A stretch of 64,000 nt of DNA, taken from the NCBI GenBank assembly GCA_023920165.1, contig CP089278.1, positions 2,294,001-2,358,000 of the forward strand. The letters are read 5' to 3'. Source of the stretch: Curvularia clavata. Lineage: Eukaryota. A program made the position numbers and the translations under genes. The notes beneath the pieces were generated by a model that saw nothing but the letters and a program-made list of their open reading frames with translations, had not been told where the DNA came from and did not search any database. How positions within the stretch are numbered: position 1 is the stretch's first letter; each line of letters begins with the position of its first letter. Positions 1 through 64,000 of the stretch are shown piece by piece.

Positions 1-670
1 TCCATACATGTCGAGGGGCTTAGGGAAGTCATTGCGCCGGGTGGTGATTTGAGTGATGGCGTCTGCATCAGCGACATTGACGGTGAGTGTATAGGGAGCA
101 GCAGAGATGAAGACGTCCTTTCCCACCCGCTTGAAGGGTTCGTGTCCAACCATGTAGCCCCACTCTGGCTGCATGACCCTGCAAGACATTGATTAAAAAC
201 GCGAAGTCTAGCATCCATTGTGCATACATACTCTATCCAAAGACCCTGGAGGCGGCGTGGGAGAAACGTTCGCAGCAGCGGGGTCCATAGCTTGTACGTG
301 GCCAGCCAAAAACGATTGTAAACATTCCAAGGACAGACTACGACGGGCAGTCCCGAGCTCTTGGCCAGGGCGACGTTGCGCTGAAGGTGGTGATATCTAC
401 AAGCAAGTTGGTAGATGGCGTAGGCTGCGATGGCACTCAAAACTAGGGTGGCAACGGCCATGGTGTGCAGATTGTAGGACAATGGGCTAGGCTATGCTAT
501 GCTATACTGGAAAGACACGGGGACAACGATATTATGGGGGGTTTGGTGTTTACAGCTTGGGTGACTGTCGTTGTCGAGAGGGGAGAGGAGACGTGACGTC
601 GACACTTTGGCGCTACTGGTTTGCCTCAATTGGTGTTTCAGCGGCTCGGTAGTAAGTGCAGAGCGGAGGG

Positions 671-692
671 GCATCAGCATCAGCATCAGCAT
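671..692. repeat. (GCATCA)n microsatellite
   Basis: gcatcagcatcagcatcagcat. Confidence 0.8.
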
Positions 693-3600
693 GTGCATGT
701 CGCGTAGATGCATCTGCCAAATGAGGCGGATGGAGACATGTGCTGATAGGCGAGACAAACAAAGAAAAAAGCATTTTGCGTGGACAATAGTAGTAAGTAA
801 TTGGGGCCTTTGTGTAACAGCTGGTGGACCAGGTACGCGTCTTGGCAAAAGAAGACTTGGGATTAGCCGCCACCTGCATGCCGATCACTGGTTCACGGCA
901 ACCTGCTGTGCCACCCACTGATACATACTGACAACACAGCAATTCTGGTGATTCTGCATGGCCGCGAGGGGGCGCGACAGATGGCAGGGCAGCTCCGCTT
1001 GCATGCAGAGTTTGCCCTCTCGTACGACACCCCTGGCACCATGCTCCGTGGAGACAGACACTGCGCAGGGACTGCGCATGCCGCCCGGTGAACAGCAACG
1101 AGACAAAGGGCGGATGGTTTACATTTATATCGTCAGTTTGTACGTCACAAACCAGCCTCCTGCCGTGTTATTGGCCTCGGTGCTCCCAAGGCCAGCTCCA
1201 AGGACCAGAGCGGCCACGGTACGACTCACGCTCCACCGTGTCGTGCCGCTGTGCTGTAACGCTGGACTTTACAAGCAGTTACATGCCTTGAACTGCAGGC
1301 CGGGGCATGTCATTTAGAGGCGGCACGCAGGCGCGAATCGTGGCCCCGAGGCGCAAAATTTGTCGACGATCTTCTTGGACTGGTCAAGAGGCACGATATT
1401 TTGATACAACCGCGTCAGAGAGCAGCGCGACTACTACACCGACTCGATGGCAATTGTCGGGCGACTTTGACTCGTCAGGACGCCGTCTAGCGATTCTCAC
1501 GGGCTGACTGGACGCCTCGAGCTTTCCACGTGGAGAAGCTACGGCCACCAGGATGACGAGGCCAGGGTTCCCGCGAGGGTTGCATGCTGACCTTGCTTGG
1601 ACCGGCTCGGTTGTGGGAGTCGTTTATCGGACCTGACTGTGCAAAGCAGCACTCGTTGCGGTTGAGGCAGACCGCAACTTGGCGTAGCGTCGGTAGGGAC
1701 AGGGCCGGCCAGAGTCGGCTGGTCATCTGACAAGCTGGCTCCATGGCTAACGATTGTGACGGGCTTAGCAGCACCGGCCACAGCGGTTTAGGATTAATGT
1801 CTTCTGGGCAGCTGACCATGGCGAGTTACAGCACCGTCCAGGCGAGCCTGTGGCCAGAGGACAGTACCGTCTCTGCCTCCCACAGACTTCCCGCCATGCT
1901 AGGGTGGCTGGCCGGCGGCGGCACCGCAGCGCGGAGCGGAACCAACGTCGTCTATGGAGGGGCACAGTCGACACCGCCGTGATAATCCTGGCCTGCCTTG
2001 ACCGAGCCGGCTGCGAGCTGTTCCTGACGCCATTCTGGCGGTCGCCTCGTACGGCGCGCTAATCTCAAGGATTTTCCCGAGTCTGTCTTGCCTTGGTGAA
2101 ACTAATCTTGATGCTCCAGGCCTAGAGCCGCGTTTTCCTTACTGCACAAGGCGGACGAATGGGTAGTGCAGGGAGTATACGCACCATCTGCCCATGTGCC
2201 ACCAAGGACTGCCCATAGGGGTTTCGCCAGGATCCGCAACCCGCCAGTGCAGATCTTTGGGCAGCAGAGCAGCAGCGACAGTCGGCTATGGACGAGACGC
2301 CTAGGGCTTGGAGGCGGTACGCAACGAGCTGCGAACCAGGCACGACGGACGCGGCAGTGACCACCATACCGTACTCATAGTTTGGCAGCATAGAGGCAAA
2401 AGAAGACACGGCAGAGCACTTGCCAGGACGCCACCTGTAGCGCATCACTTCCACGAGTCTTCTCGAATGCCCTGGTGCCGCAGCAGAGTGGAGGCTGGGA
2501 GGACTAGGCATCTTGGACTAGTGGCCTCGACGAGCTCGGATCAGCTTCCTGAATCTCAGAAGCCAGCAATTGGGCGGAAATTGTCCGATTCAAGGACCTC
2601 ATGACAGGCCTGCTTCAAGCTGCACCAGGGTCGCTGCGGAGAGCAAGTATTGCTGCTGCTGGGGCGGAGAAGCGCGCAAGCCGCTCGAAACAATGTCTCC
2701 AAGGGCCGCCACATGGGCCGGGGCTGGCAGACGCGACTGTGCACATATACACGTCCATGCAGTTACAAAACAGTCGGGCTCTGGTGGGATGCGGATGCCT
2801 GGCTGCGCGGTTACAGTGGGCGGGAGGGACGTTTGCTGTCTGCAGCGGCAATCCTTCCTGGGGGGAGGGGGGAGGGGGGCGACGGCAGCGCCGCCATGTT
2901 TGATGGAGAATTGGTGCTGCTCGGCCGCCCTGGAGCATCCGTCCATTCATGGTTTGGCAGCACACACACACACACGCTCACATAGCACGTCTGGTGGGCC
3001 CCGGCCTCAACCCTGCGGGCTGGGCTTGCACAAGCGAAGCTGCAGATGGTCGCTGATGTCTCTGACCGTCCTTTGCTGCACGCTGCCCGCGCATTGCCTT
3101 GCGCTAATCGGCCGTCTTCACCATCACCCACGACCGCCACCCCATGTGGCCTTAACCTTGGTATCGTCGTGTCGTCGACTGCCCTTCCCCGCCCCTCCCC
3201 CCCTTCACTCACCTGCGCGCATCGCCCACCAGCGTCATCACAGTCCTCGTCTTCTCTCCATCATCCACACCCTCGTCGTGCGCTCGCGGCGTGTGCCTGA
3301 GCCAGCATTGGGCCCGCCTCCCGCGCCCCGTCGCATCGCGCCCTGGAGCTGTTCCTTTTTGCGACTGATGTGGTTTCGCGCCTTTTCTGATTGCGCCCTG
3401 GCCCCTTCGTTCGCACGGCCCGTCTTAAAAGCGCCACTTTTCGCCGACTGAGCGACAAACGTCCTAGCATTGACCTCGCGCGATTCATTCATTTCGCCTT
3501 TACCTGCTTCGGATAGTTGTCTCCGGCTCCATGGTAAGGTCGTCCTGCCCAAGACTAGGTCCTTTCTTCGCGCACGCGGCATAGGAAAGCTCCCGTCCTG

Positions 3601-3911
3601 CATCCCACTCTGGTCTCCGAGCACTTGCCCTGCGACGCTCTCCAAACTCTTCCCCTCTTCAGTGCGATGACGCGGGTTGGGCTGTCATCTGCAAATCACG
3701 ACTGACCAACCATCTTGCTGCCTTTTTGGTGAATTGGTCCCCTTCCGGCCCTGCGACTGCCGAGGCCGCTGCTCTCCACCAGCTGCACCCCCCGCGACCT
3801 TCCTCCCTGGCTTTTGCCGTTTGGTGGTCCTGGAACCATCCGTTGTGCCCAGTAGTGCTCTGTCATACATAGCCGCATGGCCATAGCGGATCTTGTCTGG
3901 CATATGTAAGG

Positions 3912-6900
3912 ATGGCTGATCCTGACGCGCCCGCCCACTCTAAGAGAGCTCGTTTGGGCTCCAGCAATCTTGAGTATAACGGCCACGGATTTCCACCCCC
4001 TCCTCCACCGCCTCATACCCAACCTACTCGGCCTCCGACACATCCCACCTTGGCCCAGGCTTCTCCGACCTACACTACCTCTTCTCACCAGTACACCGCT
4101 CACCCCCAAGGTTACCCAGGCCCGCTACCCTCGCCGTCGTTGCCACCCTCTGACATCCGCGCCCTTGCGGACCCGCGTAACATACCTTCTCCTCGGCAGC
4201 ATCCCAATGGCGTCACGGGGGCCTCTTCTGTGACGATCCCTCAGGACCGCATCTCCACCTACCGTCCTTCACAGACGCCCCAGTCAGCATCCGCTCCAGA
4301 GCCTCACAGTTCACGGTCGACAAGCCTCAGCATCAGCGTCGACGTCAAGCCCCAACCTCAGCCCCAGCCTCAACCACAGGCCCAACCTCAACCCCAAGCA
4401 CCCATGGAGCATGGAGGCCATCACCCTTCGTGGCCGCCGATGAACCCGGAGCATCGGCCAAACGGCAACATGGCGAATGGCTATAGCCATGCCATGAGTC
4501 CCTCACACCCCAATGGACCGCCGCCATACCACGCGCAACCGCCACCACCTACCCAGCAGTACCCCCAGCCAGTGACGCCTTACGCGCCTACGCCCTACAT
4601 GAACGATTATGGTGCAACACAACAAATACGAAGGAAGCAGGTCCGAGCCACCCAGGCGTGTAACCACTGCCGCTCGCGAAAGCAGAAGTGTGACGAAGCC
4701 CGGCCCTGTCAATTTTGTAGAGAGAACAACTTTGACTGTCAGTACAAAGATGTTCCGCCACCCAAGTGCGTCCGCCTCCGCTTATTGTTTTGGTCTTCCT
4801 TTCCACTGACGCTCCCCTAGGCAAGATCGAAGCATGATGCAGCTTCAAGAGAGCGTCAACAATATATCAGAAGTCCTCTCACATTTTGTGGACCAGTTTA
4901 ACACGTGGAAACAAGGCGTGGAAAGCAGGCTGCCACAGACGATGTCCAATCACGCTTCGCCTGAGGCCTCTTTTTCCGCGCCGAAGCTTGATCAGAGCGC
5001 ATCCAGATGGCCCACGCCTGTCCAAGGAAGGGGCCAGATGGCTCGCGTGAACAACCTCAAAATGGAATCCCCAGTGGTTGCCCATTCGAGCACATTGTCG
5101 CCTCTAGGTACTCATGCGTCCGCTCCAATCAAGCAAGAATCGCAGTTTGCACCACCTCCACAGCAACCCGCAACACCTGCCGAAAGCGTGCGGACCGATC
5201 GCAGCCATGCCACCGAGACGGGCCCCAAGGAACAGACGGGCCTACAAGGAGATCACACCACCCCTGCACACAAGCTTTTGGACGAGTGGTCGCAAATGAA
5301 CATCTTCTATCAAGGCATTCCTTATTTGAAACGACTGATCGATAATGGCCGCGAAGTGTCGGACTACCCGATGCAGTTGGAGCAGGATCGCGGGCTGCTG
5401 CGCGTTTGGGGCGTTGGCGAGGGCCAAGACCTAAACGACGGCGCCCAAGGGCCCGGTAGCCCCGAGAGCAGCAACGATTCTGACGCAGCCTCTCCAGCAC
5501 CAGGCAAAGATGGTCTGTGGGGTCACCCACCTTATGATCACCAAAGTCCTTGTGAACCTAGTAGCACACCGCGCGAAAGCTACCAGAGCGGCCTTGGTCC
5601 AGATGGCCGTCCGGACTTCCGTCGTCATGTCATGTTCGAGCTGCTCAAGTCGTACATGGACAGCATGCACATGTTCCACCCGTTTATCAACGAAGTCAAG
5701 CTGAAGCGCATGTTCAGAGAGTTCAGCGACCAATACAGCCCAGAATCGCGCGGCACAGGCGTCCGATCGCCTGCTGTCAACGGAGTGCATCAGCTCAACC
5801 CTGGCATCAAGCGAAAGCGCTCAGCCAGCGGCTTGGATGGTCTCCCATCGGCCAGAGGAGAGATTGAGCGTTCACTGCGCAACGCTATCGTTCTCCTTGT
5901 CCTTGCTCTTGGCAAGGTTTGCTCCTACACAGACCCATTGCCTGCACCACAAAACGACCGGAATCCTTATATCCACTCCGAATATGGATACATTCGCAAT
6001 TCTCCGAATGCCAATGGCAGTTTTGCCAGCGAGACATCTGAAGATAGCCGTCCGCGAAACATTGACATCCTCCCTGGCATGGCTTACTACGCGTACGCCA
6101 CGGACATCCTTGGAAACCAACAAGGAGGAAACACAACTGCTCACGCGCAAGCCATGCTTCTAGCTGCGCTCTACCTAAGTCAGTTTGCACGGGTATTGGA
6201 GAGTTGGAGTTGGATCAACAATGCATGCCGAATCGCTCTAGTTCTCATCAAGGCCGACTATTCTAAGCTTCTTCGTGTCAACAACGAGAAGAGACAATAC
6301 TGGAGTCCCAAGGAACGATATCGGTTGAACCTAGTCATGTGCGTTTACTGGACAGCGCTGCAGCTCGAATCGTAAGTGGATTTACTCTCCAACACTTTAG
6401 GATTCCAGCACTTGCTAACAAGGTCCTAGCGATATCCTCGCAGAAATGAGCAATCTACCACCCTCCGGCATCTCAGCCCATCAAAGTGACATTATGTACC
6501 CCGAGGGTGTTAACGAAACCTGGCTTCAAGAAGACAGCAGCTCTGCGCAACCAGAAGATATAACGTCGGGCCCACGAAACGATTTGATGATGAAGCTCTA
6601 CTCGACGCAAACGTTCTTGCGGGTTATTCTAAACGTAGCGCACAACGCACTTTACGGACCCAGCGGACGAATGAGCTTTGACCCCACCAATGTCAAGGAA
6701 GTGGCTTACCACGCACTCACACATGTAGGCGTGCTGGAAAACTGGAGAAAACTTCTCTCGCCCGAGCTTGCATGGTCCGATGACGAGTATCCCTCAACCG
6801 ACCTAAATATTGCTCGTGTGCGCGCCAAGTACTATGGTGGTCTCTACATGATGCTGCGACCCTACCTGAAGCTCGCGAGTCATGTGTTGGAGTTCCCGCC

Positions 6901-7434
6901 CCCACCTCCAGGCAGCACGGGCGCCTCTCAGCACAGCTCGCCATCGCCATACGGGCAGCCCCTTACCAACAGGAACGTGCAGATGGTCGAGTTGAGCGAG
7001 GACCAACAAAAGATTATCAAAGTCGCCTGTCAATGTATCAACAGCGCGATTCACAGCACAATCGCGTTCGATCGTGTGGGCGAGGAGCCTGGTAGCAACT
7101 ACCAGTACTTTACTCCAACACGTAAGAAGAGGCTTGTGGTGACTAACATTTTTGGTACACTTCATGCGTAAGTGGTTTTGCCCCTTTGTCACTTTTGTCA
7201 ATGAGTCGACTAACACAACATAGGCAATTCGGCAACATGCTTGTGCTGGCTTCGGTGTACAAGTCCAAACTCTACCCTCTCCTACCAAGCGATACCTGGC
7301 TTACAAAGTCCACTCTCTCGGCCTTGTTCAAGCGAACCATCAATGTGATTGAGGATGTTGCGCCGAACTCACCCATTCTGCGCATGGACCTCGAGATCCT
7401 CAGGAATGTTCAGCGGCAACAGGGTCTAGAGTGA
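3912..7434 (+). CDS. Zn(II)2Cys6 fungal transcription factor, 4 exons (3912-4765, 4821-6371, 6430-7167, 7224-7434)
   Basis: C6 cluster ACNHCRSRKQKCDEARPCQFCRENNFDCQY follows a Pro/Gln-rich N-terminus; fungal TF middle region (AYATDILG, VYWTALQLESDILAE). Introns 4766-4820, 6372-6429 and 7168-7223 are GT..AG with branch points and join the ORFs in frame. Resembles the SclB/ADA-6 type from memory; not certain enough to give a symbol. Confidence 0.93.
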
Positions 7435-10400
7435 TGTCAGGTGGAAAGCAAAAAAGCAAAACATGGTGGCGGTCTCTGAACCTGCTCCCAGATTCGATAT
7501 CCTGCCGTATGGAGCGATACCCGCATGCGCTGACGCATGTGTGCACACCCTCCCCTTTCCCGACTTTGTCGCCATCCGTCACGGGCGATCTGGTCCGATA
7601 CAGATCTGGGATTGTGCATAATGACTTGCATATTTTGGCCCTGGCGCACTGCTTTCTGTTATTATTTTTTTCTTTGGATTCTTTTGTTTTTTTTCCTTGA
7701 TATTCCCCATCACCGACGGCCATCATTGTATATGTAACCATACGTACGAGCACGTAGTAAGGACACCATCATCATTATCATCATCATTGGGTGGCTAGCG
7801 CTGAAAGAAGACTTATGCAACTTGTAGTCATTTATATCCATCTATGTATTGGTCCAGGAATCAATCATTTATTTTGCGTTATTACAAGGGCTGGGTGGAT
7901 GGTTTGTCTTGGAACGTTGAAAGTAACCCTAACATGTTGTCTATTTTTATTTTTATTTTTCCAAGCCCTGGATTTCTGTTGCCACTCGCAAGCTTCTCAG
8001 GAGAAGGATTGTCAACTGCTGAGGTGGGTATACTGCGAAGATTGGACAGTATGGCATTTTGCAGTTCTCTCACCGATCAGACTAGACGGGGGGGGTGTGC
8101 AGTTGCAGCGAGATGTGGGGTCTAGATCTACGCGTGAGCTGGATAAACAACGAGGCACGGGGCTGGCGAAGCCCTAGGCATTGGTCTGATTCGACAAGAC
8201 GATGTCCCAATCGACGGCATAGGTGCTGTAAGATGTCGCGACTTTGGCCGTGCTATTCACCGATTCGGTCTTTGCGATTTCTCCTTCGACCTATGTATAT
8301 ATGTATGCACAAGTGCTTTTTGTTGGATCTCGAAGGACCCTCACACACCGTTCACGCACTCGGCGGCCACGCAATGGTTAGTGGAGGCGGCAGACTTCTC
8401 CGCCTTTTGTCTCATCCAGCCGTTGCCGCCTGGGGCTGTGGTGTTTTCTTTTGGTTGTGGCTCCTGTGTAGGTACATGGGCGCCTGTGCCCGTGGTTGCG
8501 CAGGTCCCATGTTGGTGGACGCATAAGCGGGCCTGTACTCGGCCGAATTGCCTGGTGGCGTCTGACGGAACGGCCAAGTGCGGTAATCCCTCCCGACCAC
8601 AGGGCTGGGCATTCGTGTGTAGCTGGCTTTTGATGTTTTCCCACTGTGCCTTCACCAGCGCCTCAGCCGTTTCGCTCCCTGTGATTTCTTCCTTCGTTTT
8701 TTCTTCCTCGTCTGCACGCGACACGGCACATGATGCAACGACGCCCAAATACGGTGCCGATTACCCGGATAGCCCAAAAGTCTATCGGGCGAGGCGTTGT
8801 ACACTGTTGAGTCGTGCCTTTTGGCACTAATGTAACGTAACAAGATGACTATGATTACGCACTAATCTCACGATGCAATATCTCCTTGATCGGTGTAGCT
8901 GGGGCATACTACACCTTGGCTGCTGCAAACGCCCACCTGCCTTATCGCGCGCCGCATGTATACACTCATCCTTGTTGCATTTTTCTCGACGTTTTTTTTT
9001 CTTGTTTACTTTTGCCTTTGACTCCTGTTCTTCTACACGGGCAATACGGGGCGACGGGGCAAAGGAAGGTGGTGGCGGAGCCTCTCCCCGCAAAGGGTTT
9101 GCCCCAAGTGTTTGGTGTACATGACAAATCAAACGTGCCCTTTTGCTGGCAGAAAAGCAAAAAAAGCAAATTGAACAATAGCAATCTACCAACTGCCTTG
9201 CCGCTTTTTGCCGCACGTGTCTACTGCCAAATAATACGTAGCATACAAACTCGTCATTGGTACGTACTTCACACCAAAAGGGTCCCTCGGCGTACCCATG
9301 GTTTGCTAGATGCGCAACACACACACCCCTGTATGCAAAGGGCTTTGGTGTTCGTTTTGGTCATGAACCTTTTTTTTCTTGTATAGTGCACATGCTGGTG
9401 TCACCTCGCAAGTCACTAATAGAGCCACCGGAATCGCGACTCGACATGTGCGACTCGAGAGAAAGATTGTAGGGCTTAGCGACTGCAGCGGCCAATTAGG
9501 TACTCGCATCTCTGTTCCACGGCGCTGGTCCATCGTATTCCGCCGGAGATTTCCCCGCTCAATCGCCAAGCCGCTCCAATTCGTCGTCTGCCCTCCATTT
9601 CCACCCTCCGTCTCTCCACACCCACCCACCCCTTGAGTAACCGTACTAACTGGCCCGACTGCTTTTAGCGACTCTTAGCCACGCATGGAAGCGTCAAACT
9701 ACACACAAGCCCACGCTCTATCATTCACACCGCAAAAGTGTCAGCCGCGGCTGGCGGTCTATCCCGCCTATCCATTCCTCCTGTCAGCCAGCGTCGTCTA
9801 AACCGCCGCGAACCGTAGCCGTTTCGGTATGCCGAGCCCCACTCATCTCCAACCGAAGCGAGCACCCATACAAGCACGTATAACCCTGCCAACTGAGTTG
9901 GCAAGGTCGAATCAGGTCCCATCTCCATCCAAACACAGCGACGCGTACATTGTATCTAAGAATGTGCGCACCAAGCCGCAACCAGACATCGAACCAGGTG
10001 GCAATTGCCGCCGAGTCTGGTCGGCCAGTTTCTGACAGCCAGCTCTTGTGCCTGGGAGGGCTAGCCGGGCCTCCCGCCGACCCCAGCTAATTCGCAGCGT
10101 TGCGCAAAACCGAATCTTCCGGTCAATGCAACCACAGCGCTGGACCCTGGAAAAGTGATGACATTTACCACTATTGAAACGCGGGTGTTCTTCGCCAACG
10201 CGTGACGTCTTCGCGGCCAATGCTCGCTCAATAGGGCGGGGCTGGGGCTCCCCAAAAGCTTCGTTCAGCATATGGCAAATCCAGTCGTACGACTAGTAGC
10301 GATTCAGCAGGCCGCATGGTCTCGCTGGTGACCTGTTCGAACAAAGTCATCTGCACCATACAGAGTTCGGAGTATTAAAACCGTCAGCCGTGGATTACTC

Positions 10401-13400
10401 CGAGTTAGGCCTCGTCGGATGAGGGCGCGCAGAGTTGCTTGCGTAGATCATACTTGGGGGGGGAGGGGGGGTTGAGGTCGGAGATCTGACGCCGAGATAA
10501 GGGAGATGGCGTCGTCCTCGCTTTCGCAAAAACATGCCATTTTACCTGACACCCTGACTCGACTCGCCTGCAAGAGCACCTATTCGGGTTGATCATGTCA
10601 CAAAGACTTTGCAAAACGAGCCTTGCGGGCGTAAGTAGTACAGCCGATGGCGCATCACGGAAGTCAGTTCCTTCCAATCCTCAATCTGATAAATACGAAT
10701 TACAATCCAACCACGCGCTAACCGCAGCAACCTTAAAAAACGAACGGCAAACGTTGGGCATCGTTCAAACATGTGCTTGGATATTGACGGGAAGGAGCAC
10801 GTACTGTGATTCAGACATTCCGGAGTCTTCTCCGCAGATGTTCGTGAGCTTCCTCCCCTGCTGAGCACACGGAACGGCGATCAATTCTGGGCCCCTTTGA
10901 CAGAAGACGCCGACTTGGGACTGTCTTCTCTGAATAATTGGTCAGTAACCTGGAAACTCGGATGCGCTTATGAACATCATGAGCATGTCATCATGTAAAT
11001 TCACAGCTATGGATGGCCCGCTAAGCTGGAAACGATGACTTGCGCATTCAACCTTGCTCCGTAGTATTATTGTCCAACGCGCGTTACGCATCCATATCCT
11101 TTCTTTGGCAACAAAGTGGATATGGGCATTACTCGAGAGGTTTTTTTCCTTTTGCTAACTCGTTCGCTTCGTGTTGGCGACGCCGAGGTGGTTTCATAGC
11201 CGCCTGGCCTTGTCTTGAATTACGGCAGTTCGTAGCCTCGGGACTTGTTCGCTCCCGTCATTGCATGTTGTGGCACCTGCAGTTGTACAGCAAAAACCGG
11301 GGGGAACAATATATTGCGGCAACCCAACAGAATCCCCAACTGTGATCTCCAACACGTCTAGAAGTCTTCGGTCGACGGGAGCCGATGCGCTCCGACGACC
11401 GAAAGACAGAGTTTTAGATATATATGGATATATCAACGTCTGAAAGCTTAATTCGGGGAAAGTGAGGCGCGAAGCGTGTTGGCCGTTGATGCGCCCACCA
11501 ATATTACTTCGTACCATTGCTCGGGTAGACCGCCTCATACGCACGCGGCGTATAGTGAATGATTGTCTAGACCCAGCCATCACCACACCTTTCACACTCA
11601 TCACACTGGATATTTTGTATGCAGTCACAATCACGTAGTTCTCCATCGAATAGCGTCGAGAGAAACTCGCCCCAGCCTTGACCCAAGCTAAGCAAATCAG
11701 CCTGCGCAAACACATCCTGCGGTCTTCCGCGCGTTCCCCCGTCCTCGCCAATCGAGCGTTTACTTACTACTACCTGCTCTTCCCATTTCCCCCCTCACCG
11801 ATCACTCAGGTGTGTCGCATCGGCTATAGGCACCTCCCGCACACACACATACTCATATCACACACACACGCACAAAAGACAAAACAACGCATTGTGAATG
11901 TAGCAGCTACAGCCGAGATTACGACAGGCATGGGGCTAAGATCTAAGCCCCCCGTCACCTCCCCCCGCAACGAGGTCTGAGAGACAGATAGAGTGACAGG
12001 ATGTATGTCGATATCCGTCTATGCGTATGTGCATTTGTATAGTAGTGTGCATCTAAGATTGAATATTAACTCGGGATTTCTATACTGCATGGAGGTTTAT
12101 TGGAGACGTGTCTCAGTAAAAAAAAAAAAGAGGTCGGGCCTATTATTTTCTACGATATCTTATCTGTGACCGCTTCTTGCATGCAGCACTCTGGCTCGGT
12201 CGTCCGGTTCTATGGTCGCCGACGACCTGTACAGCACTCGTCATGTCAACTAACTGGGGTATCGTTGGGGTTGGCAAAGGGAAGGGGGGAGGGGATATGC
12301 CTGGTTCTGTATCAGCGTGTGTCTGTGTGTGGTTGGTGCTTATCGTGCCCTCCTGGCATATGATTGGAGTAAGACAAGGCGAGGGAGGGGGGAGGGTTAT
12401 GAGAAAGGGTGCTTTGGTAACTTCGGACGTTGAAACTATGATGGCTTCAAGGAGCTAGGGTGCTTGTGATATGAGATTGGATTTGGAGCAAAAAGAATAT
12501 TCTGAGCATGTTCTTTACAACGCGTGCGCCTAACTCCGTCTGTGCTTGTCCTACTCCAAATGCGCTTTTCGCGTCATAATCCCTATTTCACCCACTTGAC
12601 CCTAGTCAGGGCATGGGTTAGGGGGTGGTGTCAAAACTCCAACGCACAACCGAAAGCCATCACTATTTGCCTGACGAGTCGGGCCGGTAGCGGTTGTCGC
12701 AACCAGCGTCCGATAGGATCGATATTCCACAAGGATGATACATTCGGCCCTTTATGTAGCCGAAGGTCGGGACCATCGTCGTGTTCGTTCGGCACATCTC
12801 CACAACCATCGAACGCGGAGGTAATTGACTTTGTACAAGGGAGAGAGAAACCAGAATCTCGAATTGATCACAGCATGGTCAGCTTGGTTGACAGCAATGT
12901 ATTAGGCAAGTGTGGTCTAATCAAGGTCTCTTGTTCTCTTTTTCCTGCTAAAGCAACCCTTGTTACATGCAACCCGCGTCTCTCCGCAACCATGCTGGCT
13001 CGGAGATGTTCCTATATGTCCACCAATCTATCGTGGTTTCGGATCGGACTTGGTTCCAGTCAGTCCAGTCTGTAAACGCGTTGCCACGTGAAAGAAAGAG
13101 TCCTTGTTCTCGCCTTTCCTGATCACTCATCACCATCATCGGCCCTTTCGTCTCGTCGATACGTAGACCGCCTATATTCCGGAGCACCGGAGTGTGCCAT
13201 CACCGGACTTTGTTCGTGTAAGCAAACTGGTTCTTTGCCCCACAGAACGAGACGTTGTATGTCATGGGGATCGCTGGAAGCACTGAGCAAAATAATGCCT
13301 GTTAAATTCATGTACGTATGTATGTATGTAAGCTTGCGTTTACGACATGGTGGAGTCGCGTCAGACGTTAAAAGACCCCACTTCTGTTTGATGCACACAG

Positions 13401-15259
13401 TGCCATGCCAAAGTTGGGATAGGCACGTAGAGTATGGGTGAGTAAAGTCCCCACTCTTTCGGAGTGACGCACGGTCTCTAATACAGATCACGGGCTGGGA
13501 AAATGCTCTCATCTCCAAATTGATTGGGGAGGGAGGCAGGTGATTTGAACGCATTGGCTGGAATATTCAAGCGTGTTGTTGCGCCCCCTCCGTGAAGCGG
13601 TCTGGGGGCGAAGGGGGTTCGTCTAGATAAGACAGTTTCACACAATACAAAGAGTCTCGCTGCCCAACGTTTGACGGTTGCAAGCACCCTGAACCTTCAG
13701 AAAAATGTATGCACGTTCGTACATTCCCTTTTTCGGATGAGTGGACCAAGACGGCTTAGCCTGCAGGACCCTTGGGAACCTTGCTGGAGACAGGAGAAGG
13801 CCGATGTAACAGGATACACCCATACACACTTATCCCCTCGCTCGAATGATGCCCAACGCAAGCGACATAGACGCTTGTGGAATAGATGGCACGGCACGCT
13901 TGACTACGAGTCAGACAGCACCTGGTTCGTGATGCGGCAGGCAGCCCAGCATAGCACGTAGGGTGGCTATGGAATAGAATGCGCAATTGAGGTCCATGTA
14001 ATGTCGTGCAGCAGTTGTCTAGAGAGCGGACCCACCAGAGCGCCCTGGAACGAAAGCTTGGTCGGAGTCTGGCTGGCCGTGTCAATCAATGCCTTTTTTG
14101 TCGGCGATGTAAAGTCGTTGGTTATGGTGATTTTTTCTGTTGGTTTTGATGGAAGAACTAGAGGTGCGTGAAGTGGATACATGGGTTTTGTTCGGTTCAA
14201 ACTAAAGGAATCAGAGTATCTAGTTAGCTATAGGCTAAGTTGCTTTTAGTACCAAACGGAGTTACACAACATTAAACTGTTGCTGTTTACAACGCTTTGC
14301 CTTGAACTCGCTTTGACCTGCTACTATCGAATACATTGATCGACCAAGTAGACTACGTGTATTTTTTTCTGTCGTGCTTGATGGCTGGCTTTGTCGCTAC
14401 TGTGTTTGAAGCGAGCACTGTATAAGACGATCCGATAGGTAGACGTTTACACACTCGCACTTAAGCGCCATATTCACAATGTCAGTGAAGGTGTGGTGTG
14501 ACACTAGATACCGTGTACAGTTCGAATAGTCGTGGGCAGATAGGTATGGGCTGAGAGCATGGTCAGCTGTTCTTGTTTGTTTGTTTTTTTCTCCGCCTAA
14601 GCTACTTCGTCATTGCTTCACTGGTCACTGGACTGCCATTGCTCTTTCCCTCGCACATCCCTCTAATCCAATCTGCTCCTAACTTCGAATATCTCTTTCC
14701 TCTCATAATATGTCACACCTTGTCGAAGTATTCTATATTTCTTGTTTCCGACCGCCTGGACTTTTCAATCCATCCGTGTAACCTTCTCCTATAGGCTCAC
14801 TGCCCTGCTGTCCTCTCACATTCTCGCTACCACTCACTACTATTAGCTTGGACGTGCGCAAAATGCTTCTAAACCGTATCTTATCGGGATACGGCAAAGC
14901 TATGTCACTTGTGCGACTGTGACTCTATGAGCTATGATTACCTATCATCGTGCCTGGAAGGACGGTCGCGAGATCTTTTGACCACACTGTACAACCATCA
15001 ACCTACGTCGTGAATTCACACCAAGCAGCAAACACACTTTTTATTTATATTTCATCTATGCGCCCTAGCTGACCATAATTTCTCACGCTACGTCTCGTAA
15101 CACCGGACCGCACTTGACTTCACCTGTGACAACACAGAAAAACAAAAGCAGTGGCGACGCGTCGATATATTCCTGCCCCTTTCCCAACCTGCCCCAAGCT
15201 ATCTTCATTCTCTCTACCATCCTCAACATCTCATAGCCAAGTCATCCTACACCGAGTAC

Positions 15260-16138
15260 ATGTCTAGGCCTCACTACTCGGAGGCCCGTTACCCCAACCC
15301 CTACGACGAAGCATCGTTTCCCGCACCAAGCAGCCCTGCCAAACCCGTACAAACAGTCATATGGAAGCACATCAGACTAGTACAACCACCGCAGCAAGAC
15401 TGCATACCACGCACGCGCAACCCTAAGGTGGTGGCGAGCAAACACGTGCACTTCGACCTGCCTCCCTATCGACCAAGCACAACCCGAACGACGAGAATAA
15501 CCACCGAAGAGATGGATATGCAAAGGCTCAGAAGAGAAGAAAAAGAAATGCTGCGCCCTCTGCCACGTCAACACATGACCCCCTCCCAAGGACACCAAGA
15601 CCACATACCAAGGACGCTGTATCCCTCGATGCGTCCAATCCCCAAGCCCAACCGACCAACCATCTACATCATCACCTTCGCCGCGGACCTCATCCGCAGC
15701 GAGTCTTCGACTACCGCTCTCCTCGCTTCTCAAGTCCCACAACGTCACCCCCCGATTCCGCATCTCTACACCATTGACGCACGCAACATGCGTCCACCGC
15801 CGCCCGCCATGTGCGACCGCTATTCAGGTATCTCCCCCGTCCTTCAAGAAGTGGTGATGCAAGACTCTGGCGCTAGGATGGCTGTTCGCAAAGCAGTTAA
15901 GGAGCTGCTGCGGTTCGGAGACAGAGAGAAGAGCAAGGAGAGAAGGAGACGTGGCACTGGGAACATGGAAGTGAGTATGAGTGTGTGTTGTCACGCGGGC
16001 ACACACCGTAGTGTGGCTATTGCGGAGCGCATAGCGCAGAGTGTTAAGAAGGAGGTGGGCAGGTTAGGATGTGAGGAGGGCGTTAGGGTCGTATGTCGTC
16101 ATGTTCATCGGATCAAGGGCAGGGCGGACCCTTTTTGA
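15260..16138 (+). CDS. Intronless protein with a C-terminal RapZ/YvcJ (UPF0042) C-terminal-like domain
   Basis: 292 aa ORF. The C-half reads IYIITF...YTIDARNMRPP...YSGISPVLQEVV...SVCCHAGTHRSVAIAERIA...VCRHVHR, matching in order the RapZ-CTD pattern (FDVRFLPNP...TG...IGCTGGxHRSVxxAExL...HR). The N-half is Pro/Arg-rich and low complexity. Confidence 0.75.
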   Translation: MSRPHYSEARYPNPYDEASFPAPSSPAKPVQTVIWKHIRLVQPPQQDCIPRTRNPKVVASKHVHFDLPPYRPSTTRTTRITTEEMDMQRLRREEKEMLRPLPRQHMTPSQGHQDHIPRTLYPSMRPIPKPNRPTIYIITFAADLIRSESSTTALLASQVPQRHPPIPHLYTIDARNMRPPPPAMCDRYSGISPVLQEVVMQDSGARMAVRKAVKELLRFGDREKSKERRRRGTGNMEVSMSVCCHAGTHRSVAIAERIAQSVKKEVGRLGCEEGVRVVCRHVHRIKGRADPF

Positions 16139-16513
16139 TTGAGGACAGTGGTTTTCTTGGAACGTCTCTTTCTCCTTTTTCTCTCTTTCCTGCTTTTGGT
16201 CGACATGTTTGAGCGGATCAGAGACTAGTAGTTTATGTGGATGGTCAGTGTCACGGGTCTAGGTACGTGTACTGTGCGTTTCTTTTTGTATGGAAGTTGT
16301 CGCGTGATACCCTTTAAAATTGACACAATTGAACTCCGATATTGATTCTTGTTACATGATGACAAAAACATTGCAATGCTCGCTCCCTTTCCAACAGTAC
16401 TGAACCGCGCTCGAAGCTAGTTCCATGGCTTCGATCCCGTGACTTTTCTTTCCTCTTCATATCATAACATTGCACATCCTCGTACACATCTGCCCCCTCT
16501 TTCCATCCAGACT

Positions 16514-18056
16514 CTACGCAGTCTTCTTCTTGCCAATGCTCGTGTCGATACTGCCCAATACCCATGTAACAGCAAAAATGGCGAACATACCGAGGGAAAT
16601 AACGGCAGGCTTCCTGTATCCCGCAGTCCAGGGGTAGTCATATGTGACAATCAAGTCGCGACCCCTGAACTCGTCTGGCAGATTGATAGCAGTCAAGACA
16701 AGCGTCGTGCGGCCCAAAGTATCCATGAAAGTCTTGTGCAGAGTGGTCTCATTAGCCACGATAGGGACGGCAGTCGAAAACTTGACATTGGTAGCGCCCT
16801 CGGGAAGAATGACACGAAGGTCAACACGGCCATAGGAAATGCCCTCGATCGAGCGGGGGCCCTCGAGGAAAGGAACCTTCAGCACATATGTCTCGCCAGT
16901 AGAGAGCTTGCGCAGGTATGAAGACAAATCAGCATTCCAGCCAACGCGGAAGCTGTATTTCCACTCTCCAAAGATGGGGTATCGGGGCTTCAACTCCAAC
17001 AGGGCTTCCTTTTGGCCGGGGCGGAACCTCGAGGTCGAGACATTACCAATGTCATCGGTGAAGTAGGGGTCCACGGATCCAGGGGCCAAAGGAAGGACAA
17101 GGCCTTTGACAGCAAAGGAGGGTTGGTTCATGTAAGATTGTCTCTGCCACTCGACGCGCGAGAAGTGGTTCTTCAGTCCGGCGCCCTGGTTTTCAAGCCA
17201 GTATCTCTCCTCAAAAGCCAGGTTGCCGCCCCAATGCGAGACCTCAACATCACGCTCCAAACGGGTCGAGTGCGTGACGGGCTTTGTGAATTCATATCGT
17301 ACGCTTACGGGCTGCTGAGCACCAGCTGGCACATTGTTGTAAAGCCCATACGTAAAAGTAGAGCCTTGCTTCTGCGGGTCGGCCTTTTGTTCGTCGTTGA
17401 GCTCGGCAGGAAGAGTCGTGTAATCCGGTATATCGCTGTTGGGGAACTTGACCTTGGTGCGCTGCTTCTCAGTCAGATAGGCCGAGGGTGCGTATGCGCT
17501 GAAGTCGTATTGTAGATATTGCTTCTCTGTTTGGCCAAGCTGTGCGGGGACCGGCTTGAGGGACGAGAGAATCGAGTAGGTGATGCTGAGGGTTTGTTGC
17601 GCCTTGGGAGCGAGAGGTACTGGGAGGTGGATCTTGTAGAACTCAACGGCGCTATTCTTGTTAGTCGCATTGCCATTTCATAATCGGTTCCACCATTTGT
17701 ACACACCTTTCCGCATCAAAGCCTACTACCTCAACCTTGAAGGGGTCCTTGTCGGCCGCCTTCTTGTCCCTGACCTCGAACCCGCCGACCTTTGATAGCA
17801 CGCTCGAGTCGAAAGGGAGATAGTATTCTGACTGTGCCTTTCCATCAATGTTTTCAATGATTACATTGATCGTTTCCCGCGCGTAGGCCTTGTCGAGGTT
17901 GGTGGTGCGGACCAGATTGGCATTCTTGAAGACCTGTGGTGGAGTGAATGTGCTGGGCAGCACTTGCTTGGATAGCAGTGGTTGAGAAAGGTTCAATTCG
18001 GCGCCTGCGAAGCTTGCTAGAGCTGCTATGCAGCTTGTGAGGGAGATGGACCTCAT
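16514..18056 (-). CDS. OST1: Oligosaccharyltransferase subunit ribophorin I, 2 exons (18056-17707, 17651-16514)
   Basis: Signal peptide; motifs VEVSHWGGNLAFEERY, YFTDDIGNVSTS, ELKPRYPIFGEWKYSF, LHKTFMDTLGR; C-terminal TM helix and KKKTA tail. Intron 17652-17706 joins the frames. Confidence 0.95.
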
Positions 18057-18233
18057 TGCGAATAGCAGTCAAGCTATCCAGTCATGTATCAAGTTGGTGT
18101 TGGTCGACGGTTGCGTACGCGGCGGCTATTGCGTCGTGTTCTCTTCGGAGTTCCTGGCACCTCCGCGTCTGTGCGTGAACAGCCAAAGCTCCCCCTCCAT
18201 AGCTCCTCCGCAAAAGCCCCTCCAGACACAATC
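18057..18233. promoter_or_regulatory. Putative bidirectional promoter, OST1 / pseudouridine catabolism gene
   Basis: Only 177 bp separate the two divergent ATGs. Confidence 0.7.
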
Positions 18234-20786
18234 ATGAGGCTGTTGGCAAAATCAATCCGGAGACCGCACATATCCGCGACCTGTTCCGCAGTCGCTAGAG
18301 CATCGGGGAGACGCCATTTGACCAACAATGGCTTCTTTCGTGTCTCGGAAGAGGTGCGGGAGGCCTTGAATTCTAATAAGCCCGTCGTCGCGCTGGAGAC
18401 AACCATCTATACCCATGGTGAGGGAGCTCAGGACATGGATGCTTGTGAATCCAGCTAATCCACAGTTAAGGCTTCCCTTATCCTGATAATGTGGCGCTCG
18501 CATCCCTTCTCGAAAGTGTGGTCCGAACAAACGGTGCCATCCCGGCTACGATAGGCATTCTGGACGGCGTGGCACGCGTAGGCCTGGGTCCAGAGGAGCT
18601 CATAAGGCTGGCTTCTTCTGCTGGACAGGCAAATACTTTGAAGCTTTCGCGCCGCGACCTCGGCTATGTATGTGGTGCGCGACTCACCAACAAGTCCTTC
18701 AATGGAGGTACAACCATATCTGGAACCATGCTGCTGGCCCACCTCGCCGGTATCAAGGTATTTGGCACAGGCGGTCTTGGTGGTGTCCACCGCGGCGCCG
18801 AGTCGAGCATGGACATCTCCGCTGATTTGACGGAACTTGGGAGAACACCAGTCACGGTGGTTTCTAGTGGGTGCAAGAGCTTTCTCGACATACCACGCAC
18901 CATTGAGTATCTTGAAACCGAGGGAGTGGGGGTAGGAACGTTTGCCGACGGACGCAAGGGAAATGTAGACTTTCCTGCATTCTGGTCGAGAGACAGTGGA
19001 GTCAAGAGCCCTGTGACAATCGCAGATGAGATTGAAGCTGCTGCTATCATATGTGAGTGCTAGGTTTTATTCTGAAAAACCTTCTCTAACGCAATTCAGA
19101 TGCGCAACACACACTCCAAATCTCATCTGGTCTGGTCTTTGCCAACCCTGTTCCCACAGAGTTTGCTATACCCAAGGAAGAAATGGACGTGGTTATCGAA
19201 GAGGCCCTGCGACAAGCCGATGCTGCAAATATCTCTGGCAAAGACAACACGCCCTTTGTACTGGCCAAGATCAAAGAGCTTACCAAGGGCAAGAGTATTC
19301 CTGCCAATAGGGCACTCATCGAGTCTAACGTTAGGCGAGCCGCAATTGTGGCACGGGAATTAGCCATTCTGGAAGCAAAGCAACAAGAAGCCCAAGGGTG
19401 AGCCGGCACTGTTGTTGCTCAATAGCAGACTGGTGCTGATGTAAGTATCCTAGACGTACTTCTTACTTCACACCTGTTCAGTCCAGTCCAGCTTCTACCG
19501 CAGAAGAGCGGCTGCGCAATGCATCTCTATCGCCTTCTGAGCCTCCTTCCACTCCTGCCACCAGTATTTCATCTCCGTCTGAAGGTCAGCAAGCTGCCGA
19601 TATCGTTATAGCAGGCGCTCTCGCAGTGGACTTTTCATGTGATTTTGCTCCTTTGACAACCTCTGCCAACCAGACGGATCCGTTACCACATACGTCAAAT
19701 CCTGCTGTCATAACCCAAACACTCGGAGGTGTGGCCCACAATATCGCTAAAGCTTCCCATCTGCTAGGTTCGTCTGTCCGATTGCACAGCGCCGTAGGTG
19801 ACGACCTCAGCGGCCGTGCTGCTGTAAGTCAACTGCAAGACGAGGGCATGTCGGTTTCTGGTATTGAGACACTGCCTGCACCTTCCAGGACAGCACAATA
19901 CGTTGCCATCAACAATACGAACAAAGATCTTGCAATGGCCATGGCAGACATGTCCATTCTCGAGACAATATCTGATGACACCATTCGCCAACTGGCTAAC
20001 ACTATAATCAACAACGCTTCCGGTGCACCCAAAGCATTCGTCGCAGATGCAAATTGGTCCTCGACGGCCCTGCACATCTGGCTCCAAGCCGCTCGTCAGG
20101 CAAACACGACCACCATCTTCGAGCCCGTCTCCACGGCCAAAGCCTTGCGAATCTTTCCGCAAAAAGCCGCTCCAACCGTCTTCCCCACTCCGCTAGCAGA
20201 CATCACAACGCCAAACACGTACGAACTCAGCGCTCTGCACAACCACGCCCACCAATCCGGCTACTTTGACAGTTCCGGATGGTTCGCTGTCATCGATGCA
20301 CTAGGTATCCCCAATGGCGGCCTCCGCGTACCGTTAGCTGTCACCGTAGGCAGTGACGTTGTCGACCAAGGCATCCCACAGCAAGCCATCAAGCTTCTCC
20401 CCTTCCTCCCCACCATACTGACCAAACTCGGTCCTCAGGGCGTTCTCATGACCAAGCTTCTTGCCGCCGACGCGCCCGAACTGCACTCAGAGTCTGAGCG
20501 TCAGTTTGTACTTGCACGCAATAGTGCTCCTGGCGCGCAATCAAGCGTGGGAGGACTGTATGTGAGACTATTTCCCGTGGAAAAGATACTCTCGCCTGAA
20601 GAGGTGGTGAGTGTGAATGGCATTGGCGATACCTTCTGCGGTGCTTTGGCACATGGACTTAGTCAGGGGAAACGCGTTCAGGATGTTGTGGGATTTGCAC
20701 AGCAGGCTGCGGCACTTAGTCTGCAGAGTCGCGAGGCGGTTAGTCCTGAGTTGAAAAGTTTGAGAGGCGTGCTAGCGAAGATGTGA
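18234..20786 (+). CDS. Bifunctional pseudouridine-5'-phosphate glycosidase (PsuG/IndA family) plus PfkB-family pseudouridine kinase, 4 exons (18234-18417, 18471-19052, 19100-19397, 19454-20786)
   Basis: PsuG motifs PVVALETTIYTHGFPYP, KLSRRD, GTGGLGGVHRG, DISADLTEL, GKDNTPFVL; PfkB motifs GGVAHNIA, FEPVS, TPNxxEL, NGIGDTFCG. All three introns are GT..AG and in frame. Confidence 0.93.
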
Positions 20787-21059
20787 AAAAGGCCGGCTTG
20801 TTTCTTGTCTTCTCGTCTCGAGACTCGGATATGGGAGAATAATGTAAGGTAGATTATATATTGATGTACATCTATGTAAATCAACATACACATATTTTTT
20901 ATTGATTTTAACCCTCCCATATAGTATCTTGAAACTGGAGCACAATCAACCAAGTCATTTCATCCAGTAAGTAGCATCTTCATCACATGGATTTTATACG
21001 AGTTGAAGAATGTACGGTACATACACACCGCGCGCGCGAACACGCACTGACTCATTTCT

Positions 21060-21420
21060 CTCACACACACACACATACGCTATACACATAGAAACCAGCA
21101 GATAACAAGAGTCCCATAGAGAGAGAGAGAAAGAAGAAAAGAAGCACACGCACAAACGGGGCATTTCGTAACGCACAAACGAAACCCCTCTGGCATATAC
21201 ACACACGGTTCCCCTTAGCAAAGTACCTCGAGCTAGAGAGTACAAAAACAAAGCCTCGCCGAACAGAGAAAGAAGCCTCAAGGGCCATCGACACAGAAAT
21301 GACCCCTAGAATAAAACGCCAAAGAGCCTATTTGATACCGTGAGGCCCTAGAGTCCCGCGCGCGCACTGTGTTTGATGGTAGTATTGACGATAATAATAA
21401 TGATGACGATGATAATGACA
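21060..21420. repeat. Simple repeats between the convergent pseudouridine-catabolism and adenylate cyclase genes
   Basis: (CA)n about 21062-21075, (AG)n about 21118-21130, (ATA/ATG)n about 21391-21417. Confidence 0.75.
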
Positions 21421-21768
21421 ATGTCATATTGGGGTTGTTTGATAACCGTCACGCCTCCAGGGCGGTATGCGTGCGTATGTATGTGCGTATACGTTTGTGC
21501 TAAGGTATGGTATGGTACAAAGGTCCCCCCCCCTTGTCTCATAAACTGTCGTGAGACAACCGAGGAACAACGAACAGCGAAGAAAAGAAACATGGAACTG
21601 TTCGATCAGAATACAGAAAGATAGAGTGGTGGCAGGGGTGCAACTAGTCATAGCTGTGATGTGCGCATGTCATTGTCGTTGCGTTTCCCCTGTCCGTGTG
21701 GACTGTGCGGAGATCATGGATGCTGGCGTGGCTGTGTAAAGTGTGCGCAGTATTCACTGTCGAGATCC

Positions 21769-24700
21769 TCATGAAGGCGCCGTTCCCTCGATAGCGCCTC
21801 GTTCAAACTCCTCTAGTCTCTTCAGCTTAGCTTCCAGTTCGGCGAAAATGTCGCCCATGTGGCAAGCCTGTTGAAGCAGAGGTGCAGAGCCGAATGGCCT
21901 CATGCGATGGCGTAGGGCGAGCGTGTTGACACAAGACTGTATCAATACCGTTAGCATCTGAATCACCCACCGTGGAACACTCCGAAAACTTACCTCGATT
22001 CTAGAAATCTGGTGCTCCACAAAGTTTATCAAGAACCGATCTGTGATTTCTCCGCCCCGGCTCTTCATCCTCTCCAACAGCGCCGTCTCGGGAGGCTTCA
22101 ACTCGACACAGCCTGGGCTCTCAAGAGAACTGCAGAGCATCTCCAGGCGAAGGCTGATGTTCCAGAGATCCCAAACATCTTCCGTGTCGATGGTGAGCTG
22201 GCTACCGGCCATCTTTTGCCCAACTGTAGCCTCAGCCTTTGGATCGGCCGGCTTTGGATCCGTCTGTCTTTGCACGGCGAGACGGCTGGCGAGCGAGTGT
22301 GGGTACATGAGGTAGATGTATTCGGGGTTTTCGAGACCTTTGAGGCGACGTTCACCGAGATCTTTGACCTCGAAGCCTTGACTGCTGAGGGAGCGCAGTT
22401 CAGCCCGAATCATCTGGCTGTTCAAGTCGTCGCCATAAGCTTCCTCAGAACCTGCCGAGTTATTACGATCGCCTTCAATGTGTGTTTCGAGGAGGCGTTG
22501 AATCTCGGCAATGAAGTCAGAGGAGACAGTAATCTGACCTCCATCTGCAACGGACGAGATACGCGAAGCACGATTGACCATGGGGCCAAAGTAGTCCATA
22601 CGCTTGGTGACAGGATCGACTTCGCACACTGGCGTGCCCCAATGGATACCCATGCGCACTGACAGACCTCGGAAGATGACGTTACCATCGGCATCGACAA
22701 CCTCTTGTCCATTTACACTATTCAGGATCTCCTGAGGCCACTGAACCTCGAGCAACTGGCTTTGGATGGTGAAACACCAGAGCAGCGCCGAGGTCACAGT
22801 ACGGAATGCAACCATAAATGCGTCGCCTTCTGTCTTTACTTCATAGCCTCCAATGATACGCAGCTGTCGACGCATAAGCTCGTTGTGCATCTTGATGGCG
22901 GAACGCATGGCGATTGGGTATGTCTCCCACAGTATTGTTGAGTTCTTGATATCAGTGAAGACCAGACTGACTTCTCCTGTTGGTGCGTCCACTTCGTTGT
23001 CGAGTCGCGCCAGTTTGGAATCGCCAACAAGATTACCCTTCTTTCCACGCCTGCGGGACGCTCCCCAATCAGGATCAGCACCAGGAGCAGGAATCAAAGA
23101 CATGCTCTGTGTGCGGTATCGAGCACGCTGTTTGCTCTTCAGATCGCTAACTCCAAGCAGCATGACCATGATCTTGTTCGTAGCGCCAAAGGCAATGGCC
23201 AGGTCACGAAGTTTCTGAGCAGCCCTCATCAGATCGTTGCGCTCGGATCGCGCAACGTCAACAGCGAAGTCTGGGGTGAGATACTCCCAAAGCTCTCGGG
23301 AAGCAACCAAGACCATTTCGTCTGTATCGCCCAGGGTGAGGTTGAGAATGTGAGGTGAAGCAATGACTGACGGCGACATTTGTACATAACCAAAGGCTCT
23401 TGAAACCTCGAGAACGTCATTCAGCTTGCCCTGGCGCGAGACAAATCCTCCAGCCTCCCGTATTCTGGCCCTCTCTCCTGGCTCGGCGGGATCGTGTTTC
23501 CGCGTCAGAATCTTGTGTCCTCCTTCAGATCGAATTAGAAGTGCCTGCGCATCACCGACATTGGAAATGTAAAGTTTCATCTCTTTCAAAAACATTACAG
23601 TTGCCACACTTCCCGAAGTCAGATCATCGTCACTAAGCTCAGGCACCGCACCACGCTGTTGGCTTGGTGACGTGAAAGCGTTCTTATCGAGCGCTTGGCT
23701 AGCAGCAGTGGCCAATTCTTTGTTAAGACCTAGGTAGGTCCGTCGCAAAGCATCCGAGGGAGTCTCTTGTGGCCGCAAACGCTCGAGCTCGTCTGCAAAT
23801 CGGTTCTTGAAGTTGTCGTACAAGTACTTTGCAATCTTGGAGCCGCCTCCAGCGAGTGGCTGTGCGTCGAACAAGCCCAATAGCTGCTCATCGTCATGAC
23901 TTCGGAAGCGGGGCACAACCATGTCCATGGTGGAGATGTGTTCGTTGCGGCCCAGCGAATCTGCCATACCGTACGCCATCGTGCCGACTGCCGAGCCTGC
24001 TGTTCGGACTCTTCGATCTTCTGATTGTTCAGGAACTGACGGTACCATCATCGTAACATCCATTAGACCAAGCACTCGTAGGTTGATCAACGAGCTAAAG
24101 TCTGTAAGGTCACGCCCTTCACGCATGCTTGCACCGCTTCCACTGTACGAACCACTGGGCTTAATCTCCAGGCGTTTGTTGCCAGACAGATTGAGGTATC
24201 GTAGTTTGTGATTCCAGTTCCAGTTCCAATCATAAGGCCAATTTGAGACGTTGTACTTGAGCGAATTGCTTGCGACGTCGAGAACAGCCAGTTGCGCAAC
24301 CTTGCCGAGTTCCGCAGGCAGGACCTGGAATTTGTTGTTGTTGATGTGGAGGACCTTGAGTGAGCCGACTTCTTCGAGGTCCTCTGCTGGCAAGGAGGTG
24401 AGGTCATTGCCAGACAGATATAGCTCAGTGAGATGTTGCCATCTACGGATGGTGCGGGGTGGTATGTCGTAAATGAGGTTGTATCCCAAATTCACGATTC
24501 GGAGTTCAGGTAGTAGACACAGCTCGTCAAAGACATCGTCGTTGAGGCGATTGTCAGCCAGGAACACATGCCTAAGAGAGCCGGCGAAAGTGGTCACCAT
24601 GCGACTGCTCAGGCTGGAGTCTTTGCGAGACACAGGGGTCACGGTTCCTTCGGTTGGCGCACGAGACGCTGTTGATGGCTTGCGCGCCGTGCTCGCTGAG

Positions 24701-27700
24701 TTGTACGAGGCCATGGATCCTTTTCTATTTGATGAGGCAGGTGAGCCAACAGTCAGTCCGCCTGACGCCTGGCTAGGACGACGATTCTGAAAATCCTCGA
24801 GCTTGCCTAGTTCCTCGTAACTTCGGGCACCTCTTAAGCCCGGCGTGGCTATAGGTGGCCCATCTGTTTGAGCCTGCTCACCATTGGCCACTTGAGGGGG
24901 CGCCGCACCTGGCTTGGGGAACGCGTCAAGAACATTTGAGGATACATTGAGCGTTTCCAATCGACGTGCGTACCACAGCTCCTGGGGGAGTACACTGAGG
25001 TTGTTCTCTCGCACGTCCAGGTAACGAAGTTCGACGAGTCGCCCAATTTCTGCAGGCAACACGTCTAGGGAATTTCGAGCAATACTCAAGTGTTCCAGTC
25101 TGTACAGCTTTCCAATATTTTTCGATATCGACGTGAAGTGGTTCTTGTCAAGAATCAACTTGGTGAGACCCGTGAGTTTGGAGAAGAGATCTTCGGGTAG
25201 CTGGGCCAGTTTTGCTGATGCAAGGTTGAGCGCAGACAATGATGGCGTCGGCTGTGTGAGGCCAAACCGTGTCACAGGGTTGTGGTTCATATGCAGCACC
25301 CGGATCTTTGGAAAGTAGCCCTCGAACGCTGAAATCGAGTTGTGTCCGATCATAAGGTATTCCAACCGCGGCAGCTGGGACATGACGTCCATGCTATCAA
25401 GTGCATTGAACCGTACGTCAATCTCCCGAAGATTGACTAGGTTGCTGAGCGTTGGCGGAAAGCTACCAGTTAGCTTGTTGTTCGTTGCCCAAAGTCTCTC
25501 CAAACAGGTCAATTGGCCTATCTTGGGTAGGCTGGATATTGAGTTGAAACTGATATCGAGGTCGACAAGGGTGCGGACTTCACACAAAAAGTCGGGGAAT
25601 TCGTTCAACGAGTTTGAGCTGAGGTTTAGACTGCGAAGTGCCCGGTATTGTCCAAAATAAGGTGGCAGTCGCGTAAGTCCGTTATTTGAAAGTCGAAGGC
25701 CTTGCAAGCTTTGCAGCTTGTACAGCTCAGCTCGGTCGAGCGACTGCAATCGGTTGTTCGAGATGTCCAACATTGTCAAGCGGCTGGCAAGGCTAAGACT
25801 AGGGGGTAACCGTCTGGCATCGTTGCTGGTATACTTGATCTCTCTCAGGTTGGTGCAAGCAAGTATAAAATCTCTGGGAACATCTAGTGATAAGTTGCGA
25901 GAGAGGTTGAGCGATATTATCTCGGTCGCCTTCTGGTACAGGGTGATAGGAATGGTGATCAGATTGCGACCTTGAAGATCGATATGACTGAATTTTTGCA
26001 TCTTGCTGAACCCAGGATCCCGCTCCAGACTCGAATATCCGCTCATCTTGGCAGGGAGGAAAGTAAATCTGCAGAGATAGCTATTGTCTTCGCGGCCGAC
26101 ATCTTCCAGACGGTCTTTATCTGTGTATCCGGCCATCTCCAGAAGTCGCTTCTGTATGAGCAGTGGACGCTCACTGCTATCGAGTTGCCGCGAGGTGTCA
26201 TGCTTGCGCATCACGATGTGGTAATTGTCCAGTTCATCCTGCAGCACTGTCTTTTTCCCCAGAATCTGAATGATTTCTGCCACGGTAGTGTTCAGGGTAG
26301 CCGAGAGTGTTGCAAAAGTCGAATCAACCCTGAATATGCGCAAACAATATGTCTTGTTGTCGTGCTCTTCCTTTGAAGGCGTGGGGACGTCCTCAACGTC
26401 AGCCGGCTTCTCCACTTCGTCCTTTGTACGCTTCACAGCCCAAGAATCTGGTGCATCCCAAGCAGCAGTGCCATCGTCCTCTGGCGGGACCGCAACATCT
26501 TCGCGAATGGCCGGTTGTTTTTGCAACTCTCCAACTGGCGGCGTCATCGGGGGTTGCTGCTGTAGATTGACAATGCCCTCCATGTCATCCAAATTTCTGT
26601 CCAAGAAGAAGACGGCATCGTTGCCTGCGGTACTGGCAATGTTGTCGTTGGGATCCCGGCCAGTTGGTTCGTTTGCTGGTGCGCGCTTGTCTTTCCTAAA
26701 GGTAGGTAAACGGTGGTGAGGGGCCTTACCCCTATGCTCCTTGATTGACTTGTCGTCAGCGGCATTGTTATTGGCCTGGCGTTTGGCCATGTTCATCTGT
26801 GGAGCGGGTTCCGGCCGTGTAAGTCGAGAAGAGGCAATGGATGGGTTCAAGGAGGTGGCCGAAGCAGTCCCGGAGGCGGTAAGATTCTTGAGGTTGTCCG
26901 ACTGTACGGTTCGATCCGATTTGTCCTTGCCCCGCAGACGTGCAAAGAATCCATGGGCTGGCTTGCTAGCACTTGGTGACCGTTGGGCCAACTTGTCATC
27001 TCGAGTCATATCCGAGTATGAGCTTGGTGTAGGGCTGGATGGACGGCCTAGAAGACTCGACTTGGAGGCGAAGGCTGCGCCAAGGGCCGAGGGCTGATTT
27101 GAACGGGCACTCTGTGTTGAATCTTCACGGCTGGTGGTAGGCCGCAGAGCGTAGGACTGGGGGTTGTCAGCTCGTCCGTCCGGGGCCTTGTTATCTTCCT
27201 TGCTGCCTTTGTGTCGGTGACTGGTTGTGCCCGGCAGCCTTACGTGAAGCTTATGATGCGATCGACCGGACTTGGCTGAATGTTGCTCGGACGAACGGCG
27301 TCCGCCATTCTCAGACAAGCCAGCCATGTCCTGTTAGGAGTTAGCGATGCATGGGTAGCTTGAGAGGCTCGTGTTGAGACTCACCTTTGCGTCTTGAAAC
27401 TCCCATGGGGTGACTTCAGAGGAGGCCTGCGGGGTGCGAGGTCGCGAACTGGTAGGCGAGGTTGGGCGGGAGTGGTGGTTGCTGCCAATGGTGTTGTTGA
27501 GGGAGTTGCCACGATTGCGCTGTACGCGGGGAGGCTGCGAGTCGGCCACAAGGGGCATGTTCAAGCTGGTGTCCGAGTTCTGGCGTCCATCAGCAGGAAA
27601 GTCCTCGCCAAATACATTCTGGAGTCTTTTGTGGAATCCCCTGCCAATACTCGACTTGGATCCGGTGCTACTAACAGTGGTGGCGCTGGCTACCGAAGGC

Positions 27701-28367
27701 CGTCGGTCGTCCTTGAATGGGAAGCCCATGCTATCCTCGCGGCTGCCGGTGCCTGGACGAAAGCCCGGCGAGGGCTGTGAGATGTCTTCATTCGAATCGT
27801 TGAAAAAGCTGCTCCATACGCCGTTGGCCATGTTGTTGTTGTTGGTGCCGTTTGGGGCGGAGGACCAGGGCGTAGCTTGGGTAGCGCTCGAAGCCGTCGG
27901 GGGGTTTCGTGATATGGAGGGCACTCGTCCTCCAGAGGTCTCTAGCACAGCCAGCTGTTTCCGGTGTTCGCCAAACGGGCTCATAGCGGGGCCCTCCCTA
28001 TGGGACGGCTTCCATGGTCGGTGCGAGGGGTCTTTGGGCGGAGGGGCTGGAGGGACGGTGCCGGGGGAGATGTCGTTTTCCCTCTCAGCACTAATCAGAG
28101 GGGCGTGTCAGCAGAGGGGGGAGCTGCAGAGTGGCGATGGGCGGCGGGCAGTGAGACTGGGATAGCGGATGCGAGACATGGATGGAGTCTGTGCATAGCA
28201 TGGAAGGAGATCACGTACCTGGAATTGAGGTTCTTGTCGGTCTTGACGGTGACGGGGGTGCCCCTCAGCGAACCGGCGCGTCCATAGGGGCGTATTGTGT
28301 CGCCGGAGCGCGAGCTCCAGGAGCTCTCTACCGAAGCATGGCGGCCGACCGTCTCATTCCTCGTCAT
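21769..28367 (-). CDS. CYR1: Fungal adenylate cyclase (Ras-association, LRR, PP2C-like and class III cyclase domains), 4 exons (28367-28219, 28090-27385, 27330-21994, 21936-21769)
   Basis: RA region (YCLRIFRVDSTFATLS), long LRR array, PP2C-like (ISNVGDAQALL, VSRAFG) and cyclase motifs (LVFTDIKNST, YEVKTEGDAFM, RMGIHWG, DYFGPMVNRASR). The N-terminus MTRNET is joined in frame through introns 28091-28218 and 27331-27384; a third intron lies at 21937-21993. Confidence 0.97.
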
Positions 28368-28599
28368 GGTCACGGCGGGGTGTTGTGCAGCAGGATCGGG
28401 GTTGCGACAACGAGCCCGCGCGGGCGCAGCGACGGTTGGGGGCGGGGGTATTGGAAGGAGACTGCTTGCGCAGAGGTGCCTAGGACGGCTGCTTCATCGA
28501 GGCGGGACAGCAGCTGGAGGTGTGGACATGGGCGGCGGCGGCAGAAGCGCAGCGGCAGCAGAGGCGGAGAGCGAGGCGGACAGGGCACGGCAAGGCAGA

Positions 28600-29300
28600 G
28601 CAAGGCGAGGCGAGGCGAGGCGAGGCGAAGCGACGAGGGCGAAGAGCGACGACGGGCAGAGGCTCAGCGGACAATGGGGATGGGGTCGGCGAAGGATGGC
28701 GGGTGTAGAGCACGCCTATGTGTGGGAGAGTGTGCGAGGACGTGTGCGTCTGTGTATGTGTGCGTCTGTGTATGTGTGCGTCTGTGTATGTGTGCGTGCG
28801 TGCGTGCGTACGTGCGTGCACTGCGAGTGTTGTGTGTGTGTGTGTGGGCGGGAGAGAGTGAGGGGGAAAGCAAGGGGACGGCGGGCGGAGTGGAGCTGGG
28901 CGAGTGTCGCGATTGATTCACGGCGAAGGCGGGCGCAGCGGCGAGGGGCCTGGCGAGGATGCAGGCGGCGAGGACGTCTATCTGGAGAGGGAGGGTTGGT
29001 GGTGGTGGTGGTGGTAGTAGTGTTGGTGGATATGGTGGATGCAGATGCAGATGCGGATGCAGACTGATGGGGCACTGAGCACTGCGCACTGGGCATCCGG
29101 CACGGGCACGAGCATGGGCATGGGCGTGGGCGTGGGCGGCTCCACTCGGTAGTGTGAAGAATGTCTGGAGAGCGCCTGTTGTCGCTCTCCTCCACACTGC
29201 GCCGCTCTGCCTAGCTGCCCGTCCGTCCGCCCGCCCGTCGTCGCCCTCGTGCAATCCCCTGCGACGCGCCACTGCGACTGCGACTGCGACTGCGACGCGA
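28600..29300. repeat. Microsatellite-dense tract upstream of adenylate cyclase
   Basis: (GAGGC)n about 28603-28627, (GGT)n about 28997-29015, (GATGCA)n about 29038-29061, (GGGCRY)n about 29100-29136, (CTGCGA)n about 29272-29295. Confidence 0.85.
28742..28797. repeat. 16-bp tandem repeat (GTGTGCGTCTGTGTAT) x3.5
   Basis: Three exact copies plus a partial copy, followed by (GCGT)n and (GT)n. Confidence 0.9.
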
Positions 29301-30170
29301 CACTGCCCAAAGACACGGCTCGAGTCGTCGACGACCAAGCCATGTGTCGTCTTGATACATGGCCGCCGCCTAAACAACCACTGTCTTAGCCGTCGCACGG
29401 CGCTGCACTGCACTGCGCACCCTCGCACCGTAGCGCCCTCGCCCATCCCCCCGCTTTTCGCAGCCACGTCCGCTCGACCAGACCATCTCACGCCCACAGG
29501 CACTGGCCTGGACAAGCCATGCCTCCCCCAGCCTACACCACATGGCATGACAGTTGCATTGCTGCTCTCTCCAGCAATCCCCTCGTAGCAATCCTCGAGC
29601 CTATTCTCCGACGTCTGCCGTCTGCTAAACGCCCCGGGCCCGTTATCACCGCGCCCTCGGCATCGCTTCCAATCGTTTCACCACGCCCACCACCACCCCC
29701 TCCCCACGACTGCTTGCTTCCTATCCTCTGCATGCACAATGTCTCGTCTCGCCTCGCCTCTTCATCCCACTCCTGCGTCACGTGTTACAACCGCTGAAGC
29801 ATTCCGCCCCAGCTATGGGCAATCATTAATCCTCTACCTCCTAGTCTCTCTCTCTTGACCTTCCTTCCCACTAGCATTCCATGGCTCCTACAAACACATA
29901 TTAATGCTTGTACACGTATGCTTGGCCGCTGCCTTGCCGTCCGCTGACATCACACCAGCTCACGCTTGCAGCGCCATGCCGCGCCATGCCTCCCATGTGT
30001 GCGTACTAAAATGTATCAATTCTACAAGACGCCTTCCCCATTAGAAAGAAAAAAAGAAAAAAAAAGCATGCTCCTTGCCCATGCCCAGATAATGATTCCA
30101 TAAATCCCACGGCCCAAATTACCGAAATCACTCTCACACTCATCCTGTCTCTGCCACCTCGTCACCCACC

Positions 30171-32798
30171 CTATTGCGGCGCCCCTCCGCCCTGCAGTGC
30201 CCGTAAGATGTCTTGGAGCGACTGCGCGCTCGCCTGCACGTTTCCTGGTTGCTGGCCATTCGCTGCTGGCCCTGGGTTCTGCCCATATGGCTGATATGGA
30301 TACGAGTACTGCCCTGGTGCTGCTCCTGGTGCTGGTGGCTGTACCGGTGGCGGTGCAGAGGCCTGTGCTGCCATCTGGGGTTGCGGCGGTTGCTGCCCAC
30401 TCATTGCACCCACAACCTGGAACCACTGTGCCCACGCCGCCCAATTCGCCGCCTGATTCTGCTGTGGTTGTGCCTGTCCTGCTGCTTGCGGTTGCGGACT
30501 GTAAGATGGTTGAGGAGCATACGGTGCAGCCACGGGCGGAGGAGGCGGCGGTGCCGAAGCATATGGAATGGCGGGTTGTGCTGGAGTCGAAAATGGCACT
30601 GGCCAACCGGCGCTGCTGTTGTTTGCGTAGGCGTTGGGATTCGAAGGTCCAGAAGGTGCTGGGGAAGCGTTTTGCTGTTTCTGAGACTGCTGTTGTTGCT
30701 GCTGCTGCTGTTGTTGTTGCAGGCGTTCTCGCTCCCTCTTCTCACGCTGACGCTGCTTGCGGTTCTTATTCTTTCCACCGCCACCTCCTGATGGTGATTG
30801 CTGGGAACCTTGTTGCTGAGGGTGCTGCTGGTTGCGATCTTGTTGCTGGCGCGCCGGAGATGCTGAAGTAGCAGACCGGTTGTCCTGGTACCTCTGCTGG
30901 TTGTTCTGGGCAAACTGCTCCTGTTGCCTACCACGGTCAGGCTGGTTTTTGCCGGCGCGTCCACCCTTCTCATTGCCTCCTTTGTTGCCTTGATTATTGC
31001 CTTGGGCCCCACGGTTGCCCTGTTGTGCTCCACGATCACCACGACCTCCTCCGAAATCACCACGTCCACCATTGCCGCCACCACCACCAAAGCCTCCTCT
31101 GTCAGCACGTCCACCACCAAAATCGCCCCGTCCGCCGCCGCCACCACCACCTCCTCCTCCTCGGCCACGAAAGCCACGGCCTCGGTCGCCCCATGGACCC
31201 CTCGCGCGACCCATCCCGCGTCGTACATGGCTACGGTCTTCAAGTGGCGCGCCTTGGCCTACAATCTGCTCAAAATGATCGGGTCGAGCAAGCGGCTTGT
31301 ACATGCCCAGGTCCTCATCTTCGTCGTCACTGTATTTGAGTCCACCACCTTGATACTCCATAGGTCGGTAGATAGGGGGTGCGGGAGCATCGACATGTAG
31401 TCTCGGACCAGTAGGTATATTTACAGGTGCTTGCTCCTCGTTGCTGTCAGCCCTGGAGCGTTTCTTGGCCTTTTGTTCACGCTTGTATTCGGCCTCCTTC
31501 TCGTCGTCTGAAAACTCGACCTCGTTGGTCTCTTCGTCGTGGAGGTTCGAGGCATCGGTATGCTTCTGTCGTCGAATGGGCTCGGTCTCGGTGAAGGTCG
31601 AGTGCTCGTCGACATAGTAGATAGGAGTGTCTTTTTCGATACCTAGAGTCGCAAGTTCAGCTGTATCGTTAAAGCCAAATGAGTAGCGAGGCTCCTCAAC
31701 ACGGCCAATCTGCTCCGACACTTTGCCGACAACAGTGCGATCCTGCAAACAGAGCGCAGAGCCAGACTCAAGCACCTGCTCGTCTCCAGACATCTTGGCC
31801 TTCACGACGACTAGATTGCCAACAATTGATTCAACTTTGCCGAGTTCTGTAATCTTGGTGTTCTCTGTGAGGGTAATGTCGGGCTTCTCAAACTTTTCGT
31901 CCATTTCATTGAGCGTCTTGACCTTTACGGGGCCCGAGGCGCCTGCATCGTCTGCAACTTCAGCCATGAGGAGGCGCACCTGCTCCTCGGGATCAAGAAG
32001 CTCACCCTCATCTGAGCTGTCATCAGAGCTGGAATCTGAGGAAGAGTCCGAGTCCGAGTCTGAAGCATCCGAGTCTAGCTGCCATTCAGCATTCGCGTCG
32101 CCCCTGTTTGCTTCAGCCGCGCGAAGAAACTCGGCCTTGCTATCGAATGCAGCGCCTGCAGGAGAGCCATCATTTGGGGAGGCACCGTCAGCCTCGTTTT
32201 GTTGATCTATGGCGGCAGTAAGTGCTGCGTCGAGCTCGCCGTCGGTGTCAGCGGCAGGGGTGTCAGCAGTAGTAGCAGCAGCAGCAGCAGCAGCAGCATC
32301 TTGGGTAGACGTCGAGTTGACGACAGGCACCTCAGCAGGCGACGGCTTGCCATGCTGTGGAGCATCATGTTGGGCCTGCGCTTGATTGGCTGCAGGCGGC
32401 TCGACTGGGATGCCCGCCTGCGCGTTCGCGTTGGCATCATCGTAGAAGGCCTCCCCATCCGAAAACTCGCCATCTTCGGGTGCCTCATCTTGGGCTACTG
32501 CGCCATGGTGCTGTTGCGGCTGTGCAGCCGCGGTCTCGCTCGTAGAGCCGAGTCCTGGAAGGTGGAGGGCTGGCGCGGGTGCCGCCGCTGCAAACAACGA
32601 CGATGTCGTGCCGTCCACAGCGGCCGGCAGCGCAGAGGGTTTGACTGGCGTGTTGTCGTAGAAATCGTCGTCCATGTCATCGACAGGCGAGCCAGGCGCG
32701 TCCAGCGCAGAAGCAGATGGTGCTGGAGTGCCATACTGTGTGGGAGCGTCCGCCTCCAACCGCGCCCTTTTGGCCGGCGGTTCCAGAGAGTCGGACAT
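30171..32798 (-). CDS. NAF1: H/ACA snoRNP assembly factor Naf1 (Gar1/Naf1 domain), intronless
   Basis: Acidic Ser-rich tract, then a Gar1/Naf1-like domain (LGKVESIVGNLVVVK...VLESGSAL...IGRVEEPRYS), TDASNLHDEE..EFSDDEKEAEYKR, RGG repeats and a Gln/Pro-rich tail. Confidence 0.9.
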   Translation of the reverse strand: MSDSLEPPAKRARLEADAPTQYGTPAPSASALDAPGSPVDDMDDDFYDNTPVKPSALPAAVDGTTSSLFAAAAPAPALHLPGLGSTSETAAAQPQQHHGAVAQDEAPEDGEFSDGEAFYDDANANAQAGIPVEPPAANQAQAQHDAPQHGKPSPAEVPVVNSTSTQDAAAAAAAATTADTPAADTDGELDAALTAAIDQQNEADGASPNDGSPAGAAFDSKAEFLRAAEANRGDANAEWQLDSDASDSDSDSSSDSSSDDSSDEGELLDPEEQVRLLMAEVADDAGASGPVKVKTLNEMDEKFEKPDITLTENTKITELGKVESIVGNLVVVKAKMSGDEQVLESGSALCLQDRTVVGKVSEQIGRVEEPRYSFGFNDTAELATLGIEKDTPIYYVDEHSTFTETEPIRRQKHTDASNLHDEETNEVEFSDDEKEAEYKREQKAKKRSRADSNEEQAPVNIPTGPRLHVDAPAPPIYRPMEYQGGGLKYSDDEDEDLGMYKPLARPDHFEQIVGQGAPLEDRSHVRRGMGRARGPWGDRGRGFRGRGGGGGGGGGGRGDFGGGRADRGGFGGGGGNGGRGDFGGGRGDRGAQQGNRGAQGNNQGNKGGNEKGGRAGKNQPDRGRQQEQFAQNNQQRYQDNRSATSASPARQQQDRNQQHPQQQGSQQSPSGGGGGKNKNRKQRQREKRERERLQQQQQQQQQQQSQKQQNASPAPSGPSNPNAYANNSSAGWPVPFSTPAQPAIPYASAPPPPPPVAAPYAPQPSYSPQPQAAGQAQPQQNQAANWAAWAQWFQVVGAMSGQQPPQPQMAAQASAPPPVQPPAPGAAPGQYSYPYQPYGQNPGPAANGQQPGNVQASAQSLQDILRALQGGGAPQ

Positions 32799-33124
32799 GT
32801 TCGTGTCTCGTTCTCTCTGCAGTCTTCTCTGATGCGCGCGTAATCGCTGCGGAATATCAACTGCGTTGTCTGCACCCGATTGCTTTTAATGCGTGCGGTG
32901 ATTGTTCTGGGACAGGAGACAAGTCCAGGGAGAACGTCGCCTTTTTCGACGCGCGCTAGCATGCTTGGCGGACGGGCGCGAGCTCAGCCCTATGACGCGG
33001 GCGAAAGCGGAACGGGCGATCGCGTTCATGCACCCTTCTCGACATCTTCCCGTTTACCCATTGGTGCCGTGCCTGTTTGCCTTTGAGACACGACGGGAGT
33101 AATCGTTGCCATTGACACACCGCC
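32799..33124. promoter_or_regulatory. Putative bidirectional promoter, NAF1 / ALG9
   Basis: 326 bp between divergent ATGs; rich in CGCG. Confidence 0.65.
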
Positions 33125-35140
33125 ATGTCTGCCCCTCGCCCCAAGGCCGCTCCTCGCGCGGCCAGGTAGGTCCAGGCCCTCCCTTGTGCTCAGGAGAGAC
33201 ACCCTTTCCATGCTGACACGTCCCCAGCGGTCCAGCCACAAGACCGCCCTCACTCACGGCTTTTGGTGCTTTCATTGTCTTCTCTGTGGCCAATCTTGTC
33301 GCTGCTGCATTCTCGCCCATTCAAGACTGTGATGAGGTCTTCAACTACTGGGAGCCCAGCCACTACCTTAACCATGGCTACGGCCTCCAGACCTGGGAAT
33401 ACTCTCCTGAGTATGCTATCCGGAGCTGGACTTATACCGGCATCCATTCGCTCATCATCTGGGCGGGAATGCGGCCCCTACAGCTGCTTGGCCTGCACGA
33501 ATCCAAGGTTGTTGAGTTCTACTTTCTGCGAGTTATCCTCGCCCTCTTCTGCGCTCTGTGCCAGGCTCGCATGTACTCGGCTATTCGCAAAACATTCCAA
33601 GAACGCATAGCCATCTTCTTCATGATCATCATGGTCATCAGTCCCGGCATGTACCATGCTGCTCCTGCCTATCTTCCATCCAGTTTTGCCATGTACTTTG
33701 CAATGCTGGGCTTCGCGTCATTTATGGACTGGTATGGCGGCGCCATCAGAACGGCTCAGGGAATCATATGGTTTGCCATCGGCAGTGCTCTCGGATGGCC
33801 CTTTGCCGGCGCCCTTGCTCTGCCATTTATCCTCGAAGATGCCATTGTAGGCCTCCTCACAGGTACGATCCTGCAAAGTTTGCGACGTTTGATCCTGCAA
33901 GGCGGAATGAGCGCCCTGGCCATTCTCCTCGTGCAAGCGGGTATCGACTCGTTCTTCTACAGAGAACCAGTATGTGTACCATTGAACATTGTACTCTACA
34001 ATGTCTTTAGTGGTGGCAGCAAAGGACCAGACATTTACGGAGTGGAACCATGGCATTTCTATGTACGCAATCTGGCCCTGAACTTCAACATCTGGTTTTT
34101 CCTTGCTCTGGCTGCCCTGCCACTACTTCTTATCCAGTACCTTGTGTTCGACAAAGCCGTCTCCCAGCACACACTGAGGAGATCTGTGGTTTTCGTCAGC
34201 CCGTTCTATCTGTGGCTAGCGATATTCACGGTCCAGCCTCACAAAGAAGAGCGATTCATGTACCCAGCGTACCCGGCTCTGGCCTGGAATGCCGCATTTT
34301 CATTGCATATATGCTTGGCCAACTTTGGCTCCATGGACCCACGCCACCTGGTCAGTCGTATTCCTCCCATGGTGAAGCTTGCGATTGTCTGCATCCCGCT
34401 GCTTCTATCATTCAACTTGGGCATGCTCCGCACCATCGGTACGTTTTTTTTTTCAACTCTCCGACTCCTTCTCAATTAGAGACGGGCTTATTCGCCATCC
34501 TACGACGTCGTTGTTGATTAATGATACATTACTAATAATTTTCCTGTTCAGGACACATCACAGCTTACTCAGCGCCATTGAACGTATACAAGCCGCTGTT
34601 CGACCCCAAGTTTGCTCGCATGGAAGGTATGCCAGAAGATATGGTCTGTTTGGGCAAGGAGTGGTATCGCTTTCCATCGTCCTTCCATCTGCCTCAAGGT
34701 GTTCGTGCCAAATTCATCAAGAGCGAGTTTTCTGGTCTTCTTCCTGGCGAGTTCAGTGAGGGCGAAATGGGATCAGAACTGTTCCCGGGCACTTGGATGA
34801 TACCAATGGGAATGAACGATGAGAACCGGGAGGATCCAGGGAAATACGTGAGTAGTGGCTGAGCTTGAGCCCAGTTGACCTGTTAACCAGGACCCAGGTT
34901 GATATCCGGCACTGCGATTTTCTTGTTGATTCTCGGCTTCCTGGAATGCCACCAACTAAGCTTGAGCCCGACTACATCTCCGATACGGACCATTGGAAGA
35001 TTTTGAAGTGCCTTCCATTCCTTGATGCAAGCCAAACATCTTTTGCCAGCCGGACGCTCTGGGTTCCAGATCTGCCCTTCATTCCGGCCAAGTTCCAGCG
35101 CCAATGGGGCGAATATTGTCTGTTGCAACGCAAAAAGTAA
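33125..35140 (+). CDS. ALG9: Dol-P-Man alpha-1,2-mannosyltransferase (GT22), 4 exons (33125-33165, 33228-34438, 34552-34847, 34898-35140)
   Basis: Motifs IQDCDEVFNYWEPSHY, QTWEYSPEYAIRSW, QPHKEERFMYPAYP, CLGKEWYRFPSSF, GMNDENREDP; multiple TM helices; three in-frame introns. Confidence 0.95.
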
Positions 35141-35684
35141 ACGCATACAGATCGTGCCAAGAATCGCGGACATGTGGGGAAATCCCGATACTCTGGAACC
35201 GTTGGATACTCTGAAGGAAGATTAAGGCAGGCTACCTGGAAAGGGAGTACGACAACACGGCATGGACCTCGGGACTGTCCGCGTGCACGATAATGAGTGT
35301 CCAGAGGCCTATGGATGCTACAATGAGTCCTTGATCGCCTTTGCCGTGCATGACAAGCCGCCACACTAACCAAGTAGGGTATTGCTTTCCCCGCCCTGGC
35401 GTGTAGATAAACGGCTTCTGACGACATTGGAGTAGACAACCCCACATTGAGATATGTCTTATCTCAGCAGACCTGTATCTACATGCATTAGATGGAATGG
35501 AAATGACAAAAAGGAAGTTGAACAACACGCCGTGCATAATTTCTTGGCTGTGAACCTCTGACTTGTCTTTGTCCGCATTGTCTTTATCTGTGCTAATTCA
35601 CCTTATTCAAGACCTGCTAACACTGCATCTTTGATTTCAGCATTCTGTTTGAATCTGAATTACCTTTCCCCCGACCGCCCCAAG

Positions 35685-37312
35685 ATGTCTAGCCTGGTCG
35701 CACGGCTGGAAGAGCGCACCAGAGTGGCCGCGCAGTCAGCTCGACACTACTGCACCAAGACACAGGGCGAACTGCGCATGGCTCTCAGAGACACCACGCT
35801 GTCCCCTAAAGCATCACTTTACATTGGCCTCGTCATCGTCACATGCATCTGGCTCGCCATCGCATTCACGCGTCACGTGCGTTCACGAAGAGCACGACGC
35901 AACAGCACTCGACCCAGTACCCCGAATCTCGAAAAACGGTCACCATTGCGGGCGCCGGAGCGACAATTTGGCGGTAAGTCCCAAAATGGTTTCTACCATT
36001 TCTCCTTCTCTCCCTCTCTTTCTCTCTCTCTCTCTCTATCGAAATCGACAATCTAATCAAAGGCTATATAGAATGGCGACCTCACCCCTTCATCCGCCCA
36101 CAGGCCTCGCCCTACCCCAATTGGTCTCTTACAGAGACCAAACCCCTCCCCTACCGGCCCTTCCGCTACGGTCCCAAGTACAACATTACCATGGGTTTGC
36201 GCAGCATGCATTGGGACGAATGGATCGAGCTGGACAACGAGTATCTGCGGTACCATTCACTCAAAGCGTCTCGCATCGCGTCCCGAGGCGACAAATGCAT
36301 CAAGACGGCACCGCAAGCATGGGATGCGGCGGTCGAGTTGCTCGAGGAACTCGCAGCGTACCTGCCTGAACGGTATCCGAGTTTGTTTGGCAAGACGCTA
36401 GAAGGGTTTTTGAAGAATCTGGCGACAAATGAGATGTTTGATGTGCAGCGGCTGGAGAGGAATGGTGAGAGAGAGGATCCGATGGCGCTTTGTGCAAGGT
36501 TGGTGCAGGATGATCTGGCGATTATGATGGAAGGGGCTGATGGACAGTACTATCTCCTTGCTGGGGCGATTTTGTTGCCAGGCTTTTGGAGGCTGCAGGA
36601 TAAGTTTGGCATGGGGTTGAGTGAGATTCATACGAGTGGGGATGTGCCGGGGTATGTGGTCTCTACCTTTTCCGACTTTCTGGTTTTTGTTCAATGGGTT
36701 GTAGTATGGGATGCGAATGGCTAACGTGGGCTTTACAGATTCAAGGAGAAGCTGGAAAAGGGCATGATGAATTTCTTCCGGAGGATTCAGCCGCCGAGTC
36801 CCATGCTGCGGAATAACTACTTTATCCAGGTGGATGATGGGCTGGCGTGGAGCGAGAGCATTGGGAGTGAAGATGCGACTGCAGAGGGAGAGGTGGGGTG
36901 GTTTACGGCGGAGAAGAACAAGGCAATTGAGCATCACTATTTCCGGAGTGAAAGGCAGAGCTTGAGACGGTATGTTTGCTGTTCAATTTCTTGTTTGTCC
37001 TTGGCTCGTTTGCTTCTTAGTTGGAAAAGTGTCACATGTCTAACTTTGCACAGACTGCCTAGATCGGGAGGCGTCGTGTTTACCATCCGAACCTACATGC
37101 ACCCCATCACGAGTCTTGCACAGGAACCATATGTACCTGGTCGTCTGGCCAGTGCCGTGCGGTCCTGGGGCGATGATGTGAGTCGCTACAAGGGAAAAGA
37201 GAGATACGGGGAAGTATTGCTCGAGTATCTGGACAGAATGGATGCCGAGCAAAAGGAGCGAGGCATCATTGAAGAGGGCGCTGAGAGGACCGAGACGGGA
37301 TATCCTTTCTAG
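35685..37312 (+). CDS. DUF3445 / heme-dependent oxidative N-demethylase alpha-subunit-like protein, 4 exons (35685-35973, 36072-36651, 36739-36969, 37054-37312)
   Basis: Motifs PLPYRPFR, ITMGL..WIELD, LVQDDLAIM, LPGFWRLQDKFGMGLSEIHTSGDVPG, RNNYFIQ, RSERQSLRRLPRSGGVVFTIRTY; predicted N-terminal TM helix (LYIGLVIVTCIWLAIAF). Confidence 0.85.
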
Positions 37313-38537
37313 AAATGGATCAACTGGATAAGGGTCAAAACGGCCATGCAGACTATACTACTAATAATCCCAATGCTATTTCAACGCGTGTCGCGATGCG
37401 ATATTATCAATTCACAAGCATGTCCGAGCTCGGTAGCCAAGCCATCCGAAGGAAAATCACGTTGACCTTATTTGGACAGGGTGCACTGTACGCTAAACGA
37501 GCATTCGGGCCGGGTTCTTTTGGCGTGAACTTGTACGGAGCGCTGCAGGTTCTGCCCAAGGCGGGCCAGTCGTGGTTGGGCTACACCTGGCGCCATGTGG
37601 GCATGCGACGTTTGGAATGGTAGCGACATGTGCATGATGGAAGAAGCAGGGCTTGTGTACACGCCCTGGCAGGCGTGTCGAGGCCACGGAGACGACTTGG
37701 GATCAGCGGATAGACGGTGTGGATATGCGTGTGCGGAAATGGGCAGTGGTGAGTGGATGTTCTGATGCTCATAGCGAGCGTTACCATGGTTGATGTCGTG
37801 CAGGTCCAGGGCGCGACCCTTGTTGTATTGGTGTGACGCAACAAGGGTAAGGCGCAGGTCTGCCGAGTCAGTCAGTGAGGATGAGAGTGGAGGCAGTTCT
37901 GAGGTAGGAAATTGCGAGGGCGGTTTTTTTCTTTATCTTTTTTTGTTTTCTTGTCTCTTTGGGTTGGAAGTCGAGGGTGGTGCAGCAGCAGGGTGTGCAG
38001 ATGTAATATTATGACCAGTATGTATGGGGCTTGCGGAAATGAGCCGGCTTGGAGGCAGCGGGAGCGTCATGGCGAGCTGGTTGCCATGGATGGCTTGGCA
38101 ACGCGACGGGACAGCCTATCAGCGGGGCGAGGCTGCACGTGAGAGAGGGCGATCCGCAGCGAGCGGGCGAGGACGCTGGCGAGTGTTGCTCAAGGTGTTA
38201 TTGTTGTTGTGTATAATATTGGCGCCCTGTGCCGCGCAATCTCATGGTGGTTGCTGAGGGCGCGGGCGGCCGTTGGGCCCAAGCAGGGCGGGGGTTGGGA
38301 TCAAGCCTGCCAGTGCACGCCTGGTTCCCGACGTAATAGTCTTCGCCGGCGCGCACGGTAGTGCATACTGGCAGAGGGCAAAAGAAACGCGCGCCCGGGA
38401 TGGCCATGCAGCGTCGAGTGCTTGGGGCAAGCGTCGTCAAGATACGCACGTAGGATTGATATGCTTACTACTGTCGTCCTGTCGCCGTTCAGCCAGCGGG
38501 GGCAGCAGAGTGATCCGACGAACCCCAGCTGCAGCCA

Positions 38538-38673
38538 GCTTGCTTGCTTGCTTGCTTGCTTGAGCCAGCATGGCCTAGGGACGGCCAGGGCGGGCGGGCG
38601 GGCGCTGGCTGGTGAATGGACAATGGCTGGCGTCGAGGGCGCATGGCGGATGGCCGACGGCGTCTGGCCAAAT

Positions 38674-38705
<32 letters not shown>
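38538..38705. repeat. (GCTT)n and (CACTCT)n microsatellites upstream of the LTE1-like gene
   Basis: GCTT x6 at about 38538-38561; CACTCT x5 at about 38675-38704. Confidence 0.85.
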
Positions 38706-38790
38706 GTCTGCCCTCTGCTCGCCTCGGTGCCCTCCTCTCGTCGCTCCACCCTCACCTCCGCCCTGCCTCGCTCCACGACTATGGAGGACA

Positions 38791-41700
38791 ATGGCCCTAC
38801 CCGCCCTGCCTCAGAATAACACTGGCCTGCCCGCTCCCTCGTCGCCGGCCCAGGCTGCCAAACACGACGCCCTGCCCGCGCCCCAAACCGCCCCAGACAC
38901 CCCCAAGCGGCGCGCAGACGACTCGCGACGCCTGCGACGGGTCAAAGACTCGCGCGAGCAGCTCAAGACGAGGACGAGGGCGCGCGGCATCAGCAATGCC
39001 ACCATCGACACCACCACCAGCAACTCGACCGCTGCCGGCCGCTCCTACACCGTCGCCAATGTCCACAACGGCGTCATCTACCTGAGGTACATAGACAATA
39101 TACAAAGCACCTTACAACAAGCATCCATACTGACGTCGTCACTGCAGGCCCGTCGTCCGCCCGGGCAACCAGCGAGGCCGCCCCCAGCCAGATCCCTTTG
39201 TCTTCCCGCCCCAGACGCCCCCCGACAGCGCAACCCGCGACCCGCTGCGCCCGCTGAGCGACCAGCTCGAAGGCAGTCTCTACGGCTCTTCCTCGCCCAA
39301 GTCGGAGCCCTCGCCCCCGTTGCCAGACCTGAGTGAAGATCATGTCGCCGCCCACTACTCGCACCGCCATCGCCCTCACCATCATCACCACTATGCATCC
39401 CCAGACTCAGCCGGACGACCGCCCCATGCTCGCTCCCACTCCTTCTCCATAGCTGACGACCACACCCCCGCCACCTTCCCCAACGAGCCCGGCACCTTCA
39501 AGGTCGTCATCGAACGCCCGGGGCATGTCCGCCCCAAGACCGCTGACACTTCCTCATTCCCCATGTTGCAAGTGCCTATTCCGCATTACCGCTTGGGCAC
39601 TCCGCGTTTCAGCACACGCGGGACCGTTGACCTGCGCAGCTCAATCTACACGGGAACCTCAGGCGCCGACGACTTTGCTAATTCCCTGCTCGTCCCGCCG
39701 CACAGCGCCCGTCAGTCGTTCCTGTCATCCCGTACGCGTTCAGACGCCTATTCGCCCGTACCTCACAGGTTCCGCGCCACCATGGACCGCCCTCCCTTGC
39801 CACTCTCCGGACCTTCATCTGCCCGCGTCTCTCACTTCCCAATTAGCCCCCGCCTGTATGATGCACTGGCTGCCAACCCGGACGACAGGGCCGTCGTACG
39901 CTTCAATGCTGAGGGCGACATTCTCGCTGCCACGCCCTCTCGACTAGTCGCCCACATCACCTCGCCAAGTTTTCTCGACTACGAATTGCTGTCTGACTTC
40001 TTCCTCACGTTTCGTGCCTTCTTATGCTCCCGTGATCTCGTTGCCTATCTCATTGCCCGGCTACGATGGGCCGTCGACCGCCAGGATGACTTTGGCCGCA
40101 TTGTCCGAGTGCGCACATTTGTGGCGCTCCGCCATTGGATTCTCAATTACTTTGTCGACGACTTTATGCCATTCTACCGCTTACGAGTCATTTTCTGCAA
40201 TCTGGTCAACAGCCTGTACAACGATCTACGTGCTCGCCATGACGGAGGTGGAGGAGACATCAACATTGTGGGTGAGCTGAAGAAATGCTGGAGACGAACT
40301 TGCGCACTATATTGGGACACAGGCGACCCCGTCGACCGCAATTACGCAGACGGCCCACTGCTTCCAGGTGGCACAGACGATGGTTCACAAATATCGCTTG
40401 AAGAGCCCTATCCGATCCCGCAAATGCCTAGCACACCCCCACGAGCCAATGTACGCGATACCAAGGAGACTGTTGGATCGAACCCAAGCGATCACTTTGC
40501 CAGTCGGCACATGGACTGGGCCCAGAGATCTCGGCATACGCCGCAGAACTCCATGAGCACCCCCTTCTTACCATCACAGGAACACGAGACCCCTCAGGTA
40601 CCAATATCTCCCTCGAGTGACCGCAGCATACACGTCCTATCCTGCTCTATCCCCAAGCGAGGAAACAACAAGAATGAGCAGAACGTCGAACTGCCTCTGT
40701 ATCCGCACCCGGTGCCGGCCACTCAACCAGCTGCTAGTGGCACAGCTCGCCTAGCAGCCAGTCCACAACAGCCGACATCTCTGAAGAACAACCAACGTCC
40801 GGATCGCGCCCACAAGCGCAGTGGCAGTTTCTCGGATGCCCTCAGAGACAGCAGAGCACCCTTGTCTATACCCAAGAACACAGCAAATGATTACACCATC
40901 TCTGCTGTAGCCAACATGCCTGGCACCCTGGTGCGCGGTGGACTCATTCAACCAGGCTCACCATATTTCCAAGTCAAAAGCCTACGATCCGCATCGTCTC
41001 ACCAGCTCACCGCGTCTGAGGAATTGGACCTGAATGAATTCCGAGGGCAAGGACAAGCCAATGCACCAGGTATGAAGAAAATCCTGGGCAGTGTACGGCG
41101 TGCTCTTAGTACTCGACAACAACCGACTGTAGGTTCTCACCTATCCGGACCCCTACAGCAGCGACAGGCACCTTACGGTCGATGTTCCAACCCAGGCGCT
41201 GTCCCAACTACCTCGGCCTCAGGGGGAGTGCAGAAGCGACGTACGGCCCGACCCAGGCCTCAGATGCGTATGGATGTACTTGCAGCCACAGTTGCCGAAA
41301 GCTTTAGACGAGCGGTTCAAGAGCAATTGGAAAGCGAAGGGCAAGAAAACCCCGATGGTGAGGCTCCCAGTCTCAATGGGTTTGAATTCGAGTTTGACGG
41401 GCGCGGTGCTCCAGCCCAAAATGACAGTCAGCCCTCACGCCCTAAACCGGATCCTCGTGTGCACAGTAACATCACCAGTGGTAGCAAGTCAATAGTCATT
41501 ATCGACGACACTGGGGCACCGCCGTTGCCAACTACAAGCTCCTTGCCCGCTGAGCTTGACAAGGTGGCAGCAAAGTTGGACAGCCACCAACGGAGCCTGT
41601 CCAACGATGCGCCCTTGGCCGATGATGCCAACTCGATACAGGACTCCCGTCTTCACGACAAAGCCGAATCTCGCTCTCTTGTAGACGACCACCGCAGGTC

Positions 41701-44010
41701 ACGCACTCCTACCAGACAGTCCCATACAAGACACAGGCAATCCATGTCAGCCGGTCCAGAAGGCATGCATTCTTTCCGACGCAGGGGTTCGGTCAAGAAT
41801 TCATTGGCACGTGCAGGCTCTCTTCGTCGCCATGCCTCCCACAACAGCGTGCTTAGCAGGCCGCGAGGTCCTGCCAGTATCGCTACGTTTCAAACCATGT
41901 CGTCCGACAATGACCCCTTCTTTCTCGACCGTCAGCCGGCTGCTGAAGCTGCCGGACCGCCACGGCAGCTTCGTCGACGGCCAGGTGGTGACCTCCGTGC
42001 TGCAGACAATGTCCATGATCTCGAACAAGTGCAGCGACCCTACTCTACGGGATCCGTCTCAAACCACACACACTCCATTACAAACTCGGTGGTTCTTCAC
42101 TCGGATCGATTCGTCGATTCGGAACCAAACTTTCGCCGTACAGTGGAAGGGCCTCCTGGTGCGGAAACTCCAAGAAAGCCAATCTCCTTGGTAGATACGC
42201 ATTCATCCCAACCCAACCTCAGGCCATCTTTCGAAGCCGAAGTAGCAAAGCTTGCTGCCTTGCCTGACGATACTGACGACGAAGGTGGAGTCGAGTCGGC
42301 GTTGATGAAGTTGGAAGGCCGATATGAGAAGAAGTCACCCAGTATACCCTCGCAGAGAACTACGGTTGACTTGGGATATGGTCATCACGCACTCCAACAC
42401 TTTGAGCCGAGCTTTCAACCTATTACCTCCGAGCATGAGGACCGCCCTGCAACTGATGATGTCTTCCATCGTCCATTGGCTCCTCCTGATACGGAAGGTC
42501 AAGGCATGTACAGGCTTTCGGCTGAGAACTTCAACAGTCGTGTGCCGCCAGCCAAATCTGCTGGCGGATCAACCGACTCTTGTTCCTCTATACCCCTTCT
42601 CGATCGACAGTTTAGTGAAATGAGTCCTTCACAACAAGCGCACGAGCTGGAATCTATGGCGTCTTCAGCCAAACCCTCGCCTCTACAGGTTGGCACCTCT
42701 TCGCCGCAACCTGACCAGCCACCTGGTACATCTTCGTCGATGAATTCGTCCATGGAATACGTTGAGGAGACGGAAAGCATGAGGAGGATACCTGCTGGTG
42801 AAACCTTGCCTGCTCAATCTTATGTGCGCGAGTCTTTTCTTCTGGATGAAGACGAAGACCTCAGTGATGAAGTTTCTGCCCCTGCTATTCATTCAGGTCA
42901 TGCCAGTTATGGTATGAAGAGTTTCCTGGACGATCGACCAACACCTCCTGAGGGTGTCCCCGAAAACTTGCCAACCCATCCCATGCGCCATCCGCCGACT
43001 CCACCTCCCACGGCTCCTCAACTGCACAATTCTTTGCCCAACTCAACAGTCTTCGATGAAGGTCTCCCGACCCCAGGCCTTACACCCACCGTCTCACACT
43101 CCAACCAACAAGGGCCTGCACAACCTGAGCGTCCAGCTAGTTCTCCAGATGAGCCCCAGAGCCTCCATCCTAGTCCGGAAACAATCTCACACTTGCCTTT
43201 TATCTTTGCATACGACTCAGATGTTCTCGCTCAGCAGTTCACTATTGTAGAAAAGGATGCACTGGATGAAATTGATTGGAAAGAACTCATCGAACTGCGT
43301 TGGAAGCAGTCATCACCACAGATCCGTGACTGGGTGCAGTATCTTCGGACCGAGGAAGCTAGGGGAGTTGACGTTGTCATTGCCCGTTTCAACCTTGTCG
43401 TCAAATGGGTTGTATCTGAGTGCCTTCTCACCGAGAGTATCCATGAACGCGCTCAATGTATCATCAAGTTCATCCACATTGCAAACTATGCGCGGCGGTA
43501 CCGTAATTACGCCACCATGTACCAAATCGCCATCGCCTTGATATCCAACGATATTTCGAGTCTCAAAAAGACGTGGGCGCTGGTTCCTGCGGCCGAGATG
43601 CTGGTTATGACAGAGCTGGAGGATCTAGTCCAGCCCATGAAGAACTTCCATAACCTGCGGCTCGAGATGGAAACAGCCTCTGTCGACGACGGTTGCATTC
43701 CATTTATTGGTGAGTAAAATGACGGTATCGATCTGATCAACACTAATACTTGACAGGCGTTTACACCCGGGACCTCATCTACAACGCACAAAAGCCTGCA
43801 TTCATCGATGCACCCCCAGTTGACGGTGAGCGCCTTGTCAACTTCGACCGCCACCACACGGCTGCCACCATTGTCAAGAACCTTCTCCGTCTCCTTGAGG
43901 CAAGTTCCAAGTATACTTTCAAGGTCGAACCCCACATTCTCAGCAAATGTCTTTGGCTGGCTGCGCTTAGCGATGAAGAGATACATCGGCGCAGCCGCCA
44001 GTGTAAATGA
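38791..44010 (+). CDS. LTE1: Ras-family guanine nucleotide exchange factor, Lte1-like, 3 exons (38791-39086, 39148-43709, 43757-44010)
   Basis: REM domain (DYELLSDFFLTFRAF, VRTFVALRHWILNYF) separated by a long low-complexity spacer from a CDC25 domain (LAQQFTIVEKDAL..IDWKELI, RNYATMYQI, GCIPFIGVY, VNFDR). This split architecture is typical of Lte1. Start codon inferred. Confidence 0.85.
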
Positions 44011-44888
44011 TCTCACATCTTGTGATTATCTTCTCATACATTTGTTCGTTTCCTTCGTGTTTGAGGGAGGTAAAGTCTCGGATACAGACTATTTTGTTTA
44101 GCGTTCTTTTTTTTTTCTCTTGCTAATACCCGTTCTGCGCATTATCAGCGCTGCATCAACCCGACACGATGTCATGACTCCCATATACTACTCGCCTATT
44201 GTTTTATACATTCACTCGACCCTTTGTGGCCACCACCGCATCAGCACCTTCTACTCGCTAGATCTAATAGCTCACGCGTGGGAAAGATATCATTGGTTTT
44301 TGGAGCGTTCAGTATTCAGTACAGTAACGGCAATCCACGGCGAGGCGTTTGGTATTACAACTACACGTATACACCACAAACACATGCCATTGGCGAATAT
44401 TCAATATTATTTAATTAGCACTTCACCAGTACACATTCCAGTGTAAGCGTGTATGTAATAGTTTTCGTGAAAAGTAAGACATGACGTCGATTGATGGTTT
44501 CAGAGTCATCGTTCGAGCGAGCCTCATATTGACTTGGACGCCTAGTGGGGGCGGCGAGGCTCACACGCGACGCGATCCCAGCCATCTGTGGAGTGGAGGC
44601 TGCAGGTGGTCAGCCTTACTCCCACGATAGTGCCACAGCCACAGCACCCACACACCATAACGCGGTCAGGCGCGCACATGATGACGATCAACTACTATTG
44701 AAGTTTTTTATAACCCATCTGTTGCACTTTCTTATCCTGAGGCATCTGCCTTGTATCACGTTTGGTGCTGTTCTCCCGCCGCACTGGAACCTGGTTGTAC
44801 ATTCCACCTTTCGTTCGCGATCCTTGAATGAGGCTGAAGTAAGCCAAGGCGCCGCAAACCTAGCCACCAAGGATGCCTCTGGTTCAGT

Positions 44889-47502
44889 ATGTCTAACATC
44901 AGGACCTCGGGCTCAGCGCTACCTTCCCCGCCCCCGCCTATAACTGTGGAGGATACGGCGACGGATCATACAGCGACTTCCAGTCCTGAGCTGGATGATA
45001 TGGACAGTAAGTCGTCCCAACACGAGAAGAGAAGGGAGAGTCTGGCAGCGTTCCATCAGTTCGGCTAGAGGCTGTATTGGACCATGAATACACTATAATA
45101 GTGTTCAGCCCAGGCGTCTTGTTGGGAAAAGCAGCGAATCATTACCTACTCAAATTGACTACTAACCTTCAAACAGCGCCCCAAGCTTACACGACATCTG
45201 CAAGCCAATACATCAAAATCGGAGATACCCAAACACGGCCCCAAGGATATCGAAGAGGAACCTTTGGTCACCGCCGCAAGCACAGTCCCAACCTTGAGTG
45301 GCGCCAACCATGGACCAAGGACAGCTGGCAACAAGGCCGTGTGCTGCTCATAGATTATGTCGCTAAAGAACACTCGGCTGGCAGAAGAAAAATCGTGGCT
45401 CAGGAGTTTTGCGACATCGATAGCTTGCGCCGATTCTACCGCAAAGAGGACCTGGCTGGGCAGGCAGCTCTACGTGTCATCCATGTTCAAAACGCTAGTT
45501 GGGCGACGCGCTTCCTCCTCCGCAAGTTCAACATCGATGCCAACGACGAACTTGTCGGTACAAGCTTTGGGCGATGGGCGCGCTATGAGAAGCCTCAGCA
45601 GCGCGGCGGCAAGCCTGTGCTAAATGGCAGGACCTTTCGTACCTCACGTGACCCATGGCGAGGCATTTCACGAGCAGCACTTGGTGCTGATTATCTCAAA
45701 CCGTATAGCAGGTATACACCCTTCCCTTTCAATGGAGGTAACAAGTCTATCATGGAGCTCAATCATTACGACGAAGAGGATCAGCCGAGGTACGGTTATG
45801 ACGTCTATGTGCAGCGATTGAGCGTGTATGTGCAGTGGAGCGATGGTACGCCGGGACAGGCAGTTGATCCTGACATACCGAATCCATACGATGAAGAGGC
45901 ATGGGATGAGTACATGCGGCTGAAGAAGAGCTATGGCAATGTAGACGCCAACGAGCACCCAGACAAGTATATCCCCAAACTCCGATCGCTTGACAATGGA
46001 AACACAATCATCATTTTTGAGAACTCGATTACCGGCTCCGTCAAAGACACTCTGATTGGGGCAAGACAGGAAATTGAGTCGAGATGGAGGCGTCTGTCTT
46101 TCTATCTGCCTGCAGATAATGAGGAGACCCTGACAGCGGAGTGCATGGATTTTGTGCTTCAGGATATCTTCAAGGCGTTGGCATATAACTGGCAGAAGTT
46201 TATGGGTTTGTGTGAAACGCACGTGGGGATTTTGGAGGACAAAAGTGAGTTTACATCTCTCTGAAGCAGGCCTCGCAGGCCTACCATACTCGAACCACCC
46301 TACTAATAACGCCTCAGTCTACGAGAACCCCGCCGACGAATCGCGAGCCCCTGAGCTCTGGAAAAACAGTGCCCAGTGGCTAAAAATAGAGCGTCTTATA
46401 TACATCCATCTTGACGTCGTCAAAGAAATGGTCAGCTATCTGCACGATCTCTCCGGTAACAACCCCAAAGAATCATCCAGCCAGCCGTGGTTAGGCTCCA
46501 TGCCAGATGAGATTGAAAAGTTGACTGGGCAATGGGAGAGAGATGTTATACTACCCACCTCGTCTCTATCAGACCTCATGTACAAGAGTGTTGGGATTAG
46601 AGATGCTCGACACTCGCTCCAACTGGGACTAAGCATGTGGCGCTTGAGCTGGATTACGTTCATGTAAGTCTCCTACGCCCATCACACTATTGCCAGTGTT
46701 ATATGCTTACTTGCCCCAAAGCTTTCTCCCCTTGACATTCACAGTGGGCCTCTTCGGCATGAACGTCTCGACGTTTGAATCCAACCCTGATATAAAATGG
46801 TGGTTCATTGTCTCTTTCCCCGTTCTCGCCGTCGTCCTCATCCTCTGGTACGGCGTCAAGCACAGTCTCGCCAGCCAGCGCCAAAACCCCATGCGCCGCG
46901 GCGTCTACGAAGCACTGTACCACGAACTCGCTACTGAGCACTCCTCCCTCTGGACCCGCCGCGGTCCACGCGATGGTGTAGTGCCCATAGGCTGGTGGGG
47001 GAATATCAAATGGCGCCTTATAACGCACTGGTTCGGCAAAGATAAAATGAAACTAGGACGAGACTACGATCCAGCAGCAGAAGAATTCGGCTCCTGGTCA
47101 CGCACAAAGCGTTGGCTTGCGCGCCGCTGGCTGGGCGAGTTGGCCGTTATGCCTCTTCCACAGGCCATGCCCAACCCCCCCAACTCTGCAAACCAACCAC
47201 CCATAGATACAGTGTCCGCATACCCTCTTGACAAGAATCTCGGCGCCATAGGCGAGCTCTTGAGTATCGCCACGCCTGTTGCGGTAGCCGAACTGGATCC
47301 CACGACGGCGAGTCGACTGCAGAGTAGGGTTCCCGTCGAGCGACTGCGTAGTTTGAGTCCCCCAGCGAGAGCGGCGAGTAGGAGTCGGAGTCGGAATAGT
47401 CAGGGGAGTAGTGATGGCGGAGTTATGGTCGAGGAGAAGAGTGAGGCGGTGCTTAGGGGGGAGATGGAGGGGGAGGAGGTATTGGAGACGCAGAGGCCGT
47501 GA
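44889..47502 (+). CDS. CorA-like (Mg2+ transporter superfamily) membrane protein, 4 exons (44889-45006, 45177-46244, 46318-46663, 46722-47502)
   Basis: SMWRLSWITFIFLPLTFTVGLFGMNV contains the CorA GMN signature, followed by a second TM helix (WWFIVSFPVLAVVLILW). Exon 1 is less certain than the others. Confidence 0.8.
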
Positions 47503-47819
47503 GAAAGATGGCGTGTGTATGTGTGTATGGTGTTTAGAGGCTCTTGCCAGATTTCCCTGCAGAAATGCTCGTTGCAACAATACTTAGCACAAGTCACCCG
47601 CACTGACTGACACAAGGCTAGATAGTTGGTTCATGCATTTCAAACCACAGTATCCTACAAAATACGTAGTAATCGATCGTACTCCGCAAATTCCATCGAG
47701 ACAAGATCCCCTTGCTCTCCCACATACAAGCTCTTCGATATGCAGACGAACCTGATCCCATAGTCCGCAAACTCCCTCTTTCCCCTTCTTTCCTAGAGAA
47801 AAAGAACTCACTTGCTCAT

Positions 47820-49242
47820 TCAAATCCTATTCCTCCGGCACTCCTCACAAACATTGAAATCGCACCTCGGACACCGCATAATAAACCTCGAATGATGCCG
47901 ATTGCACATCTCACACCGGAAGCCTTCCTTCGGCACACCCTCCGTGATGCGGGCAAAGCGGCCTGAATGATTACACTCATGGTTCTCCCGCAGATTAGCG
48001 AAAACACGGTCCACGCGGCGTTGGCGCTCAAGAGGTAGGATGTGGGGGTTGGTATCTCGCCTGACGATTTCTTGGGCGCGCTCGATGAGACGGTCTTCGT
48101 TGGCGATTGCGCAGCGACAATTCTTCCAGCGTGTGCCGCAGAGGTAGCAGAATTCGGCTTTGCAGTGGCATCTGTTTCGTTTGGGCGTGATTAGCTATGT
48201 TATGTATGCTTGAGATGGGTGGGAGGCTTGGGACTTGTGCTTTTCAAGAGAAGAGGAGAGAGACTCACGTCATATGGTTGCATCCACTTCGTAGATCGAC
48301 GACACGGTTGCAAGCATAGCATGTCTGCCACCCCAGGTTGCGAGCCAGATCCCTTGTCTGCTGTATTGCTGTGTCTTTAGGGCAGTCTTGGCCAGCATGA
48401 TACGCGTTTTTGCAGAGAGCGCATGTCGCTGTTGCGCAGTCGGGACATACGACTCGATTTGTACCCGCCTGGATGCTTGTAGGTAGAAGAAATCTCGAGC
48501 ACTGGCGGTTACTGCAGTAGGTTCTGTTGCGTGTGGAGTACTCCACTGCCGACAATTCGAATGTTGCAAGCTCCACGGGACTCATGTGCTTAGCAATTAG
48601 AGCTAGGGGAATAGGCTTCTTACAGCACCGAGGAGGATAGAGACTCTCGTCGCGGGTTGATCGCATAAAGAGGCCCTTGATGCAATTGATGCAATACTTG
48701 TCGTCACAGTTTAAAGTGATCAAGGAGGCTTGAGGGTACTGCTCCGCACAAGCGCAGCAGTGAGACTTAATGGAGAACTTGTTCAGGATGTCTGCGTGCC
48801 GCTCTGCAGGCGACATGGATGGACCGGCCTCAGTCTCGTCGTCGGAGACCGCATTGCGTGACGGTGCTAATGCTGCCTCTACCACCATGGACAAACGACC
48901 CAGGAAATTGGCATGCAGAGGGCCGACATGAGATGGTGGGGTTTCAATCTTAGGGTCGTTTTGGCTCAATTCCCAGGCGAAGCAGTGATCTTCACTTGCT
49001 TGTGCTTCCTGCTGGGAGATGTCCGCAATGACACGACTGTCAGATTGAACGGCTTCTCCGATGCTTTTAGCGAGTTTCTGGTCTTCCAGAAATGATTTGT
49101 AGTCGCGTAACTCGGCGCAGAACTCGTCGTACACAACCTCGATATTTGGCTTTTGACCTACAGGATGCTTTCCCTTTCTTGTATCGGAGTAGTGCTCAAG
49201 TTCTTCTAACTGCAGCGCCAGAGCAGTAAGTTCGTCATCCAT
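47820..49242 (-). CDS. RBR/IBR-domain E3 ubiquitin ligase (Ariadne-like), 2 exons (49242-48269, 48171-47820)
   Basis: RING1 (CCAC..CDDKYCINC..YPPRCC), IBR (YCSNRQC..CPDC..TCALC..H..C) and RING2 (CYAC..SGCNHMTCHCKAEFCYLCG) across intron 48172-48268. An alternative in-frame ATG lies at 49257. Confidence 0.88.
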
Positions 49243-50155
49243 TAGGGCAAGCCCCATGCGAGGGGTCTCAATTGAAATTCTTGCTGAAGAATTTTACTCT
49301 GTTTATAATAGAAGAGAGCGGATGTTTGATCTGAGTGATAGTAAGAGGGTGAGTTTGTTATGGTCTTACTGGTCTTACCCGTTCGGGTAAAGCGCTCCCA
49401 CTCACATCCAATTAAAAGAGCGAATCCACTGCACGATTCTGCATGAGTGATAGACCAGCTATTGAGGGTCGGTATGCATGTAACAGACAACGTAGCAAGC
49501 GGTCACATACACAGGATCTACACGACATTTCAAACTTTCCGAACAAATCAATAAAATATACAGTATTCATTTCATTCCCAACCTTGTGAGATTTCCTGAA
49601 CGACCCTTAATCTGATCCAGACCCTCCAGCAGCACAGCGTCGACAAAGCATAGACTTGATCGAACGCGTGCTGAGTGCTGGGCATGAAACGAGAAAAAAA
49701 GAAGTATACATACTGATGCGGCCTATCCGAAAACACACTCCCCAGCGGACAGGCAAGCACAAAACACACTATAAAATATCCTCAAGACATTAACGACCTC
49801 TGTAAAGTAACTCGACCGTACCTGCTCCACTCTTCCGTTGTAAACAAGGAAGTGAATTGGAGATAGGCTTGGGGGTATAAACATTGCAAGCAAAGAGGCA
49901 AGAGTAGTTGTTTGCTCACTTTCCCTTGATAACTCATCAATCTCCCCATACAGGGTGTAGATGAAACTGAGAGTTGACCAAGACAAGGGGAACAGACAAC
50001 CGTCAAAAGAATGGAAGCCAAGCAGATAAATCACATAGCCACAGATCTATGAGACGCGTAAATCTCAGATCGCGCAAACAAAAGAAACAGAAAACAAGAG
50101 CCCGCTGAAACGTTCCTCATAAAAGCGCACCTGCCTTTGTCGGCTCGATAATGTC

Positions 50156-52209
50156 TTACATTGCCATACCAGGAACCGGCTTCCGATCAGGTATAGGAAG
50201 AGGGCCGGTTGGGGCTGGGGCATTAGGGTTCATAGGACTAGGACCTGGAGCTGGGCCACGGCGCGGGTTCCCAGCCGCACCTGCCGAGTTGGATCGTGGG
50301 CGGCCGTCAATCTTGGGTGGAGGTGTCATCTGGGGACCACCACCGTAGGGACCAGGCGACATGGAACGCTGAGGGGCAGCGAAAGGTGCGTTGCTGTTGG
50401 CGCGTCCACGAGGAGGGCCTTGAGGAGGACCTTGACCACGAGGGGGTCCGTATTGAGGAGCGTTGCTGTTGGCTCGCATGCGAGGGGAGCCTTGAGGGGG
50501 CATTTGACGGGGTCCAGGGCTCATGGGACGAGGGCCCTGACCGTTCATAGCAGGAGACAGAGGACGCGGCTGAGGTCCGCCGGGACCCATGGGCGGGCGG
50601 GCAGCAGGATTGCGCATGTTACCTGGGGGTGGACCTTGACGGGGCTTGACAGGGTGCTTGGACAGGCATGTACGAGGAACGACACCTTGCTGAGAACGGT
50701 CCATGCGAATGCAGAGAGCCTAAAAATGGTTAACGATATGCTTTTAACAAAGTATAATTGCGAACTTACCCATCCGTCGTCGTACTCATGAAGCATGCGA
50801 ACGAGTTGACCAGCGCGAAGATCGAGTTCATCGGACATGGAAGGCTTGAAGTCAAGTTGGACACGGTGTACATTGTTAGGACCAGGGCTTGGAGGGGGAC
50901 CAGCAGCAGCACCAGCGATAGGAAGGGGACCAGCAGGGGCAGGACCAGGAGACGCAGGAAGACCTTCGGCAGAAGCTGGAGTGGACGGGACGCTTCCAGG
51001 GTTGGGGCTGGCTGTTGGCGGGGCTGGAAGTTCAGCAGTAGGAGCTTGAGAGGCAGGGGGAGGAATTGACTTGGCTCCAGATCCGGCAATAGAGGCGGCG
51101 TCAGCGGCAGCAATAGCAGCGGCGGGGTCGGCAAAGCTGGCGGTGGTACTGGGCTTGGCAGAGTGCATGGCAGAGTTCAATGGGGAGGCATTAGGGGGCG
51201 AGTCTGGGATAGAAGCTTGCTGGCTATCAACGGCAGCCTTGTTTCCGAAGGGGTTGGCCGATGGGGGAGCAGATGACGCCTCAGGATCTTTGAAGGGATC
51301 AGCAGCAGGAGCATTGGATGCGCCAGGTCGCTCCCAGGCACTCGATGGACGCTCGGCGACAGCGGAAGGCGAGAGAGTCTGTGATTTAGCAGCGCCGGCG
51401 GCAGCACCGCCAGCAGCAGCAGCATTAAGCAAGTTGGCTGCGCTCTTGCGCTGCTCGAAGCTGGGATCAAATTGAGTAACGGGACGAAGGCTCAGGCGAG
51501 GCGCAGTATCGGCGCTGTGCGCAGAACGAATGCTAACAGTAGAGGCAGCGGCAGGACCAGTAGTGAAGACTTGAGGTGGCGGAGGGGCAGGGGCGTTGTA
51601 CATCTCGGTCTTCTCGTTCTCCTGGGCGGCGGCAGCCATCTGCTTCTTCTTGCGACGGTACAGGAGAAGGATTCCAGTAAGGGCGGCACATACAAGGAGA
51701 AGGAGACCAAGAGCAAGGCCAGCTTTTGCACCAGTAGACATGCCCTCATCGGAACCGGGGGCACCAGTGGCAGAGGAAGAGGCAGTGGCGGAAATGGCGG
51801 CAGTGGCAGAAATGAGGCCTGCAGCGGACGAGGCAGGGCTTGGAGTGGGGGACTTTGTTGCGATCATGAGGGTAGACGCTTCCTTGATGGAGCTCTTGGG
51901 CTGGTCCGTCTGCCTCACGGGTGCGTTGTTGTCGTTGTCGTTGTTATTATTATTGTTGTTGTCATTGTCGTTCGAGTCCTGGGTAGGCGATGGCCTTCTC
52001 GTAGGCTTGGCCGTCTCCTCAGGCTCATCAGTTTCCTGAGCAGTGGTGCTCTCGCGGGCGCGGGTAGCAGGGGGAGGGAGCGCAACAGGTCTCTTGGTCG
52101 GCTCTGGTTCATCGGCTCCCTCGGTCGCAATTATGATGGCCGTGACAACTTCTACTGGACCGTTGAACTGCTGTCGGCGCATGTGGGCATGCGCGTGCTG
52201 GTGCGCCAT
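50156..52209 (-). CDS. Single-pass membrane protein with a cytoplasmic SH3 domain (Fus1-like architecture), 2 exons (52209-50770, 50719-50156)
   Basis: Ser/Thr-rich N-part; TM helix GLALGLLLLVCAALTGILLLY followed by RRKKK; SH3 VHRVQLDFKPSMSDELDL..LHEYDDGWALCIRMDRSQQGVVPRTCL formed across intron 50720-50769; Pro/Gly-rich tail. Confidence 0.87.
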
Positions 52210-53558
52210 GTTGGGCGTTATGGCGTACGTGTGACAAAGAGTTGTTTGGTCGAATTTGACTGTGCAGAAACCGGCTCCTAGGTTGCGGGCGCAAGATGCT
52301 CTTGGTTGACAGTGAAGGTGTATTGTACTTGTTAGGCGTGGTGCAAGGAACGTGGTATTTGGACGAGGCGTCGTCGTCGGCGGCGTTGTTTATGTTCAGG
52401 TGGACTAGGCACTATACAGAAAAGAGGGTAACTATGGGCATGTAAAAGAGTGGAATGCGGCGGGGGCAGCAGGGCGAACGAAGGACTAGACGACAACCCG
52501 GCCGCAGCAGTACGTGATGTCGTCAAAGGAATTAAGAGGCGGCGTGAAGGTGAGGGAGCGAGGGACCGACGGTGGAGAGGAAAGGGCGTGGCACGACGGA
52601 GCGACTTTGGGGCTTGTGCGGCCACGCTCGAAACGCCGGGGAGGCCTACCATGGCCGAACCGTCTCTGGTGGCCCGTGCCCGCGTTCATCCTGCCTATAC
52701 CGGCATTAGCCTGTCCCTAGTGCCAGGTACCGGCTGCCTGTGATTGGCCGCTCCATCTAATTTCCAGCCCTCTTGACGCTCGTGCTATTTTCTGCCTCTG
52801 TCCCTCCACCAGGCCCGGCGAATGGGCGGCCCTGCACCCCTTATCGACTCGAGGAGCGACTATCAGCACTTTAGACACCGCCACAGCCTGCAGCCAACCT
52901 GGAGACGTCACGGTCCTGACCTCATTTTCCAGCTACAAAGCTGGAAGATAGAGTGCCGGGCCGGCACCATGGCATGCCCGCTGAGATGCCCTCTTTACCC
53001 GTCCAGCCAACCGCCAGCACCTAATTACCGTGCGGGCGCATGGCATCATGAACCTACTTACTTAGGCCCGCCCCCGTCGCGTCGTAATTTCGCCTGTCAT
53101 CAAAGCGGAATGCCAACGCCGCAATCCTGACCCGAGGGTAATGCCAGGCTGTATGCTTGCGACAGTGGCTGAACTCGTGTGCTCTGGTCCGGTAGTTTGG
53201 AAAAACACACAGGTCCACGAGTGAACACGCTGTGCCAGAAGAAAAAGGAAAACAACATAGGTGGCTAGTGGCCGTTGGTGCGATCACGCAAACCCTGGTC
53301 GAAAACAAACAAAAAAGAATGCCTCAACAGCACCAAGGCATGAGGCTTCGAACAAGCATTTTGCATTACAACTTTATGCGCTATGCTCGCTCAAAAGGGG
53401 TACCTTTCCATCTCCTTTGACTGAGCACAGCGTCACGCCAAGAAACAGGTAGAACTAGATGCACTCTGAGTGTGAAGCAGCACCCTGTGGCTATTCATTT
53501 CCAATTGACATCTAGACATATATGTTTGCTTTTAGAGATTAGTCATCAAAACATCTCA

Positions 53559-53630
53559 GCCTTCCTAGCTCAGTGGTAGAGCGCGTCACTAGTAATGACG
53601 AGGTCGTCAGTTCAATTCTGGCGGAAGGCA
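53559..53630 (+). tRNA. tRNA-Thr (anticodon AGT), intronless
   Basis: Acceptor stem GCCTTCC/GGAAGGC, D arm GCTCAGTGGTAGAGC, anticodon stem CGTCA/TGACG with loop CT-AGT-AA, T loop TTCAATT. Confidence 0.97.
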
Positions 53631-53632
53631 AC

Positions 53633-53639
53633 TTTTTTT
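53633..53639 (+). terminator. RNA polymerase III oligo-T terminator of tRNA-Thr
   Basis: T7 run immediately 3' of the tRNA. Confidence 0.85.
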
Positions 53640-54611
53640 GCCTTATCACCTCAAGTACAACCAACCGCAAAGCTCTGAGGCCATTCGAGCCCAATTATTT
53701 TGCCAGTACCATCAGATCTTATATTCTCAATTTTGGGTGCATGTAAAGATCTGCTCACGGACACATTGCTTTTTGCAGCAAACCTCAGAAAGTCGGTTGT
53801 ACAATGCGAAAGCACCTTTGTGGCGATCCTGGACATTTCTTCTGGGGTGACGCCTGACTAATCTATGCAGCGCAATACTTCCATATGCAATGCAGTGATC
53901 TCAACACTAAACCTACTACATGACATATTGCTTGACCTTGCGCTGACAAGGAAGAGGCCTGCAGTTTCAGAGGTCGATGCAGTGCTTCACGATCCCCGGA
54001 TCCTCGGTTGGCCAAAATGGGTATACCAGTCGCGTTTTAACCACGTGAGACAGAATTCTCCTGGCAGCAGAAGGCTCATGTGAGGCGGTGTAGACATCAG
54101 CAAAACATCCACAGCTGACTAGTGGTTTCTTGGTCTGATTCAGCCACTCATCTCGCTCAAGTGAGTAATCATGTATAACGAAGAAAGAACAGTCATCCTA
54201 TAGGCCTCGAACGCGGGGAAGCATCTTGAGCATCGTCACAACGTGTAGTTTGGTGGAGCGTCCGAACGGTGATTGTATCTACGCGCAGAGCTGCTGATGG
54301 CCCGGCGGGGAAAATCCTGAGCCAGAGCTCAGGATGAGTGGGGCTGGGCAGCTGCTAGCGCGTCCAGTCGCTAATCCACCGTTCTTCGCATCCCAGCAGC
54401 ATCTCAGAATCTCGAGCCCATGGAAACAGAAATAACCACTGGTCGCACGCTATAGCAACAGGCTGAACTTGCTCGCGGGACTGCGGAGCTTATCCCACCG
54501 GCTTCTCGCGACAAGCCGCGCTGCTTCGCTACCTTATCGCCTGGAAGATCCACGCTTCCGAGTTTTATTTCAGGAAAAGTGTTGTCCCGGTCAATTGCAC
54601 CGCCTGAATCA

Positions 54612-56495
54612 ATGGCCCGCACAACACCTATTCAGAACAGGCCGTACCGCTCGCACAAAGTACCGGCCTGTACAAGATGTCGCTCCCGAAAGATCCGCTG
54701 CCACATCGACATTCCTGGAGAACCATGCCTATCTTGTCGAGAAAGACGACTTAAATGTCAATATGTCGAGGGCTCCAGCACCAGCTCCCCTACAGAAGAA
54801 GGCTCAGATCGGAGGCCCTCAAAGCGACGTCGACACAGCGAGCCAGATGAAGGCCCTTCTCGGCCTCGTTCAGCCCCCATCTTACATAAGAACGTCAACA
54901 ATCCCTCGGCATCCATCATGCTTGCACCACATTTTGCTGAGGACATTGACATCTTCAATCGCCACATTTCGCAGCATCGAAAAGCTGGAGGTGAAGCGGA
55001 GCACTCCAACTACCAAACCTTGTTGCACGATGCCAAAGACCCCGTTGTGTACCTTACCGTACCGAGGTTCCGGACTGGCCTACCACCCAACAGCGGCTGT
55101 GGAAAGGAGCAAGTAGAGATTGTCGAGCAGATCATGGGACCGTTCAAGCGTGAGGTAGTCGAGCTTTACTTTAGCGAGATTCACTATCATTTCCCCGTCT
55201 TGGATGACGAAATGTGTGATACGCTACGAACGAACCAATACGCCAAAGTACCCAATAACCTGATGTGCGTCATCTATGCACTTGCTTCGGCGCATTGGTC
55301 AAAGTCAGATACGCTCAAGATGCATCCTAAACCAAACTCATATTACGTCTGGAACAAGGCCATTTCCGCGACCTTGGAGGATTTTCTCAGCCCCGGTATG
55401 TCGACTTTACAGGCCGCAGTGCTTGATCAGGTTGGCCGTCCTTCAGTTTCTATCATCGGTAACATTACGCTCTGCGGGCGTACTGTTTCTTTGGCTCAAA
55501 CTTTTGGACTTCACAGGGACCCTTCGAAGTGGTCAATCACTGAAAATGAGAAGTCGCTTCGCATCCGCCTCTGGTGGTGCGTTCTTATCACCGACCAGTG
55601 GTCTAGTGTAGCATACGGTGCGCCCCCTTACGTCTCCAAGGGCTATTACGATGTTCCACGGCCAACGGTTGCCTCGCTTATTGGCAACAGAGCAAGTCCG
55701 CAGCAGAAGCAAGCTACCAACTGCTTTGTGCACTTGTGTGGACTGACGGAGCTACTTGCGGAAATCCTGCCTTTTGTCTATCAGATCAACCCAGACCGAT
55801 TACAGCTCGCTCGGGAAATCGATCGTTTCAAGCTTGAGTTGAACGACTTGGAAGCGCAGCTGCCTGAGTGGCTTCCTCTTCCAAATCGACCAGGAACAAC
55901 TATGCTTTGGCTCTCGTTCCTCTCGATCAGACTGGTTCTCGCCCGTGTGATTTTCCGCGCAGCAGTTCTCGATGGGGACGGCAGCATCGGGAGGAACCGG
56001 CTGGATCAGCTACGCATCGCATCTTCTGCTGTTCTTGATTTTATCCTGACAATAGGAGAAACTCAGTTCCTGGATTTTTGGCTTCCGTACGCGACTCATC
56101 TTTTGGTGCAGGCCATTACGGTATCGTTACGCTGTACCGTCGAGACGCAGGATCCTGAAATACGCAACACATCTGTTGCGCGTCTTGAACGCGTTATTGC
56201 ACACATTCAGCATGCGCGGGATAATTACGACTGGGATATTGCAAACTACTGTCTCGAACGGTGTGCTGATCCAGTCTCAAAGATTGCGTCGCTGAACGCA
56301 AGAGAGGTACCGCAACCTTCAGAAACCGAACCCACAAATATCGTAGCGAATGGGAACGGCGGCGAAATGCATGCAATGCCTAATTTCGACGATGCCTCCT
56401 TCCTGCTTTCGGATATTCTCGACCCCAACGCCTTTGACTTTTCCTGGGATGCGTTGTGGGACACACCGTCTGGTATGACGAATTTTTCGATATAG
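54612..56495 (+). CDS. Zn(II)2Cys6 transcription factor with fungal-specific TF domain, intronless
   Basis: ACTRCRSRKIRC...CLSCRERRLKCQY; YFSEIHYHFPVLD; AQTFGLHRDP..EKSLRIRLWW..DQWSSVAYGAP; acidic/aromatic C-terminal activation tail. The first ATG is at 54612. Confidence 0.93.
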   Translation: MARTTPIQNRPYRSHKVPACTRCRSRKIRCHIDIPGEPCLSCRERRLKCQYVEGSSTSSPTEEGSDRRPSKRRRHSEPDEGPSRPRSAPILHKNVNNPSASIMLAPHFAEDIDIFNRHISQHRKAGGEAEHSNYQTLLHDAKDPVVYLTVPRFRTGLPPNSGCGKEQVEIVEQIMGPFKREVVELYFSEIHYHFPVLDDEMCDTLRTNQYAKVPNNLMCVIYALASAHWSKSDTLKMHPKPNSYYVWNKAISATLEDFLSPGMSTLQAAVLDQVGRPSVSIIGNITLCGRTVSLAQTFGLHRDPSKWSITENEKSLRIRLWWCVLITDQWSSVAYGAPPYVSKGYYDVPRPTVASLIGNRASPQQKQATNCFVHLCGLTELLAEILPFVYQINPDRLQLAREIDRFKLELNDLEAQLPEWLPLPNRPGTTMLWLSFLSIRLVLARVIFRAAVLDGDGSIGRNRLDQLRIASSAVLDFILTIGETQFLDFWLPYATHLLVQAITVSLRCTVETQDPEIRNTSVARLERVIAHIQHARDNYDWDIANYCLERCADPVSKIASLNAREVPQPSETEPTNIVANGNGGEMHAMPNFDDASFLLSDILDPNAFDFSWDALWDTPSGMTNFSI

Positions 56496-57371
56496 CAACC
56501 TTGCCGCACACGAAGTCATATGTCTCAAGTCCAGAGACGAGGTCAGCAACAAATGTGTCTTCTACCTCGTATCTTAAACCTCGTTGGCTCGCGTACTAGT
56601 TGAGACGCATACTTGTATGCCTGTATCCCATTCTACCTGGTCACAATGATCATCACAGCGGTTGCGACCGGCTCCAACTAGCAGCCGAGGATTACACGGC
56701 GACAAAAACTACACTACAAATCCGAGCGACTAAGTGTTACTTGTGCAACTTTCAGTGTAGTTGTGGGTTTTGCCTTAGGACATGATTCTCGATTGACCAA
56801 CCGACGCTACACCAAAAAAAGCGCGTTTGTGTTTAATTAAAAGTTGCAGTTTAACCTTCAGAGAAGACCGTGCTTGAAAAATGTTCAAAGCAACGCTTGT
56901 TAGTATTTGGAATACACACTGAGGCTGTTTACTAGCTTGTATATGTTTAATAGTCAGAAGCTACCCTAATAACATTCTGTTGTGGAACTAGCTTCTCCTT
57001 GATAAATTGGTCACCGATCCCAATAAAAGGCTCTCCGCTTCAGATGTGCTGGCGCCGTATGAGTTTCGGGCTCTCAAGAAGGCTATAGGTGCATAGTCTG
57101 TTTGATAACAACAAATTTCTGCATTTGATGTCCAACTACTTCGGCGTGCTGTGTAAGCTGAGGTTTTAGGAATCGATGTCGTGATCCGCTAGTGGCTCTC
57201 CTTATTGGCCATGTCCCTAGCCTCACAGGCGACCCACATCAAAGTCTGTAATCAGTCCACCAACATGGGAGCCCTTGATCTGAATCTCACTCCTCGTTCA
57301 TTCCTACAGTCTTTTTTACTTCACACTCCTTGGCCAAACAAATAGCCCCACAGTGAGACTTTTGGAATAAC

Positions 57372-58792
57372 ATGCCGGCCATGTTCCGCACCGGCGTTTC
57401 CCAACTAGCGGCTGTACGCCCTCTCCCTACATCGAGCCGGGTAGCACCATGTGTTCGGAATCTCGCAACCGTTTCGCCAGTGCAGACGGCTACTCGCAAT
57501 CACAAGATTGTCGTGATCGGTGGTGGCTCAGCCGGCATTGCTCTGTCCCATCAACTGCTCCGTAAAGGAAATTTTGGCCAAGACGACATCGCCATTGTTG
57601 ATCCCGCGGAGTGGCACCACTACCAACCTGGCTGGACCCTTGTCGGTGGTGGTCTGAAGAAGAAAGAAGATCTCCGCCGCCCAATCAAGGATCTGATGAA
57701 CCCCAAGTTCAAATTCTACAACACCGCGGTAGGCAGCCTGAACCCAGAGGAAAACTACATTACCACCAATGCCGGAGAGAAGATTGCGTATGAGCAGCTT
57801 GTTGTCGTGCCTGGAATCATGCTGGACTATGGAGCGGTACCAGGCCTGAAAGAGGCGCTGGAAGAGAAGGAATCAATGGTTTCTACCATTTACGACTATG
57901 CGTACTGCGATAAAGCGTACAGCAACGTGCAAAAGTTCAAAAAGGGAGATGCGGTGTTTACCCAGCCCGCAGGTGTAGTCAAGTGTGCGGGTGCGCCGCA
58001 AAAGATCATGTGGCTTGCGCTGGATTACTGGAAGAATGCTGGTCTGTACAAGCCCTCGTCGTCGGGCGAATCACCAATCAACATTGCCTTTGCGACGGGC
58101 TTGCCAAAGATGTTTGGTGTAGACAAGTACGTTGCCACGACTTAAATCATCAGACGTTACAACACTAACTCCAACCCAACAGATACAGCCAAACACTTGA
58201 AAGGCTTCGCGTTGAGCGCGGTGTCGAAGGTCTCTTCCAACACGACCTGGCGTCCATCTCAGGCAACACCGCCACCTTCAACGTGCCCAACCAGGACCCC
58301 GTAAAGCGCCACTTTGACTTCCTGCACGTGGCACCCAAGAATGTGCCCTGGTCCTTTATCAAGAACAGTGCGCTCGCCAACGAAGCAGGCTACGTTGCTG
58401 TCTCAGACAGCACAACGCAGCACACCAAGTACCCCAATGTGTGGTCCATCGGTGATGCCTCCTCACTGCCTACCAGCAAGACCGTAGCCGCCATTACCGC
58501 CGAAGCCCCCGTCCTCGTGTCCAACTTGCTCAGTCAGATGCAAGGGAAGCCGCTCGAGGCTTCGTACGACGGATACACGTCGTGCCCGCTGCTGACGGGC
58601 GAGAAAGAGGTGCTGCTCGCCGAGTTCAAGTACGGTGGTGTGCCCAAGGAGACGTTTAATGCTCTGCTGGGTATCGATCAGGGCGTCCCCAGGAACGCAT
58701 TCTATTGGCTGAAGAAGGAGTTTTTCCCTTGGGTTTATGGAAAGTATCATGTCAAGGGTGAGTGGGCTGGTCCAAAGGGGCTGGCGAGATGA
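57372..58792 (+). CDS. Mitochondrial sulfide:quinone oxidoreductase (SQOR/Hmt2 type), 2 exons (57372-58126, 58183-58792)
   Basis: Presequence-like N-terminus; FAD fold VVIGGGSAG; YQPGWTLVGGG; both catalytic Cys motifs (KCAGAPQK and GYTSCP); NVWSIGD..PTSKT; LAEFKY..KETF. Intron 58127-58182 is in frame. Confidence 0.93.
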
Positions 58793-59272
58793 GAAAGGGC
58801 CGAGGGTGGGGGGTTGTAACATGGGTGCGTTTGTGCTCAAGCATGGATAAGAAATTAGGTCATCCAGCTTGACATAGAGTGCTTTGAGGTGGTAACTTGG
58901 TTCTGTGCAAGGGAAGAAGGGAGATAGCGTACAGAGGGGAGGTCGCTAGTATTTTGGATTTATTACATAGCGAGGCACAGATAAGGGAGAAAGTAACATA
59001 TACCCTGATAATTATCATACAATTTTGATCTAGCAACGAAAACCAGTTCTTCTAAGACACATGATATTGAGTCACCCAGTTCGACATATCAGTGCAACAG
59101 ATATTACAACAACTTCATCACAGTCATGTCACAGCCAAGACATCAACATGTGAAAAGCAAACTTAACTCGTTCAATCTTATATACATAGCCTCCATACTC
59201 ATGATTCCTCCCACCACTCGATTCAATCTCATCCCTACTACAAATACACACATACACCCTTTCTCCCCTTCC

Positions 59273-61547
59273 CTACAAGCGTGACAAGCCAACCACCTCC
59301 CTGGGCGCATGGTAAGTCGGCACCTTCATATCGAGCGCGCTACCACTGTAACCAAGGTCCTCAGCGGTAAGGACGGCGCACTTCTCACCAATGAGCAGGG
59401 CAGTCGAGTACGTGTTGCAGCCGACGTTGTCGGGACAGATGGACAGATCGGCGACCTTGAGGCCCTTTACGCCGTGGACGTTGAGGCGCTCGTCGAGAAC
59501 ACCGTGCTTGACGATGGAGTTGCCGTTCTTAGGGGCCATGGAACACGTGCCGAGGGAGTGCCAGGTGGTTTCGACGTGGCCTATATGAGAGAGTTAGCTA
59601 CTGTTGCCTGATGGGGTTTGTACAGAAGGGAAGGGAGAGACGTACGCTTGACCCAGTCTTCAACGTGCTTGATATCTTCGTTGGTGTATTGCAAGTCCTC
59701 AAAGACTTCTTGCTGGTTGGAGTTCAAGAATGTGGGCTGAGGGACGCGGCCTTTCTCCAAGGGCGCGGTCCAGGAGCCATGTTGAATACCAGCGGAGAGG
59801 TTGCCAGGGAGAGCGTATGCGTTGGTGGTAGCAAGATCCATGTCGCGTGCACGGGCTGGGCTGTCATAAGCATAGAAGGGATGCATGGCTTGAACCTCTC
59901 CGGCGTAGGCGTCCATTCGGCGGGCAGTCTCACGGGACTTGATGTATCCCCAAACCATGGGAGCCATGTCTCGCTTGTCATTCATAAATCCGGCATCAAA
60001 GTCCGGTGCCTCATACGGGTTGGGCGAGACAATGTGTGTAGAACCACGAGAGAAGGGATACTCGAGGAAGTGGAACATGGTGAAGAACTTGCCTGGTGGC
60101 ATGACCATGTGGTCACCGAACCAGCCTGCAATGACCGAGTAATGCATTACTGGCTTGTCTGGTTTGTTCTTGAAGTAGGAGTCCCAACCAGAGCGGAATT
60201 CCTTGCATGGCCAACTGTCCATCATCTTGAGTTCTTCCTCAGTAGGCCGGATCTTGACACCAGCTTCGATACCATTGGTGGCAAGTGGACCAGTGCCATT
60301 GATGTTCCACTGCTGGAAGACTTGTTCTTGCACCTTGGGGTCACCACGGACGAAGTCGTCAAACGACTCTACATGTGGCTTCGCGCGGTACGTGGCGAAG
60401 GTCAGGCTAGGACTTTGTCAACCAAACTGTTTTAGTGCGCGCTGATGTCGACTTACTAGTGGTCCTGGAAGTTGAGACCCACACCAGGAAGGTCAACCAA
60501 GGGCTTCACACCAGCCTTTCGCAGTTTTTCTGGGTCACCGATACCAGAGCGCTGGAGGATGAGCGGTGAACTCAGGGTACCTCCCGAAACAATGATCTGT
60601 TTGCGGGCGCGGATGATCCTAGAGTTGATCTGTCCAGGAGAGACGGGCTTGGTAGGAACAACCTTGACGCCAACAGCTCGATCACCCTCGAGAATAACCT
60701 TTGATTGATCGTCAGCGGCAGTATCAGCCTATAAGAGATGGCTACATACCTTCTCAACCTTGTTGCTGGTCAACAGGTGCAGATTCTGATGAACGGCACG
60801 GGTGCTGTGAATGTAACCGTGGGCAGAGTCAGAGCGACGTCCGGTGTCACGGTTGATCCACTTGAGCCAGTGCTCAGCACCATGGCCAGTGACCAAGTCC
60901 TGAAGGTCATCGGTAGTTGGAATGCCCTGAGACTCTGTGGCACGGAGGAAGTCCTCCTTGATAGGATAAGTATAGTTACCAAAGGAAACCTTGATGGGTC
61001 CCTCAAATCCGTGAATGTCACGGTTGTTGCAGGCACGCTGGTAAGTCTCGTGCTTCTTCATAAGAGGAATGAGTTCCTTAGTGGTCCAACCCTTGGCCTG
61101 GAAGTCATCGTAATCTGAAGCCGAAGCACGAGTGTACATCTGGGTTTTGTTAATCCCATCACTGGCTGTCTTCTGACTGTGCATAGCGTACCATGAAATT
61201 AATGGAAGACCCGCCTCCGAGAATGTGTGCACAGGGCACAACAGCACGGCGTCCATCGAGCCATTCCGAAGGCCTGGAATAGTAGAAGGAGGCAGTCTTG
61301 CTGTCCAACTTCATGTTCCTTGGGTAGATACCCGGGCGGAAGACCCATGGATTGTTCAGGTTGTTCTCACCAGCCTCAATCAAGAGGACCTGGAGATTAT
61401 GGTCAAGATTGGCCAAACGGCCAGCGACGACACATCCGCACGATCCTCCACCACACACGATAATATCAACCTTTTCCTCGTCAGCAACTGAGTCCAGTCC
61501 ATTGGGAGCTGGTGGCCTGAACACCGTACCTCGTCTGGGATCGTCAT
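59273..61547 (-). CDS. Peroxisomal alcohol (methanol) oxidase, GMC family, 6 exons (61547-61530, 61470-61192, 61139-60750, 60698-60457, 60406-59646, 59580-59273)
   Basis: Spliced N-terminus MTIPDEVDIIVCGGGSCG; ILGGGSSINFMMYTRAS; ETTWHSLGTC; ADLSICPDNVGCNTYSTA; C-terminal PTS1 -SRL. Five introns, all GT..AG and in frame. Confidence 0.95.
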
Positions 61548-62609
61548 CTTGCTGGCTTATGGAGATGTTATGTTGTTGAAACGATATGCAGGTATTGCAA
61601 GTTGACCGCAGGTGAGCAAGTCAACTGGGCATGACAGTCCGTCCATGGGCGAGGAAAAGACGTCCCTTTAAACTGTCAAACCCCGCATGTCCAGGATGTT
61701 TGCGCTCGAAGAGGGCCCACCATGTGGGCTGTGTCAATATGCATTTCTGAAAGCCGTCCATCCGGATAGCATGATGCATGCATAGTGAAGGGGGACCATG
61801 TACCATTTCTCCAACCTATCTGCCCGAATAAGGTTGGTGTATGGGTTTCTAGCCTACATCAAAAGGCCTCATGGGGCCTTGTCAAGGCCATTCAAACAAA
61901 AGCAAGACGATGGACTTGCGGATCCGCAGACAGGCTGTCTCCATACCGGCAGCGAACAAGGGTTGATACAATGGCAACGATTGGTCCCAAGAGCTGGGAC
62001 AAGGTTAGTTCCCAGCATCGGGGTAATGGCCAGGGCGAACTGGGGTGAATGCCCTCATGGTCTCATGTTGGATGACGGGGTGCGGAGAAAGGTCACATCC
62101 AGTAAGGAGACATGCTCGGTTGCGTGTACAGGCCCACCATCAGATGTAAGCTCTGCGGACCCGATCCTGTGAGGTCGAGAACGGCGGGTTTAGGATTCTA
62201 ATTCCAGCGTATCACGTCCTGGCAAGAGACAATGCACAAGTTTGTGACGAGGAGCGAGCGGCATGTGCAACGAAGTAATCGAGATGAATCGCAGTCCAAT
62301 AATGATCTACATGGAATTGAGTTGCCGAGTATCCTTGGGAGCTGATGCTGACCAGTGTAGCTGGGTTAATCGCACCGTTTGGTCGTCCTTGAAGCTTCAC
62401 CATGGTACCCGGCTGACAGTACTCAGCGACCATACACCTGTGGGTAAGCACTGTTGGGGGTATGTTTGTCTGCGGGGAGCAAGCGGCGCTGACGTCCTTT
62501 CAGAGACAACCTCTCTCTCGTGGAAGAATGCGGATGTGGGGTGCAGGACATCCTGTGCTTCATGCTGGGAGGGGACTATACCTTGGCGTGAACGCTAATG
62601 CCGGAAAGT

Positions 62610-62625
62610 GCGGGGTCAGCCCCGC
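62610..62625. promoter_or_regulatory. Inverted pair of CreA/Mig1-type SYGGRG sites upstream of alcohol oxidase
   Basis: GCGGGG-TCAG-CCCCGC. Confidence 0.45.
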
Positions 62626-63681
62626 CTGGCGTACGGAGAAGTAATAGACCAGCCACTCCGACGATCTCCTGCAGAAGCGCCATGGGTTCCGCCGTTATCA
62701 TGGCTGACGACAAGTTTTTGATGCCTACCTATTGTTAGATATATCCGGAGCTACAAGCTATCCAATGTCCCAAGTGGCACAGTATGCTCTTGCCCCCAGA
62801 CACAAGCAAGGTTCAGAACGTGGCCACCATTCATTGATATGATTGAAGGAACAGAATGACCCATGGCTTTGGTTAGGATTCTAACAGTCTGGACGATATT
62901 GGCTGCGGGTTTGCGGAGATCAGGAGCCTTCTCGGCGCACCAAGGATTGTCAGCTATTGCTAATAGAGCGCGAGGCTGCTCGATCGAGAAGACACCCAGC
63001 GGTGGTACGAGGATCGTGTTTTCTCCTTTGCCGGTCATATGCAAGCCCACGGCGTGTCTGCTGTTCCTCCACTTAGGTCGGTGTAGACTCCTTTCGGGTA
63101 CATTCAAATGGCAGAAATCTCCACCTCAATGCAAGTCAGCAGCATTGTTCAAAGTCTCTTGCGTTGAGGTTCGAGATGAGGCAGCCACGCGGGGCGGGAA
63201 CTTTCCGGTCAGTACCTGGTCCTTGTGCAGTGCGGTTCAGCCCTGGTCTAGTTCCTATCCCGAGACTTGTCAGTTTGCGGGGCGGATACTACTGATCCGC
63301 GCGGTCCTATTCTGAAAGTTTATCAGTCTTTGAAAGCCTTCAGCCTTGTCCAGTAAATAGCACATCACTGACGCTTCGTATGGAATAGAGTGAGGGAGTT
63401 TGTATCGAACTGCAGATCCGTGTCTGAACGTTTTCAGCTAGCATTCGACCCAGTGCGGACCCGACCAACCTGCAACAGGCTTTCATTAGTCTCGAAATGG
63501 TACAAGTACCTAAATCATACACTCTCGTCGTATGTTACAATATCCTCCACCATATTGGTATCCGTTTTCTAGAAACATTTAATCTAGTAACGCCAGGGAT
63601 GCAATGTGAAAAGAACTAAGAAAGAAAACAAGAGAAAGACCAATGTCCGGCAGTTCAAGGAGAAACAAGGTAAATCAAATC

Positions 63682-64000
63682 TCAGATGACCTCGTGTCTT
63701 TCCCAACCAGTTGGCTTTTGGTGTGCAAGGTCCTTGGTTGGGTGTGGCAGCTCGGGATTCCGGTACTCGCTAACGTACGGGTTGGGGTCTTCCTTTTGAT
63801 CGAGGTTACCGAAGGTATGGTTAACTTCTCGATGCTTACTCTCGTCTGCGCGGACTGGGATAATATTAGCGTGGCCAACACTGCATATCCATAATGAGGT
63901 ACATACTGTAGAGAAGCAAATCGCGCATTGTGCGGTGGCCTTCTGGCATTTTCCAGTAGTCGACCGCGATTTCGGGAGCCTCCATCTTTTCCCACTTGGG
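63682..64000 (-). CDS. aod-1: Alternative oxidase (ubiquinol oxidase), 3' part only; intron 63855-63906; the gene continues beyond the window
   Basis: Not shown in the ORF track in the correct frame. Manual translation gives [57 protein letters not shown]...[10 protein letters not shown], containing the last di-iron ligand motif RADExxH. Confidence 0.92.

Follow-up and report, generated by a model that had tools for sequence, protein, structure and literature searches.

Sulfide:quinone oxidoreductase (SQR) passes electrons to ubiquinone, and alternative oxidase (AOX) re-oxidises ubiquinol. A sulfide-insensitive alternative oxidase is known from sulfide-exposed invertebrates. In plant pathogens, AOX blunts respiration-inhibitor fungicides, and to our knowledge the question of why fungi retain the enzyme is still open. 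Bacterial sqr-pdo(-rhodanese) operons, in which SQR is accompanied by a persulfide dioxygenase (PDO), are reported to have persulfide-sensing repressors (PMC5702731, PMC9163753). Work on Schizosaccharomyces pombe reportedly places SQR in the synthesis of cysteine and in supersulfide metabolism (PMC8577491, PMC13082054). Raised endogenous H2S in Ustilago maydis is described as leading to KCN-resistant, octyl-gallate-sensitive AOX respiration (PMC13266210); induction of SQR is not reported in the main text of the U. maydis H2S-AOX papers, the supplements of which may hold proteome tables.

Gene content of the locus

The window (the whole stretch of DNA analysed, 64,000 nucleotides) ended in four consecutive genes across 54612-64000, in the order Zn2Cys6 factor, SQR, alcohol oxidase (AO) and AOX, with a tRNA-Thr about 1 kb before them. 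The original prediction had placed four such genes after a tRNA; all four were confirmed, and the identities given to them were correct as judged by Pfam, PDB matches and spliced ORFs. The features were as follows.

53559-53630, + strand: tRNA-Thr (AGT), called by ARAGORN; left landmark, outside any module
54612-56495, + strand: Zn2Cys6 factor (TF_win), 627 aa, intronless; ORF, Pfam, unspliced RNA contig and homologs
57381-58792, + strand: type II SQR (SQOR/Hmt2-like), 451 aa, paralog SQR-A; PDB matches, RNA-supported intron and spliced ORF
59273-61547, - strand: AO, AOX1/MOX-type alcohol (methanol) oxidase of the GMC family, 665 aa; Pfam, 5hsa and spliced RNA contigs
61548-63681, - strand: AO-AOX spacer, no coding ORF; negative Pfam search, tblastx, RNA contig and ORF scan
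63682-64000, - strand: AOX, last 88 codons and stop; translations, weak Pfam match, 91-97% identity to the AOX of L002 and L010, and intron

The introns of the window genes were confirmed by public RNA contigs, and all four genes were transcribed in RNA run X1. The RNA runs consisted of Logan contigs and were chosen by the AO gene, and their depth cannot rank genes, so they were used for presence and splicing only. Runs X9, X15 and X19 contained deep, full-length AO contigs and scraps of the factor, SQR and AOX, at depths that do not rank the genes, and the uncovered parts in X15 and X19 carry no evidential weight.

The SQR gene had its ATG at 57381, a single intron (58127-58182) and its stop at 58792, as supported by RNA contigs and the spliced ORF. 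Human SQOR (6oi5) was matched by exon 1 (E 5e-41) over chain residues 3-203 and by exon 2 (E 4e-35) over residues 201-401, which amounted to full-length similarity. The segments VKCAGAPQK and YTSCPLLTG aligned to the human redox-cysteine motifs, in which the cysteines are Cys201 and Cys379. A type II SQR is expected to carry an N-terminal GxGxxG FAD motif, and GGGSAG was found near the N-terminus. In addition, the N-terminal 45 residues were basic and hydroxylated and, judged by eye, presequence-like. The nearest named SQR was that of Bipolaris maydis, with 89% identity. As judged from its sequence, the window copy is a type II SQR, probably mitochondrial, that has kept its catalytic motifs.

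The AO gene ran on the minus strand from ATG 61547 to a stop at 59273 with five introns (59580-59644, 60407-60456, 60697-60747, 61140-61191 and 61469-61527), and full-length spliced RNA contigs were present in X15 and X19. The Pfam search showed GMC_oxred_N and GMC_oxred_C domains, one AO exon alone matched Komagataella AOX1 (5hsa) at E 6e-108, and the protein was conserved at 88-99% among the relatives' loci. The C-terminus was -SRL, which is PTS1-like (consensus (S/A/C)(K/R/H)(L/M)); AO is therefore probably peroxisomal, being of the AOX1 type with such an end, and its compartment probably differs from that of SQR and AOX, which are expected in the mitochondrion. The GMC domains, the 5hsa similarity and the PTS1-like end are common to the window AO and to AOX1/MOX of methylotrophic yeasts and filamentous-fungal AO (5hsa, 6h3g), and no feature set the window AO apart from that family. 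It reads throughout as a family-typical, orthodox AOX1-type methanol oxidase. A thiol-oxidase role was not indicated and a literature search found no support for methanethiol as an alcohol oxidase substrate, so the idea that AO oxidises methanethiol or other thiols is unsupported.

Among the ORFs of at least 110 aa in the 2.1 kb AO-AOX spacer, none had a Pfam match. Two spacer islands, at 61828-62175 and 62490-62630, were kept in L002 and L010 (tblastx), and AO has its own conserved promoter islands. One unbroken RNA contig in X1 spanned the spacer and contained a minus-strand intron at 63312-63372. The AOX codons in the window, on the minus strand, were 64000-63907 and 63854-63685, separated by an intron at 63855-63906 and followed by the stop at 63684-63682, and the remainder of the gene lay beyond the window end. 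The fragment scored 19.9 bits against the PF01786 cut-off of 22.7 because merely 88 codons were present. L002 and L010 carried complete AOX genes, which were 91-97% identical to the fragment and matched Pfam at E 1e-51. AOX carries four di-iron ExxH or E motifs, of which the last one alone fell inside the window fragment; the LEEEA and NERMHL motifs were present in the L002 and L029 AOX genes.

TF_win was a single ORF from ATG 54612 to a stop at 56495 with Zn_clus (aa 19-53) and Fungal_trans (aa 184-370) domains, and the X1 RNA contig 54001-57023 was unspliced over it. It is uncharacterised, with homologs restricted to Pleosporales and found throughout that order. In nine named species, the ortholog of TF_win and SQR were on contigs of differing size and thus on different contigs; the contigs were of equal size in Decorospora, Clathrospora and Plenodomus tracheiphilus. 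TF_win lay beside SQR in the window and in L003, L005, L011 and L012, and was not found in the 4-8 kb of flank of L002, L004 and L008. From its distribution, TF_win is taken to be an older Pleosporales gene that predates its SQR adjacency. With orthologs on contigs apart from SQR and the gene absent from three relatives, the claim that the adjacent C6 factor is the regulator found no support; TF_win may nonetheless regulate SQR-A, since their adjacency has persisted between L012, a Plenodomus-like locus, and the window.

SQR neighbours in other fungi

A single adjacency in one genome is not above chance, because the windows and gene pairs surveyed were numerous, and the weight must therefore come from comparison with other genomes. 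Of 59 SQR loci outside the window clade, 15 had a divergent PDO on the upstream side of SQR, at a distance of 0.2-1.6 kb; where the upstream flank was 1.5 kb or longer, it was present in 12 of 25 loci. This PDO resembled the bacterial-like type II enzyme (4ysk, E 2e-54) and not ETHE1 (4chl, E 9e-10). In Neocucurbitaria VM-36 and in Paecilomyces variotii, PDO and SQR likewise had neighbouring locus tags. On these gene orders, the usual fungal SQR neighbour is PDO. A Zn2Cys6 factor of another family stood beside PDO-SQR in L013, L014, L026 and L029. TF_win was considered as kin of that factor and rejected, as only the 35-residue zinc cluster aligned, at E 1e-3.

The absence of PDO and rhodanese from the window, as the original prediction had it, was borne out by Pfam and by tblastn of the window: no Lactamase_B ORF was present, three fungal PDOs gave no tblastn match even at E 1, no rhodanese domain occurred among window ORFs of at least 110 aa, and the rhodanese fusion of L029 had no match in the window. 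PDO was not found on L002 or L010 either. Two SQRs each were present in Bipolaris maydis (89% and 68% identity to the window SQR) and Decorospora (82% and 68%), and the SQR-B copy of Decorospora was on a PDO contig. The SQR tree placed clade A, which holds the window SQR, apart from the PDO-linked clade B; this tree and a second one came from fast IQ-TREE searches, in which branch support was by SH-aLRT alone. Clade A orthologs outside Pleosporaceae, in Neocucurbitaria, Lophiotrema and Amniculicola, were PDO-linked. Pleosporaceae thus appear to carry two SQR genes, of which the window copy, SQR-A, is without PDO and SQR-B keeps PDO elsewhere. By analogy with these relatives, SQR-B and PDO are inferred in the window's own organism.

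The close-relative loci were metagenome contigs. Wherever such a locus extended beyond 500 bp on the AO side of SQR, AO adjoined SQR (four of four loci: L002, L003, L004, L010), and AOX was present in both loci reaching far enough (L002, L010). SQR was inverted relative to AO and TF_win in L002, L003, L004 and L010, and a shared promoter architecture was not preserved. An unrelated IBR gene (window 47.8-49.3 kb) was likewise retained in L002, L004 and L008, at no more than about 4 kb from SQR. AO and TF_win were near SQR only in the window clade, and SQR-B loci of the same family had neither. Microsynteny thus upheld the proximity of SQR and AOX and not the four-gene membership, given the absence of TF_win from L002, L004 and L008. 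The four genes as one module are unsupported, and AO and the factor look like bystanders. Counting against a plain synteny reading, AOX-AO-SQR was retained between relatives with SQRs only 83-90% identical, and the fungal class concerned is known for rapid gene-order shuffling.

The predicted proximity of SQR and AOX also recurred independently on L029, a locus outside the Pleosporales SQR clade in the tree. There, AOX was directly beside PDO, PDO was divergent from SQR, and a Zn2Cys6 factor and a rhodanese-fused gene for an Npsr-like CoA-persulfide reductase were present too. Flanks of 5 kb or more were available for 24 loci outside the window clade; these represent 19 lineages and about 0.28 Mb of flanking sequence, in which L029 alone carried AOX. 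The chance expectation of such an AOX neighbour over the flanks examined was about 0.01, if the genome is assumed to measure about 35 Mb and to hold one or two AOX genes. As L029 is unrelated and the chance value is this low, it appears that SQR-AOX linkage has at least two separate origins.

The motif CGGN7CCG, which we take to be the Neurospora-type AOX induction motif, was not enriched in the window (11 sites against 15.7 expected); one site overlapped the SQR start codon and another was in the AO-AOX spacer. No conserved 7- to 9-mers were common to six SQR-A upstream regions and those of two AOX and three AO genes, in a comparison of low power with shuffled-control means of 0.01-0.12 and the L010 AOX start off by 3 bases.

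Explanations for the gene neighbourhood

We lean towards the block being family-level synteny of a Pleosporaceae-type fungus and not a dedicated four-gene sulfide/thiol module. The inverted SQR, the often missing factor and the kept unrelated flanking gene fit inheritance rather than selection. SQR-A would have lost, or never had, its PDO neighbour and would have come beside TF_win in the lineage of Leptosphaeriaceae plus Pleosporaceae, and SQR-B, at another place in the genome, would have retained PDO and a Zn2Cys6 factor distinct from TF_win. SQR-A would oxidise H2S and pass electrons to ubiquinone, the persulfide product would be handled by an unlinked PDO, and complexes III and IV would re-oxidise ubiquinol, with AOX doing so when complex IV is inhibited by sulfide. 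The biochemical logic from SQR through ubiquinone to AOX, as predicted, is correct by established chemistry. A four-gene cluster under the Zn2Cys6 factor, with AO supplying sulfide from methanethiol, would account for consecutive genes all transcribed in X1 and for the TF-SQR adjacency in the window and four other loci, and clusters of such a type exist in fungi, given the other-family Zn2Cys6 factor beside PDO-SQR in L013, L014, L026 and L029. It is nevertheless very improbable: the factor was missing from L002 and L004, where AO was seen, and from L008, which had no upstream flank; its orthologs predate the adjacency, and it is unrelated to the PDO-SQR-linked factor beyond the zinc cluster. 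Furthermore, the well-conserved, AOX1-like AO with its PTS1-like end points to another compartment than that of SQR and AOX, the literature search gave no relevant paper on AO and methanethiol, and the window has neither PDO nor rhodanese.

There may be a functional advantage in having SQR-A and AOX close together. That the two were kept close as a sulfide-insensitive route from H2S to O2, with AO and the factor as passengers, is possible but less probable than inherited synteny. It draws on established SQR and AOX chemistry, on the AOX-AO-SQR trio of L002 and L010 and on L029, where AOX came next after a PDO divergent from SQR in a replicate expected by chance at only about 0.01 over the flanks examined. 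The U. maydis physiology linking H2S to AOX (PMC13266210) is in line with it. However, AOX was missing near SQR in 18 of the 19 other lineages for which 5 kb or more of flank was available, among them the same family's PDO-linked SQR-B loci L013, L014 and L018; an unrelated peroxisomal gene and the 2.1 kb spacer separate SQR from AOX, SQR orientation was not conserved, the low-power k-mer comparison showed nothing in common, and the unrelated IBR gene was conserved as well. Neofunctionalisation of SQR-A, for example for persulfide or sulfane sulfur in signalling or cysteine metabolism, would make the neighbours irrelevant. Two paralogs per genome, with only SQR-B linked to PDO, and the roles reported for S. 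pombe SQR (PMC8577491, PMC13082054) would suit it. We consider it improbable, as both redox cysteine motifs and the FAD motif were intact, branches were shorter in the SQR-A clade than in the SQR-B clade, making SQR-A the more conserved copy, and the same ortholog was PDO-linked in Neocucurbitaria, Lophiotrema and Amniculicola.

Beyond the window, a broader proposal, which we regard as rather doubtful, is a widely conserved and as yet undescribed fungal sulfide cluster in which type II PDO and SQR are transcribed divergently, frequently accompanied by a Zn2Cys6 factor of their own, and to which AOX was recruited at least two times (L029 and Pleosporaceae SQR-A). If it were true, AOX would be a dedicated terminal oxidase of fungal sulfide respiration and Pleosporaceae would have split the system into PDO-linked SQR-B and AOX-linked SQR-A. 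If the SQR-AOX linkage is selected, sulfide tolerance would be a concrete and genetically testable role for fungal AOX, with consequences for plant pathogens, Bipolaris and Alternaria among them. If the neighbourhood is merely inherited synteny, the value of the analysis is to halt the over-reading of a plausible story.

Comparison with described systems

The window SQR shared its whole-length match, cysteine motifs and presequence-like N-terminus with the animal mitochondrial sulfide pathway (SQOR, ETHE1/PDO, rhodanese, sulfite oxidase) and S. pombe Hmt2. The animal sulfide-oxidation genes are unlinked, whereas the window SQR is near AOX. AOX-supported sulfide tolerance, in sulfide-exposed invertebrates and U. 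maydis, follows the same proposed route of sulfide to SQR, ubiquinone, AOX and O2; in those systems physiology is described without gene linkage, and here a gene neighbourhood without physiology. As in the qa and alc clusters with a pathway-specific Zn2Cys6 regulator, a Zn2Cys6 gene stands beside oxidoreductase genes in the window. Unlike in such clusters, membership varied among close relatives, the enzymes are probably from different compartments, and the low-power upstream comparison gave no shared cis-motif.

The bacterial sqr-pdo(-rhodanese) operons have their likeness in the 15 fungal loci with neighbouring SQR and PDO, to which L029 adds the rhodanese-fused, persulfide-reductase-like gene. 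In contrast to the operons, fungal PDO and SQR are divergently transcribed with a Zn2Cys6 factor replacing the repressors, and the window itself is without PDO. Literature searches found no paper describing a fungal PDO-SQR pair with a Zn2Cys6 factor or two Pleosporaceae SQR paralogs. Independent of the window, the conserved divergent pair with its own Zn2Cys6 factor would be a fungal counterpart of the bacterial operons, and that factor would be a candidate for a eukaryotic transcription factor responsive to sulfide or persulfide.

Gene content and transcription of the four-gene run

The window DNA was fungal and intron-bearing. The four consecutive genes predicted after a tRNA were confirmed by ORFs, Pfam domains, structure matches and RNA-supported introns:

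53559-53630: tRNA-Thr(AGT), before the four-gene run
54612-56495 (+): CDS of the Zn2Cys6 factor TF_win, 627 aa, intronless
57381 (ATG) to 58792 (stop): sulfide:quinone oxidoreductase (SQR), 451 aa, intron 58127-58182
61547 (ATG) to 59273 (stop) (-): alcohol oxidase (AO), 665 aa, five introns, C-terminus -SRL
63684-63682 (stop) (-): alternative oxidase (AOX), last 88 codons only within the window, intron 63855-63906

TF_win carried Zn_clus (aa 19-53) and Fungal_trans (aa 184-370) domains in Pfam. The SQR exons matched human SQOR (6oi5) with E-values of 5e-41 and 4e-35, and the motifs VKCAGAPQK and YTSCPLLTG lined up with the human redox-cysteine motifs. The 88-codon AOX fragment alone scored under the Pfam cut-off and was 91-97% identical to complete AOX genes of related contigs, which scored 1e-51 in Pfam. 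The 2.1 kb spacer between AO and AOX held no ORF with a Pfam domain. The original prediction that the window lacks persulfide dioxygenase (PDO) and rhodanese was borne out, as no metallo-beta-lactamase or rhodanese ORF was found across its whole length. The remaining genes were housekeeping genes (ribophorin I, adenylate cyclase, Naf1, Alg9-like transferase, RasGEF and IBR protein). Two further regions showed an ORF with a RapZ C-terminal-like domain (15101-16135, +; E 2e-8) and a haem-dependent oxidative N-demethylase alpha-like domain (35978-37309, +; E 5e-47 and 7e-40); both domain families are more familiar from bacteria.

By its sequence, AO is a typical methanol oxidase of the AOX1 type; a single exon matched Komagataella AOX1 (5hsa) with an E-value of 6e-108, and identity among relatives was 88-99%. 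Its C-terminus was PTS1-like, and the enzyme probably works in peroxisomes, unlike SQR and AOX, which are expected in mitochondria. The proposal that AO supplies sulfide from methanethiol was not supported, and a literature search for alcohol oxidases acting on methanethiol to give hydrogen sulfide returned only a review on screening probes that appeared to be off-topic. A role as thiol oxidase was judged highly improbable. Two islands upstream of AO (61828-62175 and 62490-62630) were conserved at the DNA level in the related metagenome loci L002 and L010 (tblastx, several frames) and are probably AO promoter elements.

Four public sequencing runs (X1, X9, X15 and X19), all as Logan contigs, were mapped onto the window. 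In X1 the SQR and AOX introns and four of the five AO introns were spliced out, so this run is RNA; the fifth AO intron (60407-60456) was spliced in X15, X19 and X9. X1 covered TF_win (54001-57023), SQR, AO, the entire AO-AOX spacer and AOX. The metatranscriptomes X15 and X19 contained full-length spliced AO mRNA, from 59151/59170 to about 61625; TF_win, SQR and AOX were represented there by fragments only. Because AO was the main gene by which the runs were identified, and because genes cannot be ranked by contig depth, the RNA was used only for the expression of the four genes and for the gene models. All four genes are expressed and the models are right. One continuous X1 contig extended from the 5' exons of AO across the spacer (61548-63681) into AOX, with an additional spliced minus-strand intron of 61 nt (63312-63372) in the spacer, where no ORF exceeded 124 aa. 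Possible readings of this spliced transcript are an extended 3' UTR of AOX, a distal start of AO or a non-coding RNA. SQR and AO converge, their stop codons lying 481 bp apart (58792-59273), and an X1 contig spanned both genes, so that their 3' ends probably overlap.

Conservation of the block among close relatives

Scanning metagenomes with SQR exon 2 as query produced 70 loci, onto which the window proteins were mapped by tblastn. In the loci nearest the window, SQR exon 2 identity was 83-90%. AO adjoined SQR in all four near loci whose sequence on that side exceeded 500 bp (L002, L003, L004 and L010), and AOX followed AO in both loci reaching far enough (L002 and L010), again after a spacer of about 2.1-2.3 kb. 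SQR was inverted in all four, giving AOX> AO> SQR> compared with SQR> <AO <AOX in the window. The TF_win ortholog was convergent with SQR in L003 and separated from it by an inserted HET-domain gene in L005. In L002, L004 and L008, TF_win was not found by tblastn in 4-8 kb of flank, its place being taken by GNAT and IBR genes. The more distant L011 and L012 (SQR 72%, TF 83%) had the TF> SQR> order of the window, and no AO was present in the 877 bp downstream of SQR in L011. HET-domain genes lay beside SQR at L005:1541-4040 (-) and L013:7556-9379 (+), which suggests a variable, insertion-prone SQR neighbourhood.

Microsynteny was retained for AOX, AO and SQR, with SQR inverted, and often not for TF_win. 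The window's IBR gene (47.8-49.3 kb), which is unrelated to the block, likewise lay some 4 kb away from SQR in L002, L004 and L008. Conservation of the block was similar to that of the unrelated genes around it, with local inversions, which matches the prediction of descent alone.

Persulfide dioxygenase-linked SQR loci and SQR paralogs

The SQR of locus L029 was 66% identical to the window SQR. The gene order at this locus (Pfam) was Npsr/CoA-persulfide-reductase-like, aminotransferase, DUF1264, AOX, metallo-beta-lactamase, SQR and Zn2Cys6 factor, with the metallo-beta-lactamase gene divergent from SQR. The first gene of this fungal contig (L029:2-1123, +), cut by the locus end, encoded a bacterial-type NADH persulfide/CoA-persulfide reductase ending in a rhodanese domain (3nta, E 5e-94; 8a56, E 1e-84) and may have been acquired horizontally. 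The L014 ortholog of the lactamase-type protein matched 9g8t (E 1e-61) and 4ysk (E 2e-54), and human ETHE1 only with an E-value of 9e-10; on these matches the SQR-linked protein is a type-II-like PDO.

When all loci were searched with the L029 proteins, 15 of the 59 outside the window clade had PDO divergent from SQR and 0.2-1.6 kb upstream of it, as did 12 of the 25 such loci with an upstream flank of 1.5 kb or more:

PDO-SQR loci (fungal or other eukaryotic): L013, L014, L016, L018, L024, L027, L029, L030, L031, L038, L057, L059, L060, L061, L070

AO was found in none of the 59 loci and AOX in one (L029). Pfam domains on the locus flanks (HET, AA9, GH62 and Zn_clus) confirmed fungal contigs, and the same survey found no further sulfur genes. 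A homolog of the L029 Zn2Cys6 factor stood beside the PDO-SQR pair in L013, L014, L026 and L029. TF_win was rejected as this factor, since the BLASTP alignment of the two was confined to the zinc cluster of 35 residues (E 1e-3).

Protein searches placed the window in Pleosporales and found the TF_win orthologs, uncharacterised "C6 transcription factor-like" proteins, only in this order, with identities of 92% in Stemphylium, 87% in Pyrenophora seminiperda and 84% in Cucurbitaria, declining to roughly 56-60% in Massarineae and, for paralogs, to 37-39%. Bipolaris maydis ATCC 48331 and Decorospora gaudefroyi each had two SQRs, whose identities to the window exon were 89% and 68% in the former and 82% and 68% in the latter. 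The 82% copy of Decorospora and the TF_win ortholog were on equally long contigs (113,077), as were the 68% copy and PDO (52,181). SQR and the TF_win ortholog were also on equally long contigs in Clathrospora and Plenodomus tracheiphilus, and on contigs differing in length in nine other Pleosporales species. PDO and SQR locus tags were adjacent in Neocucurbitaria VM-36 and Paecilomyces variotii, and the L014 PDO was 95% identical to an Alternaria protein. Two Venturia SQR homologs (P0289 and P0303; 450 aa, 69-70% identical to the window exon) bore the source name 'Linear gramicidin synthase subunit D', which looks like a misannotation.

A quick tree of 35 SQRs recovered a Pleosporales clade (SH-aLRT 98) made up of two parts, A and B, outside which the L029 SQR fell. 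Clade B (support 99) contained only Pleosporaceae copies and L013 and was PDO-linked. Clade A (support 92) followed family relationships and included the window, beside Bipolaris maydis copy A; its members were linked to PDO in Lophiotrema, Amniculicola and Neocucurbitaria, and to TF_win in Plenodomus and Pleosporaceae. This placement and the paralog linkage identify the window SQR as the PDO-less copy, SQR-A. TF_win predates its position next to SQR. Judging from relatives, a canonical PDO-SQR(-factor) unit would be expected elsewhere in the genome.

Interpretation of the block and comparison with known systems

On balance, the block was considered to be probably a neighbourhood inherited at family level around an SQR paralog without PDO, in which AO and TF_win are bystanders. 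The original prediction was correct in its observation and only partly supported in its interpretation: a four-gene module controlled by the adjacent factor is very unlikely, TF_win being absent from three near loci, while the SQR-AOX link remains as the main rival. Neofunctionalisation of SQR-A, the copy lacking a PDO partner, was also rated very unlikely.

The rival reading, that the SQR-A/AOX pair is functionally favoured, was judged on loci outside the window clade, which as the discovery sample cannot test itself. A total of 24 outside loci with at least 5 kb of flank represented 19 lineages and about 0.28 Mb of flank. AOX lay near SQR in one lineage, L029, where it immediately follows PDO inside a cluster of sulfide/persulfide enzymes; about 0.01 such cases were expected by chance, given 1-2 AOX genes per genome and an assumed genome of about 35 Mb. 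A functional SQR-AOX connection has genuine support here, from a single case. However, AOX was missing near SQR in the other 18 lineages, including the same-family loci L013, L014 and L018 with PDO-linked SQR-B, SQR-A and AOX are separated by an unrelated gene, gene orientation in the block varies among relatives, and low-power tests showed no shared conserved k-mer or CGGN7CCG signal. A favoured pair was rated possible but doubtful, and the inherited neighbourhood was preferred.

The comparison, more than the modest window itself, points to a fungal sulfide-oxidation cluster (PDO-SQR with a Zn2Cys6 factor), apparently undescribed so far, and yields a hypothesis, open to testing, about what AOX does in fungi. 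In the literature found, which lay mostly outside subscription journals, neither this cluster nor the two Pleosporaceae SQR paralogs nor an AOX-SQR linkage was described. Related work dealt with sqr-pdo operons of bacteria, with Hmt2 of S. pombe and with Ustilago maydis physiology. Endogenous H2S in U. maydis induces KCN-resistant, octyl-gallate-sensitive respiration (PMC13266210), which agrees with a functional SQR-AOX connection.
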